NCBI GenBank assembly: GCA_902776735.1
Contig: CACYRE010000001.1
Location: forward strand, 1 to 46,394
Source: an uncultured Erysipelotrichaceae bacterium
GTDB lineage: Bacteria; Bacillota_I; Bacilli_A; RF39; UBA660
Length of the DNA: 46,394 nt
Direction of reading: 5' to 3'
This document shows positions 1 through 46,394 of the stretch, in pieces. Made by a program: the position numbers and the translations under genes. Under the pieces are notes generated by a model, which was not told where the DNA came from, searched no databases, and saw only the letters and a program-made list of their open reading frames with translations. The first letter of the stretch is position 1. Every line of letters starts with the position of its first letter.

Positions 1-1091
1 AATGTAGACCTGTCTTCATCAGTTAAATCTACAGTTAAACTATTTACTAAAGATAGAGTTCCTCTAGTTACACCTGCTGGAGCTCCCCATTTTGTACTAA
101 CATCAGTTTTAGCATAAGTAGCTAATACAGCCATACAAGCTGGTATTCTTTGAAGATTTCCTTCATTATTATAAAAATCATTATAATAAACATCTGGGAA
201 ATATACTGCTAAACTTCCTCTATTGCTCTTAGAATAATTTGTAACCGCTGTAATAGCTTCATTTACTGTATTAGTAGGAATTGAAGTTAATACTATATAG
301 TTATTTTTTAATCCAAGACTTGTTGCATAATTTACTATCTCATAATTTGTATATTCAGGAATAACTAATACATCTATATCAGCATCTGGTAAATCATATT
401 TATCTAAAATTGTTTTTACACCAGAATTATCAACAGCTGTAGTATTACCACTATTTCCACTTGCAATATAAAAACTAAATCCATTAGTAAATTGAGCTAC
501 TGATGGAACTGGGTCAGATGCTGTTTTATCAGTAAATTCATTTGTTAATGTTATACCTAATTTAGCAGCATTTATTGAAGTAATTAGTTTCTCTAATGCA
601 GCTTCTAGAATAACTGCTGTTGCAGTGTCTGCTGTGTAATCTTCTTTAACTGATATAGTATTTTTTCCTGTGATAGATGAAACGTCTAACCATAATTTAT
701 GAGCTGTTCCATCATATACTAATTTTATTTCTTTTCCATTAAATAAATCTGTTTTATAATCAGTTTTTACAGAGATTAAATCAATAGTATCATCAGAACT
801 TGTAAATGATAATTTTCCTGTACCAATAGCAGCTTCACTTTCATTTGCTATTCTTGTAACTAAAACATAAGAATATGTCCTTAAATATAGTTGAAGTGCA
901 TAAGCTGATGGAACTGTATAATCAGATTCTCCAAATATTGCTTTAAATTGAGATTCACTTGTTATAGTTTCTATAGTTCCAATAGGTCCAGATTTAGTTT
1001 TTAAAACAACAGCTGGAACAAATGGTACAGTATTACTAGAAGCTAATAAAGTCTCTTCTCCTACATTGACATTTACTCTTGGTAAAGACAT
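1..1091 (-). CDS. Tail sheath protein (3'-truncated by window edge)
   Basis: Not in the ORF track. Manual translation from ATG at 1091 (RBS GGAGG) gives MSLPRVNVNVGEET...KSGPIGTIETITSESQFKAIFG...VLVTRI...LAVYFPDV...IPAC...WGAPAGVTRG, motifs typical of contractile sheath (gp18-like) proteins. The frame is open to the window start. Confidence 0.9.
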   Translation of the reverse strand, partial: MSLPRVNVNVGEETLLASSNTVPFVPAVVLKTKSGPIGTIETITSESQFKAIFGESDYTVPSAYALQLYLRTYSYVLVTRIANESEAAIGTGKLSFTSSDDTIDLISVKTDYKTDLFNGKEIKLVYDGTAHKLWLDVSSITGKNTISVKEDYTADTATAVILEAALEKLITSINAAKLGITLTNEFTDKTASDPVPSVAQFTNGFSFYIASGNSGNTTAVDNSGVKTILDKYDLPDADIDVLVIPEYTNYEIVNYATSLGLKNNYIVLTSIPTNTVNEAITAVTNYSKSNRGSLAVYFPDVYYNDFYNNEGNLQRIPACMAVLATYAKTDVSTKWGAPAGVTRGTLSLVNSLTVDLTDEDRST

Positions 1092-1105
1092 AATTTGTTA
1101 CCTCC

Positions 1106-1720
1106 TTATTTTAATTCTTCAATCTCTATTTTTGGTTTAATTACTGTGAAATAATTTTCACTTCTTACAATAGCACCTTGTAGTTCTATTCCACAAGTGT
1201 ACCTATACATTTTACCATTATTTACATAAGAGGTTAAATCAGAATTATCTATAATATTATCATCTATTTCAAAGCTAAATGCTAAATGCTCGCCATTATA
1301 TTCTAAGTCTACTTGTTGATTTTGATATAACCAAAATAATAATTCTTGCATTACCTCTTCAGCTTCTATTCTAGAAGTAGCCCAAACTTCTATTTGGTAA
1401 CTCATTATTATATATAGAAATTCAGCATTTTTTGCTAACCTCTTATTTACCCCTTTTAAACTTCCGTCTTCATTATAAATTGGAAGAGGATTTTGATAGT
1501 CTAATCCAAAGTGGTATGCAGGCATACCACTATTCTTTCTATCTATATAAATTGTATTTGCAGGATAAAAACTAATAAATGGAAATTTAAGATTATTTTT
1601 AGTTTGTTTAGTAGCATAAGCAAAAGCAGTATCTATAGGTTCCATTATTACATCTCCATTAAAGCATTCTTTTAATAAAGCTTTTAATGCTTCACCATAT
1701 TTTGTAAAAGATGTATTCAT
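1106..1720 (-). CDS. Putative tail completion/terminator (gp15-like) protein
   Basis: LKFPFISF...YQIEVWATSRIEAEEVMQELLFWL pattern; lies directly upstream of the sheath gene. Confidence 0.6.
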   Translation of the reverse strand: MNTSFTKYGEALKALLKECFNGDVIMEPIDTAFAYATKQTKNNLKFPFISFYPANTIYIDRKNSGMPAYHFGLDYQNPLPIYNEDGSLKGVNKRLAKNAEFLYIIMSYQIEVWATSRIEAEEVMQELLFWLYQNQQVDLEYNGEHLAFSFEIDDNIIDNSDLTSYVNNGKMYRYTCGIELQGAIVRSENYFTVIKPKIEIEELK

Positions 1721-1725
1721 TAGTT

Positions 1726-2061
1726 CTATCTCCTTTCTCTTAATATTTTATATAATAAATTCTTTGATATAGACATTAAATGTATTGGTTTTACATCTTG
1801 ACCTCCATATTCTAAATATCTTAATATCATTGAATGTTTACCATGTTCTGGTGTAATTAAAAAACCATCTCTAGTTAGAGTTATAGTTCTTATTAATCTT
1901 TTTATATCTTCTAAAGATAAATCAAATTTTTCTTGAAATTGTTTTAATCCTAAAGATTGATTTTTATATAATTTCTCTAAATAAGTATCAAATATACTAA
2001 TATAGACATTTCTTATAGTACCAGCACCCTGATTAAAATCCTTACAATCAATCAGTTTCAT
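1726..2061 (-). CDS. Hypothetical virion/neck-region protein
   Basis: 111-aa ORF tightly coupled in the structural operon; RYLEYGG motif resembles phage neck/morphogenesis proteins. Confidence 0.45.
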   Translation of the reverse strand: MKLIDCKDFNQGAGTIRNVYISIFDTYLEKLYKNQSLGLKQFQEKFDLSLEDIKRLIRTITLTRDGFLITPEHGKHSMILRYLEYGGQDVKPIHLMSISKNLLYKILRERR

Positions 2062-2614
2062 TAATTAAATCATCTACTCCAATAATTTTTCTATTAAAAT
2101 ATCTATTCTCATTAGTTGGGTCTTTTGGTGTAGGTACAGGATTTACTGGTTCTAATTGTTTTCTATGCGGAGCTAAATTACATATAAACATTGCTAAGTC
2201 ATAATCAGTTGATACTCTTACTATATCAAATTTATTTGTCTCAAATGATTTTCCATCATGAGGGTCATTTCTTACAGATATTTCAAGTATAGCACCTTCA
2301 GATGGATTTATAGGATTATCTTCTTTATCTTTAAAAGTTAAATAACATAAAATAGGTTTACTTTCTGAATCTTCAGTATACCAACCATATTTTAATAAAA
2401 CACTTTTTCTAGGATTTTCTACTAAATAATAAGATACTTCTACAGGTGATTTCCAAGTATAATATTCATCAGTATTTATTTGAGTTACATTATCTACTTC
2501 ATATAAATACCCTGAACGACCTTGTAAATTAGCACCTTCTACAAAATTTTTTCTATACATTTCTATTTCTCTAAAAGATGGATATAAAGTTCCTCTAGGT
2601 TTTTTAGTAGACAT
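2048..2614 (-). CDS. Putative head-closure/neck protein (gp14-like)
   Basis: RBS AGGAGG; size and position between head and tail genes; LLKYGW...EGAILEI pattern. Confidence 0.5.
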   Translation of the reverse strand: MSTKKPRGTLYPSFREIEMYRKNFVEGANLQGRSGYLYEVDNVTQINTDEYYTWKSPVEVSYYLVENPRKSVLLKYGWYTEDSESKPILCYLTFKDKEDNPINPSEGAILEISVRNDPHDGKSFETNKFDIVRVSTDYDLAMFICNLAPHRKQLEPVNPVPTPKDPTNENRYFNRKIIGVDDLINETD

Positions 2615-2629
2615 AGTAACCTCCTTTAA

Positions 2630-3799
2630 TTAATCACTCCAATTTCCATTCATACTTCTTAATTCCATAGACATTCTTTGTTCAGGTGTTACATCAATTT
2701 GAGCATTTAGTCTATTAGCAGCTTCATCAGCTTTATCATTTCTTTCATTCCAATCTGTTATATCAGCATATTCTCTTTCATAATCTTTATTTGTTTTATA
2801 ATATCCTGTCTCACCTTTTTTAATTATGATTATAGAACAATCTGTTGGTAAAACTCCATAACACATATCAGGTAATTCTGATACAGGAACTAAAGCTTCT
2901 TTTAAGGATTTAACACAAGATTCATCATATTCTTTTAAACAATTTAAACTTCCTTCATCTAATGACTCATACCATTTATCTAAATATTCAGTATTATCTA
3001 TTGCATTCATTAAATCTGTCCAAAAAGAATCTTCCATTCCATCATTTTTATATGACTGATAAAGCTCTTTTAATTTATCTTCATAATCTATAGCTCCACC
3101 TTCTTTTAATATTTCTTCTGACTCATTCTTTTTAGCTCTTACTCTAGATAAAATTTCTTTTCTTTCATTCTCTGAATCTTTAGCTTCTTTTTCATATTTA
3201 TCAATATATTTCTTTTCTCTATCTAAATCGTCTTGAGCTTTTTTAACTTTATCTTCATAATATCCTAAATCTTTTCTACTATTATTTGCCCATCTTGTTT
3301 TTTCATCTCTATTTTTTACTGCATTTTTATAGTCATTAACATTTTTAGAAATTGATTTATAATTAGGTTTATCCCACGCATTTTGATGTTTTGAATAAGC
3401 ATCAAATTCTTCAGCATCTACAGAAACTGAGTTATCTTTTTTTCCTACAACAGCTCTACTTGGTATATCTTTACCTTTACCAGCAAAATTAGAATAAACT
3501 GATACTTTTCCTTTATATGGTCTTTCAGAATCTAATTTACCTTTAAAATCAACTTTCTTTTTCTCATCTTTATTATACATTTCTGGAGATACTGATTTTC
3601 CAGTTTTAGTATTTTTAATATTATAAACTTTTCCATCATATTCTTTAGTTTCATATCCAGCAGCTTTAATTTTATCTCTATTCTTTCCTAAATTAGGATT
3701 AGCAATAGCTTTATTGATTTCAATATTATTTTTATTAATCTTCTCGTTTAATGAAGATTCATTTAATTTATTTAAAATATCAACTGTACTTTTATTCAT
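2630..3799 (-). CDS. Hypothetical head-internal/core protein
   Basis: RBS AGGAGG; K/E/D-rich coiled-coil; several (L/I)xE motifs (LNES, LNEK, LKEG, LDEG, LKEA) of the kind cleaved by gp21-like proteases. Confidence 0.5.
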   Translation of the reverse strand: MNKSTVDILNKLNESSLNEKINKNNIEINKAIANPNLGKNRDKIKAAGYETKEYDGKVYNIKNTKTGKSVSPEMYNKDEKKKVDFKGKLDSERPYKGKVSVYSNFAGKGKDIPSRAVVGKKDNSVSVDAEEFDAYSKHQNAWDKPNYKSISKNVNDYKNAVKNRDEKTRWANNSRKDLGYYEDKVKKAQDDLDREKKYIDKYEKEAKDSENERKEILSRVRAKKNESEEILKEGGAIDYEDKLKELYQSYKNDGMEDSFWTDLMNAIDNTEYLDKWYESLDEGSLNCLKEYDESCVKSLKEALVPVSELPDMCYGVLPTDCSIIIIKKGETGYYKTNKDYEREYADITDWNERNDKADEAANRLNAQIDVTPEQRMSMELRSMNGNWSD

Positions 3800-3819
3800 T
3801 ATTATCCTCCTATATTATT

Positions 3820-4473
3820 TTATAATACAAATATTTCTCCCAACAATTGAGCTTCTAAATTAGCTTTTTCAGACGCTGCTTCAGATAATAATTGTGCTGA
3901 ATCTAATGTGTATGGACTTCCTTCAACATTAAATTTTCCTCTTATTCTTCCTAGCATTTCTTTAGTTAAAGCTAAGCAATATTCTTTAACCCAAGAATAA
4001 TACATTGAAGTATCTTCTACATCTGAAACAACTGTTGGTCTTACTAACATTTCTATAAGTACACTATCATTATAATCATCTAAATAAAGTGTATCACCTA
4101 TAAGTTTATAATTCATACCTGTTTGATACTTAAGTTCATCCCATAGCATTTTATAAGACGTATATGAAATAATTCTTTGTATCATATTTGTATCAAATAA
4201 TATAACTCCTGTACCTCCAAAAGCATATTCTTGAACAGACATTAGTTCATTATTACTAGTATTATAAACTTTTTCTATAGTTAGAGGATGATGATTAGAT
4301 AAATCTATAACTTTACCAGATGCTTGAACAAATCTTTTTCCTTCATAATAAGGAGCTAATTTATCTAAAGTCATTGTAATTAGTTGCTGTATATCTTTCT
4401 TTTCTACCTCAACATCTACCCATGAAACACCTAACTGAGTTTTCACATATTTTAAGACATCTGCTTCAGTCAT
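3820..4473 (-). CDS. Neck / head-tail adaptor (gp13-like)
   Basis: YVKTQLG..VDVEV...WVKEYCLALTKEMLGRIRGKF...TLDSAQLLSEA..EKANLE is the typical gp13/adaptor signature. Confidence 0.8.
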   Translation of the reverse strand: MTEADVLKYVKTQLGVSWVDVEVEKKDIQQLITMTLDKLAPYYEGKRFVQASGKVIDLSNHHPLTIEKVYNTSNNELMSVQEYAFGGTGVILFDTNMIQRIISYTSYKMLWDELKYQTGMNYKLIGDTLYLDDYNDSVLIEMLVRPTVVSDVEDTSMYYSWVKEYCLALTKEMLGRIRGKFNVEGSPYTLDSAQLLSEAASEKANLEAQLLGEIFVL

Positions 4474-4483
4474 AATTTACCTC

Positions 4484-5008
4484 CTATTTAGATTTTTTTC
4501 TAGATGTTTTTCTAGTACTCTTTTTAACTGTTTTTGTTACTTTATCTTTTAAAGTCTCTTTTGGTTCTTCTGATTTTTTTGGTTCAACTGATTCTTCGAC
4601 TTTTTTATTTTCATCTGAATTAGGTTCAACTGGTTCTTTTGGTTCAACTGGTTCTTTTGGTTCTTCTGGTTCATCTATAATAGGACCGCTAGACTTAATC
4701 ATTTCAGCTTTTAAATCAGCCATAGTCTTAATAATACCAGATTCATATTTAGGTTGCATACGAGGAGCAACTGTATTATTTAAAGTAGTTAAATCTATTA
4801 CCTTATAACATCCATCAGATTTTCCATTAAGCTTATGTTCTAACAATAAAGGTTTTAATTGTCTTAATGTTTCAACTCCGTTAACATCTAATCCTTTAAC
4901 AAATATATTTCTTCCAGAATAAATAGTTAATTCACCATATCTAGGAAGATGGAAAGTAAAACTACCTTCACCTTTAAATGAAAGAACAGCATTGTATAAA
5001 TTTTCCAT
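4484..5008 (-). CDS. Hypothetical protein with EPKEPV repeats and basic C-terminal tail
   Basis: RBS AAGGAGG; low-complexity P/E/K linker; KKSTRKTSRKKSK tail. Confidence 0.6.
   Translation of the reverse strand: MENLYNAVLSFKGEGSFTFHLPRYGELTIYSGRNIFVKGLDVNGVETLRQLKPLLLEHKLNGKSDGCYKVIDLTTLNNTVAPRMQPKYESGIIKTMADLKAEMIKSSGPIIDEPEEPKEPVEPKEPVEPNSDENKKVEESVEPKKSEEPKETLKDKVTKTVKKSTRKTSRKKSK
4623..4672. repeat. 18-bp intragenic tandem repeat (GGTTCAACTGGTTCTTTT), about 2.7 copies
   Basis: Seen directly; encodes EPKEPV repeats. Confidence 0.8.
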
Positions 5009-5075
5009 TTAATTTTCCTCCTTCTTTAATTTTAATGGATTTAACTCCTAATAAAATATATAAAAAGTTAACAAA

Positions 5076-5105
5076 TAAAAAGAACCGATATTACTATCAG
5101 TTCTT
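5076..5105 (-). terminator. Rho-independent terminator after the Hef-like gene
   Basis: AAGAACTGATA-GTAA-TATCGGTTCTT hairpin followed by T-tract on the minus strand. Confidence 0.75.
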
Positions 5106-5116
5106 AAGATAATAAA

Positions 5117-6463
5117 TTATATATTTTTCCATATATAAGTTGATTGACCACTATCATATATTTCAACAAATCCATATTCTTTCATTAATTCTTCGTTAGA
5201 AGTACCTTTACCATAATTCATATTGAATAATTGGTCAAATCCTCTTTGTCTTAATAAATTATCAGTTATATGTCTTTCTCCATTAAACCAATGTTTACTA
5301 GGTCCTCCAAAATCTTTTAATTCAAAACCTAAAAATTTATATATATTACCATCAAATTTACTATTATCACAATATGATATAATAGATTTAGGCTGATATA
5401 CTTTTATAAAATATTTAAATAATCTACTAGCTCCACCTATTACTTTATAATTAGATTTAGTGCATAATCTTAATAGTTCATAATTATATTTCTTATTATA
5501 CCTAGGTTTACCAAAAGTCATAATTTCAACTAATTCATCTTTATAATATAGACCTAATCTAATATCCTGACCTTTACAAGTATTTTGTAAATGATATTTA
5601 TTTAAAAATTCTGCACAATCTTCTAAAGATACATCTTTTATAATACATTTTCTTGCATATATTTTTTCTTTTGGTTTTAAAATTCCAATTATTTTATTTA
5701 TATCATCCCAATCCCATATATGTATACATCTATAGTTATTATCTAAAGCTAATTTAGTTTTTTCTATATGATAATTGTTAGATAAAGCAGGTTTATTATA
5801 ATTATTAAACCAACATGAAACTGTACTATTATGTGTATAAGTTGGATTTATTTCTATCAATATATTAGTATTTAATATATGCAAATCGTATGACTTTCTA
5901 TCTAGTACAAATTCTAGCTCATTTTCTATATTACTATTATTTAATAAATTAGAAAAATTTTTATTTATCTTAGATATAGTATGACCGTTTCTATTACTTA
6001 AAAAATAATATGGAACTCCATATCTTTTCATCATTGTATCCTTAACCTTATTTTTTATTTCCTTAGATTTCATAGGTGAAGATACACCATAATGAATCAT
6101 TAAAGATTCCTTTGATTTATCCAATAAAGCTGGAGAAGTAACACCATATATAGAATATAAAGTTTCAGTATGTTTTTTGCAATTATTATAATTTTCATCA
6201 CCGTATCGTTCTAATTTAGTTTGTTTAGATTTTTTTATAGAACTATCTAATTGATAAGTATTTTCTACTCCATATTTTTCTAATAAAGTATCTTTCCTTT
6301 GTCTTTGAATCTGTTTACTATCTTTATTAAATCCATAATTCTTAATTGCTCTTTGTATAGTTCTAGATGATATTCCCATTAAATCAGCGGTTTCTTGAAT
6401 ATTATAATTTTCTTCAATATAGTATTTATATAATAAATCTCTATTTACTTCTATCTTCTTCAT
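5117..6463 (-). CDS. Hef-like homing endonuclease with N-terminal HTH and K.T..E.YG repeats
   Basis: IYARKC...FLNKYHLQ...LGLYYKDELVEIMTFGKPR...YELLRLC...VIGGASRLFKYF...IISYCD matches the Hef-like family; repeated LEKYGVEN/LERYGDEN/MKRYGVP; free-standing beside the capsid gene. Confidence 0.75.
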   Translation of the reverse strand: MKKIEVNRDLLYKYYIEENYNIQETADLMGISSRTIQRAIKNYGFNKDSKQIQRQRKDTLLEKYGVENTYQLDSSIKKSKQTKLERYGDENYNNCKKHTETLYSIYGVTSPALLDKSKESLMIHYGVSSPMKSKEIKNKVKDTMMKRYGVPYYFLSNRNGHTISKINKNFSNLLNNSNIENELEFVLDRKSYDLHILNTNILIEINPTYTHNSTVSCWFNNYNKPALSNNYHIEKTKLALDNNYRCIHIWDWDDINKIIGILKPKEKIYARKCIIKDVSLEDCAEFLNKYHLQNTCKGQDIRLGLYYKDELVEIMTFGKPRYNKKYNYELLRLCTKSNYKVIGGASRLFKYFIKVYQPKSIISYCDNSKFDGNIYKFLGFELKDFGGPSKHWFNGERHITDNLLRQRGFDQLFNMNYGKGTSNEELMKEYGFVEIYDSGQSTYIWKNI

Positions 6464-6485
6464 AGTTAAAAATCTCCTCTATATA

Positions 6486-6514
6486 ATTATATCATATTTT
6501 TATTAAAATGTAAA
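6486..6514 (-). promoter_or_regulatory. SigmaA-type promoter for the Hef-like gene
   Basis: TTTACA-17 nt-TATAAT with a TG extended -10 element, 23 nt upstream of the ATG. Confidence 0.7.
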
Positions 6515-6542
6515 ATAAAGGTCAGAGAATAAACTCTGACCT
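6511..6542 (-). terminator. Rho-independent terminator after the major capsid gene
   Basis: AGGTCAGAG-TTTATT-CTCTGACCT followed by TTATTTT. Confidence 0.8.
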
Positions 6543-6572
6543 AGTGACACAATTTTAAACTTTAATTTTTAA

Positions 6573-7967
6573 CTATTGATTTACTTCAGTAATTAAACCA
6601 TTACAGAAGAACTCAGGAGCTACTAGTTTCTTTCCATAACTTGTAGCATATCCTTGATGTCCATAGAATGTACTATCAAGAATAAATTGAGTAGCTGTAA
6701 TAGGCATATAAGGAGCATATACATAGCCAGTATCTAATGTTACATCTCCTCTATAAACTATAGTAAATTTATTTGATGGATAATATGGGTTTTTAACAAT
6801 CATAAATCTCTTGTTTAATGTACCCATAATATGTGGTCCAGCAGTATTTAAACTTGGAGCAGCTACGAATTTATCCATTGTTTCAATTATATTAGCAGCA
6901 TTTTCACCAACTATAACTATGTTTGGTGTAACTCTTCTAGTTTTTTGATAAACTTTATTAGCACCAGCTACTAATACTTGATAGAATGATTCATAGTGGT
7001 CATGTTTATTAATACCAAATGGAACAGGCATATTGAATGATACAGACATTGTTGTACCAGAATTTCCTAAATCATTTAGAATTTCACCATCAATCTCAGC
7101 TCTGATTTCATCAGTTGCTGTAGCTTGAAGTAATGTTTGTAGGTCAATATTTTGTGTAGCACTTAAATCAAAAGCTGCATCCATAGAGAATCCAGTTTTT
7201 AATTTTCTTGGTCTAGCTGTAATTGTTACATCAGCTATAATTGTTCTAATAGCTGGAGCATTAACTGGAGCTACTGATAAATCTTGTGAATAACTTACTA
7301 AGTTTTCAGTATTTATAGTTGTTCCAGAACCTAAAGTAACAAGACCTGTTGCATAATCAACAGTACCACCATCTGATAGATTTCCTTGTCCATTATCTGT
7401 AATTTCTACATCAGAAGCATTTTTGAAAGATATAGAACCAGGAACTACTGGTAACCAAGATAATGTGAATGAACCATCAGATACTACAACTTCTTCATCT
7501 TCAATATCTTCTTTAGAATAATTGAAAGCATTAGGTATTTTATCAGCATCTGGACCTACTTGAATATAGTTACTTATATTATCTCCTACAGAAATTCTAC
7601 CTCTGTTGCTATCGTATACATGTTTCATGTAATAAACAACACCAGCTTTTTGTTTTAAAGGTTGTACAGATACAACTTCTTCAGCAACTAATGTAGGCAT
7701 AACAGCTGCAACTAAGTTTAAATATTCATTTTTCTTTGCAATATCAACTACTTGTGTTCCAGCTTCTGTTAATATTTTTGGCGCGTTAGCATCAAAACAT
7801 TTAGAAACGTTTTCTAACATTACTGCTAAAGAAACTTTTCTTTCATTATCTAAACCGTTACCAAAAGCAGCTGATTCTTTCAAAGCTTTATCAACAGCAG
7901 AAATCATTCTGTCATGTCTTTTAACTAAAGCTTCTCCTTCTTTTAAAGCAATTTTATCAACTACCAT
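6573..7967 (-). CDS. Major capsid protein (T4 gp23-like)
   Basis: LAVMLEN, VSVQPL..KAGVVYY, VTITARPRKLK, DL..TQNID, EIRAEIDGEI, DTGYVYAPYMP, YATSYGK are gp23-family motifs; RBS AGGAGG. Confidence 0.95.
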   Translation of the reverse strand: MVVDKIALKEGEALVKRHDRMISAVDKALKESAAFGNGLDNERKVSLAVMLENVSKCFDANAPKILTEAGTQVVDIAKKNEYLNLVAAVMPTLVAEEVVSVQPLKQKAGVVYYMKHVYDSNRGRISVGDNISNYIQVGPDADKIPNAFNYSKEDIEDEEVVVSDGSFTLSWLPVVPGSISFKNASDVEITDNGQGNLSDGGTVDYATGLVTLGSGTTINTENLVSYSQDLSVAPVNAPAIRTIIADVTITARPRKLKTGFSMDAAFDLSATQNIDLQTLLQATATDEIRAEIDGEILNDLGNSGTTMSVSFNMPVPFGINKHDHYESFYQVLVAGANKVYQKTRRVTPNIVIVGENAANIIETMDKFVAAPSLNTAGPHIMGTLNKRFMIVKNPYYPSNKFTIVYRGDVTLDTGYVYAPYMPITATQFILDSTFYGHQGYATSYGKKLVAPEFFCNGLITEVNQ

Positions 7968-8075
7968 TGAAAATTTCCTCCTTTTAAAATTAATAATAGA
8001 ATATACATTCTATATTCTATCTTCTAATTATGTATATAATGAAAGTGTAAAAAATGCTCATTTTTTATGCAAAAA

Positions 8076-8107
8076 TAAAAAATAAGGTAATAAATTATAT
8101 TACCTTA
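8076..8107 (-). terminator. Terminator-like hairpin after the HNH gene
   Basis: TAAGGTAAT...ATTACCTTA stem followed by T-tract. Confidence 0.6.
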
Positions 8108-8143
8108 CTTATAAAAATGTCTTAAATCTTATTCTGGTGAATA

Positions 8144-8608
8144 TTAAAATTCAATGCTGGCTTCATCTTTAATAGCTTCTCTTAAATCTCTTTTCTCTTT
8201 AGCTCTATTATAAGATTTTCTTGCTTGAGTAATAAATTTTTCATAAGACAAATCTTTTGGTTTAGATTCATTAATAGCTTTTTTATCATCTTCTCCCAAT
8301 AAAGCAAATTGTTTTTTATATTCTTGAAAAATTTCATTTAATCTTTTTTGAACTTCTATTGGTTGTTTATGAAACCAAGCATGATTTTCTGCAGATAAAA
8401 TTGCACCATTTTCTTCTGTTGATTTTCCACCATTTCTTTTTTCTAATATATGATGATAAGTTAATTGTTTCATTCTTTTATATTGACCTTTTGAAGTATA
8501 TCTTCTAGGTTCATTATCTAGTCTTAAATGTAATTTATCAATCCAACATTCAGCACCATATTTCGCTATCATTCTATTCTTAATATGTTTATTACTACTC
8601 ATTAACAA
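8144..8608 (-). CDS. HNH endonuclease
   Basis: LTYHHI....GGKSTEENGAILSAENHAWFH HNH motif. Confidence 0.75.
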   Translation of the reverse strand: MLMSSNKHIKNRMIAKYGAECWIDKLHLRLDNEPRRYTSKGQYKRMKQLTYHHILEKRNGGKSTEENGAILSAENHAWFHKQPIEVQKRLNEIFQEYKKQFALLGEDDKKAINESKPKDLSYEKFITQARKSYNRAKEKRDLREAIKDEASIEF

Positions 8609-8617
8609 TACCCTCTA

Positions 8618-9307
8618 TTATAAATTTTCACTTTGTCTAATAAGTTTATCAATTATATCAGTAGAATGTCTTTTTTCTTCTCCTTCAGAAATAAATTTAA
8701 AATCAGTTGTTCCTTTAAGTCTATTTTCTATTGTTCTATAAGAATTTACAATATCTTTAATTTGACTTTCTGTTAAAGTATTAATACCTTCCATTAATTC
8801 AGATTCAACCATAACTGGTCTTGCTGCAGCAACACTTGGTCTAGGAACTAAATCAAATGTAAAAAATTGATAATCATCTGGGTCTACACTTCCATCTGAA
8901 TTAACTGAACCAGCTCCTCTTGAAGATACTCCTATACTAGAACCATATTCAATAAGTTTATTTATGATTTCTCCAGCTGGAGTTGGAAGTAAATCTAATT
9001 CTCCCATAACTGAATCATTTTCTATCCATAATTTATTAATAGCATGAGATACATTATTTAAATCTATTTCAACTCTATCATCAAATGGGTGATTAGATTC
9101 TCCAAATAAACATTTAGATTTAATCATTTCATTTACATATTCTGAATTTATTACTTTCTCCCATAATTCTCTAGGATAAACTCTACCATTTCTATTAGGT
9201 TTAAAATCTGCAACAATTCCTCTTATTCTTTTTAAAATACCTGCTGGTTTTTCTTCAACAGCTTCAAATAAAGAACTTGTTAACTGCTCATTTAATATTT
9301 GTTTCAT
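8618..9307 (-). CDS. Prohead maturation protease (gp21-like)
   Basis: NRNGRVYP, GESNHP, VSHAI, TPAGEI, IGVSSRGAGS, TFDLVPRPS. Confidence 0.95.
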   Translation of the reverse strand: MKQILNEQLTSSLFEAVEEKPAGILKRIRGIVADFKPNRNGRVYPRELWEKVINSEYVNEMIKSKCLFGESNHPFDDRVEIDLNNVSHAINKLWIENDSVMGELDLLPTPAGEIINKLIEYGSSIGVSSRGAGSVNSDGSVDPDDYQFFTFDLVPRPSVAAARPVMVESELMEGINTLTESQIKDIVNSYRTIENRLKGTTDFKFISEGEEKRHSTDIIDKLIRQSENL

Positions 9308-9321
9308 AATAATCTCCTTTC

Positions 9322-10194
9322 TTAAATATTAATATCTAAATCAATATTATCTGAATCATTCTTTAAATCTTCTATATTTATTTCTTCACCATTAGGACCT
9401 GAAGCCCCAATAGATAAAATTCCTTGAACTTTTTCAGCTACTTTAATTATATAATTTTTAGCTCTACTCCATTCAACTTGTTCCTTAATCTTAGGTTTAA
9501 TTCCATTTGTTTCAACAAAGCAATCTTTATCACTAATATAAGTCATATCTATATTTATTACTTTAAATGTAGTATTTTCGGTATTAAATGAAATATTAGC
9601 CATCATCATAGATTCTTTATTATTTATATCTTGTAATTTATCTAAATATAAATCAAAATCATTTGATGCTTCTTTTATAGAATTAGCTGATTCTTCTTCA
9701 GGTGAAATTTCTTCATCAGGTTCTTCTTGATTATTTATTTCAGCTTGTTGTTTTGCTTTTCTTTCTTCTCTTTTCTTTTCAAGTTCAGCTTTCTTTTTAT
9801 CTTCTTCCGCTTTAAGTTTTTCTTCTTTTTCTTTCTTTTCTTTTTCTAAATCTTCTGGTGTTCTATATCCTAGTTCATATAAAGTTGCATAAATTAATCC
9901 AACACATTCATTTATATCATCTAAATTTAAAACTCCTATTTTTGAGCCTCTACCTTTCCAATAAATAGTAGCAAATATAGCATTATCATTTATATAATCT
10001 TTTAATTCAACATGATTACTAGAAATTTCCATTTTTATTCTATCGTCACCTAAATCTCCAGCATAAGTATTTACTGTAGCACTACTATAAACTGGGTCAT
10101 TGTACATTATAAGATTCATAGAAGATTCTCTTAAAGCAGGAAACAATTTATTAACAATATCATTAATAAATTTATCTAATTTTCTTACAGCCAT
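9322..10194 (-). CDS. Hypothetical head protein with charged coiled coil (candidate scaffold/core)
   Basis: EK-rich helix; LRES and IKEA cleavage-like motifs; adjacent to the protease gene. Confidence 0.45.
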   Translation of the reverse strand: MAVRKLDKFINDIVNKLFPALRESSMNLIMYNDPVYSSATVNTYAGDLGDDRIKMEISSNHVELKDYINDNAIFATIYWKGRGSKIGVLNLDDINECVGLIYATLYELGYRTPEDLEKEKKEKEEKLKAEEDKKKAELEKKREERKAKQQAEINNQEEPDEEISPEEESANSIKEASNDFDLYLDKLQDINNKESMMMANISFNTENTTFKVINIDMTYISDKDCFVETNGIKPKIKEQVEWSRAKNYIIKVAEKVQGILSIGASGPNGEEINIEDLKNDSDNIDLDINI

Positions 10195-10206
10195 AATCTA
10201 CACTCC

Positions 10207-10563
10207 TTAAAATTTTATATCCATTTTATTTATTATCATATTACATATATTATCTAAATTTGGTTCTAATTGAAACCAGCCATCTATCTTATTAAAATTA
10301 TCTTCTTTAGAGAATAATCCACCTGCTTGAAATTCACGTTCAGATTTACTCCAATAGTGATACATTAATTCTCCCTTTATATAGTCTTTAAAAGAATTAT
10401 AGTCTGTAACTGGTTTCCAATTATCTTTCGCACCTTTTCTTATTTTCTTAGCTATTTCTTCTGGATAACCACTCCATCCAAAAACATTATGCATTATCAT
10501 TCTATCATTATTAAAATCATATTGTAATATATACCATTCTAGTTTTACATTTTTTATCTTCAT
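10207..10563 (-). CDS. Hypothetical phage protein
   Basis: 118-aa ORF in the operon; ELMYHYWSKSERE motif. Confidence 0.6.
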   Translation of the reverse strand: MKIKNVKLEWYILQYDFNNDRMIMHNVFGWSGYPEEIAKKIRKGAKDNWKPVTDYNSFKDYIKGELMYHYWSKSEREFQAGGLFSKEDNFNKIDGWFQLEPNLDNICNMIINKMDIKF

Positions 10564-10583
10564 AATTTACTACCAACTTTCTA

Positions 10584-11459
10584 TCAAAATCCTAGATTTT
10601 TAAAATAACTCTTTACATAATCTATATCTATCTGTAATTCATTAGCTAAACCTTGTACTCCATCTACTCCAAATTCTTCAGAAATAAAATCATCTAATGA
10701 CATATTAGGGTCAGTCTTTGCTGTTCTTTCTATTTCAGCTCTTAAACTTCCTTTAATATCTTCATCATCTAGAAATTTATTTACTCCAGCTTTAGAAGCA
10801 AAATAATCATTCATATAGCTATCATAAGTTTCATAATTAATTCTATTCTTTTTACGTTTAGCATCACCCATAAGTCTAGCTTTATGAAAGTTATTATATT
10901 GTTCTCCTGCTATATATTTCATCCAGTTATCAGAATCACTAGTCATTTGCTCATATAAATTTCCTGATTTAATTAAATCTACTACAGATAATAGATGCTT
11001 ACATAAAGCTCCTTGTAATCTAACATTATTTAATTGTGGAGCTCTAGTTTCAGGTTCTGAACCATAATCTCTGGTATAAGCCATATATTTAAATGCCCAA
11101 TACAAAAATGCTGGACAATCACAATATATTTTTATATCTTCTTGTTCTACTAATTGTTTAATTAAATCTGAATCTATTTTTTCATCTTGTAATTTTGAAC
11201 CTAAATCTGGAACTTCCAATGTTTGATACCAATAATTACCTGGACTAGTTTGACTTGAAGTTCTAAAATTATAAATTCCAAACTTACTAATACCTATATA
11301 ATCAGTATTTACAAAATCAGCTCTATCTGCTAATTTAGGGGTTTGACTTCTAGTTTTCTGTTCTAACTGTCCAAGTCTAGCTTCATTTAATTTTTTTCTA
11401 TTAAAATATTTTAAATTTACTTTAATAGAATTTTTATTTGACCTATTTTGTAATGACAT
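10584..11459 (-). CDS. SWIM zinc-finger protein
   Basis: IYCDCPAF...ALCKHLLSV (CxC...CxH); RBS AAGGGAG. Confidence 0.75.
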   Translation of the reverse strand: MSLQNRSNKNSIKVNLKYFNRKKLNEARLGQLEQKTRSQTPKLADRADFVNTDYIGISKFGIYNFRTSSQTSPGNYWYQTLEVPDLGSKLQDEKIDSDLIKQLVEQEDIKIYCDCPAFLYWAFKYMAYTRDYGSEPETRAPQLNNVRLQGALCKHLLSVVDLIKSGNLYEQMTSDSDNWMKYIAGEQYNNFHKARLMGDAKRKKNRINYETYDSYMNDYFASKAGVNKFLDDEDIKGSLRAEIERTAKTDPNMSLDDFISEEFGVDGVQGLANELQIDIDYVKSYFKNLGF

Positions 11460-11564
11460 TATATCTCCCTTCTAATTATATAGCTCAGAAACTTATCAGA
11501 ATAAAATCTGACAGTATTTCTGATACTAGCTATATAATTTTATTATTTAAAATAATAAACTCAT

Positions 11565-13526
11565 CTATGTTAATTCTCGTGTTTCATTTGATATTTCATC
11601 TTCAGTATTTTCTATATTATCTTCGTCAGACTCTTCACTATCAAATTCATTTTCTGTTTCGTCTTCATTTGATTCGTCATTATCTAAATCATTACCTGGT
11701 CCTGATATAATATCAGATGGACCTCCACCACCAAAACTTGGTCTATCATTTTTCAAGTCATTAGGATTTCCCTCTGTAGGTCCTTGAACAGGCATTGATT
11801 TTTCATCTTCTAATATTTTATCTAGTAGTACTGAACCAAAATACTCTTTTATTAATTGTTGTCTTGTTTTTTCATATCCTTCAGAATTAGCTGCAATATC
11901 TACTCCTAAATTACTTAAAGTTTCTAATACATTTTTTAATGTATCCATCTGTTTTTGTTTTAAATCAGCTCTAGACACATCTTCAGCAGAATTTACAGAA
12001 GTAAATACTATTTTAAAATCTGGTAATTCATTAAATGCTTTTTCAGTTCTAGTAAACTTAAGATATAATAAACATAAATCTTTTAATCCTTCTGCAACAA
12101 TTGATTGTATTCTAGTAATTGTTCTACTATATCTTATATCCATTCTTGTTAAAGAGGTGTCTCCTATACCACCTGGAAGACTTTCTGTAAATCCTAAGAA
12201 TGGAGCGGGTATTCTTAATCCAGCAAATAATTTATCTTTAAAATAATCTAAATCTACAGCATCATGAAGATTTACATCTCCTCCTACTGTTTTAACATCT
12301 ATAACTCCAACACCACTTCTAGTTGGTATAAATATACTATCACCTAAAGGTACTTGAGATAATGAAGAATTATAGATTTTTTCTCTAACATCTACAGTTT
12401 CATCCATTTTTATTTTATTTTTTAGTCTCTCTAAAGTTTCTTTAGTCTCTTTATTTCCTTTATTACCAACTTCAACGGAAAATATTCTATATAATATAGA
12501 ACGAGTCATACGAGTTAATAACAAAATATCTTCTAAAGCTGCTAGAACTTGCCAAGCAACCATCGCATTTTCAATAAAAGCTTCTCCTCTTTCTAAAGAA
12601 AAATGTTTCTTTTTATCTGCTGCTTCTCTAAATCCACCAACTTCAAAAGTAACTTTATGTTTTCCAGTATTATTTGAAAAATTAACAATTCTATCTGGCC
12701 TAATATATTTATCTGGATTATCTCTGTCCATATATGCAATTAATTTTTGTTTAGAAGTTAATTCATAAATATTAGTTCCATGACCTATCTCTTCAGTATA
12801 CCATCTACCTTTAACCATATTTTTAACATCTATTAAATTATCTTCTTTTAAAGATTTACTTTCTTTAATAATCTTTGTTCTATTTTTATCATTTGCTTTT
12901 CTAATACTTTCAAATATTGGACTTTTAATATCACAAATATCTTCTCCACTACTTTCCCAGTCTACTTTAAAATCATCTTTATAAATGCTATTATTTCCAA
13001 TAAATTCGTTTTCAAATAATGGAGTTATTTTACTAGTTAATTTTTCAAAATCCTTTTTTGCAGATTCTTTTAATTCTAATTTTTCATCTGCTAAAGTATC
13101 TGCAAAATCTAATTTAACTGGACAATTTCCATAAGAAAGCATTCTTTTTATTATAGGAATTAATTGTTTTTCCATTCTTAAATCAACTTTTAAAAATCTA
13201 TCTAATTCCATAGATAAACCTTTTGATAATTTTGACTCAACTGTATCATCTGGAGTATCTACTTCAATATGAAATATTTCTTTAGACTGTGGGTCTCTTT
13301 GTAATGAATCTTCAGTCCACATATCTATTGCTGATGATACAATAGAATCTTGTAGCATTCTTTCTATTAAAGTATCATTATTAGTATAATTAGAATCTAA
13401 AATTCTCATACCTTGAATAAAATTATACATACTAACCCCGTTAGATGTATTAGTTCCAGCATATTCTTTTAAGTAACCTGCAGAATCTACAGGTTTTTCT
13501 TTAGCTTTTCTATTAAATAAAGGCAT
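11565..13526 (-). CDS. Portal protein (gp20-like)
   Basis: LEDILLLTRMTRS..YRIFSVEVGN, IFIPTR, GGDVN...DLDYFKDKLFAGLRIP, DIRYSRTITRIQ. Start reassigned to MPLFNR (13526) behind RBS AAAGGAG. Confidence 0.92.
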   Translation of the reverse strand: MPLFNRKAKEKPVDSAGYLKEYAGTNTSNGVSMYNFIQGMRILDSNYTNNDTLIERMLQDSIVSSAIDMWTEDSLQRDPQSKEIFHIEVDTPDDTVESKLSKGLSMELDRFLKVDLRMEKQLIPIIKRMLSYGNCPVKLDFADTLADEKLELKESAKKDFEKLTSKITPLFENEFIGNNSIYKDDFKVDWESSGEDICDIKSPIFESIRKANDKNRTKIIKESKSLKEDNLIDVKNMVKGRWYTEEIGHGTNIYELTSKQKLIAYMDRDNPDKYIRPDRIVNFSNNTGKHKVTFEVGGFREAADKKKHFSLERGEAFIENAMVAWQVLAALEDILLLTRMTRSILYRIFSVEVGNKGNKETKETLERLKNKIKMDETVDVREKIYNSSLSQVPLGDSIFIPTRSGVGVIDVKTVGGDVNLHDAVDLDYFKDKLFAGLRIPAPFLGFTESLPGGIGDTSLTRMDIRYSRTITRIQSIVAEGLKDLCLLYLKFTRTEKAFNELPDFKIVFTSVNSAEDVSRADLKQKQMDTLKNVLETLSNLGVDIAANSEGYEKTRQQLIKEYFGSVLLDKILEDEKSMPVQGPTEGNPNDLKNDRPSFGGGGPSDIISGPGNDLDNDESNEDETENEFDSEESDEDNIENTEDEISNETRELT

Positions 13527-13539
13527 TATAATCTCCTTT

Positions 13540-14011
13540 CTATTTAAGTACTCTACCAATTTTAGGTTTAGTTCCTAAAATATCTTCTAAATAATTTATT
13601 TTATCTAATAAATCATAAAACTTTCTTGATTTAATTTCATTATTTTTATCATTATAATTTGATAATTGTTTATAAAGTCTATCTAGATAAACCTCTAATT
13701 CATCTTTTGATTTATTTGACATTTGGTTTTGCCATAATTTATCTATAGATTCTGTTATTAAATGGTCGTTGTAATAAAAATTTGCTAAATCTTGAGTTAA
13801 TTCTCTTTTAGTCCATCCGTTCTTCTTTAAATCTATCGAAATATTTCTGATAAAAGTTGCCTTTTCTATTATAAATAATATTTTCAGCTGATTCAGTTTT
13901 ATCATCTTTACTTATAAATTCATTAATTTCTTCTTTAGTTAAGAAATTATTCCAGTCTATACTAGCTTTTTCATTTAATATATTACTAATTATATTTTGA
14001 CCAATATTCAT
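13540..14011 (-). CDS. Hypothetical head-region protein, about 156 aa, joined by a +1 shift at CGG (13817-13819)
   Basis: The upstream ORF has RBS AGGAGG and reads GAA GAA CGG ATG GAC TAA. Skipping the C gives ...FKEE-GWTKRELTQDL..., continuing into ORF 13540..13905, which has no RBS of its own. Confidence 0.6.
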
Positions 14012-14051
14012 AACTTCCTCCTTCTATAATAATATATAACTTTTGTACATT

Positions 14052-15858
14052 CTACACTTCAAATAAAATATCAATATCTTTCTCAACTAATTGAGTTAAG
14101 AAAGCATCAGATTTTACAGCATTATATAAACTTCCAGCAACAGAGTCTGATGTATCTTTACCACCTCCAGATGGATGGTCTACTTTCCTTCTCTCCCTTA
14201 AATGAACTAAATTAAATAATTCCTTTTCAAATATTTCATTATATGGAAATTGTACATTATTTTCATATAAATAATCTACTAAAAGTAAATATGCTTCATC
14301 TGTTTTATCAACAGATTGATATTTTACAGGAAAATTAGCTTTTTCTAATTCTTGCATACTTTCTTGAGATTGATACTGGTCATAAGAAATCATTCCCCAA
14401 TTTATTCCTTTATTTTGCGAAAGCCATGGAATTAAACTTCTCACTTTCGCTATATCTATTTTAGCTGGAGGTCTTGGTGGTATTATTGTAATAATAAAAT
14501 CAAACTTTACCTTTAGTGTTACAGTTTCATCATCATTTATTATAATGTCATCTATAAAACAGCTTGACATTCCATAATGGTCATTAGCAATACCTTGGTC
14601 ACAATGCATAAATCTTAATTTTTCTGGTTGTTCTGGTTGCCACTTAGAATTAATATAATCTTGTGGTTTAGTTTCTAATTTTGTTGAAATTATAAATGTA
14701 TCTTTTGTAAAAGCTGGAATTTCTGGAATATATAAAGCTTGATTAAAATGTTCTTTACTATTAAATAATTTTCCTTGACCTGCTACAGTCATACCAGCAA
14801 TATCCTGAATTGATTGTAATAAATTTTGTTTAAAATCAGTTAAAAAGTCTATAGGAACTTCTACAATTTGGTTTCTTAATTCTATTGGAATAAATTCTAT
14901 TGCTTCTTTAACTGACATTTCATCGACTCTATCCATTCCTAAAGAATCTAAAATATTATTTACCTCTATATAACTATCTAAAATAATAGGGTCTATTTCA
15001 CCAGAACCACAAAATACATAAAATCTCTCTTTACTATAATTCTGTGGTTTAACATCCCAAGTTCTAGCATTTACTACATAAACATGTGGGTCTCCTTCTG
15101 TTTCTTTTAATCTTTGATTTGTAAATGAACTATCAAATGTTGTTGAAGAAACAAGTATACTCATAGAGTGATTTTCACCGTTAACCATAAAACGTGATTT
15201 TCCGTCTATTTCTTGTTTCTGTATAAATTTGTTTAGCTTTATCTTGAACTTGTAAAGCTTCAGCAGTTATTTTTTCTGTTTTACTATAAAAGTTTGCTTC
15301 GTCAAGTACTGACCCAATTAAGTTAGTTCCTATTGTATGTTGAGTTCCAGAAGCAAATCTTACCATCATATTAGACTGAGGCCAAACAATTTCACTATCT
15401 TTCTTTTGATTTCTTGTAAAATGGTCTTGAAAATATGGACAATTATCTATCATTTCTTTTAATTGTCCATAACCAGTTAATAATGCTTGTCCTAAATTTA
15501 AATTAAAATAAGCCATCATTATTTTAGAACTTGCCATTAAATTAAATAAAGCTGGAATATTACTATAGCAAGACAATTCATATATTCTTCTTAAAAGAAT
15601 AATATTAGCTATGGTCGTTTTACCAGTTCCTAAACCTCCTGTCAATATAACCTCATTTATTTTAACAGGATTATTAAATATATTTATTATATGTTGTTTC
15701 CAATATGGATATATAGATAAAGCGTCTGGACCTACATAATATTCACTTTCAATCCATTCTTCTATAGGTACAATATCTCTAAGTCTAGCAGACTTCTTTT
15801 CTTCATCTTTCATATCTATTAAAGTATTAACTAAAGTTTCTAATGAATTTTGCTGCAT
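14052..15858 (-). CDS. terL: Terminase large subunit, about 601 aa, interrupted by a +1 shift at CGG (15202-15204)
   Basis: N-part has Walker A GGLGTGKT and Walker B VLDEANF. C-part has ILVSST (motif III) and nuclease motifs FMHCDQG, SYDQYQS, KVDHPSGGGKDTSDSVAG. Skipping the C yields RNR-GKSRF-MVNGEN. Confidence 0.9.
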
Positions 15859-15908
15859 AAAAATCTCCTCCTAACATCTAATAAAATATATAGAAAGGAA
15901 ACATAAAT

Positions 15909-15934
15909 AAAGACTAGATTTAAATCTAGTCTTT
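15909..15934 (-). terminator. Palindromic hairpin at the end of folD
   Basis: AAAGACTAGATT-TA-AATCTAGTCTTT. Confidence 0.55.
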
Positions 15935-16807
15935 AATAAAATTTTTATTTAATGCTTGAGTTACAGTATTACTTATTAAATTTGCTACAGTTAATGGACC
16001 GACTCCTCCAGGTACTGGAGTAATAAATCTAGTTTCATTATATCCAGTTTCTTCCAGTTTTTCCCAATATTCAACTATATCATTATAATTACAATCTCCA
16101 CATAATTTTCCATCTACTTTATTTATACCTACGTCAATAATACACATACATTTAGATGTTAAATATGAACTATCAATATAATTAGCCTTTCCTATAGCAA
16201 CTATAACTATATCAGCATTAGAAGTGTAAAATTTTAAATTTTTAGTCTTACTATGACATATAGTAATAGTAGCATCTTTATTTAAAGCAGCAAGTGCCAT
16301 AGGTTTACCAACTATATTACTTCTTCCAATAATAACGATATTTTTTCCTTTTAAATCAATATTATAATAATTAAATAAATCTAAAATACCACTTGGAGTA
16401 CATGGAATTATTTCATTATATCCTGAAACTAACTTACCTAAATTTTCAAATGTAAAACCATCAACATCTTTTTCAGGTGAAATAAATTGTTCTATCCCTT
16501 CTAAATGTTCTGGAAGAGGTTTTTGAACTATTATTCCAGTTACAAAAGGTTCAGCATTTATTTTTTCAATAAATTGTATTGCGTCATCAAATTTTGTATC
16601 TTCTGAAAATTTATAATGTTGAAAATTGATTCCTACTTTTTCACAAGCTTTCTTTTTATTTTTAATATAAACATTAGAAGCTTCATTATTACCAATTTGA
16701 ATAACTACTAATGTAATATTATTTTCGTGTTCTATAAGATTTAAATTCTCTTTTAATTTATCATATATGTTATTTGCTAATTCTTTTCCATTTAATTGAA
16801 CTATCAT
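15926..16807 (-). CDS. folD: Methylene-THF dehydrogenase/cyclohydrolase FolD
   Basis: YIKNK, GIIVQKPLP, EKDVDGF, PCTPSG, IGRSNIVGKP, IIDVGIN, ITPVPGGVGPLTVA. Confidence 0.96.
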   Translation of the reverse strand: MIVQLNGKELANNIYDKLKENLNLIEHENNITLVVIQIGNNEASNVYIKNKKKACEKVGINFQHYKFSEDTKFDDAIQFIEKINAEPFVTGIIVQKPLPEHLEGIEQFISPEKDVDGFTFENLGKLVSGYNEIIPCTPSGILDLFNYYNIDLKGKNIVIIGRSNIVGKPMALAALNKDATITICHSKTKNLKFYTSNADIVIVAIGKANYIDSSYLTSKCMCIIDVGINKVDGKLCGDCNYNDIVEYWEKLEETGYNETRFITPVPGGVGPLTVANLISNTVTQALNKNFIKD

Positions 16808-16820
16808 ATAATAATCCTTT

Positions 16821-17534
16821 CTAATTAGCTAAAGCTTTAATTATAAAACATATTCCGTAAGATGGTGGTCTAACATCTATTGTTTCTGTTATTGTTTTAT
16901 GTGATGGATATGTTATAGTCATTTTTCCACCTGAAGAAGTAGTACCCGCTTCTTTTGTATAAATACCATCTTTATATCCATCAACGTCAGCTAGTGTTCC
17001 ATTACCATAATTACCTCCATAAAAACAATGAGCATAAGCTGCATATTTTATAGTGCTACTTCCAAAAGTTTTACCACCATCAACACCAGGAGTAGCATAA
17101 TATTTACCACCTGGATTAACACTATTACGGTCAAAACCTCTCGCGTTTAACTCATGAGTATGTTTTCTTAATGGTACTGTAAAATCTTTAGAATCTATTG
17201 AATGTTCTGGAGTTATTGATAATGAAAAGCTAGTACTACCAATTACTTCTCCTATATCTAATCCCGTATTACCATTTATATTCTGCAAAGCAGACCTACT
17301 AGGACTATATCCTCTTCCTGCCGGAATTACTCCTCTCATATCTGGTAAAGTTACACTTTGAGCGGTATCTGAACCAGATAAAGTTTTAACTAAATCAGGA
17401 TAAGTAGATGCTTGAACGGTTTGACCCGTGCACTCTAACCACCCCGTTGGTATTGAATTTGTATGCCACATTATAATACCTCCAATTGGACAATCAGAAA
17501 TATTTAATGCAGGACCGTTTACACTAACACTCAT
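16821..17534 (-). CDS. Tail-collar domain protein (short tail fibre-like)
   Basis: PIGGIIMW....IPTGWLECTGQ......YPDL...LPDMRG and C-terminal RPPSYGICFIIKA. Confidence 0.85.
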   Translation of the reverse strand: MSVSVNGPALNISDCPIGGIIMWHTNSIPTGWLECTGQTVQASTYPDLVKTLSGSDTAQSVTLPDMRGVIPAGRGYSPSRSALQNINGNTGLDIGEVIGSTSFSLSITPEHSIDSKDFTVPLRKHTHELNARGFDRNSVNPGGKYYATPGVDGGKTFGSSTIKYAAYAHCFYGGNYGNGTLADVDGYKDGIYTKEAGTTSSGGKMTITYPSHKTITETIDVRPPSYGICFIIKALAN

Positions 17535-17623
17535 ATTGTAAATCTCCTTTCAAACTATCTAATTTAATATATAAAGTGTTAGTAATTTATTATTATGATT
17601 TACCAGAATTCTCACAGAGACAT

Positions 17624-19087
17624 TTATTTTTTATATTTAATATTTTTATCACCTAATAATTTATTTTCAGTATAATTATTAACTAACTCTTTTAAATCTA
17701 TTCCTAAACTATCTTTTGCCACATTAATAATTTTATCAATTTTTTGAGTATTCTCTTCAACTAATTTAGTAGACTGGTCTCCATACATAGTTATGTTATT
17801 AATATTAGAAAGTGGGGCTGAAACTTCTTTTGCAACTTCTGGTAATATTTTACAAATCATTTCTACAATAGAAGCTTCTTTCATTTTAGCTTGTGCTTCT
17901 GCTTTCTTTTCTATTCCTTTTGCTTCAGCAATTCCTTTAGCTTCTATACCAGCAGCTTCAGCCTCTAATTTAGCTCTAATACCATCTGCTTCAGCTAATG
18001 ATTTAGCTTTTATTGCTTCAGCTTCTAGCATTGCAGCTTCTTTATTTGCTTTTGCAAGTTCTATCTTAGCTTCAGCTTCTTGTTTTGCAGTTTCTAATGC
18101 AGCTTCAGCATTTTTTATAGTAACTTGTTTTTGTGCTTGTGCTTCTGTTTCTGCTTTATATCTTTCAGCATCAGCTTGTTTTCTTACTTCTGCATCCAAT
18201 TGTTTTTCTTTTAAATTTACTTGTCTTTCTTTTAGTTCAGTTTCTTTTTCAGTTTTTACAATCTCAGCTAAAACTGTGTTTTCATTAATTAATTTTTGTC
18301 TTTCTGCTTTTTGTATTTCATAAACCGTATCTGCTTCAGCTTTCTTTTTATCCTGTTCAATTTGATACTCATATTGTTTTAAAGCTAAATCCTTATTTTG
18401 TTTTGCTATTTCAGCGTCGGCTTGTGCCTTTGCTTCATTACCTTCTTTTGCAGCATTTGCTTGCGCTACTTGTACGTCTCTATCTGCTTGAGCTTTTGCT
18501 ATTTTAGCATCTTTTTGAATTTTAGATAAATTATCTATTCCTAAATCATTAATAGCGTTATTCTCATCAGTACAAGATTGAACATTTAAATTTACTATTT
18601 CTAAACCTATATTATTAATATCATCTTTTGCATTTTCTTGAATTTTTTGAGAGAATAATTGTTTATTATTAACTAATTCTTTCAAATTCATTTGTCCTAT
18701 AATCTCTCTCATATTCCCTTCAAGAACTTCTCTTACATTTCTAGCAATATAATCTGAATCTTGATTTAAAAAATGTCTTGCTGCTACTTTTATTAAATCA
18801 GAATTATTTGGAATTCTAACATTTGCAACAGCATCAACATCAACATTAATAAAATCTGTTGTTGGAACTCTCGATGTCTTAATGTCTATTTGAATTAATT
18901 CTAATGTTAATCTATCTACCCTTTCAAAAAATGGTATTCTTAAAGAAGCTCTACCTATAATCACCTTAGGTTCTTTCTTTAATCCAGATATTAAAAATGC
19001 CATATCTGGTGGACATTTTACATAACTTAAAAATAAAAATATTATTAATAATAAAATAATAATTCCTATAATTATTGCTGTAATCAT
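17624..19087 (-). CDS. Flotillin/SPFH-domain membrane protein
   Basis: N-terminal TM helix; VPTTDFINVDVDAVA, EVLEGNMREIIG, GLEIVNLNVQ; AEA-rich flotillin coiled coil. Confidence 0.92.
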   Translation of the reverse strand: MITAIIIGIIILLLIIFLFLSYVKCPPDMAFLISGLKKEPKVIIGRASLRIPFFERVDRLTLELIQIDIKTSRVPTTDFINVDVDAVANVRIPNNSDLIKVAARHFLNQDSDYIARNVREVLEGNMREIIGQMNLKELVNNKQLFSQKIQENAKDDINNIGLEIVNLNVQSCTDENNAINDLGIDNLSKIQKDAKIAKAQADRDVQVAQANAAKEGNEAKAQADAEIAKQNKDLALKQYEYQIEQDKKKAEADTVYEIQKAERQKLINENTVLAEIVKTEKETELKERQVNLKEKQLDAEVRKQADAERYKAETEAQAQKQVTIKNAEAALETAKQEAEAKIELAKANKEAAMLEAEAIKAKSLAEADGIRAKLEAEAAGIEAKGIAEAKGIEKKAEAQAKMKEASIVEMICKILPEVAKEVSAPLSNINNITMYGDQSTKLVEENTQKIDKIINVAKDSLGIDLKELVNNYTENKLLGDKNIKYKK

Positions 19088-19100
19088 TTCTATAAACCCC

Positions 19101-19355
19101 CTATTCTACTATTTTCCAGTCTTCAGATAACATATCTGCTTGACTTGCTAGCCATCCAACTTGAACTCCTGATGTCCCAACAAATGCGATAGCTTTATTT
19201 CCCATTGTATCATGCTCAGCATTAATAATATCATTATTTGTATTCTTATAACTGATAAATTCTGCAAGTTCTATATATTGATTTTTACCATTCCATCCTT
19301 CTCTTTGAACTCGTTTACCATTTTTTAATGCTTCTAAAGCTTCTCCAAAATTCAT
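19101..19355 (-). CDS. DUF2829 protein (Tad2-like signalling-nucleotide sponge)
   Basis: MNFGEALEALKNGKRV.REGWNGK...GWLASQADMLSEDW family signature. Confidence 0.85.
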   Translation of the reverse strand: MNFGEALEALKNGKRVQREGWNGKNQYIELAEFISYKNTNNDIINAEHDTMGNKAIAFVGTSGVQVGWLASQADMLSEDWKIVE

Positions 19356-19375
19356 ATATAACCTCCTATAATAAA

Positions 19376-20560
19376 AATTGACCGTCTATTCCGGTCTGTC
19401 AATGTAGATTCTCCCAAACCTATACTAAAATAGATAAGGTTAGTAGTTCTGTGTACTTCTTCCTTTCGACCATCCATTTTGTAAATATGTGTCTAAATCT
19501 TCAGGTAGAATAAGTTTATTGGTTATTAAATTATTAACCCACATTTTACCTTTATTCCATGGAACTTTATGATACATAGGATTATTTTCGCCTTTTAAAG
19601 CTTTAGATAATTTAAATTTAGTTTCTTCGGAAATAGACCTACCTTTTTTTGATTTAGATATTTTAACTTTAGTTTCTTTAGAAAGAGACCTATCTTTTTT
19701 ATATCTGTCTTTTTTAGGAATGCTTATTTCGCCTAAAGCATATCTAGACTTTAAAGTATTAGAAATTTTATTTTTAGTTTCTTTAGATATATTTTTACCT
19801 TTATTCCAAGGAATATAATTTTTAGTTCGTATTTTTGCAGCTTTAGACATTCTTTCTTTAGTTTCCTCTGAAAATTGTCTATTTTTTAAAGATTTTGATA
19901 ATTTAAATTTATGTTCATTAGATAAAGCTTTACATTTTTTACCTTTATTCCAAGGAATTTGTCCTTTATGAGATAAAGATAATCTTTCTTTTGTTTCTAA
20001 TGAATAACCATTTTCTTTTACAGCTTTATTATATCCAGACCAGCCTTCATTTTCTCCACCATAAGAATTATTATAATATTTATCACTTCTTACAGCATTA
20101 GCAGCTTCTATCCATTTTATTTCAGCTTTATCTAAGTCTTCTTGATTCGTGTTTACTTCTTCTAAAATTCTAACTTTAAAATTATCTTTTCCATATTTAT
20201 TTAAAGCTTTCTTAAACTTAATGCCTGAGCCATAATAATTATTATCAAATTTATCAGACTTATGTTTACCTATATATTTCTTATTATTTATTAAATTAGT
20301 AGTTTCATATATGTAACCATACGTAGTTATAGTACCTCCTATAATTATATAATTTAGCTACATTTTCAGCTCCATCAAAGTTCCCGTGTACACCTGAGGT
20401 ATAGTTATTGTTAGTATTTCCTATACAGTACATCAAAGACTAACTGCACAAACTGGCCCAGGGACCGTTATATCGGAGTCAATTAATACGTTTTTTCGTC
20501 TATCAATTTCTAATAGCTAGCCTCACTATCTTACTTTATCAAGATATATCCGAACCCCGG
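19376..20560 (-). ncRNA. Candidate structured ncRNA (about 215-nt 5' part 20345-20560 plus about 60-nt 3' part 19376-19439) interrupted by a GIY-YIG ORF
   Basis: GC-enriched multi-hairpin sequence starting right after the tRNA-Cys CCA; AATGTAG upstream of the ORF complements CTACATT downstream; terminal GACCG-GAATAGA-CGGTC hairpin. Family not recognised. Confidence 0.45.
19440..20330 (-). CDS. GIY-YIG (Seg-like) homing endonuclease with NUMOD3-type repeats, 296 aa, probable ATA start
   Basis: The frame is open well beyond the track ORF: ITTYGYIYETTNLINNKKYIGKH...YYGSG...KYGKDNF...E..WI...YYN...GG, then S.ETK.KIS/PWNKG repeats. RBS AGGAGG sits 4 nt before ATA at 20330. Confidence 0.85.
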   Translation of the reverse strand: MTTYGYIYETTNLINNKKYIGKHKSDKFDNNYYGSGIKFKKALNKYGKDNFKVRILEEVNTNQEDLDKAEIKWIEAANAVRSDKYYNNSYGGENEGWSGYNKAVKENGYSLETKERLSLSHKGQIPWNKGKKCKALSNEHKFKLSKSLKNRQFSEETKERMSKAAKIRTKNYIPWNKGKNISKETKNKISNTLKSRYALGEISIPKKDRYKKDRSLSKETKVKISKSKKGRSISEETKFKLSKALKGENNPMYHKVPWNKGKMWVNNLITNKLILPEDLDTYLQNGWSKGRSTQNY

Positions 20561-20636
20561 TGGAGGGATATATTGGATTTGAACCAATGATAAGAGTTTT
20601 GCAGACTCTGGCCTTAACCATCTTGGCTAATATCCC
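20561..20636 (-). tRNA. tRNA-Cys(GCA), CCA encoded
   Basis: GGGATAT/ATATCCC acceptor; AGAGT-CTGCAAA-ACTCT anticodon arm; TTCAAAT T-loop; U73 discriminator. Confidence 0.93.
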
Positions 20637-21376
20637 ATCTTTTGAGTTTCATTAAATTTAATAACATTTTGTATAAACTCATTATTATATTGATTAGCTA
20701 TAGATTGTACATCTTTGTTTAAACAATGACTATCCCAATAAGGTTTATCTTTATATACAAAAGTATGTGATGGATTTACTCTTGGGTCTAATATAAATAA
20801 TTCTCTTAATTCTTCATAGTTAATATTCTCTTTTTTACATATATTATAGTATGCTTGACAAAAACTAACTTTAGTTGCTAAAAATGAATTTTCCATAAAT
20901 TTAACTAATTCAGCTAATTTAGGTTCTACTATTCTAAAAGTATGTCTTCCATCATAACACGGTAACAAAGCTTGAATTATTTTAGTACAATCTTCTTTAT
21001 TTCCACCTAATATAGTAAAATCAAAAGAATAATTATTACAATGTTTAGTTGCTCCATAATATTCTGGACTAAATACAATATGTTTATTTAACTCTTTATT
21101 TAATTTATCAACCGTTCCTACTGGACATGTTGATTTTATACAATAAATATCACAATCATTTTCTAAAATAGCATTTTTAACTTCTATAATATTAACTAGT
21201 CCACCCATTAAAGGAGTATCTACACAAATAAAACCTATATCATATTTAATATTTCTCTTTGTATTTACTTCTGGTTTATATTTATCTATTATATCTGGAT
21301 TTATGTCTTTTAATTCTTCAGCTAAATTATGACCTACAACCCCATATCCAATAATTAATATATTATTCAATATCAT
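20627..21376 (-). CDS. UDP-glucose/GDP-mannose dehydrogenase family protein (short form)
   Basis: IIGYGVVG, ICVDTP, IKSTCPVGT, FSPEY, AELVKFMENSFLATKVSF, DPRV, SHCLNKD (catalytic Cys retained). Confidence 0.85.
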   Translation of the reverse strand: MILNNILIIGYGVVGHNLAEELKDINPDIIDKYKPEVNTKRNIKYDIGFICVDTPLMGGLVNIIEVKNAILENDCDIYCIKSTCPVGTVDKLNKELNKHIVFSPEYYGATKHCNNYSFDFTILGGNKEDCTKIIQALLPCYDGRHTFRIVEPKLAELVKFMENSFLATKVSFCQAYYNICKKENINYEELRELFILDPRVNPSHTFVYKDKPYWDSHCLNKDVQSIANQYNNEFIQNVIKFNETQKMGY

Positions 21377-21396
21377 ACTCCTAAATTAAATTATGT

Positions 21397-21472
21397 ACAG
21401 GATTTTAATTTTTTAATTCAAGGGAGTCTCCTGTGTTTATACTCAACCTTTAGTTGGTCGCTATCCAACATC
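21397..21472 (-). ncRNA. Hairpin plus H-type pseudoknot element in the tRNA-Ala 3' trailer
   Basis: GTTGG/CCAAC hairpin; AAGGttGAGT/ACTCCCTT stem interleaved with ACAGGA/TCCTGT. Confidence 0.35.
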
Positions 21473-21548
21473 TGGTGGAATCTATCAGAATCGAACTGAT
21501 ACCTTCTGCTTGCAAAGCAGATGTGCTAACCATTATCACTAAGACCCC
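21473..21548 (-). tRNA. tRNA-Ala(TGC), CCA encoded
   Basis: GGGGTCT/AGATTCC acceptor with G3:U70; TCTGC-TTTGCAA-GCAGA anticodon arm; TTCGATT T-loop. Confidence 0.93.
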
Positions 21549-21553
21549 ATATA

Positions 21554-21629
21554 ATATCTAGGAGGAACCAAAGCAAACGTTATACTTTAGTTTTAGGTTA
21601 AAGTCGTAACCATATATTAACCTAGACAT
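21554..21629 (-). ncRNA. Candidate 76-nt three-stem structured RNA
   Basis: ATGTCTAGG/CCTAGATAT closing stem enclosing GGTTA/TAACC and AACTAAAGTA/TGCTTTGGTT hairpins. Confidence 0.35.
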
Positions 21630-21639
21630 CATTTTGACT

Positions 21640-21722
21640 ATCTCAGTTTACAGATTCGAACTGCTTCCTCCTTAGTTAACTTTCGTGGTTTTGACATACC
21701 CTAATTATTAACATGACTGGGA
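21640..21722 (-). ncRNA. tRNA-like element (acceptor plus T-arm, non-canonical centre)
   Basis: TCCCAGT/ACTGAGA acceptor-like stem and GCAG-TTCGAAT-CTGT T-arm; no canonical D or anticodon arm. Confidence 0.45.
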
Positions 21723-21730
21723 AATATAAA

Positions 21731-21834
21731 GCTCGAAGACGGGATTTGAACCCGTGATATTCTATATTAACTAGTATTATAGACGCCTCTCCTGATTATT
21801 TGTACACATAATTCATTATTCTGGCTTCTTCGAG
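21731..21834 (-). tRNA. Atypical tRNA-like gene with expanded D-loop and 11-nt anticodon loop
   Basis: Perfect CTCGAAG/CTTCGAG acceptor; GCC/GGC D-stem around about 35 nt; TCTATA/TATAGA stem with loop ATACTAGTTAA; ACGGG-TTCAAAT-CCCGT T-arm; no CCA. Confidence 0.6.
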
Positions 21835-21845
21835 AAAATTAAATA

Positions 21846-22454
21846 CTATTTTATTCCTGAATTTCCAAAACCAGTTGCTCCACGATTTGTATTGAAATAT
21901 TCTTCTTTAGTTATATTATGCTCTTTCAAGTAATCTTCTAAAGGAATATATTTAAATGCATAAGTCCTATAAACATTAACTGAACAAACTCTATCACCTT
22001 TGTGTACTTCAATATCATTATCACCATTATTTTGAATTAAAGCATTAATTATTCCTCTATAATTATTATCTACCCAAGGTTCTCCAACATCAATAGGAGA
22101 CCCATAAGTTTTTCCTAAATAATTTCCACCTCTATTTACAGAATGAACTCCAAATCCTTTTGGTATTCCCATTCCTATACCTAAAGAAACTTTCTCAGCT
22201 GTATGCGCTTTAATTATTTTATCTTCATTTAAATAAGCGTCATATCCAATATCACCTTCTTTTTTTCTTTCAGGTAATTTAGCGTCTTCAGTTTCTTTCC
22301 AAACTACAACTGGTACTTCTAATTCTTCTTCTAGATTCTCTTTAATTTTTTTCTCAAGAGTTTCTGTTCTTCCTAATAAAGTTTTATATTTATCATTTAA
22401 AGAATGAAATTCTGATTCTAGTTCTTTAATTTTTCTCTGTACGTCAGCTTCCAT
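21846..22454 (-). CDS. dut: Trimeric dUTPase-like protein with N-terminal coiled-coil extension
   Basis: IGYDA, VDNNYRG, KGDRVC and motif 5 RGATGFGNSG. Confidence 0.8.
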   Translation of the reverse strand: MEADVQRKIKELESEFHSLNDKYKTLLGRTETLEKKIKENLEEELEVPVVVWKETEDAKLPERKKEGDIGYDAYLNEDKIIKAHTAEKVSLGIGMGIPKGFGVHSVNRGGNYLGKTYGSPIDVGEPWVDNNYRGIINALIQNNGDNDIEVHKGDRVCSVNVYRTYAFKYIPLEDYLKEHNITKEEYFNTNRGATGFGNSGIK

Positions 22455-22455
22455 A

Positions 22456-22725
22456 TTATTTTTCCTCCTTTAATATTTGTTTGTATTTATCTAATATAGC
22501 TTTTTGAATTATTTCTCTTGTAGAAGAATTTATTGGATGTGCAATATCCATAAATTCTCCGTCTGAATTCTTTTTACTAGGCATAGCTATAAATAAACCA
22601 TTTATTCCTTGTATAATTTTAATTCCTTTTACTATAAAAGAATCATCTATTACAATAGACGCTATTCCAACTAATTTACTAGTTGTATCTAATTTTATAA
22701 TTTCAGTATCAGTTATTTTCATCAT
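22456..22725 (-). CDS. spoVG: SpoVG family protein
   Basis: MKITD...ASIVIDDSFIVKGIKIIQG.NGLFIAMPSKK..DGEFMDIAHPINSSTRE. Confidence 0.95.
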   Translation of the reverse strand: MMKITDTEIIKLDTTSKLVGIASIVIDDSFIVKGIKIIQGINGLFIAMPSKKNSDGEFMDIAHPINSSTREIIQKAILDKYKQILKEEK

Positions 22726-23452
22726 TTACTCCTTTAAATCTATTATCTAATTCAGATTCAGAACATACAATACCACAACTTTTATGTCCCTGTGTACATT
22801 TTCCTTTTTGAACACAATCAGGACCTACTTGATTTAATATTACAGGATTATATTTTTTTAATTCCTTATATATTAAATATGCTATATATTGAATTTCTGA
22901 AGTATTTCTACCACATAATCTTAAATTTAAAAAATGACACCATTCTCTTAAATTTCCAGACATAATTAAATTATTTCTCATAGCATTTGGTAAAACTTGT
23001 CTTGCGACAGAATGGTCTATTCCTAAATTTATTAAATCTTTATAATAATTCATACTAGTATCTAAAGACTCTTGATATTTTTCTTGTATTTCTATTGGTT
23101 GATTTAATAATTCTATTGGAATCTCAAACCCACCGATTTTTGAATAATCTATATAATGTTGACTTCCTGATGTAAAACTAAATAATCTATGTCGTGTTAT
23201 TTGTGCTAACAAACTTCGACTTGCTCCCTCAATCATAAAAGTATAATTAACATGTTCTAATATTGAAGTATGATTAAATTTAACACAATTATCTATTAAA
23301 TTAGTATTTTGTTTTTCATAATCTAATAATTGACTAGCCACATCTTGTTTACCATTAAGTTTTTCAGAATAAGTAATTCTAACTAATCCACTTAAATATT
23401 CATCAGAATAATTTTCACTATGATTAATCATAGTAACTTTTATTTTATTCAT
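22709..23452 (-). CDS. thyX: Flavin-dependent thymidylate synthase ThyX
   Basis: HTSILEH, SRSLLAQITRHRLFSFTSGSQHY, ARQVLPNA, GNLREW.HFL.LR, EIQ. Confidence 0.93.
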   Translation of the reverse strand: MNKIKVTMINHSENYSDEYLSGLVRITYSEKLNGKQDVASQLLDYEKQNTNLIDNCVKFNHTSILEHVNYTFMIEGASRSLLAQITRHRLFSFTSGSQHYIDYSKIGGFEIPIELLNQPIEIQEKYQESLDTSMNYYKDLINLGIDHSVARQVLPNAMRNNLIMSGNLREWCHFLNLRLCGRNTSEIQYIAYLIYKELKKYNPVILNQVGPDCVQKGKCTQGHKSCGIVCSESELDNRFKGVNDENN

Positions 23453-23957
23453 TTATTAATCTCCTTTTTATAATAGATTCTATTTTTTCATAAAAATTAG
23501 ACTCAAAAATATCTATTAATATTATATTATCTGGATATAATTTTTCTAATTCTTTTCCTATTAAATAATAATAATTATTTAATTTTTCTAAATTGTCATA
23601 AACCTTTTTAGTATCTCCTCTTTTATGACATCTACTAACTAATAAATTTAAATCAGAACTATATAAAATAAAATATAAAACATTTTTCTCATTAATTAAA
23701 GAAAATGTTTTTAAATGGTCTAATAATGAATTTTTAGGCATTCGATTATAAATAGTTGAATATACATCCTCAGATAAATTAAATCTATCTATTAATAAAT
23801 TATTTTTAGAATCAAGAACTGTTTTATAATCTTCAAACATAATATTAGATTTATCTGAAAATTTAAATTTAATAGTATCATTAAAAATATTTTTTTCTAA
23901 ATATTCTATAAGAGTAGATTTTCCAACACCATCTGGTCCTTCTAATACAATAATCAT
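23445..23957 (-). CDS. Thymidylate/dNMP kinase
   Basis: IIVLEGPDGVGKST; LIDRF.LSE.VY; RGD lid; adjacent to thyX. Confidence 0.85.
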   Translation of the reverse strand: MIIVLEGPDGVGKSTLIEYLEKNIFNDTIKFKFSDKSNIMFEDYKTVLDSKNNLLIDRFNLSEDVYSTIYNRMPKNSLLDHLKTFSLINEKNVLYFILYSSDLNLLVSRCHKRGDTKKVYDNLEKLNNYYYLIGKELEKLYPDNIILIDIFESNFYEKIESIIKRRLINE

Positions 23958-23962
23958 TATTC

Positions 23963-24358
23963 TTACTCCTTTTTTATATTATGCTCATTTAATAATGTTT
24001 CTATTCTATTTACAGCAGATTTAATCTGAGAAATTCTTACATCATATTGTTTAGCTAAAAGCTTATAAATTTCAGGTGATTCTCCTTTTTGTTTTATAAA
24101 TGTATAAATTCGTATTTTTTCTAATAATTTATACAATTTTTTACGATTTGGAATTTGTATTTTTTCTCCTGCTAAAATATCTAATAATTCTAAAGTTAAA
24201 TAATCATCTCCTATAATATTAAATAAAATTTGAAAAATATAAGAATATTCATTTGAAACTAATTTAATAAAAATATTCTTTTGTTCTTCTGTTAAATCTC
24301 TAAAAGCTAATAATTTTCCAACTTCAAACTCTTTATCATCTTTGTATGGATTAGCCAT
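23963..24358 (-). CDS. Putative Mor-like transcription regulator
   Basis: LLDILAGEKIQIP...C-terminal HTH-like LAKQYDV. Start moved to MANPY behind GGAGG. Confidence 0.45.
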   Translation of the reverse strand: MANPYKDDKEFEVGKLLAFRDLTEEQKNIFIKLVSNEYSYIFQILFNIIGDDYLTLELLDILAGEKIQIPNRKKLYKLLEKIRIYTFIKQKGESPEIYKLLAKQYDVRISQIKSAVNRIETLLNEHNIKKE

Positions 24359-24385
24359 TATGTTATCCTCCATTAAATATTATCA

Positions 24386-24940
24386 TTAGTTCATAAATAT
24401 ACCATAGTAAATTTCACCTAGTATTGCGGTTGTTACTAATGGAATTTCTTGTCCATTAAATAAACCGATTTTTCCTTCGTAAAGTCCAACTTTACTTAAT
24501 TCTCTTAATATAATTGGTTTATAATCTCCAAACATATAATATTTACTAACAGTTTCTTCTACTAAATCTTGGCTAATATTATATTTACTTACTTCAATTT
24601 CATCTTCATAAAACAATTTACCTTTATAATAGTCATCCATTGTAATACTTTCATAACGTTGCCATGTTTGACTTGTAATAACTTCTAAATCAGTATGAGA
24701 TTCTTTATTATGATGATACATATAATTAGTCATTGCATTTCTTACACCAGTGTAAATAAAAGTCCTTAAATTCTTAGATGGGTCATAATTACCAGAGGCC
24801 AATAATTCATAAGCTTTTAAATATCCTTCTTGCTTTAAATCCATCTCTAAATCTTGGTCTTTAACATAATAAAAATGTATTCTAAAAACAACAGTTACTA
24901 TATTATGTATCATTGATTCTACACTGTTTAAATTATTCAA
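24386..24940 (-). CDS. Sigma factor-like protein (region 2)
   Basis: DLKQEGYLKAYE...YDPSKNLRTFIYTGVRNAMTNY resembles sigma70 region 2.2-2.4. Confidence 0.65.
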   Translation of the reverse strand: MNNLNSVESMIHNIVTVVFRIHFYYVKDQDLEMDLKQEGYLKAYELLASGNYDPSKNLRTFIYTGVRNAMTNYMYHHNKESHTDLEVITSQTWQRYESITMDDYYKGKLFYEDEIEVSKYNISQDLVEETVSKYYMFGDYKPIILRELSKVGLYEGKIGLFNGQEIPLVTTAILGEIYYGIFMN

Positions 24941-24949
24941 TTAATCACC

Positions 24950-25984
24950 TCATCTCTTAACACTAGAAATATTTTTAACTAATATATACATAGCAATTTG
25001 AAACCTTTTATCTGAAGTAAACATTTCATATATTTTTCTATCATTAATTATATCAATTAAATTAAAAATTCTATCACCATAATATTTTATAATAGTTTGA
25101 AGATAAACATTATCTGTCATTTTTATTTTTAAGGATACTTTAATTACATCTAATACAAATTGTTCATAATCTCTTTTTAAAATATATAATGGGAAAGTTA
25201 ATAAAGTTTCTATTATCTTTTCTATTAATAAATTATCATTTTTAAGAATAGCTATAGTAAATTTATAATATAATTCTTTAGAAGATTGATTTAACCTAAT
25301 GAATTGTTCTTCTCCTAAAATTATATATTGGTCTAAAAGTATATGAGCATCTCTTAAATGACCACCACATCTGTCTACAATTATATTTAATATATTATCA
25401 TTAATAGAAACTTGCTTTTTATCTACTATAGATAATAAATTATTTTTTATATTTTCTTTATTTATTAAATCAAATCTTATTTTTAAACTTCTACTTCTTA
25501 TTGTAGGAAGAATTTTATCAATATGAGTTGTACACATTACAAAAAATATTCCAGAATTTGATTCTTCTAAAACTTTTAATAAAGCTGATTGAGCTTGTGG
25601 AGTCATTAACTGTGCTTCATCTAATACTATAACTTTATATCCTAAATTTTTATCAAAATAAAAAGTCTGTTTTAATTCTTTAATATCTGATACATTACCT
25701 GTCATTGCTGAATCAAATTCATCATAATATATTGTATTTTCTATATTACTTTTACAAAATTCACAAACACCACAATTATCTCCATCTTTAGTTTTATTTT
25801 TACAATTTAAAGCTTTAGCAAATATTCTAGCACATGTAGTTTTACCTGTACCATATTCTCCCTGTAATATAATAGATTTTGGAGCTGTATCTGGATTTTT
25901 AACTATAGATTTCAATAAATCTTTTACTAAATCTTGACCTGCTACATCTTTAAACTGTTGTGGTCTAAATTCCTGTGTAATCAT
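24950..25984 (-). CDS. dnaX: Clamp loader, DnaX (gamma/tau)-like
   Basis: FRPQQFKDVAGQ, GEYGTGKTTCARIFAKALNC, Zn-binding CGVCEFC, VLDEAQ, ALLKVLEE, TIRSRS, GHLRDA. Confidence 0.93.
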   Translation of the reverse strand: MITQEFRPQQFKDVAGQDLVKDLLKSIVKNPDTAPKSIILQGEYGTGKTTCARIFAKALNCKNKTKDGDNCGVCEFCKSNIENTIYYDEFDSAMTGNVSDIKELKQTFYFDKNLGYKVIVLDEAQLMTPQAQSALLKVLEESNSGIFFVMCTTHIDKILPTIRSRSLKIRFDLINKENIKNNLLSIVDKKQVSINDNILNIIVDRCGGHLRDAHILLDQYIILGEEQFIRLNQSSKELYYKFTIAILKNDNLLIEKIIETLLTFPLYILKRDYEQFVLDVIKVSLKIKMTDNVYLQTIIKYYGDRIFNLIDIINDRKIYEMFTSDKRFQIAMYILVKNISSVKR

Positions 25985-26301
25985 TAATAATTCCTTCCTA
26001 ACATTTTACAAAATTCATCCATACTAATTAATAAGTTATATCTATCTAATAGATAATATGTTTTTTGATTATTTATATACTGTAAAGTTATTATTTCATA
26101 ATAATATTCATCTAAATCTTTTATTTTAGTTCCATATAAAATTGCTTCTAAATATTCTGAATCTGTAGGTTTTAAAAATCTTTTATCTAATAAATAATAT
26201 CTTATTATATAAGGATGCCCATCTTTAGTTAAATATTTTTCTTTTGCAAAATGCAATAAACTATTGATATAAAGAAATAAAGGACTCATAACTAATTTCA
26301 C
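25984..26301 (-). CDS. Hypothetical protein
   Basis: 105-aa ORF translationally coupled to dnaX. Confidence 0.5.
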   Translation of the reverse strand: MKLVMSPLFLYINSLLHFAKEKYLTKDGHPYIIRYYLLDKRFLKPTDSEYLEAILYGTKIKDLDEYYYEIITLQYINNQKTYYLLDRYNLLISMDEFCKMLGRNY

Positions 26302-26680
26302 CTATAGAATTTAAAATTTCATTTTTCACTTCTTCTGTTATATTATTTATATTTCCAAGTCTTACATGATTTATTATACTTTGATTATTTACTTTTTCAT
26401 TATAATCTAATTCTAAAAATAAATAACCATTAGATTCTCTTAAAGATGCTACAGAAATATATGCAATATTAATAATATCTCCATCTTCTGTTAATATTGT
26501 AAAATCATACATTGCTTTATTAATTGATTTTAAAGCTATTATAGCTTCATCTGATGAATTAAAATCTATATAAATACAAGTATTTTCAGTATAAACAGTT
26601 AATCTGTTTCCTAAACCAGTTACTAATACTATATCTCTTGCTTTAATAACTGTATTTCCAAATCTAAAATTAGATACCAT
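26261..26680 (-). CDS. Hypothetical protein
   Basis: RBS AAGGAG; 139 aa. Confidence 0.6.
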   Translation of the reverse strand: MVSNFRFGNTVIKARDIVLVTGLGNRLTVYTENTCIYIDFNSSDEAIIALKSINKAMYDFTILTEDGDIINIAYISVASLRESNGYLFLELDYNEKVNNQSIINHVRLGNINNITEEVKNEILNSIGEISYESFISLYQ

Positions 26681-26707
26681 AAAAATCTCCTTATAAATAT
26701 TATTATG

Positions 26708-27394
26708 CTATAAATTAAATAATTCTATTTGAAGTTTATAATCACTAACTATCTCTTCAAATTTAGAATGATTAGTAATATCTAGTTTAACTAAATCTCC
26801 AGCATCTTTTAAAGATATATCATGTTTTAACTCTGAAATCTTACATCCTTTTAATTGATATTTAGCATAGCTTTGTCCTTTTTTACCTGCTTCATCATTA
26901 TCTAACATTAAAATAAATTTATTAGTTAAACCTTTTAACAATTCTACTTGATTTTTTGATAAATGACTTGTCATAATTCCTAATGTATTAGGAAATATAG
27001 TTGACATCATATCTCTATCTAAGTGTCCTTCAACTAATAATATAGTATCTCCATATTTGAAATCTTTAGATAATTTACCTAAACCATAAAAGGTTGACTT
27101 CATATTGCCAACCTTCATAAATTCTTTATTAGTATTAATACTTCTAAATACAATATTTATTACTTTATTAGCTATTATATTAGCCATCATTATAGCTTCT
27201 CCATGAAAAGACATAAATTGTACTAAATATTGTGGTATTTGTAAATTTCTTCCTCTTATAAATAATTCTCCTGAAGTAATTAATCTATAATTATCTGGTT
27301 TATATTTATAAGCATAATGAATATATGAAAACTTACTATCTTCTATTATAGGTCTTCCTAAATTAAATATTGCTTTTAAATTATCATAATTCAT
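26708..27394 (-). CDS. DNA primase-like TOPRIM protein
   Basis: ILLVEGHLD, LMLDNDEAGKKG, KDAGD; no N-terminal zinc-binding domain. Confidence 0.85.
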   Translation of the reverse strand: MNYDNLKAIFNLGRPIIEDSKFSYIHYAYKYKPDNYRLITSGELFIRGRNLQIPQYLVQFMSFHGEAIMMANIIANKVINIVFRSINTNKEFMKVGNMKSTFYGLGKLSKDFKYGDTILLVEGHLDRDMMSTIFPNTLGIMTSHLSKNQVELLKGLTNKFILMLDNDEAGKKGQSYAKYQLKGCKISELKHDISLKDAGDLVKLDITNHSKFEEIVSDYKLQIELFNL

Positions 27395-27397
27395 TAA

Positions 27398-28576
27398 TTA
27401 TTCTCCTCTATAATATGGATTTTTAAATGGTATTAAAGTGCCATCTTTTCTATAAATCTTATCATCAACTAATAAATGTGTCTCTTTTGATATTACCGCA
27501 AATGCATGGATAGTAGTTCTATTTTTATCTGGTTCTATTTCATTATTAAATACTTCTGGTTTAATATGATATTTTACTAATAAAATATAATCGTCTCCAA
27601 GTATATCTTTAACAAAATCATCTACATAAGTATTAACTTTATTAATTAAATTTATTCCTAATTTAATTAAACAATCCCTTTGTAAATTTGGTCTAATAGG
27701 AAAAAATGGAGTTCTTACAAGATTAAATTCATTTATTGAAGTAGCATAAATCTTTTTTTCATTTTTAGCCATATTACGTAAAACCTTATTACCTGTATAA
27801 TTTATAATATTTATAATATTATTTTTACAGGTCATATCTATAGTAGGAACATTATGTAATTTTTCTTTTTTTGCAATTAAATCTATATCACATATAATAT
27901 CTTCAATTTCTTCAAGAGTATATTTACTTTTATCTTTATCATCAATAGTCTGTTTAACTATATAATCATCAAGTAAAAGGTCATTTTTATCTTTATAAAA
28001 TAAAAACATTTCACCATCATTTAAAATAGCACTTTTATTTAAAACAATAGAATTATAATTATTATAGTCATAATTATAATCTTCAAAAATATAGCCTCCT
28101 AATCGAGTCAATACATCAGCTACATTCTCGTCATTATATATATTTTCTGTAAATATATCAAATTCAGAATCATAGAATAGAGATTTTGAATAATCTGATT
28201 TATTAGTTTTTTTTCCAGTATGAACTAACCCATATAAATATTCAATATTACCAATTAAAATATCTCGTTTAACTCCTTCACTCAAATGTAAAACTATATC
28301 AGTCTCTAAATCTCTAACTTTATTATCTATAAGTGTTTTAACTTCAACATCAACTCTATATATTCCTACATCTTTTGTGAGACTAATTTTCTTAGGTTTC
28401 ATTTTTAAATAAGCATACTTATTTTTATTTTTAATTAAAATAGGAATAGACCTTAAATTAGTTAACTTATATTTATTAAGATGCTTAAGACATAAGTCTA
28501 CATATTTAAATAATACCCACAATGTATGATTCTTATATACATTATTTGTATTTTGAATATTTACTAATTCATTCAT
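27398..28576 (-). CDS. Hypothetical protein in the replication module
   Basis: 392-aa ORF, RBS AAGGAG; no motif recognised. Confidence 0.6.
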   Translation of the reverse strand: MNELVNIQNTNNVYKNHTLWVLFKYVDLCLKHLNKYKLTNLRSIPILIKNKNKYAYLKMKPKKISLTKDVGIYRVDVEVKTLIDNKVRDLETDIVLHLSEGVKRDILIGNIEYLYGLVHTGKKTNKSDYSKSLFYDSEFDIFTENIYNDENVADVLTRLGGYIFEDYNYDYNNYNSIVLNKSAILNDGEMFLFYKDKNDLLLDDYIVKQTIDDKDKSKYTLEEIEDIICDIDLIAKKEKLHNVPTIDMTCKNNIINIINYTGNKVLRNMAKNEKKIYATSINEFNLVRTPFFPIRPNLQRDCLIKLGINLINKVNTYVDDFVKDILGDDYILLVKYHIKPEVFNNEIEPDKNRTTIHAFAVISKETHLLVDDKIYRKDGTLIPFKNPYYRGE

Positions 28577-28596
28577 AGTTAAAATCTCCTTTATAA

Positions 28597-29784
28597 TTAA
28601 TTTTCATAATTCATTAAAAATATCTTTAATAATCCATTTTTAACAGTTACTCCTACATCGTCTAATGATATTTCTATTTTATCTACTCCAATAAAAGAAT
28701 CTAAAAGTTTTTTAAATACACTAGCGTTTAAAAAAATCTCTTTTCCATATAATCTTCCTTTATTTAATCGTTCTATTGGAAAATTAAAATTAGAATTACC
28801 ATTATTATTTAATATGCTTAAATTCAATTGATTATTCAAATATTTTAAACTTATTTTATTTGATGAGCCAGGTAATGATGTTGCTAATGATACAATTTTA
28901 TAAAATCTATCAAATGGTAAAAATACTTCAGAATCTTTCATTAAACTACTCATCTCTTGGGGTATCAGATTAATCTCTGAATGTTTAGAATTTATAAATT
29001 GATATTCTATATTATCTAATAAAATTCTAAGTCTAGATAATGATGTATCAACATTAAATAACATTATTTGATTTGGTTCATAATATTTATATAATTTACA
29101 AATAAACTCGATGTCTCTATATGATAAAACCATCTCTGGAGTTCTTATATCTGCTTCCATATAATAGAATGGTGATTTAAAATAACATTTATCTCCTATA
29201 AAAAATAATTTTTTATTATCATTAGATATTTCTGAAGACATTAAAGACATAACTGAAATACATGTTTTACCAAGATTATTTAATCCTAAATCAGCTATTT
29301 TATTAGTTGTATTTCCAGGAATAGCTACTATGTCTATATTAATTGGTCTAGCATCTATTAATAAATCTCCATCTAATAATCTAGTATAATACTTATTGTC
29401 TTTTTTATATATTAAAACTTTATTTCCCATAAGTTTTACTATTTTCTGTAAAACAGCTAATGATATTGCAAATGGCTCTGTTAAACTATTATTAATATCT
29501 CCATATAAATCTAGTCTCATTTTAAAATGAGATAATTCATTTGTTGCACATAAGTTTAAACTTTTATTAAAAGTTATTGGAATAAACGATATTGAATTAT
29601 ATTCTGTAATATCAGATTTACTTAATACTAATTTACTACATAAGTTTAATGCTCTAACTAAATGAAATCTACTAAAGATTAAATAAGGATATTCTATATT
29701 TAAATCAATGTCTTTATTATTTTCAACTATAAGCTCATCATTATTCAATACAGATATAATATCAGTAACTACATCTTGGTCCAT
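28597..29784 (-). CDS. Putative sliding clamp (DNA pol III beta-like)
   Basis: About 395 aa; L.RAL..C..L...LNLCATN...FAISL..L.KIVK pattern and three-domain repeat like DnaN; clamp loader nearby. Confidence 0.55.
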   Translation of the reverse strand: MDQDVVTDIISVLNNDELIVENNKDIDLNIEYPYLIFSRFHLVRALNLCSKLVLSKSDITEYNSISFIPITFNKSLNLCATNELSHFKMRLDLYGDINNSLTEPFAISLAVLQKIVKLMGNKVLIYKKDNKYYTRLLDGDLLIDARPINIDIVAIPGNTTNKIADLGLNNLGKTCISVMSLMSSEISNDNKKLFFIGDKCYFKSPFYYMEADIRTPEMVLSYRDIEFICKLYKYYEPNQIMLFNVDTSLSRLRILLDNIEYQFINSKHSEINLIPQEMSSLMKDSEVFLPFDRFYKIVSLATSLPGSSNKISLKYLNNQLNLSILNNNGNSNFNFPIERLNKGRLYGKEIFLNASVFKKLLDSFIGVDKIEISLDDVGVTVKNGLLKIFLMNYEN

Positions 29785-30602
29785 AAAATCTTTACGCTCC
29801 TATCTTTTATATTTTCATTATGCAAATTTTCAAAATCAGGTTTAGTTCGTTCTAATAAAGAAATATCCATAAAATATTTTTTATCAAACCAATTATCTAT
29901 TTCTGTTAATTTATTATCTTCTTTTTTAGATATATTTTCTTCTACACAATAATATAAATATAATTCTGGACTCCAATATTTACCGTGAGAAACTAATTCA
30001 GCTTTTACATTTTTAAAACTTTTAAATTTCTTTTTAACTAAAAAAGTTAAAATCTTATTTTTAATATGTCTTTTAATTATTTTCTTATAATGACAATAGT
30101 AACTGTCTATATAATAATGCAAAGCTTTTATATTAGATATATCATTATAAATATCCCAGGTATATACTCCATCTTTATAAAAAGCTTTAATTTTATGTTT
30201 TCTTAAATAATTAATCATAGATTCTGCATAAGTTAAATACCAGGTATAATATTGACTATTGTTTTCATCTTGCTCTAAATATCTTTCAACAGGTTCACAG
30301 AAAACAGACCTACTTGGTTTAAATTTATCTATATTTATTGTTGGTTGTGCAAATAATATTAATTTACTATTTCTAAATTCTGGTTCATAATAATCTAAAT
30401 TTACGTTATTAGACAACCAAATTCCAAAAGTAAATTCTGGAATTTCTTTTATTTTAAATCTACAAACAGAATTATCTCCATATTCAAATACAAAATATCC
30501 ATCACAAAACCTTCTTTGTGTACAGTGTATCTTAAATTCTTTTTCTATAGTATTTAAAAAATTATTAATAAAATCTTTATTAGTTTTTAAATTATCTTCC
30601 AT
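29769..30602 (-). CDS. Hypothetical protein
   Basis: Start moved to MEDNLK behind AAGAGG; the track ATG lies at the edge of a hairpin. Confidence 0.6.
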   Translation of the reverse strand: MEDNLKTNKDFINNFLNTIEKEFKIHCTQRRFCDGYFVFEYGDNSVCRFKIKEIPEFTFGIWLSNNVNLDYYEPEFRNSKLILFAQPTINIDKFKPSRSVFCEPVERYLEQDENNSQYYTWYLTYAESMINYLRKHKIKAFYKDGVYTWDIYNDISNIKALHYYIDSYYCHYKKIIKRHIKNKILTFLVKKKFKSFKNVKAELVSHGKYWSPELYLYYCVEENISKKEDNKLTEIDNWFDKKYFMDISLLERTKPDFENLHNENIKDRSVKILWTKM

Positions 30603-30624
30603 ATCGTTACCTCTTAAATTAGCA

Positions 30625-30646
30625 GAGTCCAGATACACTGGACTCA
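30625..30646 (-). terminator. GC-rich hairpin downstream of HU
   Basis: GAGTCCAG-TGTAT-CTGGACTC; weak T-tract. Confidence 0.5.
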
Positions 30647-30659
30647 TAATTTTATGCTA

Positions 30660-30932
30660 TTAATTTAAAGCATCTTTTAAATTTTTACCAGGTCTAAATT
30701 TTGGAGCAATTTTTGCTGGTATATTAATTACTTCTCCAGTTTGTGGATTTCTTCCTTGTCTAGCTTGAGTATGTTCTGCTTTAAATTTACCAAAGCCAGT
30801 AAGAGTTATTTCATCACCTTTAACTAAAGTTTCAGTAACAACTTCTTGAAAAGCATTTACAGCAGCTGTAGCTTCTTTCTTTGAAATTAAAGCCTTTCTT
30901 GCTAAAGCATCAATAAATTCTGCTTTGTTCAT
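30660..30932 (-). CDS. hup: HU family DNA-binding protein
   Basis: MNKAEFI, GFGKF, ARQGRNPQTGE.I.IPA, PKFRPGKNLKD. Confidence 0.96.
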   Translation of the reverse strand: MNKAEFIDALARKALISKKEATAAVNAFQEVVTETLVKGDEITLTGFGKFKAEHTQARQGRNPQTGEVINIPAKIAPKFRPGKNLKDALN

Positions 30933-30975
30933 AGACTATTTCCTCCTTAATAAAAATTAATATAAAAATACAAGC

Positions 30976-31488
30976 TTAACTAAAATGAGTTGATGTCCAT
31001 TCAAATCCATCTTCATCTGTAATATAATTTACATAACTTGAATATTGTGAATTATATTTAGTATGAAATTCTTTAGCATTTCGTTTAGCATTAGTTACAA
31101 TCTGTTCAAGCTCATCAATAGTTACTTGTCTATTATATTCATCAGTAATATAAAAATCATCTTTATATTTATCATAAAAATTTTTAAAACCTTTAAATGT
31201 ATTATAGTATTCAGTAGTTTCAAATGCTGGACACCATCCAGCAGATATTTTACATATATGTATCTCTGGTATTTCTATATCCCATTGTAAAATACATTTT
31301 ATATTATCTAAATCTGGTAATTCTAATACTTCTTTATATATTTTATGATTCTTACAGGTCTTTTCAATTAATTCTTCAATAGATTTACAATAATTATCTC
31401 TTATTTCATTTAATGTTTTTAAAGTTATTTTATTAATTTCATCTATTTTATCAAATCCTTTTGGAGTTAAATAATAATTAGTTCCCAT
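30976..31488 (-). CDS. Hypothetical phage protein
   Basis: MGTNYY...IHICKISAGW...ITDEY...FS, a recurrent phage protein pattern. Confidence 0.7.
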   Translation of the reverse strand: MGTNYYLTPKGFDKIDEINKITLKTLNEIRDNYCKSIEELIEKTCKNHKIYKEVLELPDLDNIKCILQWDIEIPEIHICKISAGWCPAFETTEYYNTFKGFKNFYDKYKDDFYITDEYNRQVTIDELEQIVTNAKRNAKEFHTKYNSQYSSYVNYITDEDGFEWTSTHFS

Positions 31489-31502
31489 TATAACACCTTC
31501 TA

Positions 31503-31670
31503 TTAAAATAAATAATGTCCTCTTCTAACCCATTCTTCTAAAGCTTCTTTACTATTAATTTCACCATTTAAAATACTAAACATTATTTCTTTTAAATCAT
31601 AACCCACACCTGAATCTATACAAATCTTATTTAAAAATATTTTACTATTATTTATAATATCATCATTCAT
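31503..31670 (-). CDS. Small hypothetical protein
   Basis: Likely start MNDDII overlapping the upstream stop. Confidence 0.45.
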   Translation of the reverse strand: MNDDIINNSKIFLNKICIDSGVGYDLKEIMFSILNGEINSKEALEEWVRRGHYLF

Positions 31671-31881
31671 TATTTTTATTCTCTTCAAATAATAATTCTT
31701 TCTTATTTTCTTCTTTCTTTGAATTCTCAAATGCATTAACTCTATAAATTAATTCTTCAAATGATGATTCATAATCTGACATATTTTCATTTAAATCATC
31801 TATTATATTAACTAAATCAATATATTTTTTAAATAATATTAAATTAAAAATAGCTAATAATATAACTACTACATTAATCAT
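31663..31881 (-). CDS. Small membrane-anchored coiled-coil protein
   Basis: RBS AGGAGG; N-terminal hydrophobic helix. Confidence 0.6.
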   Translation of the reverse strand: MINVVVILLAIFNLILFKKYIDLVNIIDDLNENMSDYESSFEELIYRVNAFENSKKEENKKELLFEENKNNE

Positions 31882-31895
31882 ATTTATTCCTCCTA

Positions 31896-32216
31896 CTAAC
31901 TTATATAATTCATTTTTGCTGAAATTGGACCTTCAACTATTTCTTTTGGTTTACCTAAATAAAAACATACGACCACAGTTTTTGATATATCTGAATACCT
32001 TCTTAATTCTTCTTTAGCTGGCTCAAAATAAATTAAATCTTCTATAACTGGATATTCTAATGGAAAATTTTCTATTTTATTTTCATATAATATATTACCG
32101 TCAATTTTATCGTATATTCTAAAATAATCTTTTTTAGGATAAAGCTCAAAATCTATTCCACAAAATTTATAATGATTTGTTTTATAAATAATATCTAATT
32201 TATCTTTAATTGTCAT
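31896..32216 (-). CDS. Hypothetical protein
   Basis: 106-aa ORF coupled to the sbcD-like gene. Confidence 0.55.
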   Translation of the reverse strand: MTIKDKLDIIYKTNHYKFCGIDFELYPKKDYFRIYDKIDGNILYENKIENFPLEYPVIEDLIYFEPAKEELRRYSDISKTVVVCFYLGKPKEIVEGPISAKMNYIS

Positions 32217-33171
32217 TATCTACCTTTCTATATATTCCTAAAGCTTCACAGTGATTAACTAATATATTTTCTATTTCAGGATATAATTCTTTAAATCTTT
32301 CTTTTGCTGATTCTCTATTTTCATCTAAAAAATCATAAAAATCTGGATTCTTTTTTACAATTAATTCATCTATTAAATTATTTAAATTAATATCATCTGT
32401 TTGACTTTTATTATATATTACTTTATCTAAAAATACTTCATTTCCGGGTTTAGATGGTACTTCTGTTTCTGACCATTCTAATGTTTCAGTATCAAATATT
32501 GCAACGTTAATTTTTCTATATAAATTACATGTTTTAGAAGTTCCCCTTGTTAATGACCCTGGTCTAATAATTGTATATCCTGATGTTTTAATTGTTGGAT
32601 ACGGTGAATGGTCATGTCCTAAAACATAAGCTGAATATCCTAAATTATTACATTTATCATCAGTTAAATTTCCATTTCCAGTTCCACCAAATCTCTCATT
32701 TTCATAAAAACAATGTCCAACCATTATACTATATTTACAATAAGTTTCTTCCTGAATAAAATCTTTACCAAAATCTATTCCTTTAATATGAACTCCATCT
32801 ATAGTCAAATCATCTAAATGAGTTATTATATTTCCAAGAAAAGCTTTAAATAATCTTGTTACTTTAAAATCTTTTTCATTATTATAATACATATCATGAT
32901 TTCCAATAATTGAATAAATACCTATTCCTTTATTTCTCATATCAGTTAATGTAATCCATATATCTGATTCTAATTCGTCATTTATACCAGTATTATTGTC
33001 ATAAACATCACCTAAAAATATAACATTAGATATATTATCCCTTTCACATATAGTTTCTAATGACTTTATTTTATTACTAATAACTTCTCTATATTGTTCT
33101 GGAGTTTCTTTTCTACTAGCTGGAGCTACACCTTTAATATGAACATCTCCAACAAACATTATTTTACTCAT
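32206..33171 (-). CDS. Mre11/SbcD (gp47)-like metallophosphoesterase nuclease
   Basis: GDVH, GDVYD, IGNHD, GH, LGHDH, PGSLTR. Confidence 0.88.
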   Translation of the reverse strand: MSKIMFVGDVHIKGVAPASRKETPEQYREVISNKIKSLETICERDNISNVIFLGDVYDNNTGINDELESDIWITLTDMRNKGIGIYSIIGNHDMYYNNEKDFKVTRLFKAFLGNIITHLDDLTIDGVHIKGIDFGKDFIQEETYCKYSIMVGHCFYENERFGGTGNGNLTDDKCNNLGYSAYVLGHDHSPYPTIKTSGYTIIRPGSLTRGTSKTCNLYRKINVAIFDTETLEWSETEVPSKPGNEVFLDKVIYNKSQTDDINLNNLIDELIVKKNPDFYDFLDENRESAKERFKELYPEIENILVNHCEALGIYRKVDNDN

Positions 33172-33181
33172 ATAAACCTCA

Positions 33182-33349
33182 CTAATAATTTAAATATTTT
33201 TTACCATCTATTATAATTCTATGATAAAAATAATCTTTTAATTCTTGCACTGAATTAGAATCTCTTTTAATATCCCATGGTTGGAAATAATCCTTATAGT
33301 TATAAATAAGCTGAACTAATTCATTTATAATAATATCTTTTTCTTCCAT
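33182..33349 (-). CDS. Small hypothetical protein
   Basis: Likely start MEEKD. Confidence 0.45.
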   Translation of the reverse strand: MEEKDIIINELVQLIYNYKDYFQPWDIKRDSNSVQELKDYFYHRIIIDGKKYLNY

Positions 33350-33350
33350 A

Positions 33351-33545
33351 TTAATTGCCACCAAATTTTGTATTTCCTAATAAATTATAAGACGCTAAAT
33401 AATTTTTACAAGAAACAGTAACATGAAAATCATCTATTTCTATATTAGATTTATTTATATACGTTACTAAATCACTATATTCATCTTTAATCTTACAAAT
33501 CTGTCTATGACTACAATTATTACATAATCTATCTATAATTAACAT
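33351..33545 (-). CDS. Small Cys-rich hypothetical protein
   Basis: CxxCxHxxxC...C motif; RBS AAGGAG. Confidence 0.55.
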   Translation of the reverse strand: MLIIDRLCNNCSHRQICKIKDEYSDLVTYINKSNIEIDDFHVTVSCKNYLASYNLLGNTKFGGN

Positions 33546-33546
33546 A

Positions 33547-33825
33547 TTAAATCTCCTTTATTTTATCTAATTCTTTAAATTGTAATTCATTTTCTGGAAT
33601 ATTTTCTTTAACCACTACAACATTACTTTCACCATACATAGAATTTATTTTTATAACTTGTCCTTCTTTTAATGGTCTAGTTGTTTTATATTCATAAATT
33701 TTACCAGTAAAAGGTTTTTCTGAATATTTATTTTCAAATATTACTCCTATATAATGATATTCATTAGAACGAACTTCTCCATTATTATTAATATTTACAT
33801 TAGATATTTCTGCATTATTTACCAT
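33547..33825 (-). CDS. Hypothetical protein
   Basis: 92-aa ORF in a tight operon. Confidence 0.55.
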   Translation of the reverse strand: MVNNAEISNVNINNNGEVRSNEYHYIGVIFENKYSEKPFTGKIYEYKTTRPLKEGQVIKINSMYGESNVVVVKENIPENELQFKELDKIKEI

Positions 33826-33827
33826 AA

Positions 33828-33983
33828 TTAAAAACCTACTTTCTCATAATTACTTAATTTTTCTTCTAATTCTAAAATTCTAGAATTTTTTCCTCTTAAT
33901 TCATGTTTTAAAGATATTTTATCTCTTAATAAACTTACAATTAATTCAGTGACATTAATGTCTCTTAGTAATTTTTGTTTCAT
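33828..33983 (-). CDS. Small coiled-coil protein (51 aa, not in track)
   Basis: MKQKLLRDINVTELIVSLLRDK...EKVGF; RBS AAGGAAG; fills an operon gap. Confidence 0.55.
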   Translation of the reverse strand: MKQKLLRDINVTELIVSLLRDKISLKHELRGKNSRILELEEKLSNYEKVGF

Positions 33984-34005
33984 TTTTATTCACTTCCTTT
34001 ATTTA

Positions 34006-34923
34006 TTATATGCTTTCTAAACTCTTTATATAGCTATAAAATTGATTTAATTCATATTCTTTACATATTTTTTCATAAGAATTTAGTTTAGATTTTTGTA
34101 AAATTGTAAAATTTACTGGTCTTAATCTCATAATAGTATAATTAGCAATATATTTATCAAAATTATCTACTAATTGTTTTAACCATTTTTCATGAGATTT
34201 CTTTTTTATAATATAACCTTTAAAATTATCATGCTCATATAAATAATCTACTAAATCTAATATTAAATCTTTAGGCATTCTTTTTACTGGAGGTTCTATA
34301 TTATCAGAAGTATCTCCTTTAAATGCTCTATAATAAGGTAATTTAAAAGGTTCGACCGGAAATTTTTCAATATATTCTGGTGAATTTAAAGTTATTTCTT
34401 CATTTCCTTTTAAAGTTACTTTATGGATTATTGAAATATTTTCATCTAAAGTTTGTAATAAATCTTTATCTGTAGAAAAAATATAACATTTTCTATTAAG
34501 TTCACTACATATTTTAGCTCCAGTAAACATTAAATCATCTGCCTCGCATTCTAAGCCTGCTATTGTATGAAAATGATTTAAATTAGATATTAAATCTCTA
34601 ATTTTTTGAAAATCTTTCCAAAAATTTGTATTATTACTATGGTCTCTATTACTCTTATAATTTTCATTAAGTGTTTTTCTCCAGTCACAAGGTGAATCCT
34701 CACATAGAAAAACTTCATAATTTAATTTATCAAGAGTTCTTAATGTCTGACATAATCCAAATAAATGGCCACTAGGTATTCCCTGTGATGTTTTAAATCT
34801 ATCTGGAGTAAAAACAAAATAAGAACGATATAGTAAATTATTTAAATCAACAAATACAGGTATTCTATCACTATTATTTACTATACTAATTAAGTCATTC
34901 TTACCATTATTTATATTTTCCAT
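34006..34923 (-). CDS. 5'-3' exonuclease / RNase H (FEN/PIN-like)
   Basis: VDLNNLLYRSYF, YKSNR, ECEADD, STDKDLLQ, GDTSDNI. Confidence 0.9.
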   Translation of the reverse strand: MENINNGKNDLISIVNNSDRIPVFVDLNNLLYRSYFVFTPDRFKTSQGIPSGHLFGLCQTLRTLDKLNYEVFLCEDSPCDWRKTLNENYKSNRDHSNNTNFWKDFQKIRDLISNLNHFHTIAGLECEADDLMFTGAKICSELNRKCYIFSTDKDLLQTLDENISIIHKVTLKGNEEITLNSPEYIEKFPVEPFKLPYYRAFKGDTSDNIEPPVKRMPKDLILDLVDYLYEHDNFKGYIIKKKSHEKWLKQLVDNFDKYIANYTIMRLRPVNFTILQKSKLNSYEKICKEYELNQFYSYIKSLESI

Positions 34924-34924
34924 A

Positions 34925-35191
34925 TTAATCTTCCTCTTTATATTTCTTTAAAACCTCATCTAATATAAACTGTCTAGCTTCTTCTTTTATCGGATAAGCT
35001 ACACTTCTTCCTTTATCATCTACTGGAAATTTTAAATACTTTCCTTTAATTCCATCCATTAATTTTATATCATTTATAATTATATCATAATCTATAATTA
35101 TATCAATATCAGCTAAAAAATTCTTTCCAAGATGATTTTTTTCTATATAATCATTATTATATTTATTCATCTTTATTTTAGATAATATCAT
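34925..35191 (-). CDS. Divergent SpoVG-like protein
   Basis: ADIDIIIDYDIIINDIKLMDGIKGKYLKFP...VAYPIKEEARQFILDEVLKKY mirrors SpoVG. Confidence 0.7.
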   Translation of the reverse strand: MILSKIKMNKYNNDYIEKNHLGKNFLADIDIIIDYDIIINDIKLMDGIKGKYLKFPVDDKGRSVAYPIKEEARQFILDEVLKKYKEED

Positions 35192-35192
35192 T

Positions 35193-35909
35193 TTAATATC
35201 CTCCTATAATGTCTGTTTCATTCCAGGTAGAAACATCAATTTCATTGTAATTATTTTTATCTATTCTAACTATAACTCTTTTAATTCCTGAATTTATAAT
35301 TAATCTTTTACAAATACTACATGGAGATGGGTCATCTACATAAGACAATTCTTTAGATGAACCATTATAAAAATCACATAATTTACCAACTAGATACATA
35401 GTACTATCAATCATATCTTTTCTACTAGCTGAAATAATAGCATTCATTTCAGCATGACATGAAACACAGTTAGAATAATCTGTTCCTCTTTCTGAATTTT
35501 GTCTTAAACATTTTCCTCTTTCTAAGCAAGAAGGTAAACCTCTAGGAGCTCCATTATATCCAGTAGAAATAATTTCATCATTCTTAACAATAATCGCTCC
35601 ATAATGTCTTTTTAAACAAGTACTTCTTTTTGATGCTGCTTCTGCAATATTTAAATAATAATTTGTTTTATCTATTCTATTAATTTTATTATTTTCTTTT
35701 TCTTTCATTAAATCAGACATTCTAACCCATTTTCTTCCACTATCTGTTTTAACTGCTAATTCTATATCAATAAAATTTCCATTTATACTATAATAATCTG
35801 GTGTTTGGTCTATTGAACATGCACCACATTTACAAGAAATAAGATTACCTTTTAAATCTCCTTGAATATAGTCATTACATTTCAAACAATGTATAATTTC
35901 ACCTTCCAT
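35193..35909 (-). CDS. dCMP deaminase with N-terminal zinc-ribbon domain
   Basis: RSTCLKR..GA, STGYNG, CHAEMNAII, PCSICKR; N-terminal CLKC...CKCG. Confidence 0.9.
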   Translation of the reverse strand: MEGEIIHCLKCNDYIQGDLKGNLISCKCGACSIDQTPDYYSINGNFIDIELAVKTDSGRKWVRMSDLMKEKENNKINRIDKTNYYLNIAEAASKRSTCLKRHYGAIIVKNDEIISTGYNGAPRGLPSCLERGKCLRQNSERGTDYSNCVSCHAEMNAIISASRKDMIDSTMYLVGKLCDFYNGSSKELSYVDDPSPCSICKRLIINSGIKRVIVRIDKNNYNEIDVSTWNETDIIGGY

Positions 35910-35934
35910 AGTTAACCTCCAATTATAATTAATA

Positions 35935-36300
35935 TTATTTATTATACCTTCTATTTAATAAGTCTTTAATATCTACACCTTCTTCTTCCATTTGAGAAGC
36001 GTATTCTTCCATATTAAATTCTCCTTTAGAATATAAATCTACTGTAGCAAATAAATCGCTCATAAAATCAGCTAAATCGTCAGCTTTAATATTAGTATGT
36101 TCACTAAACATAAAAGTATAAGCTATAATAATACAAAAATTATCTATAGCTTCTTGTACTTCATTATCATAAAATACTTTAAATTTACGATTTAATTCAT
36201 CTCTAATTTGATTTTCAAATTGATTTCCCCATTCAGCTAAAGCTAGCTTATTATTATCTCTAGCAGCTTTTTGTAATCTTCTTATTTCATTTCTATCCAA
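35935..36300 (-). CDS. Hypothetical protein (TTG start)
   Basis: 121 aa; RBS AAGGAAG. Confidence 0.6.
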   Translation of the reverse strand: MDRNEIRRLQKAARDNNKLALAEWGNQFENQIRDELNRKFKVFYDNEVQEAIDNFCIIIAYTFMFSEHTNIKADDLADFMSDLFATVDLYSKGEFNMEEYASQMEEEGVDIKDLLNRRYNK

Positions 36301-36322
36301 TAAAATCTCTTCCTTTTAATAT

Positions 36323-36958
36323 TTATAATACTAATCTTACTTCACCGTTTTTAACTTCATAAGTTTTATCAGCTATATCTATAAATCGAGGGTCATGAGC
36401 TACAAGTACAAATATAAATCCATATCTTTCAGATAAAGAAGTTAATAAACTTCTTAAATATGGAATATACTGGTCTGATAATGCAGAAAAAGCTTCATCT
36501 GCAAAAAGAATCGGACTTAATCCTTGATATAATATAAAATAAATTTGTAAAATAAAACCTACAATTGTTTTAATACCAAAACCATTATCTTTTATATCTG
36601 TTTTAATTTTTGAACCATCCTCTTGTTCTTCTATTAAATAAATATTAAGACTGTTAGAATTTCTGTATTCAGATAATTCAAATTCTATACTATATTTTTT
36701 ATCAAAAAATATAGTAGAAACTGCTGTATTTAATAATTCTTCTAAATGGTCTATATGACTTCTAGATAATTTATCAATTATTTCTTTCATATATTCAATA
36801 GCAAATTCATAAGTTTTATGTTCTTTTATTTTATTTTGCATTGTATTTTGATATTCTTCTTTTTGTCTAATTCTATCATCTAATGCTGCTTGAATTGTAT
36901 CATATTTAGATTTTAATTGAATAGCAGTATTATAAAGATTATTGTAATTTTCTATCAT
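36323..36958 (-). CDS. SbcC/Rad50 C-terminal ATPase half
   Basis: Coiled coil, then signature-like NGFG, Walker B LFADEAFSAL and H-loop VAHD. Confidence 0.82.
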   Translation of the reverse strand: MIENYNNLYNTAIQLKSKYDTIQAALDDRIRQKEEYQNTMQNKIKEHKTYEFAIEYMKEIIDKLSRSHIDHLEELLNTAVSTIFFDKKYSIEFELSEYRNSNSLNIYLIEEQEDGSKIKTDIKDNGFGIKTIVGFILQIYFILYQGLSPILFADEAFSALSDQYIPYLRSLLTSLSERYGFIFVLVAHDPRFIDIADKTYEVKNGEVRLVL

Positions 36959-36960
36959 AA

Positions 36961-37260
36961 TTATTCTCCTTGAATTGCATTTGCATATTTAACTAATTCT
37001 TCATTTAATGATTTTTCTAATTTATTAATTTCTATATCTAAATCATTGTAAGATGCAATTCCCATGCTATTAAGTTGTTCCATTAAACTTTTTTCATCTT
37101 GTTCTAATTGATTCTTAATTACTTCTTGTTTCATATAAGCACTTTCTGCTTCTTTAGTTTTTGTATCTATTTCAGATAGCAATGTCTTTTTATCATTATC
37201 TGATAATTCTTCTATATATTTATTTTTATCTTCTGCATTTACAAAATTTTCTAAAATCAT
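36961..37260 (-). CDS. Coiled-coil protein (middle piece of split SbcC/Rad50)
   Basis: All-helical heptad pattern between the two SbcC halves; start MILENF behind AAAGGA. Confidence 0.55.
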   Translation of the reverse strand: MILENFVNAEDKNKYIEELSDNDKKTLLSEIDTKTKEAESAYMKQEVIKNQLEQDEKSLMEQLNSMGIASYNDLDIEINKLEKSLNEELVKYANAIQGE

Positions 37261-37276
37261 TTCTTTATTCCTTTCT

Positions 37277-38470
37277 TTAACTATGTATTGGATTTCCACA
37301 ATATGGACAAATCTTTATATAATTTTTTAATTCTTTATAAAAATCAATTGAAGATTTAATAGCTATTTTATTAGCCTCTATTTCTATTTCAGAATAATTT
37401 ATTTCTTCATGTTTAATTTTTAAAGATTTTAATTCTATAATTTTCATTATGTCATCTCTATCTACTTTAATATGAGTCACAGGATTCAATTTAAGAGACT
37501 TTTTTTGTTCAGATATATAATTTATCTTATATTTTATTTCTTTCAATAAAAATAAATCCTGGTGATTCTGGACAGTATTTAATTTATATTTCTCTAATTT
37601 ATTTAATTCTTCCTGTATATTTGATAAATCTCCTATTATATTATGTAATTTAATAAAGTAATTTGTTAATAAAATAATTTTATCATTCAATTCTACTATA
37701 GAATTATTTAATAATTTATAATTAGTATAATCTGTTAAAGCTTTATCAAATGCAACTTTATTCAATCCTTTATTTTCTAAAAGTTTATCTCTTCTATTTT
37801 TAAGGTCTTTTAAAAGATTTAATTTAGACACTTTTGGTTGAAGCTCTATTATTTTAATACAAGCATCTATTATTGGTTTAGCATTTTCTAATTCTTCTTT
37901 ATATTTAGTTATATCTAAATCTACTGTATTTATACTACCTTGTAACATATCTATAGTTTTATTAAGATTTTGTCTATCAGATACCATAGATTTTAAAGCT
38001 TCTGATAATTTATCATTTTCTCCTGAATCTATAATAAATCTAAATGTTTCTACTCCAGATTTATCTAATAAAAATGGATAATTCATTTGGTCCCAAAAAT
38101 TTAACTGTTCCTTGTTTCCATTTAAAACTAATTCTTTTATGTTTAAAGAATTAGCTACTATTTCTGGAGTAGCCTGTCCAAATTTAGAATATTTTTCTCC
38201 ATCAACTACATAAGTTGATTCTTTTAATCCTTTTTGTAGTATTACAACATGACCATTATATTGTATACCTACTATATAATTTGATTGTCCTGACCTTATA
38301 GGAGTAGTTCCAGGTACAGTAAAAGTAGCTGCTTTTATTGCTTTTAATATACTACTTTTACCGTTGTTACTAGGACCTATAATTACATTTAATCCTGGAA
38401 TAAATTCTAAAGCTGCTTTTTTAATAATTTGATAATCTTTAATTTGAACTTGCATATTTTTATCATTCAT
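37277..38470 (-). CDS. SbcC/Rad50 N-terminal half ending in zinc hook
   Basis: IKDYQ, GLNVIIGPSNNGKSSI, Q-loop DQ..PFL, C-terminal CPYCG. Confidence 0.88.
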   Translation of the reverse strand: MNDKNMQVQIKDYQIIKKAALEFIPGLNVIIGPSNNGKSSILKAIKAATFTVPGTTPIRSGQSNYIVGIQYNGHVVILQKGLKESTYVVDGEKYSKFGQATPEIVANSLNIKELVLNGNKEQLNFWDQMNYPFLLDKSGVETFRFIIDSGENDKLSEALKSMVSDRQNLNKTIDMLQGSINTVDLDITKYKEELENAKPIIDACIKIIELQPKVSKLNLLKDLKNRRDKLLENKGLNKVAFDKALTDYTNYKLLNNSIVELNDKIILLTNYFIKLHNIIGDLSNIQEELNKLEKYKLNTVQNHQDLFLLKEIKYKINYISEQKKSLKLNPVTHIKVDRDDIMKIIELKSLKIKHEEINYSEIEIEANKIAIKSSIDFYKELKNYIKICPYCGNPIHS

Positions 38471-38496
38471 AAATAATACCTCTTAAAATATTATGA

Positions 38497-39816
38497 TTAT
38501 TTCTCTAAACTTTTTAAATAGTCTTTAATTGATTTAATAGATGAATTTACTAATTTCTTAGTAGGATTTGCTTCTACAGAAAGTTCACTATCAAATTCAG
38601 TATACAAAGATAAGTCAGCTTGATTATAATACACTGAATAAACTTGACCTGTTGAATCTACACCATACATAAAATAAACTTTAACCTTATCTCCATTTAA
38701 TTCAGTTTTTTCAACTTTAATACTTTGTAATTCTTTTGGTAAAATAGAATCTACATTTATATTATTTGAAATTGAAGTTTTTAAATATTCTGGAACTTCC
38801 GGTTGTTTTACTTTAAAAGCATCCTTAGGAATTAATTTAGATATAGTTATAAAATTTTCACCAATTAATTTCATTAATTGGTTTTCTCCTCTAAATTTAT
38901 ATTCCTGATTATTAATATACATGGAACCGTTTCCACCACCACGCATTTCTACTAATTTATGGTTTTCTCCATTATAAACTATCGGAATATCTTCTATTAC
39001 TTCTCGATAAGTTAAAGGTAAACAAATTCCTCTTCCATATAAAATATAAAAAGGAACTTTAGTATTTCCATATCCAAATCTACTTTTTATTGCTTTATAA
39101 GTTACTTTTTGACCTAAATTAGTTTTAGCAAAATCAGAACTTACTTTATTTAATAATAAAACTACATCTGATAAATAAATGCTTGCTTGTCCTCCTACAG
39201 GAGCTTCTATAGGAATATAAGTTCCTATACTCTTTGCTGTATGATTTATACATATAAAAGTTGTTTTAGTTTTCTCATCAATTGCTAAACCATTAATAGT
39301 TTTTAAAAGTATTTTTAAAGATTTAGAATCTCCACCTACTTTAGGAGTATTTGCGTCTGTACCATCTTCTTTATATAAACCACTATCTAATGCTCCTAAA
39401 CTATCTATTATTATAATATCTGCCAAATGATTATTTGCTATTTGTTGAACTAATATATTAACTCCACCACAATCATTGTTTCTAAATACAAAGAAATTTC
39501 CATTAGGGTTAGTTTTCTTACTATATACATAAGGATTAATTCCCATAGTTTCTAACATATTTGAATTGATACCACCTTCAGTATCTATATAAGCTACTTT
39601 ATATTTTTGTTCACACATTTCTCTTGCTATTTCTAAAGCTAAAGTTGATTTTCCTGTTCCAGATTCTGCTGCTATTTGAATTACACTTCCAATATTTAAA
39701 CCTTCATTAAACATTCCATTCAATACTGGATTTTTAAATGTAATTTTATCAACGTCATCTTCCAAAATATCGAACAAACCGTCTATATCTCCTATGTTAC
39801 TTATAGATTTAGCCAT
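38497..39816 (-). CDS. recA: RecA/UvsX-like recombinase with C-terminal extension
   Basis: AAESGTGKST, YIDTEG, IIIDSLGAL, FICINH, PVGGQA..Y, KSRF. Confidence 0.88.
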   Translation of the reverse strand: MAKSISNIGDIDGLFDILEDDVDKITFKNPVLNGMFNEGLNIGSVIQIAAESGTGKSTLALEIAREMCEQKYKVAYIDTEGGINSNMLETMGINPYVYSKKTNPNGNFFVFRNNDCGGVNILVQQIANNHLADIIIIDSLGALDSGLYKEDGTDANTPKVGGDSKSLKILLKTINGLAIDEKTKTTFICINHTAKSIGTYIPIEAPVGGQASIYLSDVVLLLNKVSSDFAKTNLGQKVTYKAIKSRFGYGNTKVPFYILYGRGICLPLTYREVIEDIPIVYNGENHKLVEMRGGGNGSMYINNQEYKFRGENQLMKLIGENFITISKLIPKDAFKVKQPEVPEYLKTSISNNINVDSILPKELQSIKVEKTELNGDKVKVYFMYGVDSTGQVYSVYYNQADLSLYTEFDSELSVEANPTKKLVNSSIKSIKDYLKSLEK

Positions 39817-39842
39817 ATTTTTATTCCTCCTTATAATATATA

Positions 39843-40670
39843 TTATGTTCCATGAGGTTGAATATTCATAGCTTTATTGTATATTTTTTTAGCATTTTCA
39901 TATTCTTTCTTCTTTCTAAAATAAAGCTTCTTAGCATCCTCAGTTGAAATAGTTATTTCATTAAACATTTCTAATAAATCTAAAGAATCCTCAAAATAAT
40001 TCATCTTTATAGTATTTACATGTATTTCTTTTACTTCTTTTATTACTTGATTTTCTATATTTTCTACTTCCATTTTTTCTATTGATTTAGTGTAAAGGTT
40101 TTCTATATTATCTACATTTACAAAAATAGTTCTTTTCTTTATAATAAAACCAGTTTTATCATGTTCTAATTTAATATATCCATTTGTATTTAATTTAGAT
40201 ATACTTCTTTTTACTGATTGTTCTGATAAATTTAATTCTTCTGATATTTGTTTATTACTCATTTTACAATTTAGTTTATCTATATTTTTATTTTTCTTAA
40301 AACCTAAACAATAAGCAAGTATTATTTTATCTAATTCTGTTAAATCATTATTATAAAAAATATTATAAGGAATAGAAATATAAATGCTTTTTTTATCTAC
40401 GTTATACTGATTATTATAGATATAATAAACCTCTTCATTATTATCTAAAATACCTAAAGATAAAGCTTTTTTAATCGATTCATTTATAGTATCTTTATGA
40501 TATTTTAAAAGGTTTTTAATTTTTTCTTTTAATTCTATATTTAATAAAACCTCTTTATTTTTACTTCTATGAATCATATAAAGTATTTGAGATAAAACTA
40601 TTTTTTGTTTAAGAGATAAACTCTTTTCTTCTAGTAAAAATCTATAAAGGATAATATTACTTTTTTTCAT
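39843..40670 (-). CDS. Putative replication initiator (tandem winged-HTH)
   Basis: IPYNIFYNNDLTELDKIILAY...MSNKQISEELNLSEQSVKRSISKL...GYI; adjacent to an iteron-like array. Confidence 0.6.
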   Translation of the reverse strand: MKKSNIILYRFLLEEKSLSLKQKIVLSQILYMIHRSKNKEVLLNIELKEKIKNLLKYHKDTINESIKKALSLGILDNNEEVYYIYNNQYNVDKKSIYISIPYNIFYNNDLTELDKIILAYCLGFKKNKNIDKLNCKMSNKQISEELNLSEQSVKRSISKLNTNGYIKLEHDKTGFIIKKRTIFVNVDNIENLYTKSIEKMEVENIENQVIKEVKEIHVNTIKMNYFEDSLDLLEMFNEITISTEDAKKLYFRKKKEYENAKKIYNKAMNIQPHGT

Positions 40671-40857
40671 TTAAACCTCCAATAAAAATTTAACTAAATC
40701 TCTTTATATTAATATGCAAAAAGAAGAAAAAGAGAGAGAAATCCCACGAAGTGGGTTTATTTCTCATTTATTATTAGTTTATTATTTATTTATAGGAAAA
40801 TTTGCAAAGCCCGAAAGCCTTTTATACCATGCTATACAAGTCACAAAATTTTCTCCA

Positions 40858-40942
40858 CGGAGGTACTGTTTCAGCTCAGCGGGGGTACTGTTTCAGCCCA
40901 GCGGAGGTACTGTTTCAGCTCAGCGGAGGTACTGTTTCAGCT
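40858..40942. repeat. Four 22-bp direct repeats (CGGAGGTACTGTTTCAGCTCAG), iteron-like origin candidate
   Basis: Copies at 40858, 40880 (2 substitutions), 40902 and 40924 (19 nt); head-to-tail with no spacers. Confidence 0.85.
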
Positions 40943-40970
40943 TGGAGACTTAAAAATTTGAGACCGAAAT

Positions 40971-41604
40971 TTAACCTCCGGTCTCTATCTTTTTTCCTAA
41001 TTTAGTTTCTTTTTCTTCTAGAAATTTTTCATTTATATTAATTATTTCAGCAAGCATTGGATTTGCTATACCGGTTTTCATAATGATATTTAACAAACAT
41101 TCTAATACAATAAATAAAACTATCACATTCATTAGAAGTTAACTTTCTAGGTTTTCCTTTTTTATCTTTAAGACATTGTTCTATTATATAACCATTATCT
41201 TTAAATACATCTACTATCTGGTTTATCATTTCTTTAGTATCTTTTTTACTTTCGTATTTTTTATTGATAAATTTAAGATATGGAACATTAAAAAGCCAAA
41301 TATCATTCATTATAAGATTATTATATAAATGAGTATCTAAAGCCCAGAGTTTTACTGCATACATACCAGTAACTGGAGGTATTTCCATTCCTACTAAACA
41401 ACTTACATTTATCATTTCCTTGTTTTCAGTGAGAAATAAATCTATCATTTCTTCACAAGCTTTACATATTTCTGCAAAAGCTCCATGAGCAACATCTACT
41501 GATAATTCATTAAATGTGATTGTTTTATTTGTCATATTAATAATACTAGTTCCCATTCCTTTATAAGAAGGGTCTATTCCTGCAAACATTCTATATTCTT
41601 TCAT
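40971..41604 (-). CDS. RuvC-like Holliday junction resolvase, about 210 aa with a +1 shift at CGG (41071-41073)
   Basis: AGIDPSYKGMG, GMEIP, NECDSF. The 0-frame stops at 41047 seven codons after CGG; the +1 frame adds GIANPMLAEIININEKFLEEKETKLGKKIETGG. Confidence 0.75.
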
Positions 41605-41616
41605 AAGTATATTCTC

Positions 41617-41739
41617 CTATTTATAATCATATCCAGTTATTTTCTTAAACATTTCTTTATCTTTTTCTAATTCTTCTTTAGAAGTATCTTTGAAACTAAA
41701 AATTACTATAAATATTATCGTAATTAATATAAATAGCAT
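41617..41739 (-). CDS. Small membrane protein (40 aa, not in track)
   Basis: MLFILITIIFIVIFSFKDTSKEELEKDK...; RBS AAGGAG. Confidence 0.55.
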   Translation of the reverse strand: MLFILITIIFIVIFSFKDTSKEELEKDKEMFKKITGYDYK

Positions 41740-41741
41740 TT

Positions 41742-41954
41742 TTATTTCTCCTTTTTAATTTCTTGTAACTCCTTTAAATAAGGTAAAACCCATTCACATG
41801 GAACCATAGTTATTCCATAAACATATTCTCCTATACCTACTTGATATCTATTATCTTTATTGTGGTCTAATAGATATGTATCACTCAAGTCGAAATGTTT
41901 CATTTTTTCTTCCATCTTTTCTATTAAATCATCTAAATTATTTTTATCATACAT
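41742..41954 (-). CDS. Hypothetical protein
   Basis: Likely start MYDKNN behind AGGAG. Confidence 0.55.
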   Translation of the reverse strand: MYDKNNLDDLIEKMEEKMKHFDLSDTYLLDHNKDNRYQVGIGEYVYGITMVPCEWVLPYLKELQEIKKEK

Positions 41955-41964
41955 AATAATTCTC

Positions 41965-42222
41965 CTATTCAAAATAAATTTTTGACTCTAAAATAAATCC
42001 AACTCCTCGTACAGTCCTTATTTTAATACTATGCTTTACTTGTTTTAGAAAATCACATTTTAATTTATAAATGTTAAAACTACCAGTAAATTCTTCTAAT
42101 TCTTCTCGAGTTACTATAGTTTCATTAGATAAACATATTAACATTAAGTGATGAAGTCTGGAAAGTTTTATTTCTTTCCCCTTATCTGTAGTTAAAATTT
42201 GTGAGGATGTATTATAAACCAT
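41965..42222 (-). CDS. Stand-alone OmpR/PhoB-type winged-helix DNA-binding domain
   Basis: IKLSRLHHLML..L....IVTREEL...IRTVRGVGFIL. Confidence 0.75.
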   Translation of the reverse strand: MVYNTSSQILTTDKGKEIKLSRLHHLMLICLSNETIVTREELEEFTGSFNIYKLKCDFLKQVKHSIKIRTVRGVGFILESKIYFE

Positions 42223-42286
42223 TTTTATTTCTCCCTTTTATAATTTTATTATTTACATATAAAAGTTTCTTAAAATTGATTCTGGA

Positions 42287-42736
42287 CTATTTCGTGACTA
42301 AATAAAACATTGCGTTTAATACTTCCTCTAAAGCGACTCCACTTTTTTCTTTTCTTAAAACGTATTCTCTAATAATTTCACAAGCTTGTTGGAAAGTATA
42401 TTTCTTACTAACGTTTATATTATTAAGTAATAAATAACTGTTAGAATTGAATGTTACAATCATCCATTGAATAATTATAATTTTATCTTTTTTAAAGATG
42501 TTATAGCTCTTTTGTATTTTATTTACTGATTCTAATAAAGTAGAATCGATTTTATGCTGTTCTATGATTTGTTGAAAATTATTATTAGAATCAGTTGATT
42601 TATAATCTGATAAATCATCTTGTAATTTTTTAGTTAATTTTTTTTCGTTCTTTAATTTACGATTTAAAAAATGAACTAATATAAACATAATAATCATACA
42701 AATTAATTCAATACTTTTTATTAATATACATACCAT
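42287..42736 (-). CDS. Membrane-anchored hypothetical protein
   Basis: RBS AGGAGG; N-terminal TM helix. Confidence 0.6.
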   Translation of the reverse strand: MVCILIKSIELICMIIMFILVHFLNRKLKNEKKLTKKLQDDLSDYKSTDSNNNFQQIIEQHKIDSTLLESVNKIQKSYNIFKKDKIIIIQWMIVTFNSNSYLLLNNINVSKKYTFQQACEIIREYVLRKEKSGVALEEVLNAMFYLVTK

Positions 42737-42764
42737 AATAGATACCTCCTTTAATTAAATATAT

Positions 42765-42794
42765 AAAAATAAGGAATGATATAAACCATTCCTT
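42765..42794 (-). terminator. Terminator after SSB-like gene
   Basis: AAGGAATG...CATTCCTT stem followed by ATTTTT. Confidence 0.65.
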
Positions 42795-42814
42795 TATTGT
42801 CTATAATATGATTA

Positions 42815-43888
42815 TTAAATATTAAGTCCTAAAGATTTAGGGTCTATTGATGGCTGATTTGCAAATTGAGCTGCCATTTGTTCTTGCTGCCTTTGTTCCA
42901 TAAAATATTCTTGTAATCTTTCTATAGAAATATCTTTTGAAGATTCTTTAATAGCAACATTATAAGTTTCATTAGAAAGTTTAGAACTTTCTTCTAATAT
43001 AGCTTGAGCGAACTGGCTTCTCCAAGATTTACCAGCTGTTAAATAATATTTTAAAAATCCTGTACTTTCCTTCTTTCTAGTAAGATAAATATCAAATGAA
43101 GCAGTATCTATTCCATATTCATTTTTTATTTCTTCTAATTGATTATATTCTTGTTGAGAAAGCTTAATTACTTTTAATTTAGGAACTCCTCCTGATATTA
43201 AAGTTTTACCATCAGAATGATTTACTGGATATTCTATTACTGGTAATAAAACTTTAAATCCAGCATTTTCTAATTTACTAGGGTCGTTTTTATTAGGTTG
43301 TTGACAACATATAGCTCTTACTGATGGCCATCTTTGTCCAGGTTCATAAGATGATTTACATTTAAAATATCCTAAACCTTCTCTAAAATGTTCATGTACT
43401 CCTACAGCATTATAATTGATTAATGTAATTCTAGTAGCTTCTCCTTCTTTAAGTTTTAAGAAATCTGTTTCTGTTTCATAAGTACTTTCACCTAAATTAA
43501 CAAATACTGGAGCTGCATTTAAATCTACTTGTACTGGTTGTTGATTTACTTGTTGTACTGGAGCTACAGGAACTGTCTGTGATGGTTGTACTACCTGAGC
43601 TGCAGCAAAATCATTCATTTGTTGTTGATTTACTTGTTGTGGAGTAGCTTTTTGAATTATTTGACTTTCTGTTAAATTATTTGGTACTACTGTTTGTTGA
43701 TTTACTTGTTGCTGTGTAGTAACACTTCCGAATGGAACGTTTCCTAATAAAGTATCAGCAGTCTCTATAGGTTGTGATGCTACTACTTGATTTTGATTGA
43801 TTGAACTAGCTTTGTCAGCTTCTAAATTTAAACCTTCTATCATATTTAGCTGACGTTGTAATTCATCCATTTCATCATTTTCATTCAT
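42815..43888 (-). CDS. Putative ssDNA-binding protein (gp32-like) with Q-rich N-terminal extension
   Basis: DFLKLKEGE..RITL, H.H, FKC....CC, LLPVIEY, FDI.LTR pattern of phage SSBs; strong RBS; terminator-bounded. Confidence 0.65.
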   Translation of the reverse strand: MNENDEMDELQRQLNMIEGLNLEADKASSINQNQVVASQPIETADTLLGNVPFGSVTTQQQVNQQTVVPNNLTESQIIQKATPQQVNQQQMNDFAAAQVVQPSQTVPVAPVQQVNQQPVQVDLNAAPVFVNLGESTYETETDFLKLKEGEATRITLINYNAVGVHEHFREGLGYFKCKSSYEPGQRWPSVRAICCQQPNKNDPSKLENAGFKVLLPVIEYPVNHSDGKTLISGGVPKLKVIKLSQQEYNQLEEIKNEYGIDTASFDIYLTRKKESTGFLKYYLTAGKSWRSQFAQAILEESSKLSNETYNVAIKESSKDISIERLQEYFMEQRQQEQMAAQFANQPSIDPKSLGLNI

Positions 43889-43940
43889 AATATATAACCT
43901 CCTTAAATTATCTTATATTATAATATGCTTTTATAATATA

Positions 43941-43970
43941 GAAAAGAATGTATCTACCAAATACATTCTT
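43941..43970 (-). terminator. Terminator-like hairpin
   Basis: AAGAATGTAT-TTGGTAG-ATACATTCTT followed by TT. Confidence 0.6.
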
Positions 43971-44035
43971 CTCGATTCACAACAATACGAAGAAAATAAA
44001 CATAAAACTTCATACCGTTATTATATATTATGCAA

Positions 44036-44401
44036 TTAATCTTGAGATTCTTCAGTATCTCTAGAACTATCTGATAATATTTTAATTAAACATGCTACTC
44101 CATAACTTAAAGCACCTGGGTCAGTTTCTGCCATTCTAGCAAAACATCCTAACCCAAAGTTTTCTAATCCAGTACTAAATAGATTAAAATAGAAAGCTAC
44201 GTCTTCAGGTTTAGGTTCTTCAAAATCTACTTTCTTTTCTAAAGCAATATTATTCCATAATTCCATAAAATCTATTCCATCGTCTTCAGTAATCATAGGT
44301 ATTCCATTAATAGTTTTTAACCAATATTTTAAATACTCGTTTTGTTCTATTAATAATTTTAAGTCATCAGGATTCATTTTAGGGCCTTCATTTTCTTTCA
44401 T
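44036..44401 (-). CDS. Hypothetical protein
   Basis: RBS AAAGGAG; 121 aa. Confidence 0.6.
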   Translation of the reverse strand: MKENEGPKMNPDDLKLLIEQNEYLKYWLKTINGIPMITEDDGIDFMELWNNIALEKKVDFEEPKPEDVAFYFNLFSTGLENFGLGCFARMAETDPGALSYGVACLIKILSDSSRDTEESQD

Positions 44402-44416
44402 AATATAAACTCCTTT

Positions 44417-44698
44417 CTATAAAGTTTCAAATTCTTTCATACTCATTATAGCTATCACATCTTGTCTATTTACAAAATAAGTATTAAGATAGGGTAATTT
44501 ACTTACTCTTTTAAAAAGTATAACTGTATTATGAATATCTGGACTAATAACACTTAGTTCGTCTAGTATATTCTTATGAGCATTTATTACTTTTCCAAAC
44601 ATATATGGAGAACTATCATCATATTTTTGTAATAAACCGTCTACTGTTATATCTTTTTGAAGTTCTTTTACTTGAATATAATCACCAGTAATTATCAT
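44417..44698 (-). CDS. GroES-like co-chaperonin
   Basis: 93 aa; GDYIQVK...TVDGLL...GKVI...VILF...YFV...DVIAI parallels GroES (L.DRV.V...T.GGI...G.V...D.V.F...Y.I...DILA). Confidence 0.65.
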   Translation of the reverse strand: MIITGDYIQVKELQKDITVDGLLQKYDDSSPYMFGKVINAHKNILDELSVISPDIHNTVILFKRVSKLPYLNTYFVNRQDVIAIMSMKEFETL

Positions 44699-45387
44699 AC
44701 TGTTGCACCTCCTAATATATTATTTTGAGTCATATATTTTTTATAATCATCTATAACTTTTTTAACTTCATCGTTTTCTAATTCTTTATTATTAGAAGAA
44801 TTAAATAAAACTCCTCTAAAAGAATTTATATTTAACTTTTTATTATCACTAAAATCATAATAATATTTTGTTAAATTTCTATAATTAAATGGGTGAATTT
44901 CCTCTTCAGTTCCATATTGTATTTTCATATAAATTTGGTCATTGTTTGTATTATCTATTCTAGATAATATAGAGTTAATTTCAACAGATTCTTCAATTTG
45001 ATTTAAATCTCTTTCATCTATTAAGGTATCTCCTAATGTTTCTGAATCATTATTACGATACACTGGTCTATCTAATGAATCAACCTCTAAAATAGTTTTT
45101 TGTACTCCAATTTTTCTAAATTGATAAGCTAATTGATTTCTTAATTCCATGTGAACTAAATTTTTAAAATGTGCTAAACTTAAACTTTTATAATATTTAA
45201 GTCCTTTTTTACCTCTAGAATCTTTATCAAGAGCATAGGTAAAAAAATTATTTATTCCGTCATCTACACTTTGAAAGTTATTAGCTCTCGTATTTTTTGA
45301 GTATTCTATCTCAGCAATTTGTTTTACTAATTCATAGGTTTCTTCATCTGTTAATTCAATAGGGTCTTTATCATTAAACATTCTCAT
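44695..45387 (-). CDS. Divergent sigma factor-like protein
   Basis: SLDRPVY....ETLGDTLID matches the sigma region 3.2 finger. Confidence 0.5.
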   Translation of the reverse strand: MRMFNDKDPIELTDEETYELVKQIAEIEYSKNTRANNFQSVDDGINNFFTYALDKDSRGKKGLKYYKSLSLAHFKNLVHMELRNQLAYQFRKIGVQKTILEVDSLDRPVYRNNDSETLGDTLIDERDLNQIEESVEINSILSRIDNTNNDQIYMKIQYGTEEEIHPFNYRNLTKYYYDFSDNKKLNINSFRGVLFNSSNNKELENDEVKKVIDDYKKYMTQNNILGGATV

Positions 45388-45424
45388 AGTTAAATTTCTC
45401 CTTCACCATTTATTTTTTAGAATA

Positions 45425-46394
45425 TTATCTAATATTTTCTCTTATTACTACATTCGTAGTAATTACTTGAGAAACAATAGAAAACGCATTTATTATTACT
45501 TCTCTTACTACCATGGCTGAATCATATATATCGTTATTAATTTTAGTATTATTGTTAATTCTATCGTAAATAGTATTCATTGATTTAATTATAAAATCAG
45601 GTATTTCTATATCTTTATTTACTTCTTGAATTAAGTCTTTATAAGATTGACCTGCTCCTGGAACAATACCATATTCTATAGCATTTCCTAAAGAGTTTAT
45701 AGCATCTTCAATGCGACGATAAACCTCCTCTCTTTCTACAATATTTGTTCCTCCCACTCGCATTATAACACTCTTATCTTTTAAAAATAAATAGTTTTTT
45801 TCAATTTTTTTTGAACTTTTTAAAATGATTTTTTCAAAGTCTACAATACCATAACTTGCATTCCCAAAAATTATTTTTGAAGGTTCTGAAATCTTGCATT
45901 CATTGTTGTCGATTATATTACAACCAGTATAATCTGATAGCTCCTGCATTAGTTTATAAGTGTCTTTTCCATAACCTCCAAGACATACAGGGATAAGCTT
46001 TATAGCACCATTACTATAATTAAAAAGTAAGTTTTCTAAAATATCTGTAGAAAGCTGATTATAAAATAAAATTGTATCTTTTCCTGTTTGTTGAACTTTT
46101 CTTAAAAATTGAGTTATTTCTTGAAAACGATTTACTGGTTCATATAAACAAATTATATCTAAATCATGATATTCTTTTGTATTTACAAATAAACTACTAA
46201 CTATTTTAATTTTATTAAGAGATATACCATCTACTTTCTCTATTTCTATATTATCTATATCAGATTTTATTAAAACAGGTCTCTTTCCAGGACCTAAAAA
46301 TTTATAAACATCTGCTATAGTATCTGCATATTTAGGACTTCCTAAAGCTACTTCAGCTACTTTAGAATAATCATCTTCTGTAATCATAATTTTA
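45425..46394 (-). CDS. GroEL-like chaperonin (5'-truncated by window edge)
   Basis: KVAEVALG, EKVDG, VIMRVGGTN.VE..E...RIEDAI....AIEYGIVPGAG, IYDSAMV...NAFSIVSQVITT. The frame is open to the window end. Confidence 0.85.
   Translation of the reverse strand, partial: KIMITEDDYSKVAEVALGSPKYADTIADVYKFLGPGKRPVLIKSDIDNIEIEKVDGISLNKIKIVSSLFVNTKEYHDLDIICLYEPVNRFQEITQFLRKVQQTGKDTILFYNQLSTDILENLLFNYSNGAIKLIPVCLGGYGKDTYKLMQELSDYTGCNIIDNNECKISEPSKIIFGNASYGIVDFEKIILKSSKKIEKNYLFLKDKSVIMRVGGTNIVEREEVYRRIEDAINSLGNAIEYGIVPGAGQSYKDLIQEVNKDIEIPDFIIKSMNTIYDRINNNTKINNDIYDSAMVVREVIINAFSIVSQVITTNVVIRENIR

Follow-up and report, generated by a model that had tools for sequence, protein, structure and literature searches.

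The locus behind the tRNA-Cys gene of this window (the whole stretch of DNA analysed, 46,394 nucleotides of a contig from an uncultured Erysipelotrichaceae bacterium) raises the question of how a block of apparently folded, non-coding sequence comes to be split by the reading frame of an endonuclease, and whether its two parts form one RNA. The answer favoured here, with a probability of about 0.7, is a single-copy structured non-coding RNA gene in the tRNA array of large ruminant-gut phages (a small clade), which received an inserted endonuclease gene and is not an intron.

The whole feature is encoded on the minus strand, with coordinates numbered as in an earlier, sequence-only reading of this DNA. 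That reading placed the start of a structured RNA directly after the CCA of tRNA-Cys, which is borne out by the confirmed tRNA at 20561-20636, and described the next ~215 nt as GC-enriched, which they are (0.34-0.36 versus 0.20-0.28 in the ORF and neighbouring genes). The non-coding RNA gene is bipartite: a 107-nt 5' domain ending in N-CCA precedes a 3' module that starts at 20453 and terminates in a hairpin and U-tract (19380-19396). Its features, from 5' to 3' of the RNA, are:

20561..20636, minus strand: tRNA-Cys (GCA) with encoded CCA (ARAGORN; Rfam tRNA, 62.7 bits); the RNA element begins at the next base
20454..20560, minus strand: 5' domain, 107 nt, from homologues and alignment
20428..20449, minus strand: hairpin P1 (GUGCA...UGUAC)
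20439-20444, minus strand: P1 loop GUUAGU, 5' strand of a loop-loop pairing
20399..20426, minus strand: hairpin PB (GUAUAG...CUAUAC)
20410-20415, minus strand: PB loop ACUAAC, partner of the P1 loop
20376..20398, minus strand: conserved core CUCAGG-UGUAC-ACGGGAACUUUG, with invariant columns in alignments A3 and A4
20388-20393, minus strand: pseudoknot strand PK5' GUGUAC, within the core
20358..20364, minus strand: 5' strand of stem S, AAUGUAG, closing the ORF-holding loop and paired with 19401-19407
19440..19461, minus strand: conserved RNA motif AAGAAG-GUACAC-AGAACUACUAA, kept in ORF-less alleles and found also in L099, L228 and others
19451-19456, minus strand: pseudoknot strand PK3' GUACAC, within the AAGAAG motif
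19414..19439, minus strand: putative hairpin H (CCUUAUCUA...UAGGUUUGG) in the loop of S, from direct reading of the sequence
19401..19407, minus strand: 3' strand of stem S, CUACAUU, paired with 20358..20364
19371..19396, minus strand: 3' hairpin T (GACCG-GAAUAGA-CGGUC) followed by AAUUUUUAUU, also listed by a terminator scan

Nine distinct homologous sequences from eight lineages, the window included, were found in related uncultured phages and metagenome contigs. The element occurs once per phage record in all five records searched and once in the window's own assembly. Without the ORF the 3' module measures about 155-205 nt, and the total RNA size ranges across the family from about 155 to 313 nt. 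The three bases preceding the module are CCA in 8/8 lineages and the module opens with G, while the unit that carries the CCA is of four kinds: the 5' domain, tRNA-Trp, tRNA-Thr or a tRNA-like stretch that was not called. Gaps between other neighbouring tRNAs of these arrays measure 4-78 nt, and all tRNAs called beside the element have an encoded CCA end. Genes on its 3' side vary by lineage (Tad2-like, SPFH, tRNA or other ORF). A tRNA follows the module after 8 nt in L092 and after ~40 nt in L228, and in five of the eight lineages a protein gene with a strong Shine-Dalgarno (SD) sequence lies ~15-40 nt past it.

Some neighbouring features deserve mention in their own right. The tRNA upstream of the element in L099 was called as a stop-codon tRNA (UUA anticodon), tRNA-like remnants are found near the element of the window at 21549-21848, and L009 and L010 feature a different conserved element behind tRNA-Cys whose alignment to the present one is unconvincing.

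Searches of wider collections agree with the initial impression that no known RNA family is involved. Rfam 15 gave no match to any family except tRNA, with or without the ORF, at E values up to 10 for the window region and up to 5 for six loci with ORF-less relatives. In isolated phage genomes, blastn with the whole region matched the endonuclease ORF only, in two records, and the 5' part, compared by BLAST with 60 related genomes, yielded only short chance matches, the best (E 1.5e-5) covering 40 AT-rich nt. Model R1 of the RNA had no match among 150 further genomes from the family of the host, nor among ten phage records of greater distance that have the SPFH gene in common, seven of them at least 90% complete. 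A pattern scan of metagenomes returned at least 118 stretches, nearly all due to chance, and among the nhmmer matches listed only copies of known contigs, together with L228 and L211, were retained. A stricter two-block pattern recovered eight viral stretches (seven already known plus L246, a chance coding match) and three stretches in genomes, all chance coding matches; the 39 viral stretches matching a pattern for the 5' domain contained two real ones, both already known contigs.

The case for one folded RNA comes from the comparison of these homologues. The module opens with two adjacent hairpins, P1 and PB, bearing complementary loops, and has an invariant core of consensus CAGG-N6-CGG(G/C)AACUUUG, whose six variable positions pair with the distant AAGAAG-N6 to form a pseudoknot across stem S. 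A weak model match at 19445-19486 lies over the AAGAAG motif region. Four helices covary, namely P1, PB, the long-range pseudoknot and the 3' hairpin T, with 92-100% of cells paired. All cells of the pseudoknot are paired and both sides change in three of its six pairs; the values for T are 95% and four of five. P1 (92.5% paired, 5/5 pairs changing on both sides) and PB (95.7%, 5/6) were counted on separately trimmed hairpin alignments because covariance-model realignment left three rows unfixed, and this trimming, at hairpin ends picked by complementarity, favours structure. In total 17 of the 22 counted pairs change both sides yet stay paired. Pseudoknot and T combined are paired at 97.7%, versus 11-41% when the partners are slid, and none of 500 shuffles reached their paired share or covariation score, although such shuffle controls overstate significance in so small a family of related sequences.

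The pairing between the P1 and PB loops is supported by a cognate versus non-cognate test, in which 8 of 40320 partner permutations reached the cognate sum. Within any single sequence the complementarity of the loops is not unusual, being reached by 96-884 of 2000 shuffles, a test too weak for this pairing. Folding energies do not differ from those of shuffled sequences (z = 0.00 for the 5' part of the window, 0.10 and -0.13 for two ORF-less homologues), so that the case for structure rests on covariation.

The stems proposed from the window sequence can be revisited in this light. GTATAG/CTATAC corresponds to PB and is strongly supported, and AATGTAG/CTACATT, postulated to pair across the ORF, is stem S, for which compensating variants occur in L099 (AGUGUGG/CCACAUU) and L228 (AAUGUGA/UCACAUU), with ACGUUG/CAACGU in L091. 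Hairpin H within the loop of S reads CCUUACCUA/UAGGUUUGG in L228 and CCAAAUGA/UCAUUUGG in L099. The supposed TGTAC/GTACA stem has to be redrawn: TGTAC pairs with the upstream GTGCA, while GTACA is a pseudoknot strand with its partner at the end of the ORF. An AGCT...AGCT stem is not conserved. In hairpin T the loop is conserved as GGA(R)(U)AGAC, and T is probably the 3' end or terminator of the RNA. Pairing of its loop with UCUC or UCUAUU segments fails in some types, as does pairing of the first four bases of the module, GUUU, with AAAC-like segments in some lineages.

The 5' domain is an optional part of the family, carried between tRNA and module by four lineages (the window, L099, L228 and L091). 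Its long closing stem, CCGGGGUUCGGAUAUAUC / GAUAUAACGGUCCCUGG, surrounds an interior with several branches, and G-CCA comes after it; in its four carriers the domain finishes with GCCA, ACCA, ACCA and CCCA. RNAalifold finds the closing stem in 4/4 sequences, with one-sided changes, and interior pairings have support from two lineages only. The stem CCGGGGTTCG/CGGTCCCTGG of the sequence-only reading is conserved but varies on one side at a time; CTATTA/TGATAG is plausible and partly predicted by RNAalifold, while TATCTTG/TAAGATA agrees with a by-eye reading of L091 alone (UUGCA/UGCAA) and the program pairs these bases otherwise. The proposal of one structured RNA stands for the two joined halves, but the first 107 nt form a separate, optional domain. 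Taken together, comparative analysis indicates that this is a real and conserved family of folded RNA, previously undescribed.

The sequence that splits the RNA in the window comprises:

19462..20356, minus strand: inserted homing-endonuclease cassette, 895 nt, absent from ORF-less alleles
19440..20324, minus strand: GIY-YIG/NUMOD3 reading frame, from translation, Pfam, open frame and paralogue comparison
20322-20324, minus strand: putative ORF start ACG (ATG in a paralogue)
20335-20340, minus strand: SD sequence AGGAGG ahead of the ORF

The frame is open for 305 codons, from an in-frame TAG (20358-20360) to TAA (19440-19442). Like Seg-type endonucleases, its product combines a GIY-YIG catalytic domain with a DNA-binding NUMOD module; NUMOD3 scores 75.6 bits against a Pfam cut-off of 20.4, and GIY-YIG (18.9 bits) and SegE_GIY-YIG (19.3 bits) are both under their cut-offs. 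The amino terminus aligns with the M-x-(G)IY starts of the paralogue and of relatives, and 129 of 147 candidate viral stretches proved to be tblastn relatives. No ATG, GTG or TTG start is present near the GIY motif, so expression of the endonuclease may be weak or the gene already defunct. The last seven codons and the stop of the ORF coincide with the conserved RNA motif at 19440..19461.

The ORF is absent from 8/8 homologues found elsewhere, where the halves of the RNA are contiguous, and the window alone carries it. A contig from run X9 passes from 19461 to 20357 through GGTCTCT (AGAGACC on the RNA strand), so that the ORF-less allele has 7 nt where the window has 895 nt. In run X4, loose ends at both boundaries read into the same ORF-less junction at a depth of ~43. 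The metagenome contigs with this junction have flanks near-identical to the window, with about five differences per piece, and a contig from run X5 crosses the upstream insertion boundary (20087-20521, two differences). The gene is thus present and absent at the same site in near-identical genomes (X9, X4 junction), as in the Seg type of homing endonuclease. These alleles indicate that the GIY-YIG/NUMOD3 ORF is a secondary insertion in the RNA gene. The suspicion that the ORF is an invader, looped out of a single RNA, is thereby upheld, with covariation of the closing stem as further support. Contigs from the RNA run X19 map only to 19745-20098, inside the ORF, and to 20875-21014; they miss the RNA element, and X19 is therefore uninformative on its expression.

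A sequence of events can be proposed from this organization. The RNA would be co-transcribed with the tRNAs. RNase P would probably release the 5' domain, since its known substrate types include long helices with NCCA behind them. A cut exactly at CCA|G would free the module, hairpin T would stabilise or terminate the transcript, and the released RNA would act as a stable RNA. Since the module always starts right after CCA, it may take part in processing the 3' ends of tRNAs. In this phage the free-standing GIY-YIG/NUMOD3 gene, of the same kind as T4 segB, took the place of 7 nt of poorly conserved linker in the S loop; it spared every helix and drew its final codons and stop from sequence that the RNA already had. 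With all helices intact, stem S can still join the RNA halves, as for ORFs lodged in intron loops.

The constant CCA|G junction would also suit a module that cleaves itself there as a ribozyme, or that serves a dedicated nuclease as its cis element, and so matures the 3' end of the upstream tRNA or tRNA-like unit; its function would then be like that of the HDV-like theta ribozymes of gut phages, although the fold is unrelated. Its G directly after CCA in 8/8 lineages, behind four kinds of unit, stands out from the 4-78 nt that separate other tRNA neighbours, and a compact pseudoknotted fold at +1 would impede exonuclease trimming, which suggests that a precise endonucleolytic cut is needed. 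Precedent exists in the theta ribozymes, for which processing of 3' trailers has been proposed; the same account reports that only 4.5% of the tRNAs linked to them encode CCA (PMC10879173), while here every called neighbour tRNA does. The Rfam searches, within the E limits given above, revealed no HDV, hatchet, glmS or other ribozyme, the helices found differ from the nested double pseudoknot of HDV-like ribozymes, and pairing of the first four bases is inconsistent among lineages. Such a processing element is therefore regarded as unlikely. Its fullest version, a new class of catalytic RNA or nuclease recruiter cutting at CCA|G, with a fold able to accommodate a selfish gene of ~0.9 kb in one of its peripheral loops, is more doubtful; if true, the task proposed for theta ribozymes would have been solved a second time, by an unrelated structure and on CCA-encoding tRNAs. 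A cis-regulatory role, with the module as riboswitch or attenuator leader of the downstream gene and T as its terminator, would account for the score of T and its U-tract as an intrinsic terminator in the window and for the SD-bearing genes close behind the module in five lineages. It is improbable given that the downstream gene changes (Tad2-like, SPFH or other ORF) and is a tRNA in L092 and L228, that T combines a loop conserved in sequence with a covarying stem, beyond what a terminator requires, and that the U-tract is weak or absent in L092 and the L091 type.

A group I intron or its relic, with the ORF in a peripheral loop, is suggested by the covarying stem that closes the ORF loop, as in these introns, and by the crossing of pseudoknot and stem S in the manner of P3 and P7. 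The sequence-only reading drew the same comparison, which holds as an analogy for the placement of the ORF and goes no further; it also saw no flanking exons, and indeed none exist. The 5' flank is a complete tRNA with CCA, the 3' flank depends on the lineage, and removal of the element restores no continuous gene. Intron_gpI went unmatched whether the ORF was kept or left out (Rfam, E up to 10 for the window region, 5 for relatives), only ~22 nt (PK5' to S5') occupy the position of P4-P6, and the ORF would lie between the P7 5' and P3 3' strands, an unusual ORF site in group I introns. Absent exons, variable 3' neighbours and the missing core match largely refute this very improbable origin. 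Decayed tRNA genes or non-functional spacer, alike merely through recent divergence of the phages, could be read into the nearby tRNA-like remnants and the unremarkable folding energies, but the covariation counts contradict this and invariant core blocks persist between strongly diverged stems, which leaves the idea scarcely credible. A tmRNA or two-piece tmRNA was rejected as well (no ARAGORN call, no T-arm and no tag frame kept across types), while a T-box or purine-type riboswitch and RNase P RNA were dropped on reading the sequences.

Stable RNAs without an assigned function are a long-established feature of phage tRNA clusters, examples being T4 species 1 and 2, ROOL and GOLLD. The single-copy RNA gene favoured here would add a family of compact RNAs (~155-310 nt) in which several tertiary pairings covary and whose size suits direct biochemistry, and its CCA junction, kept in every lineage, offers a testable hypothesis on tRNA 3'-end formation in phage arrays. 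A homing-endonuclease gene would moreover reside directly within a non-coding RNA gene, with no surrounding intron. A full-text literature search retrieved no endonuclease gene inside an intron-free non-coding RNA gene, which does not prove that none is in print. The ORF-less allele co-occurs in run X4, which comes from the same study as the likely source of the window, and provides a natural experiment on the tolerance of a folded RNA to insertion and on spread within tRNA clusters.

Among known systems, ROOL RNA is about 580 nt long. ROOL and GOLLD are described as RNAs of phages or prophages that lack an assigned function and frequently lie near tRNA islands, with kissing loops found through covariation; one GOLLD RNA lies downstream of a Met-tRNA, and the 3' region of GOLLD is conserved while its 5' region is variable (PMC12286853). 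These traits recall the present element, but the Rfam covariance models of both families give no match here, where only tRNA is significant, and many GOLLD RNAs exceed 800 nt according to that description (PMC12286853), compared with about 155-313 nt. Theta ribozymes, presented as minimal HDV-like double pseudoknots within 5 nt of phage tRNA 3' ends (PMC10879173), share the position immediately 3' of gut-phage tRNAs, which the present element occupies in 8/8 lineages. It is larger than they are, follows an encoded CCA and has no HDV-family match in Rfam; covariation in it picks out two hairpins, an H-type pseudoknot and a hairpin at the 3' end, in place of a nested double pseudoknot in which P1 begins at +1 and J4/2 holds a catalytic C. 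Group I introns such as T4 td with I-TevI likewise hold a GIY-YIG ORF in the loop of a long-range stem, overlapping structural RNA, but differ in having exons, a splicing context and the group I core.

Together with ROOL and GOLLD, phage T4 offers the closest parallels, with the gene order segB, tRNA-Arg, rnaD, rnaC. The rnaD gene begins 1 nt past tRNA-Arg, and a CCA lies at or 1 nt beyond its annotated end. The products of rnaD (species 2) and rnaC (species 1) are small, stable and without an assigned function, and the present element shares with these genes the position directly behind a tRNA in a phage cluster. No kissing hairpins or long-range pseudoknot are known in rnaC or rnaD. Neither sequence nor model similarity links them to the element, and the best R1 match in the T4 region (11.4 bits) lies outside both. 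The same cluster harbours segB, whose product SegB is reported as a GIY-YIG homing endonuclease (PMC2330249); segB is intergenic in T4, whereas the ORF described here sits inside the RNA gene itself.

The non-coding RNA gene directly behind tRNA-Cys has a conserved and covarying fold, is single-copy within a tRNA array, and occurs as an ORF-less allele that gives exact borders to the endonuclease ORF inserted in the window. All genes around the element in the window, the first 46 kb of a 124.8-kb contig, are oriented on the minus strand:

20561-20636, minus strand: tRNA-Cys(GCA), called by ARAGORN and Rfam, CCA encoded
20454-20560, minus strand: 5' domain, first 107 nt of the element
20358-20360 (in-frame TAG) to 19440-19442 (TAA), minus strand: open frame of 305 codons, by translation
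20335-20340, minus strand: SD AGGAGG, brought by the endonuclease cassette
19101-19355, minus strand: Tad2-like gene, 3' of the RNA and followed by the SPFH/flotillin gene

The GC content of the ~215 nt behind tRNA-Cys is 0.34-0.36, compared to 0.20-0.28 in the flanks, and about 65 nt of non-coding sequence separate the ORF end from the Tad2-like gene. That gene (anti-Thoeris sponge family) comes directly after the RNA both in the window and in L099, a related phage locus. The related loci L091, L093 and L094 lack it, and there the RNA borders directly on the SPFH gene. On the other side, tRNA-Cys is overlapped by the last 10 nt of a gene (20627-21376, minus strand) coding a UDP-glucose/GDP-mannose dehydrogenase-like protein of 249 aa without the C-terminal domain, a short form kept also in two related phages, L009 and L010 (247 aa, 77% identical). 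Further upstream, between a dUTPase-like gene and tRNA-Ala, ~300 nt of GC-enriched non-coding sequence (21549-21848, minus strand) contain pieces resembling tRNAs, uncalled by ARAGORN and by Rfam. One combines an 8-bp acceptor-like stem (CTCGAAGA...TCTTCGAG) with a perfect T-arm, ~70 nt lying in between, the T-arm CACGGGTTCAAATCCCGT at 21739-21756 is a weak match to the tmRNA model, and a second piece has a GCAGTTCGAATCTGT arm. A 140-nt part of this stretch is 81% conserved in L099 (2921-3059).

Homologues were searched in 17 IMG/VR loci that encode relatives of the SPFH protein. In L099 blastn aligns the 5' half of the element at 90% identity over 203 nt, and the 3' half follows only ~64 nt beyond, with no ORF between. 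L091 carries the element at 72% identity, and L093 and L094 show a trace of it. Further copies came from pattern scans and an nhmmer profile: L229 (identical to L238), L092, and two metagenome contigs, L228 and L211. The resulting nine distinct sequences from eight lineages include eight ORF-less ones, the ORF being found in the window only. Each of the five phage records searched has a single copy, as does the window's assembly. Model searches of 150 genomes from the host's family and of 10 more distant phage records that share the SPFH gene gave no copy. The RNA family has few members, and these are related to one another. The claim that it belongs to no known family holds on the window and on its ORF-less relatives: Rfam 15 gives nothing beyond two tRNAs in the whole window at gathering scores, nothing beyond tRNAs in 19200-20700 at E up to 10, and tRNAs only in six loci with ORF-less copies at E up to 5. 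A full-text literature search yielded no relevant account of this RNA or of a homing endonuclease inside a non-coding RNA gene.

The conserved 3' module starts at 20453 in the window and is composed, in order, of hairpins P1 and PB, a core, stem S, the motif AAGAAG-N6 and hairpin T. The P1 stem is GUGCA/UGUAC in the window and GUACC/GGUAC, GAGG/CCUC, GUGG/CCAC, AUACC/GGUAU or UAGC/GCUA elsewhere. PB begins one base later and corresponds to the GTATAG/CTATAC stem spotted in the sequence-only reading (GUAUAG/CUAUAC); its counterparts are GGUAAAC/GUUUGCC, GAUAAGC/GCUUAUC, CUGUAG/CUACAG, CUUCAG/CUGAAG, UCUUGG/CCAAGA or CCUACAG/CUGUAGG. In hairpin-trimmed alignments, whose trimming points were picked by complementarity and are thus biased toward structure, pairing reaches 92.5% in P1 and 95.7% in PB, with both-sided changes at 5/5 and 5/6 pairs, respectively. 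The core, CAGG-N6-CGG(G/C)AACUUUG, is nearly invariant. Its N6 pairs in every sequence with the N6 of the distant AAGAAG motif, forming a pseudoknot (GUGUAC/GUACAC in the window, then GCAUGC/GCAUGC, GUGUGC/GCACAU, GCAUAC/GUAUGC, GAGUAC/GUACUC and GUGUAU/GUACAC). Hairpin T has the loop GGA(R)(U)AGAC on a variable stem.

Pseudoknot and T were counted on the ordinary MAFFT alignment A3, free of the P1/PB trimming bias. Pairing is 100% in the pseudoknot and 95% in T, with both-sided changes at 3/6 and 4/5 pairs. Jointly they are 97.7% paired, against 11-41% when the partners are slid by 1-3 columns, and none of 500 shuffles attains the paired share or the covariation score of the real alignment. 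The P1 loop is also complementary to the PB loop over 4-7 bases at matching positions (GUUAGU/ACUAAC, CCUCAC/GUGAGG, CUGUU/AACAG, CUACU/AGUAG, CCCAC/GUGGG and others). This complementarity is unexceptional when sequences are taken singly; the summed score of cognate loop pairs is matched by just 8 of 40320 partner permutations. Stem S, read directly from the sequences without a formal count, covaries within each of three subtypes (AAUGUAG/CUACAUU, AGUGUGG/CCACAUU and AAUGUGA/UCACAUU in subtype 1; ACGUUG/CAACGU and ACCUAAG/CUUAGGU in subtypes 2 and 3). Folding energies equal those of shuffles for the 5' part of the window (z = 0.00) and are no better for two ORF-less members (z = 0.10 and -0.13); the evidence for structure is therefore comparative and not thermodynamic.

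Stem S is the pairing of AATGTAG with CTACATT across the ORF from which a single RNA with a looped-out ORF had been proposed. This proposal is supported, as the halves are contiguous, without the ORF, in all homologues found elsewhere. Logan contigs of four public runs were compared with 19000-21600. In run X9 (sheep gut, other study) one 752-nt contig joins 19461 to 20357, skipping 895 nt with GGTCTCT in place, which is AGAGACC on the RNA strand, a linker shared with L099 and L228. Run X4, from bovine gut and from the likely source's study, has a pair of long contigs (depth ~43) that stop at 19461 and 20357; beyond these points their loose ends continue into the junction seen in X9. The upstream insertion boundary is spanned by a 435-nt contig of run X5 (20087-20521, 2 differences). 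Together these contigs define the cassette as 19462-20356, and the endonuclease ORF is an insertion. The cassette falls in the module's least conserved linker, flanked by the 5' strand of S and the AAGAAG-GUACAC motif, and leaves all RNA helices intact; the last seven codons and stop of the ORF (19440-19461) are the RNA's own conserved sequence.

Three NUMOD3 motifs (75.6 bits) are recognised in the ORF product, whose GIY-YIG domain stays below threshold (18.9 bits, cut-off 22.6). Ten bases past the SD stands ACG (20322-20324), where a paralogue in the same phage has ATG, its gene starting ATG-TAC-GGA-TAT-ATT-TAT; other relatives begin one or two codons ahead of the (G)IY motif. The endonuclease may have lost its start recently or may initiate poorly. 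The paralogue, a second GIY-YIG gene with a normal ATG start, lies outside the window (contig positions 82116-82382, minus strand) and is 47% identical in the N-terminal domain. A different conserved element of ~110 nt follows tRNA-Cys in L009 (1482-2232) and L010 (1460-1567), with a hairpin AGAGATG...CATCTCT and a stem ATGAGTAGG...CCTACTCAT. L009 alone carries there an extra 115 nt and an ORF for a 173-aa HNH_3/NUMOD4 endonuclease, a second example of how homing endonucleases colonise these arrays.

The 5' domain is found only in the window, L099, L228 and L091. RNAalifold keeps its long closing stem in 4/4 sequences, with one-sided changes only, and the interior is uncertain because only two lineages are represented. 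The domain ends in GCCA, ACCA, ACCA and CCCA, a variable base plus CCA that reads exactly as behind a tRNA acceptor stem. The third pair of the closing stem (20458-20460 with 20558-20560, minus strand) is G.U in the window, L099 and L228 and G-C in L091, and the 'discriminator' position is A or G in the first three. The G.U pair resembles G3.U70, the alanine identity element, and is not conserved.

Behind the 5' domain the module opens with GUUUGU or GUUCGU. Where this domain is missing, the module follows the CCA of tRNA-Trp (L092, L093, L094) or tRNA-Thr (L211), or, in L229, an uncalled 118-nt tRNA-like stretch ending in ACCA, so that CCA directly precedes the module in 8/8 lineages. Other neighbours in these tRNA arrays are spaced by 4-78 nt. 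On the 3' side, tRNA-Glu begins 8 nt past hairpin T in L092 and tRNA-Arg follows the element in L228. CCA before the module and tRNAs after it identify the RNA as a tRNA-array member. The L229 stretch (727-844) has acceptor and T-arm features and a long mid insertion, and is called by neither ARAGORN nor Rfam. The homologue of the window tRNA-Cys in L099 (3264-3334, 78% identical) is called tRNA-Stop with anticodon UUA by ARAGORN; it may have decayed or may act as an ochre suppressor.

The RNA is probably co-transcribed with the tRNAs. Its 5' domain might be released by RNase P, since a long helix with NCCA is a known substrate type of this enzyme, and the module by a precise cut at CCA|G. The CCA-module junction is kept with zero spacing, and exonucleases would be kept from trimming the tRNA by a tightly folded RNA at +1, so that an exact endonucleolytic cut would be required. 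Self-cleavage of the RNA is the most interesting route to this cut and an unlikely one. Hairpin T with its U-tract, listed as terminator-like in a terminator scan, may protect or terminate the transcript, and the released product would be a stable RNA acting on some partner.

A group I intron does not account for the element. As the sequence-only reading had noted, flanking exons and a clear group I signature are missing: the 5' flank is a finished tRNA, the 3' flanking gene differs between lineages, Intron_gpI gives no match and there is no space for P4-P6. HDV-like theta ribozymes likewise lie directly behind gut-phage tRNAs but are minimal double pseudoknots and just 4.5% of their tRNAs encode CCA (PMC10879173); no HDV-family model of Rfam matches the element. 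ROOL and GOLLD, whose Rfam models do not match it either, share with it a phage context near tRNA islands, a conserved 3' and variable 5' region, and kissing loops identified through covariation (PMC12286853).

In locus layout, phage T4 comes closest. A model search of the T4 region revealed no homology to rnaC or rnaD, and the full-text search added nothing on the T4 stable RNAs. The gene order there is segB, tRNA-Arg, rnaD and rnaC, segB being a GIY-YIG homing endonuclease (PMC2330249); rnaD begins 1 nt after tRNA-Arg, and a CCA lies at its annotated end or 1 nt beyond.
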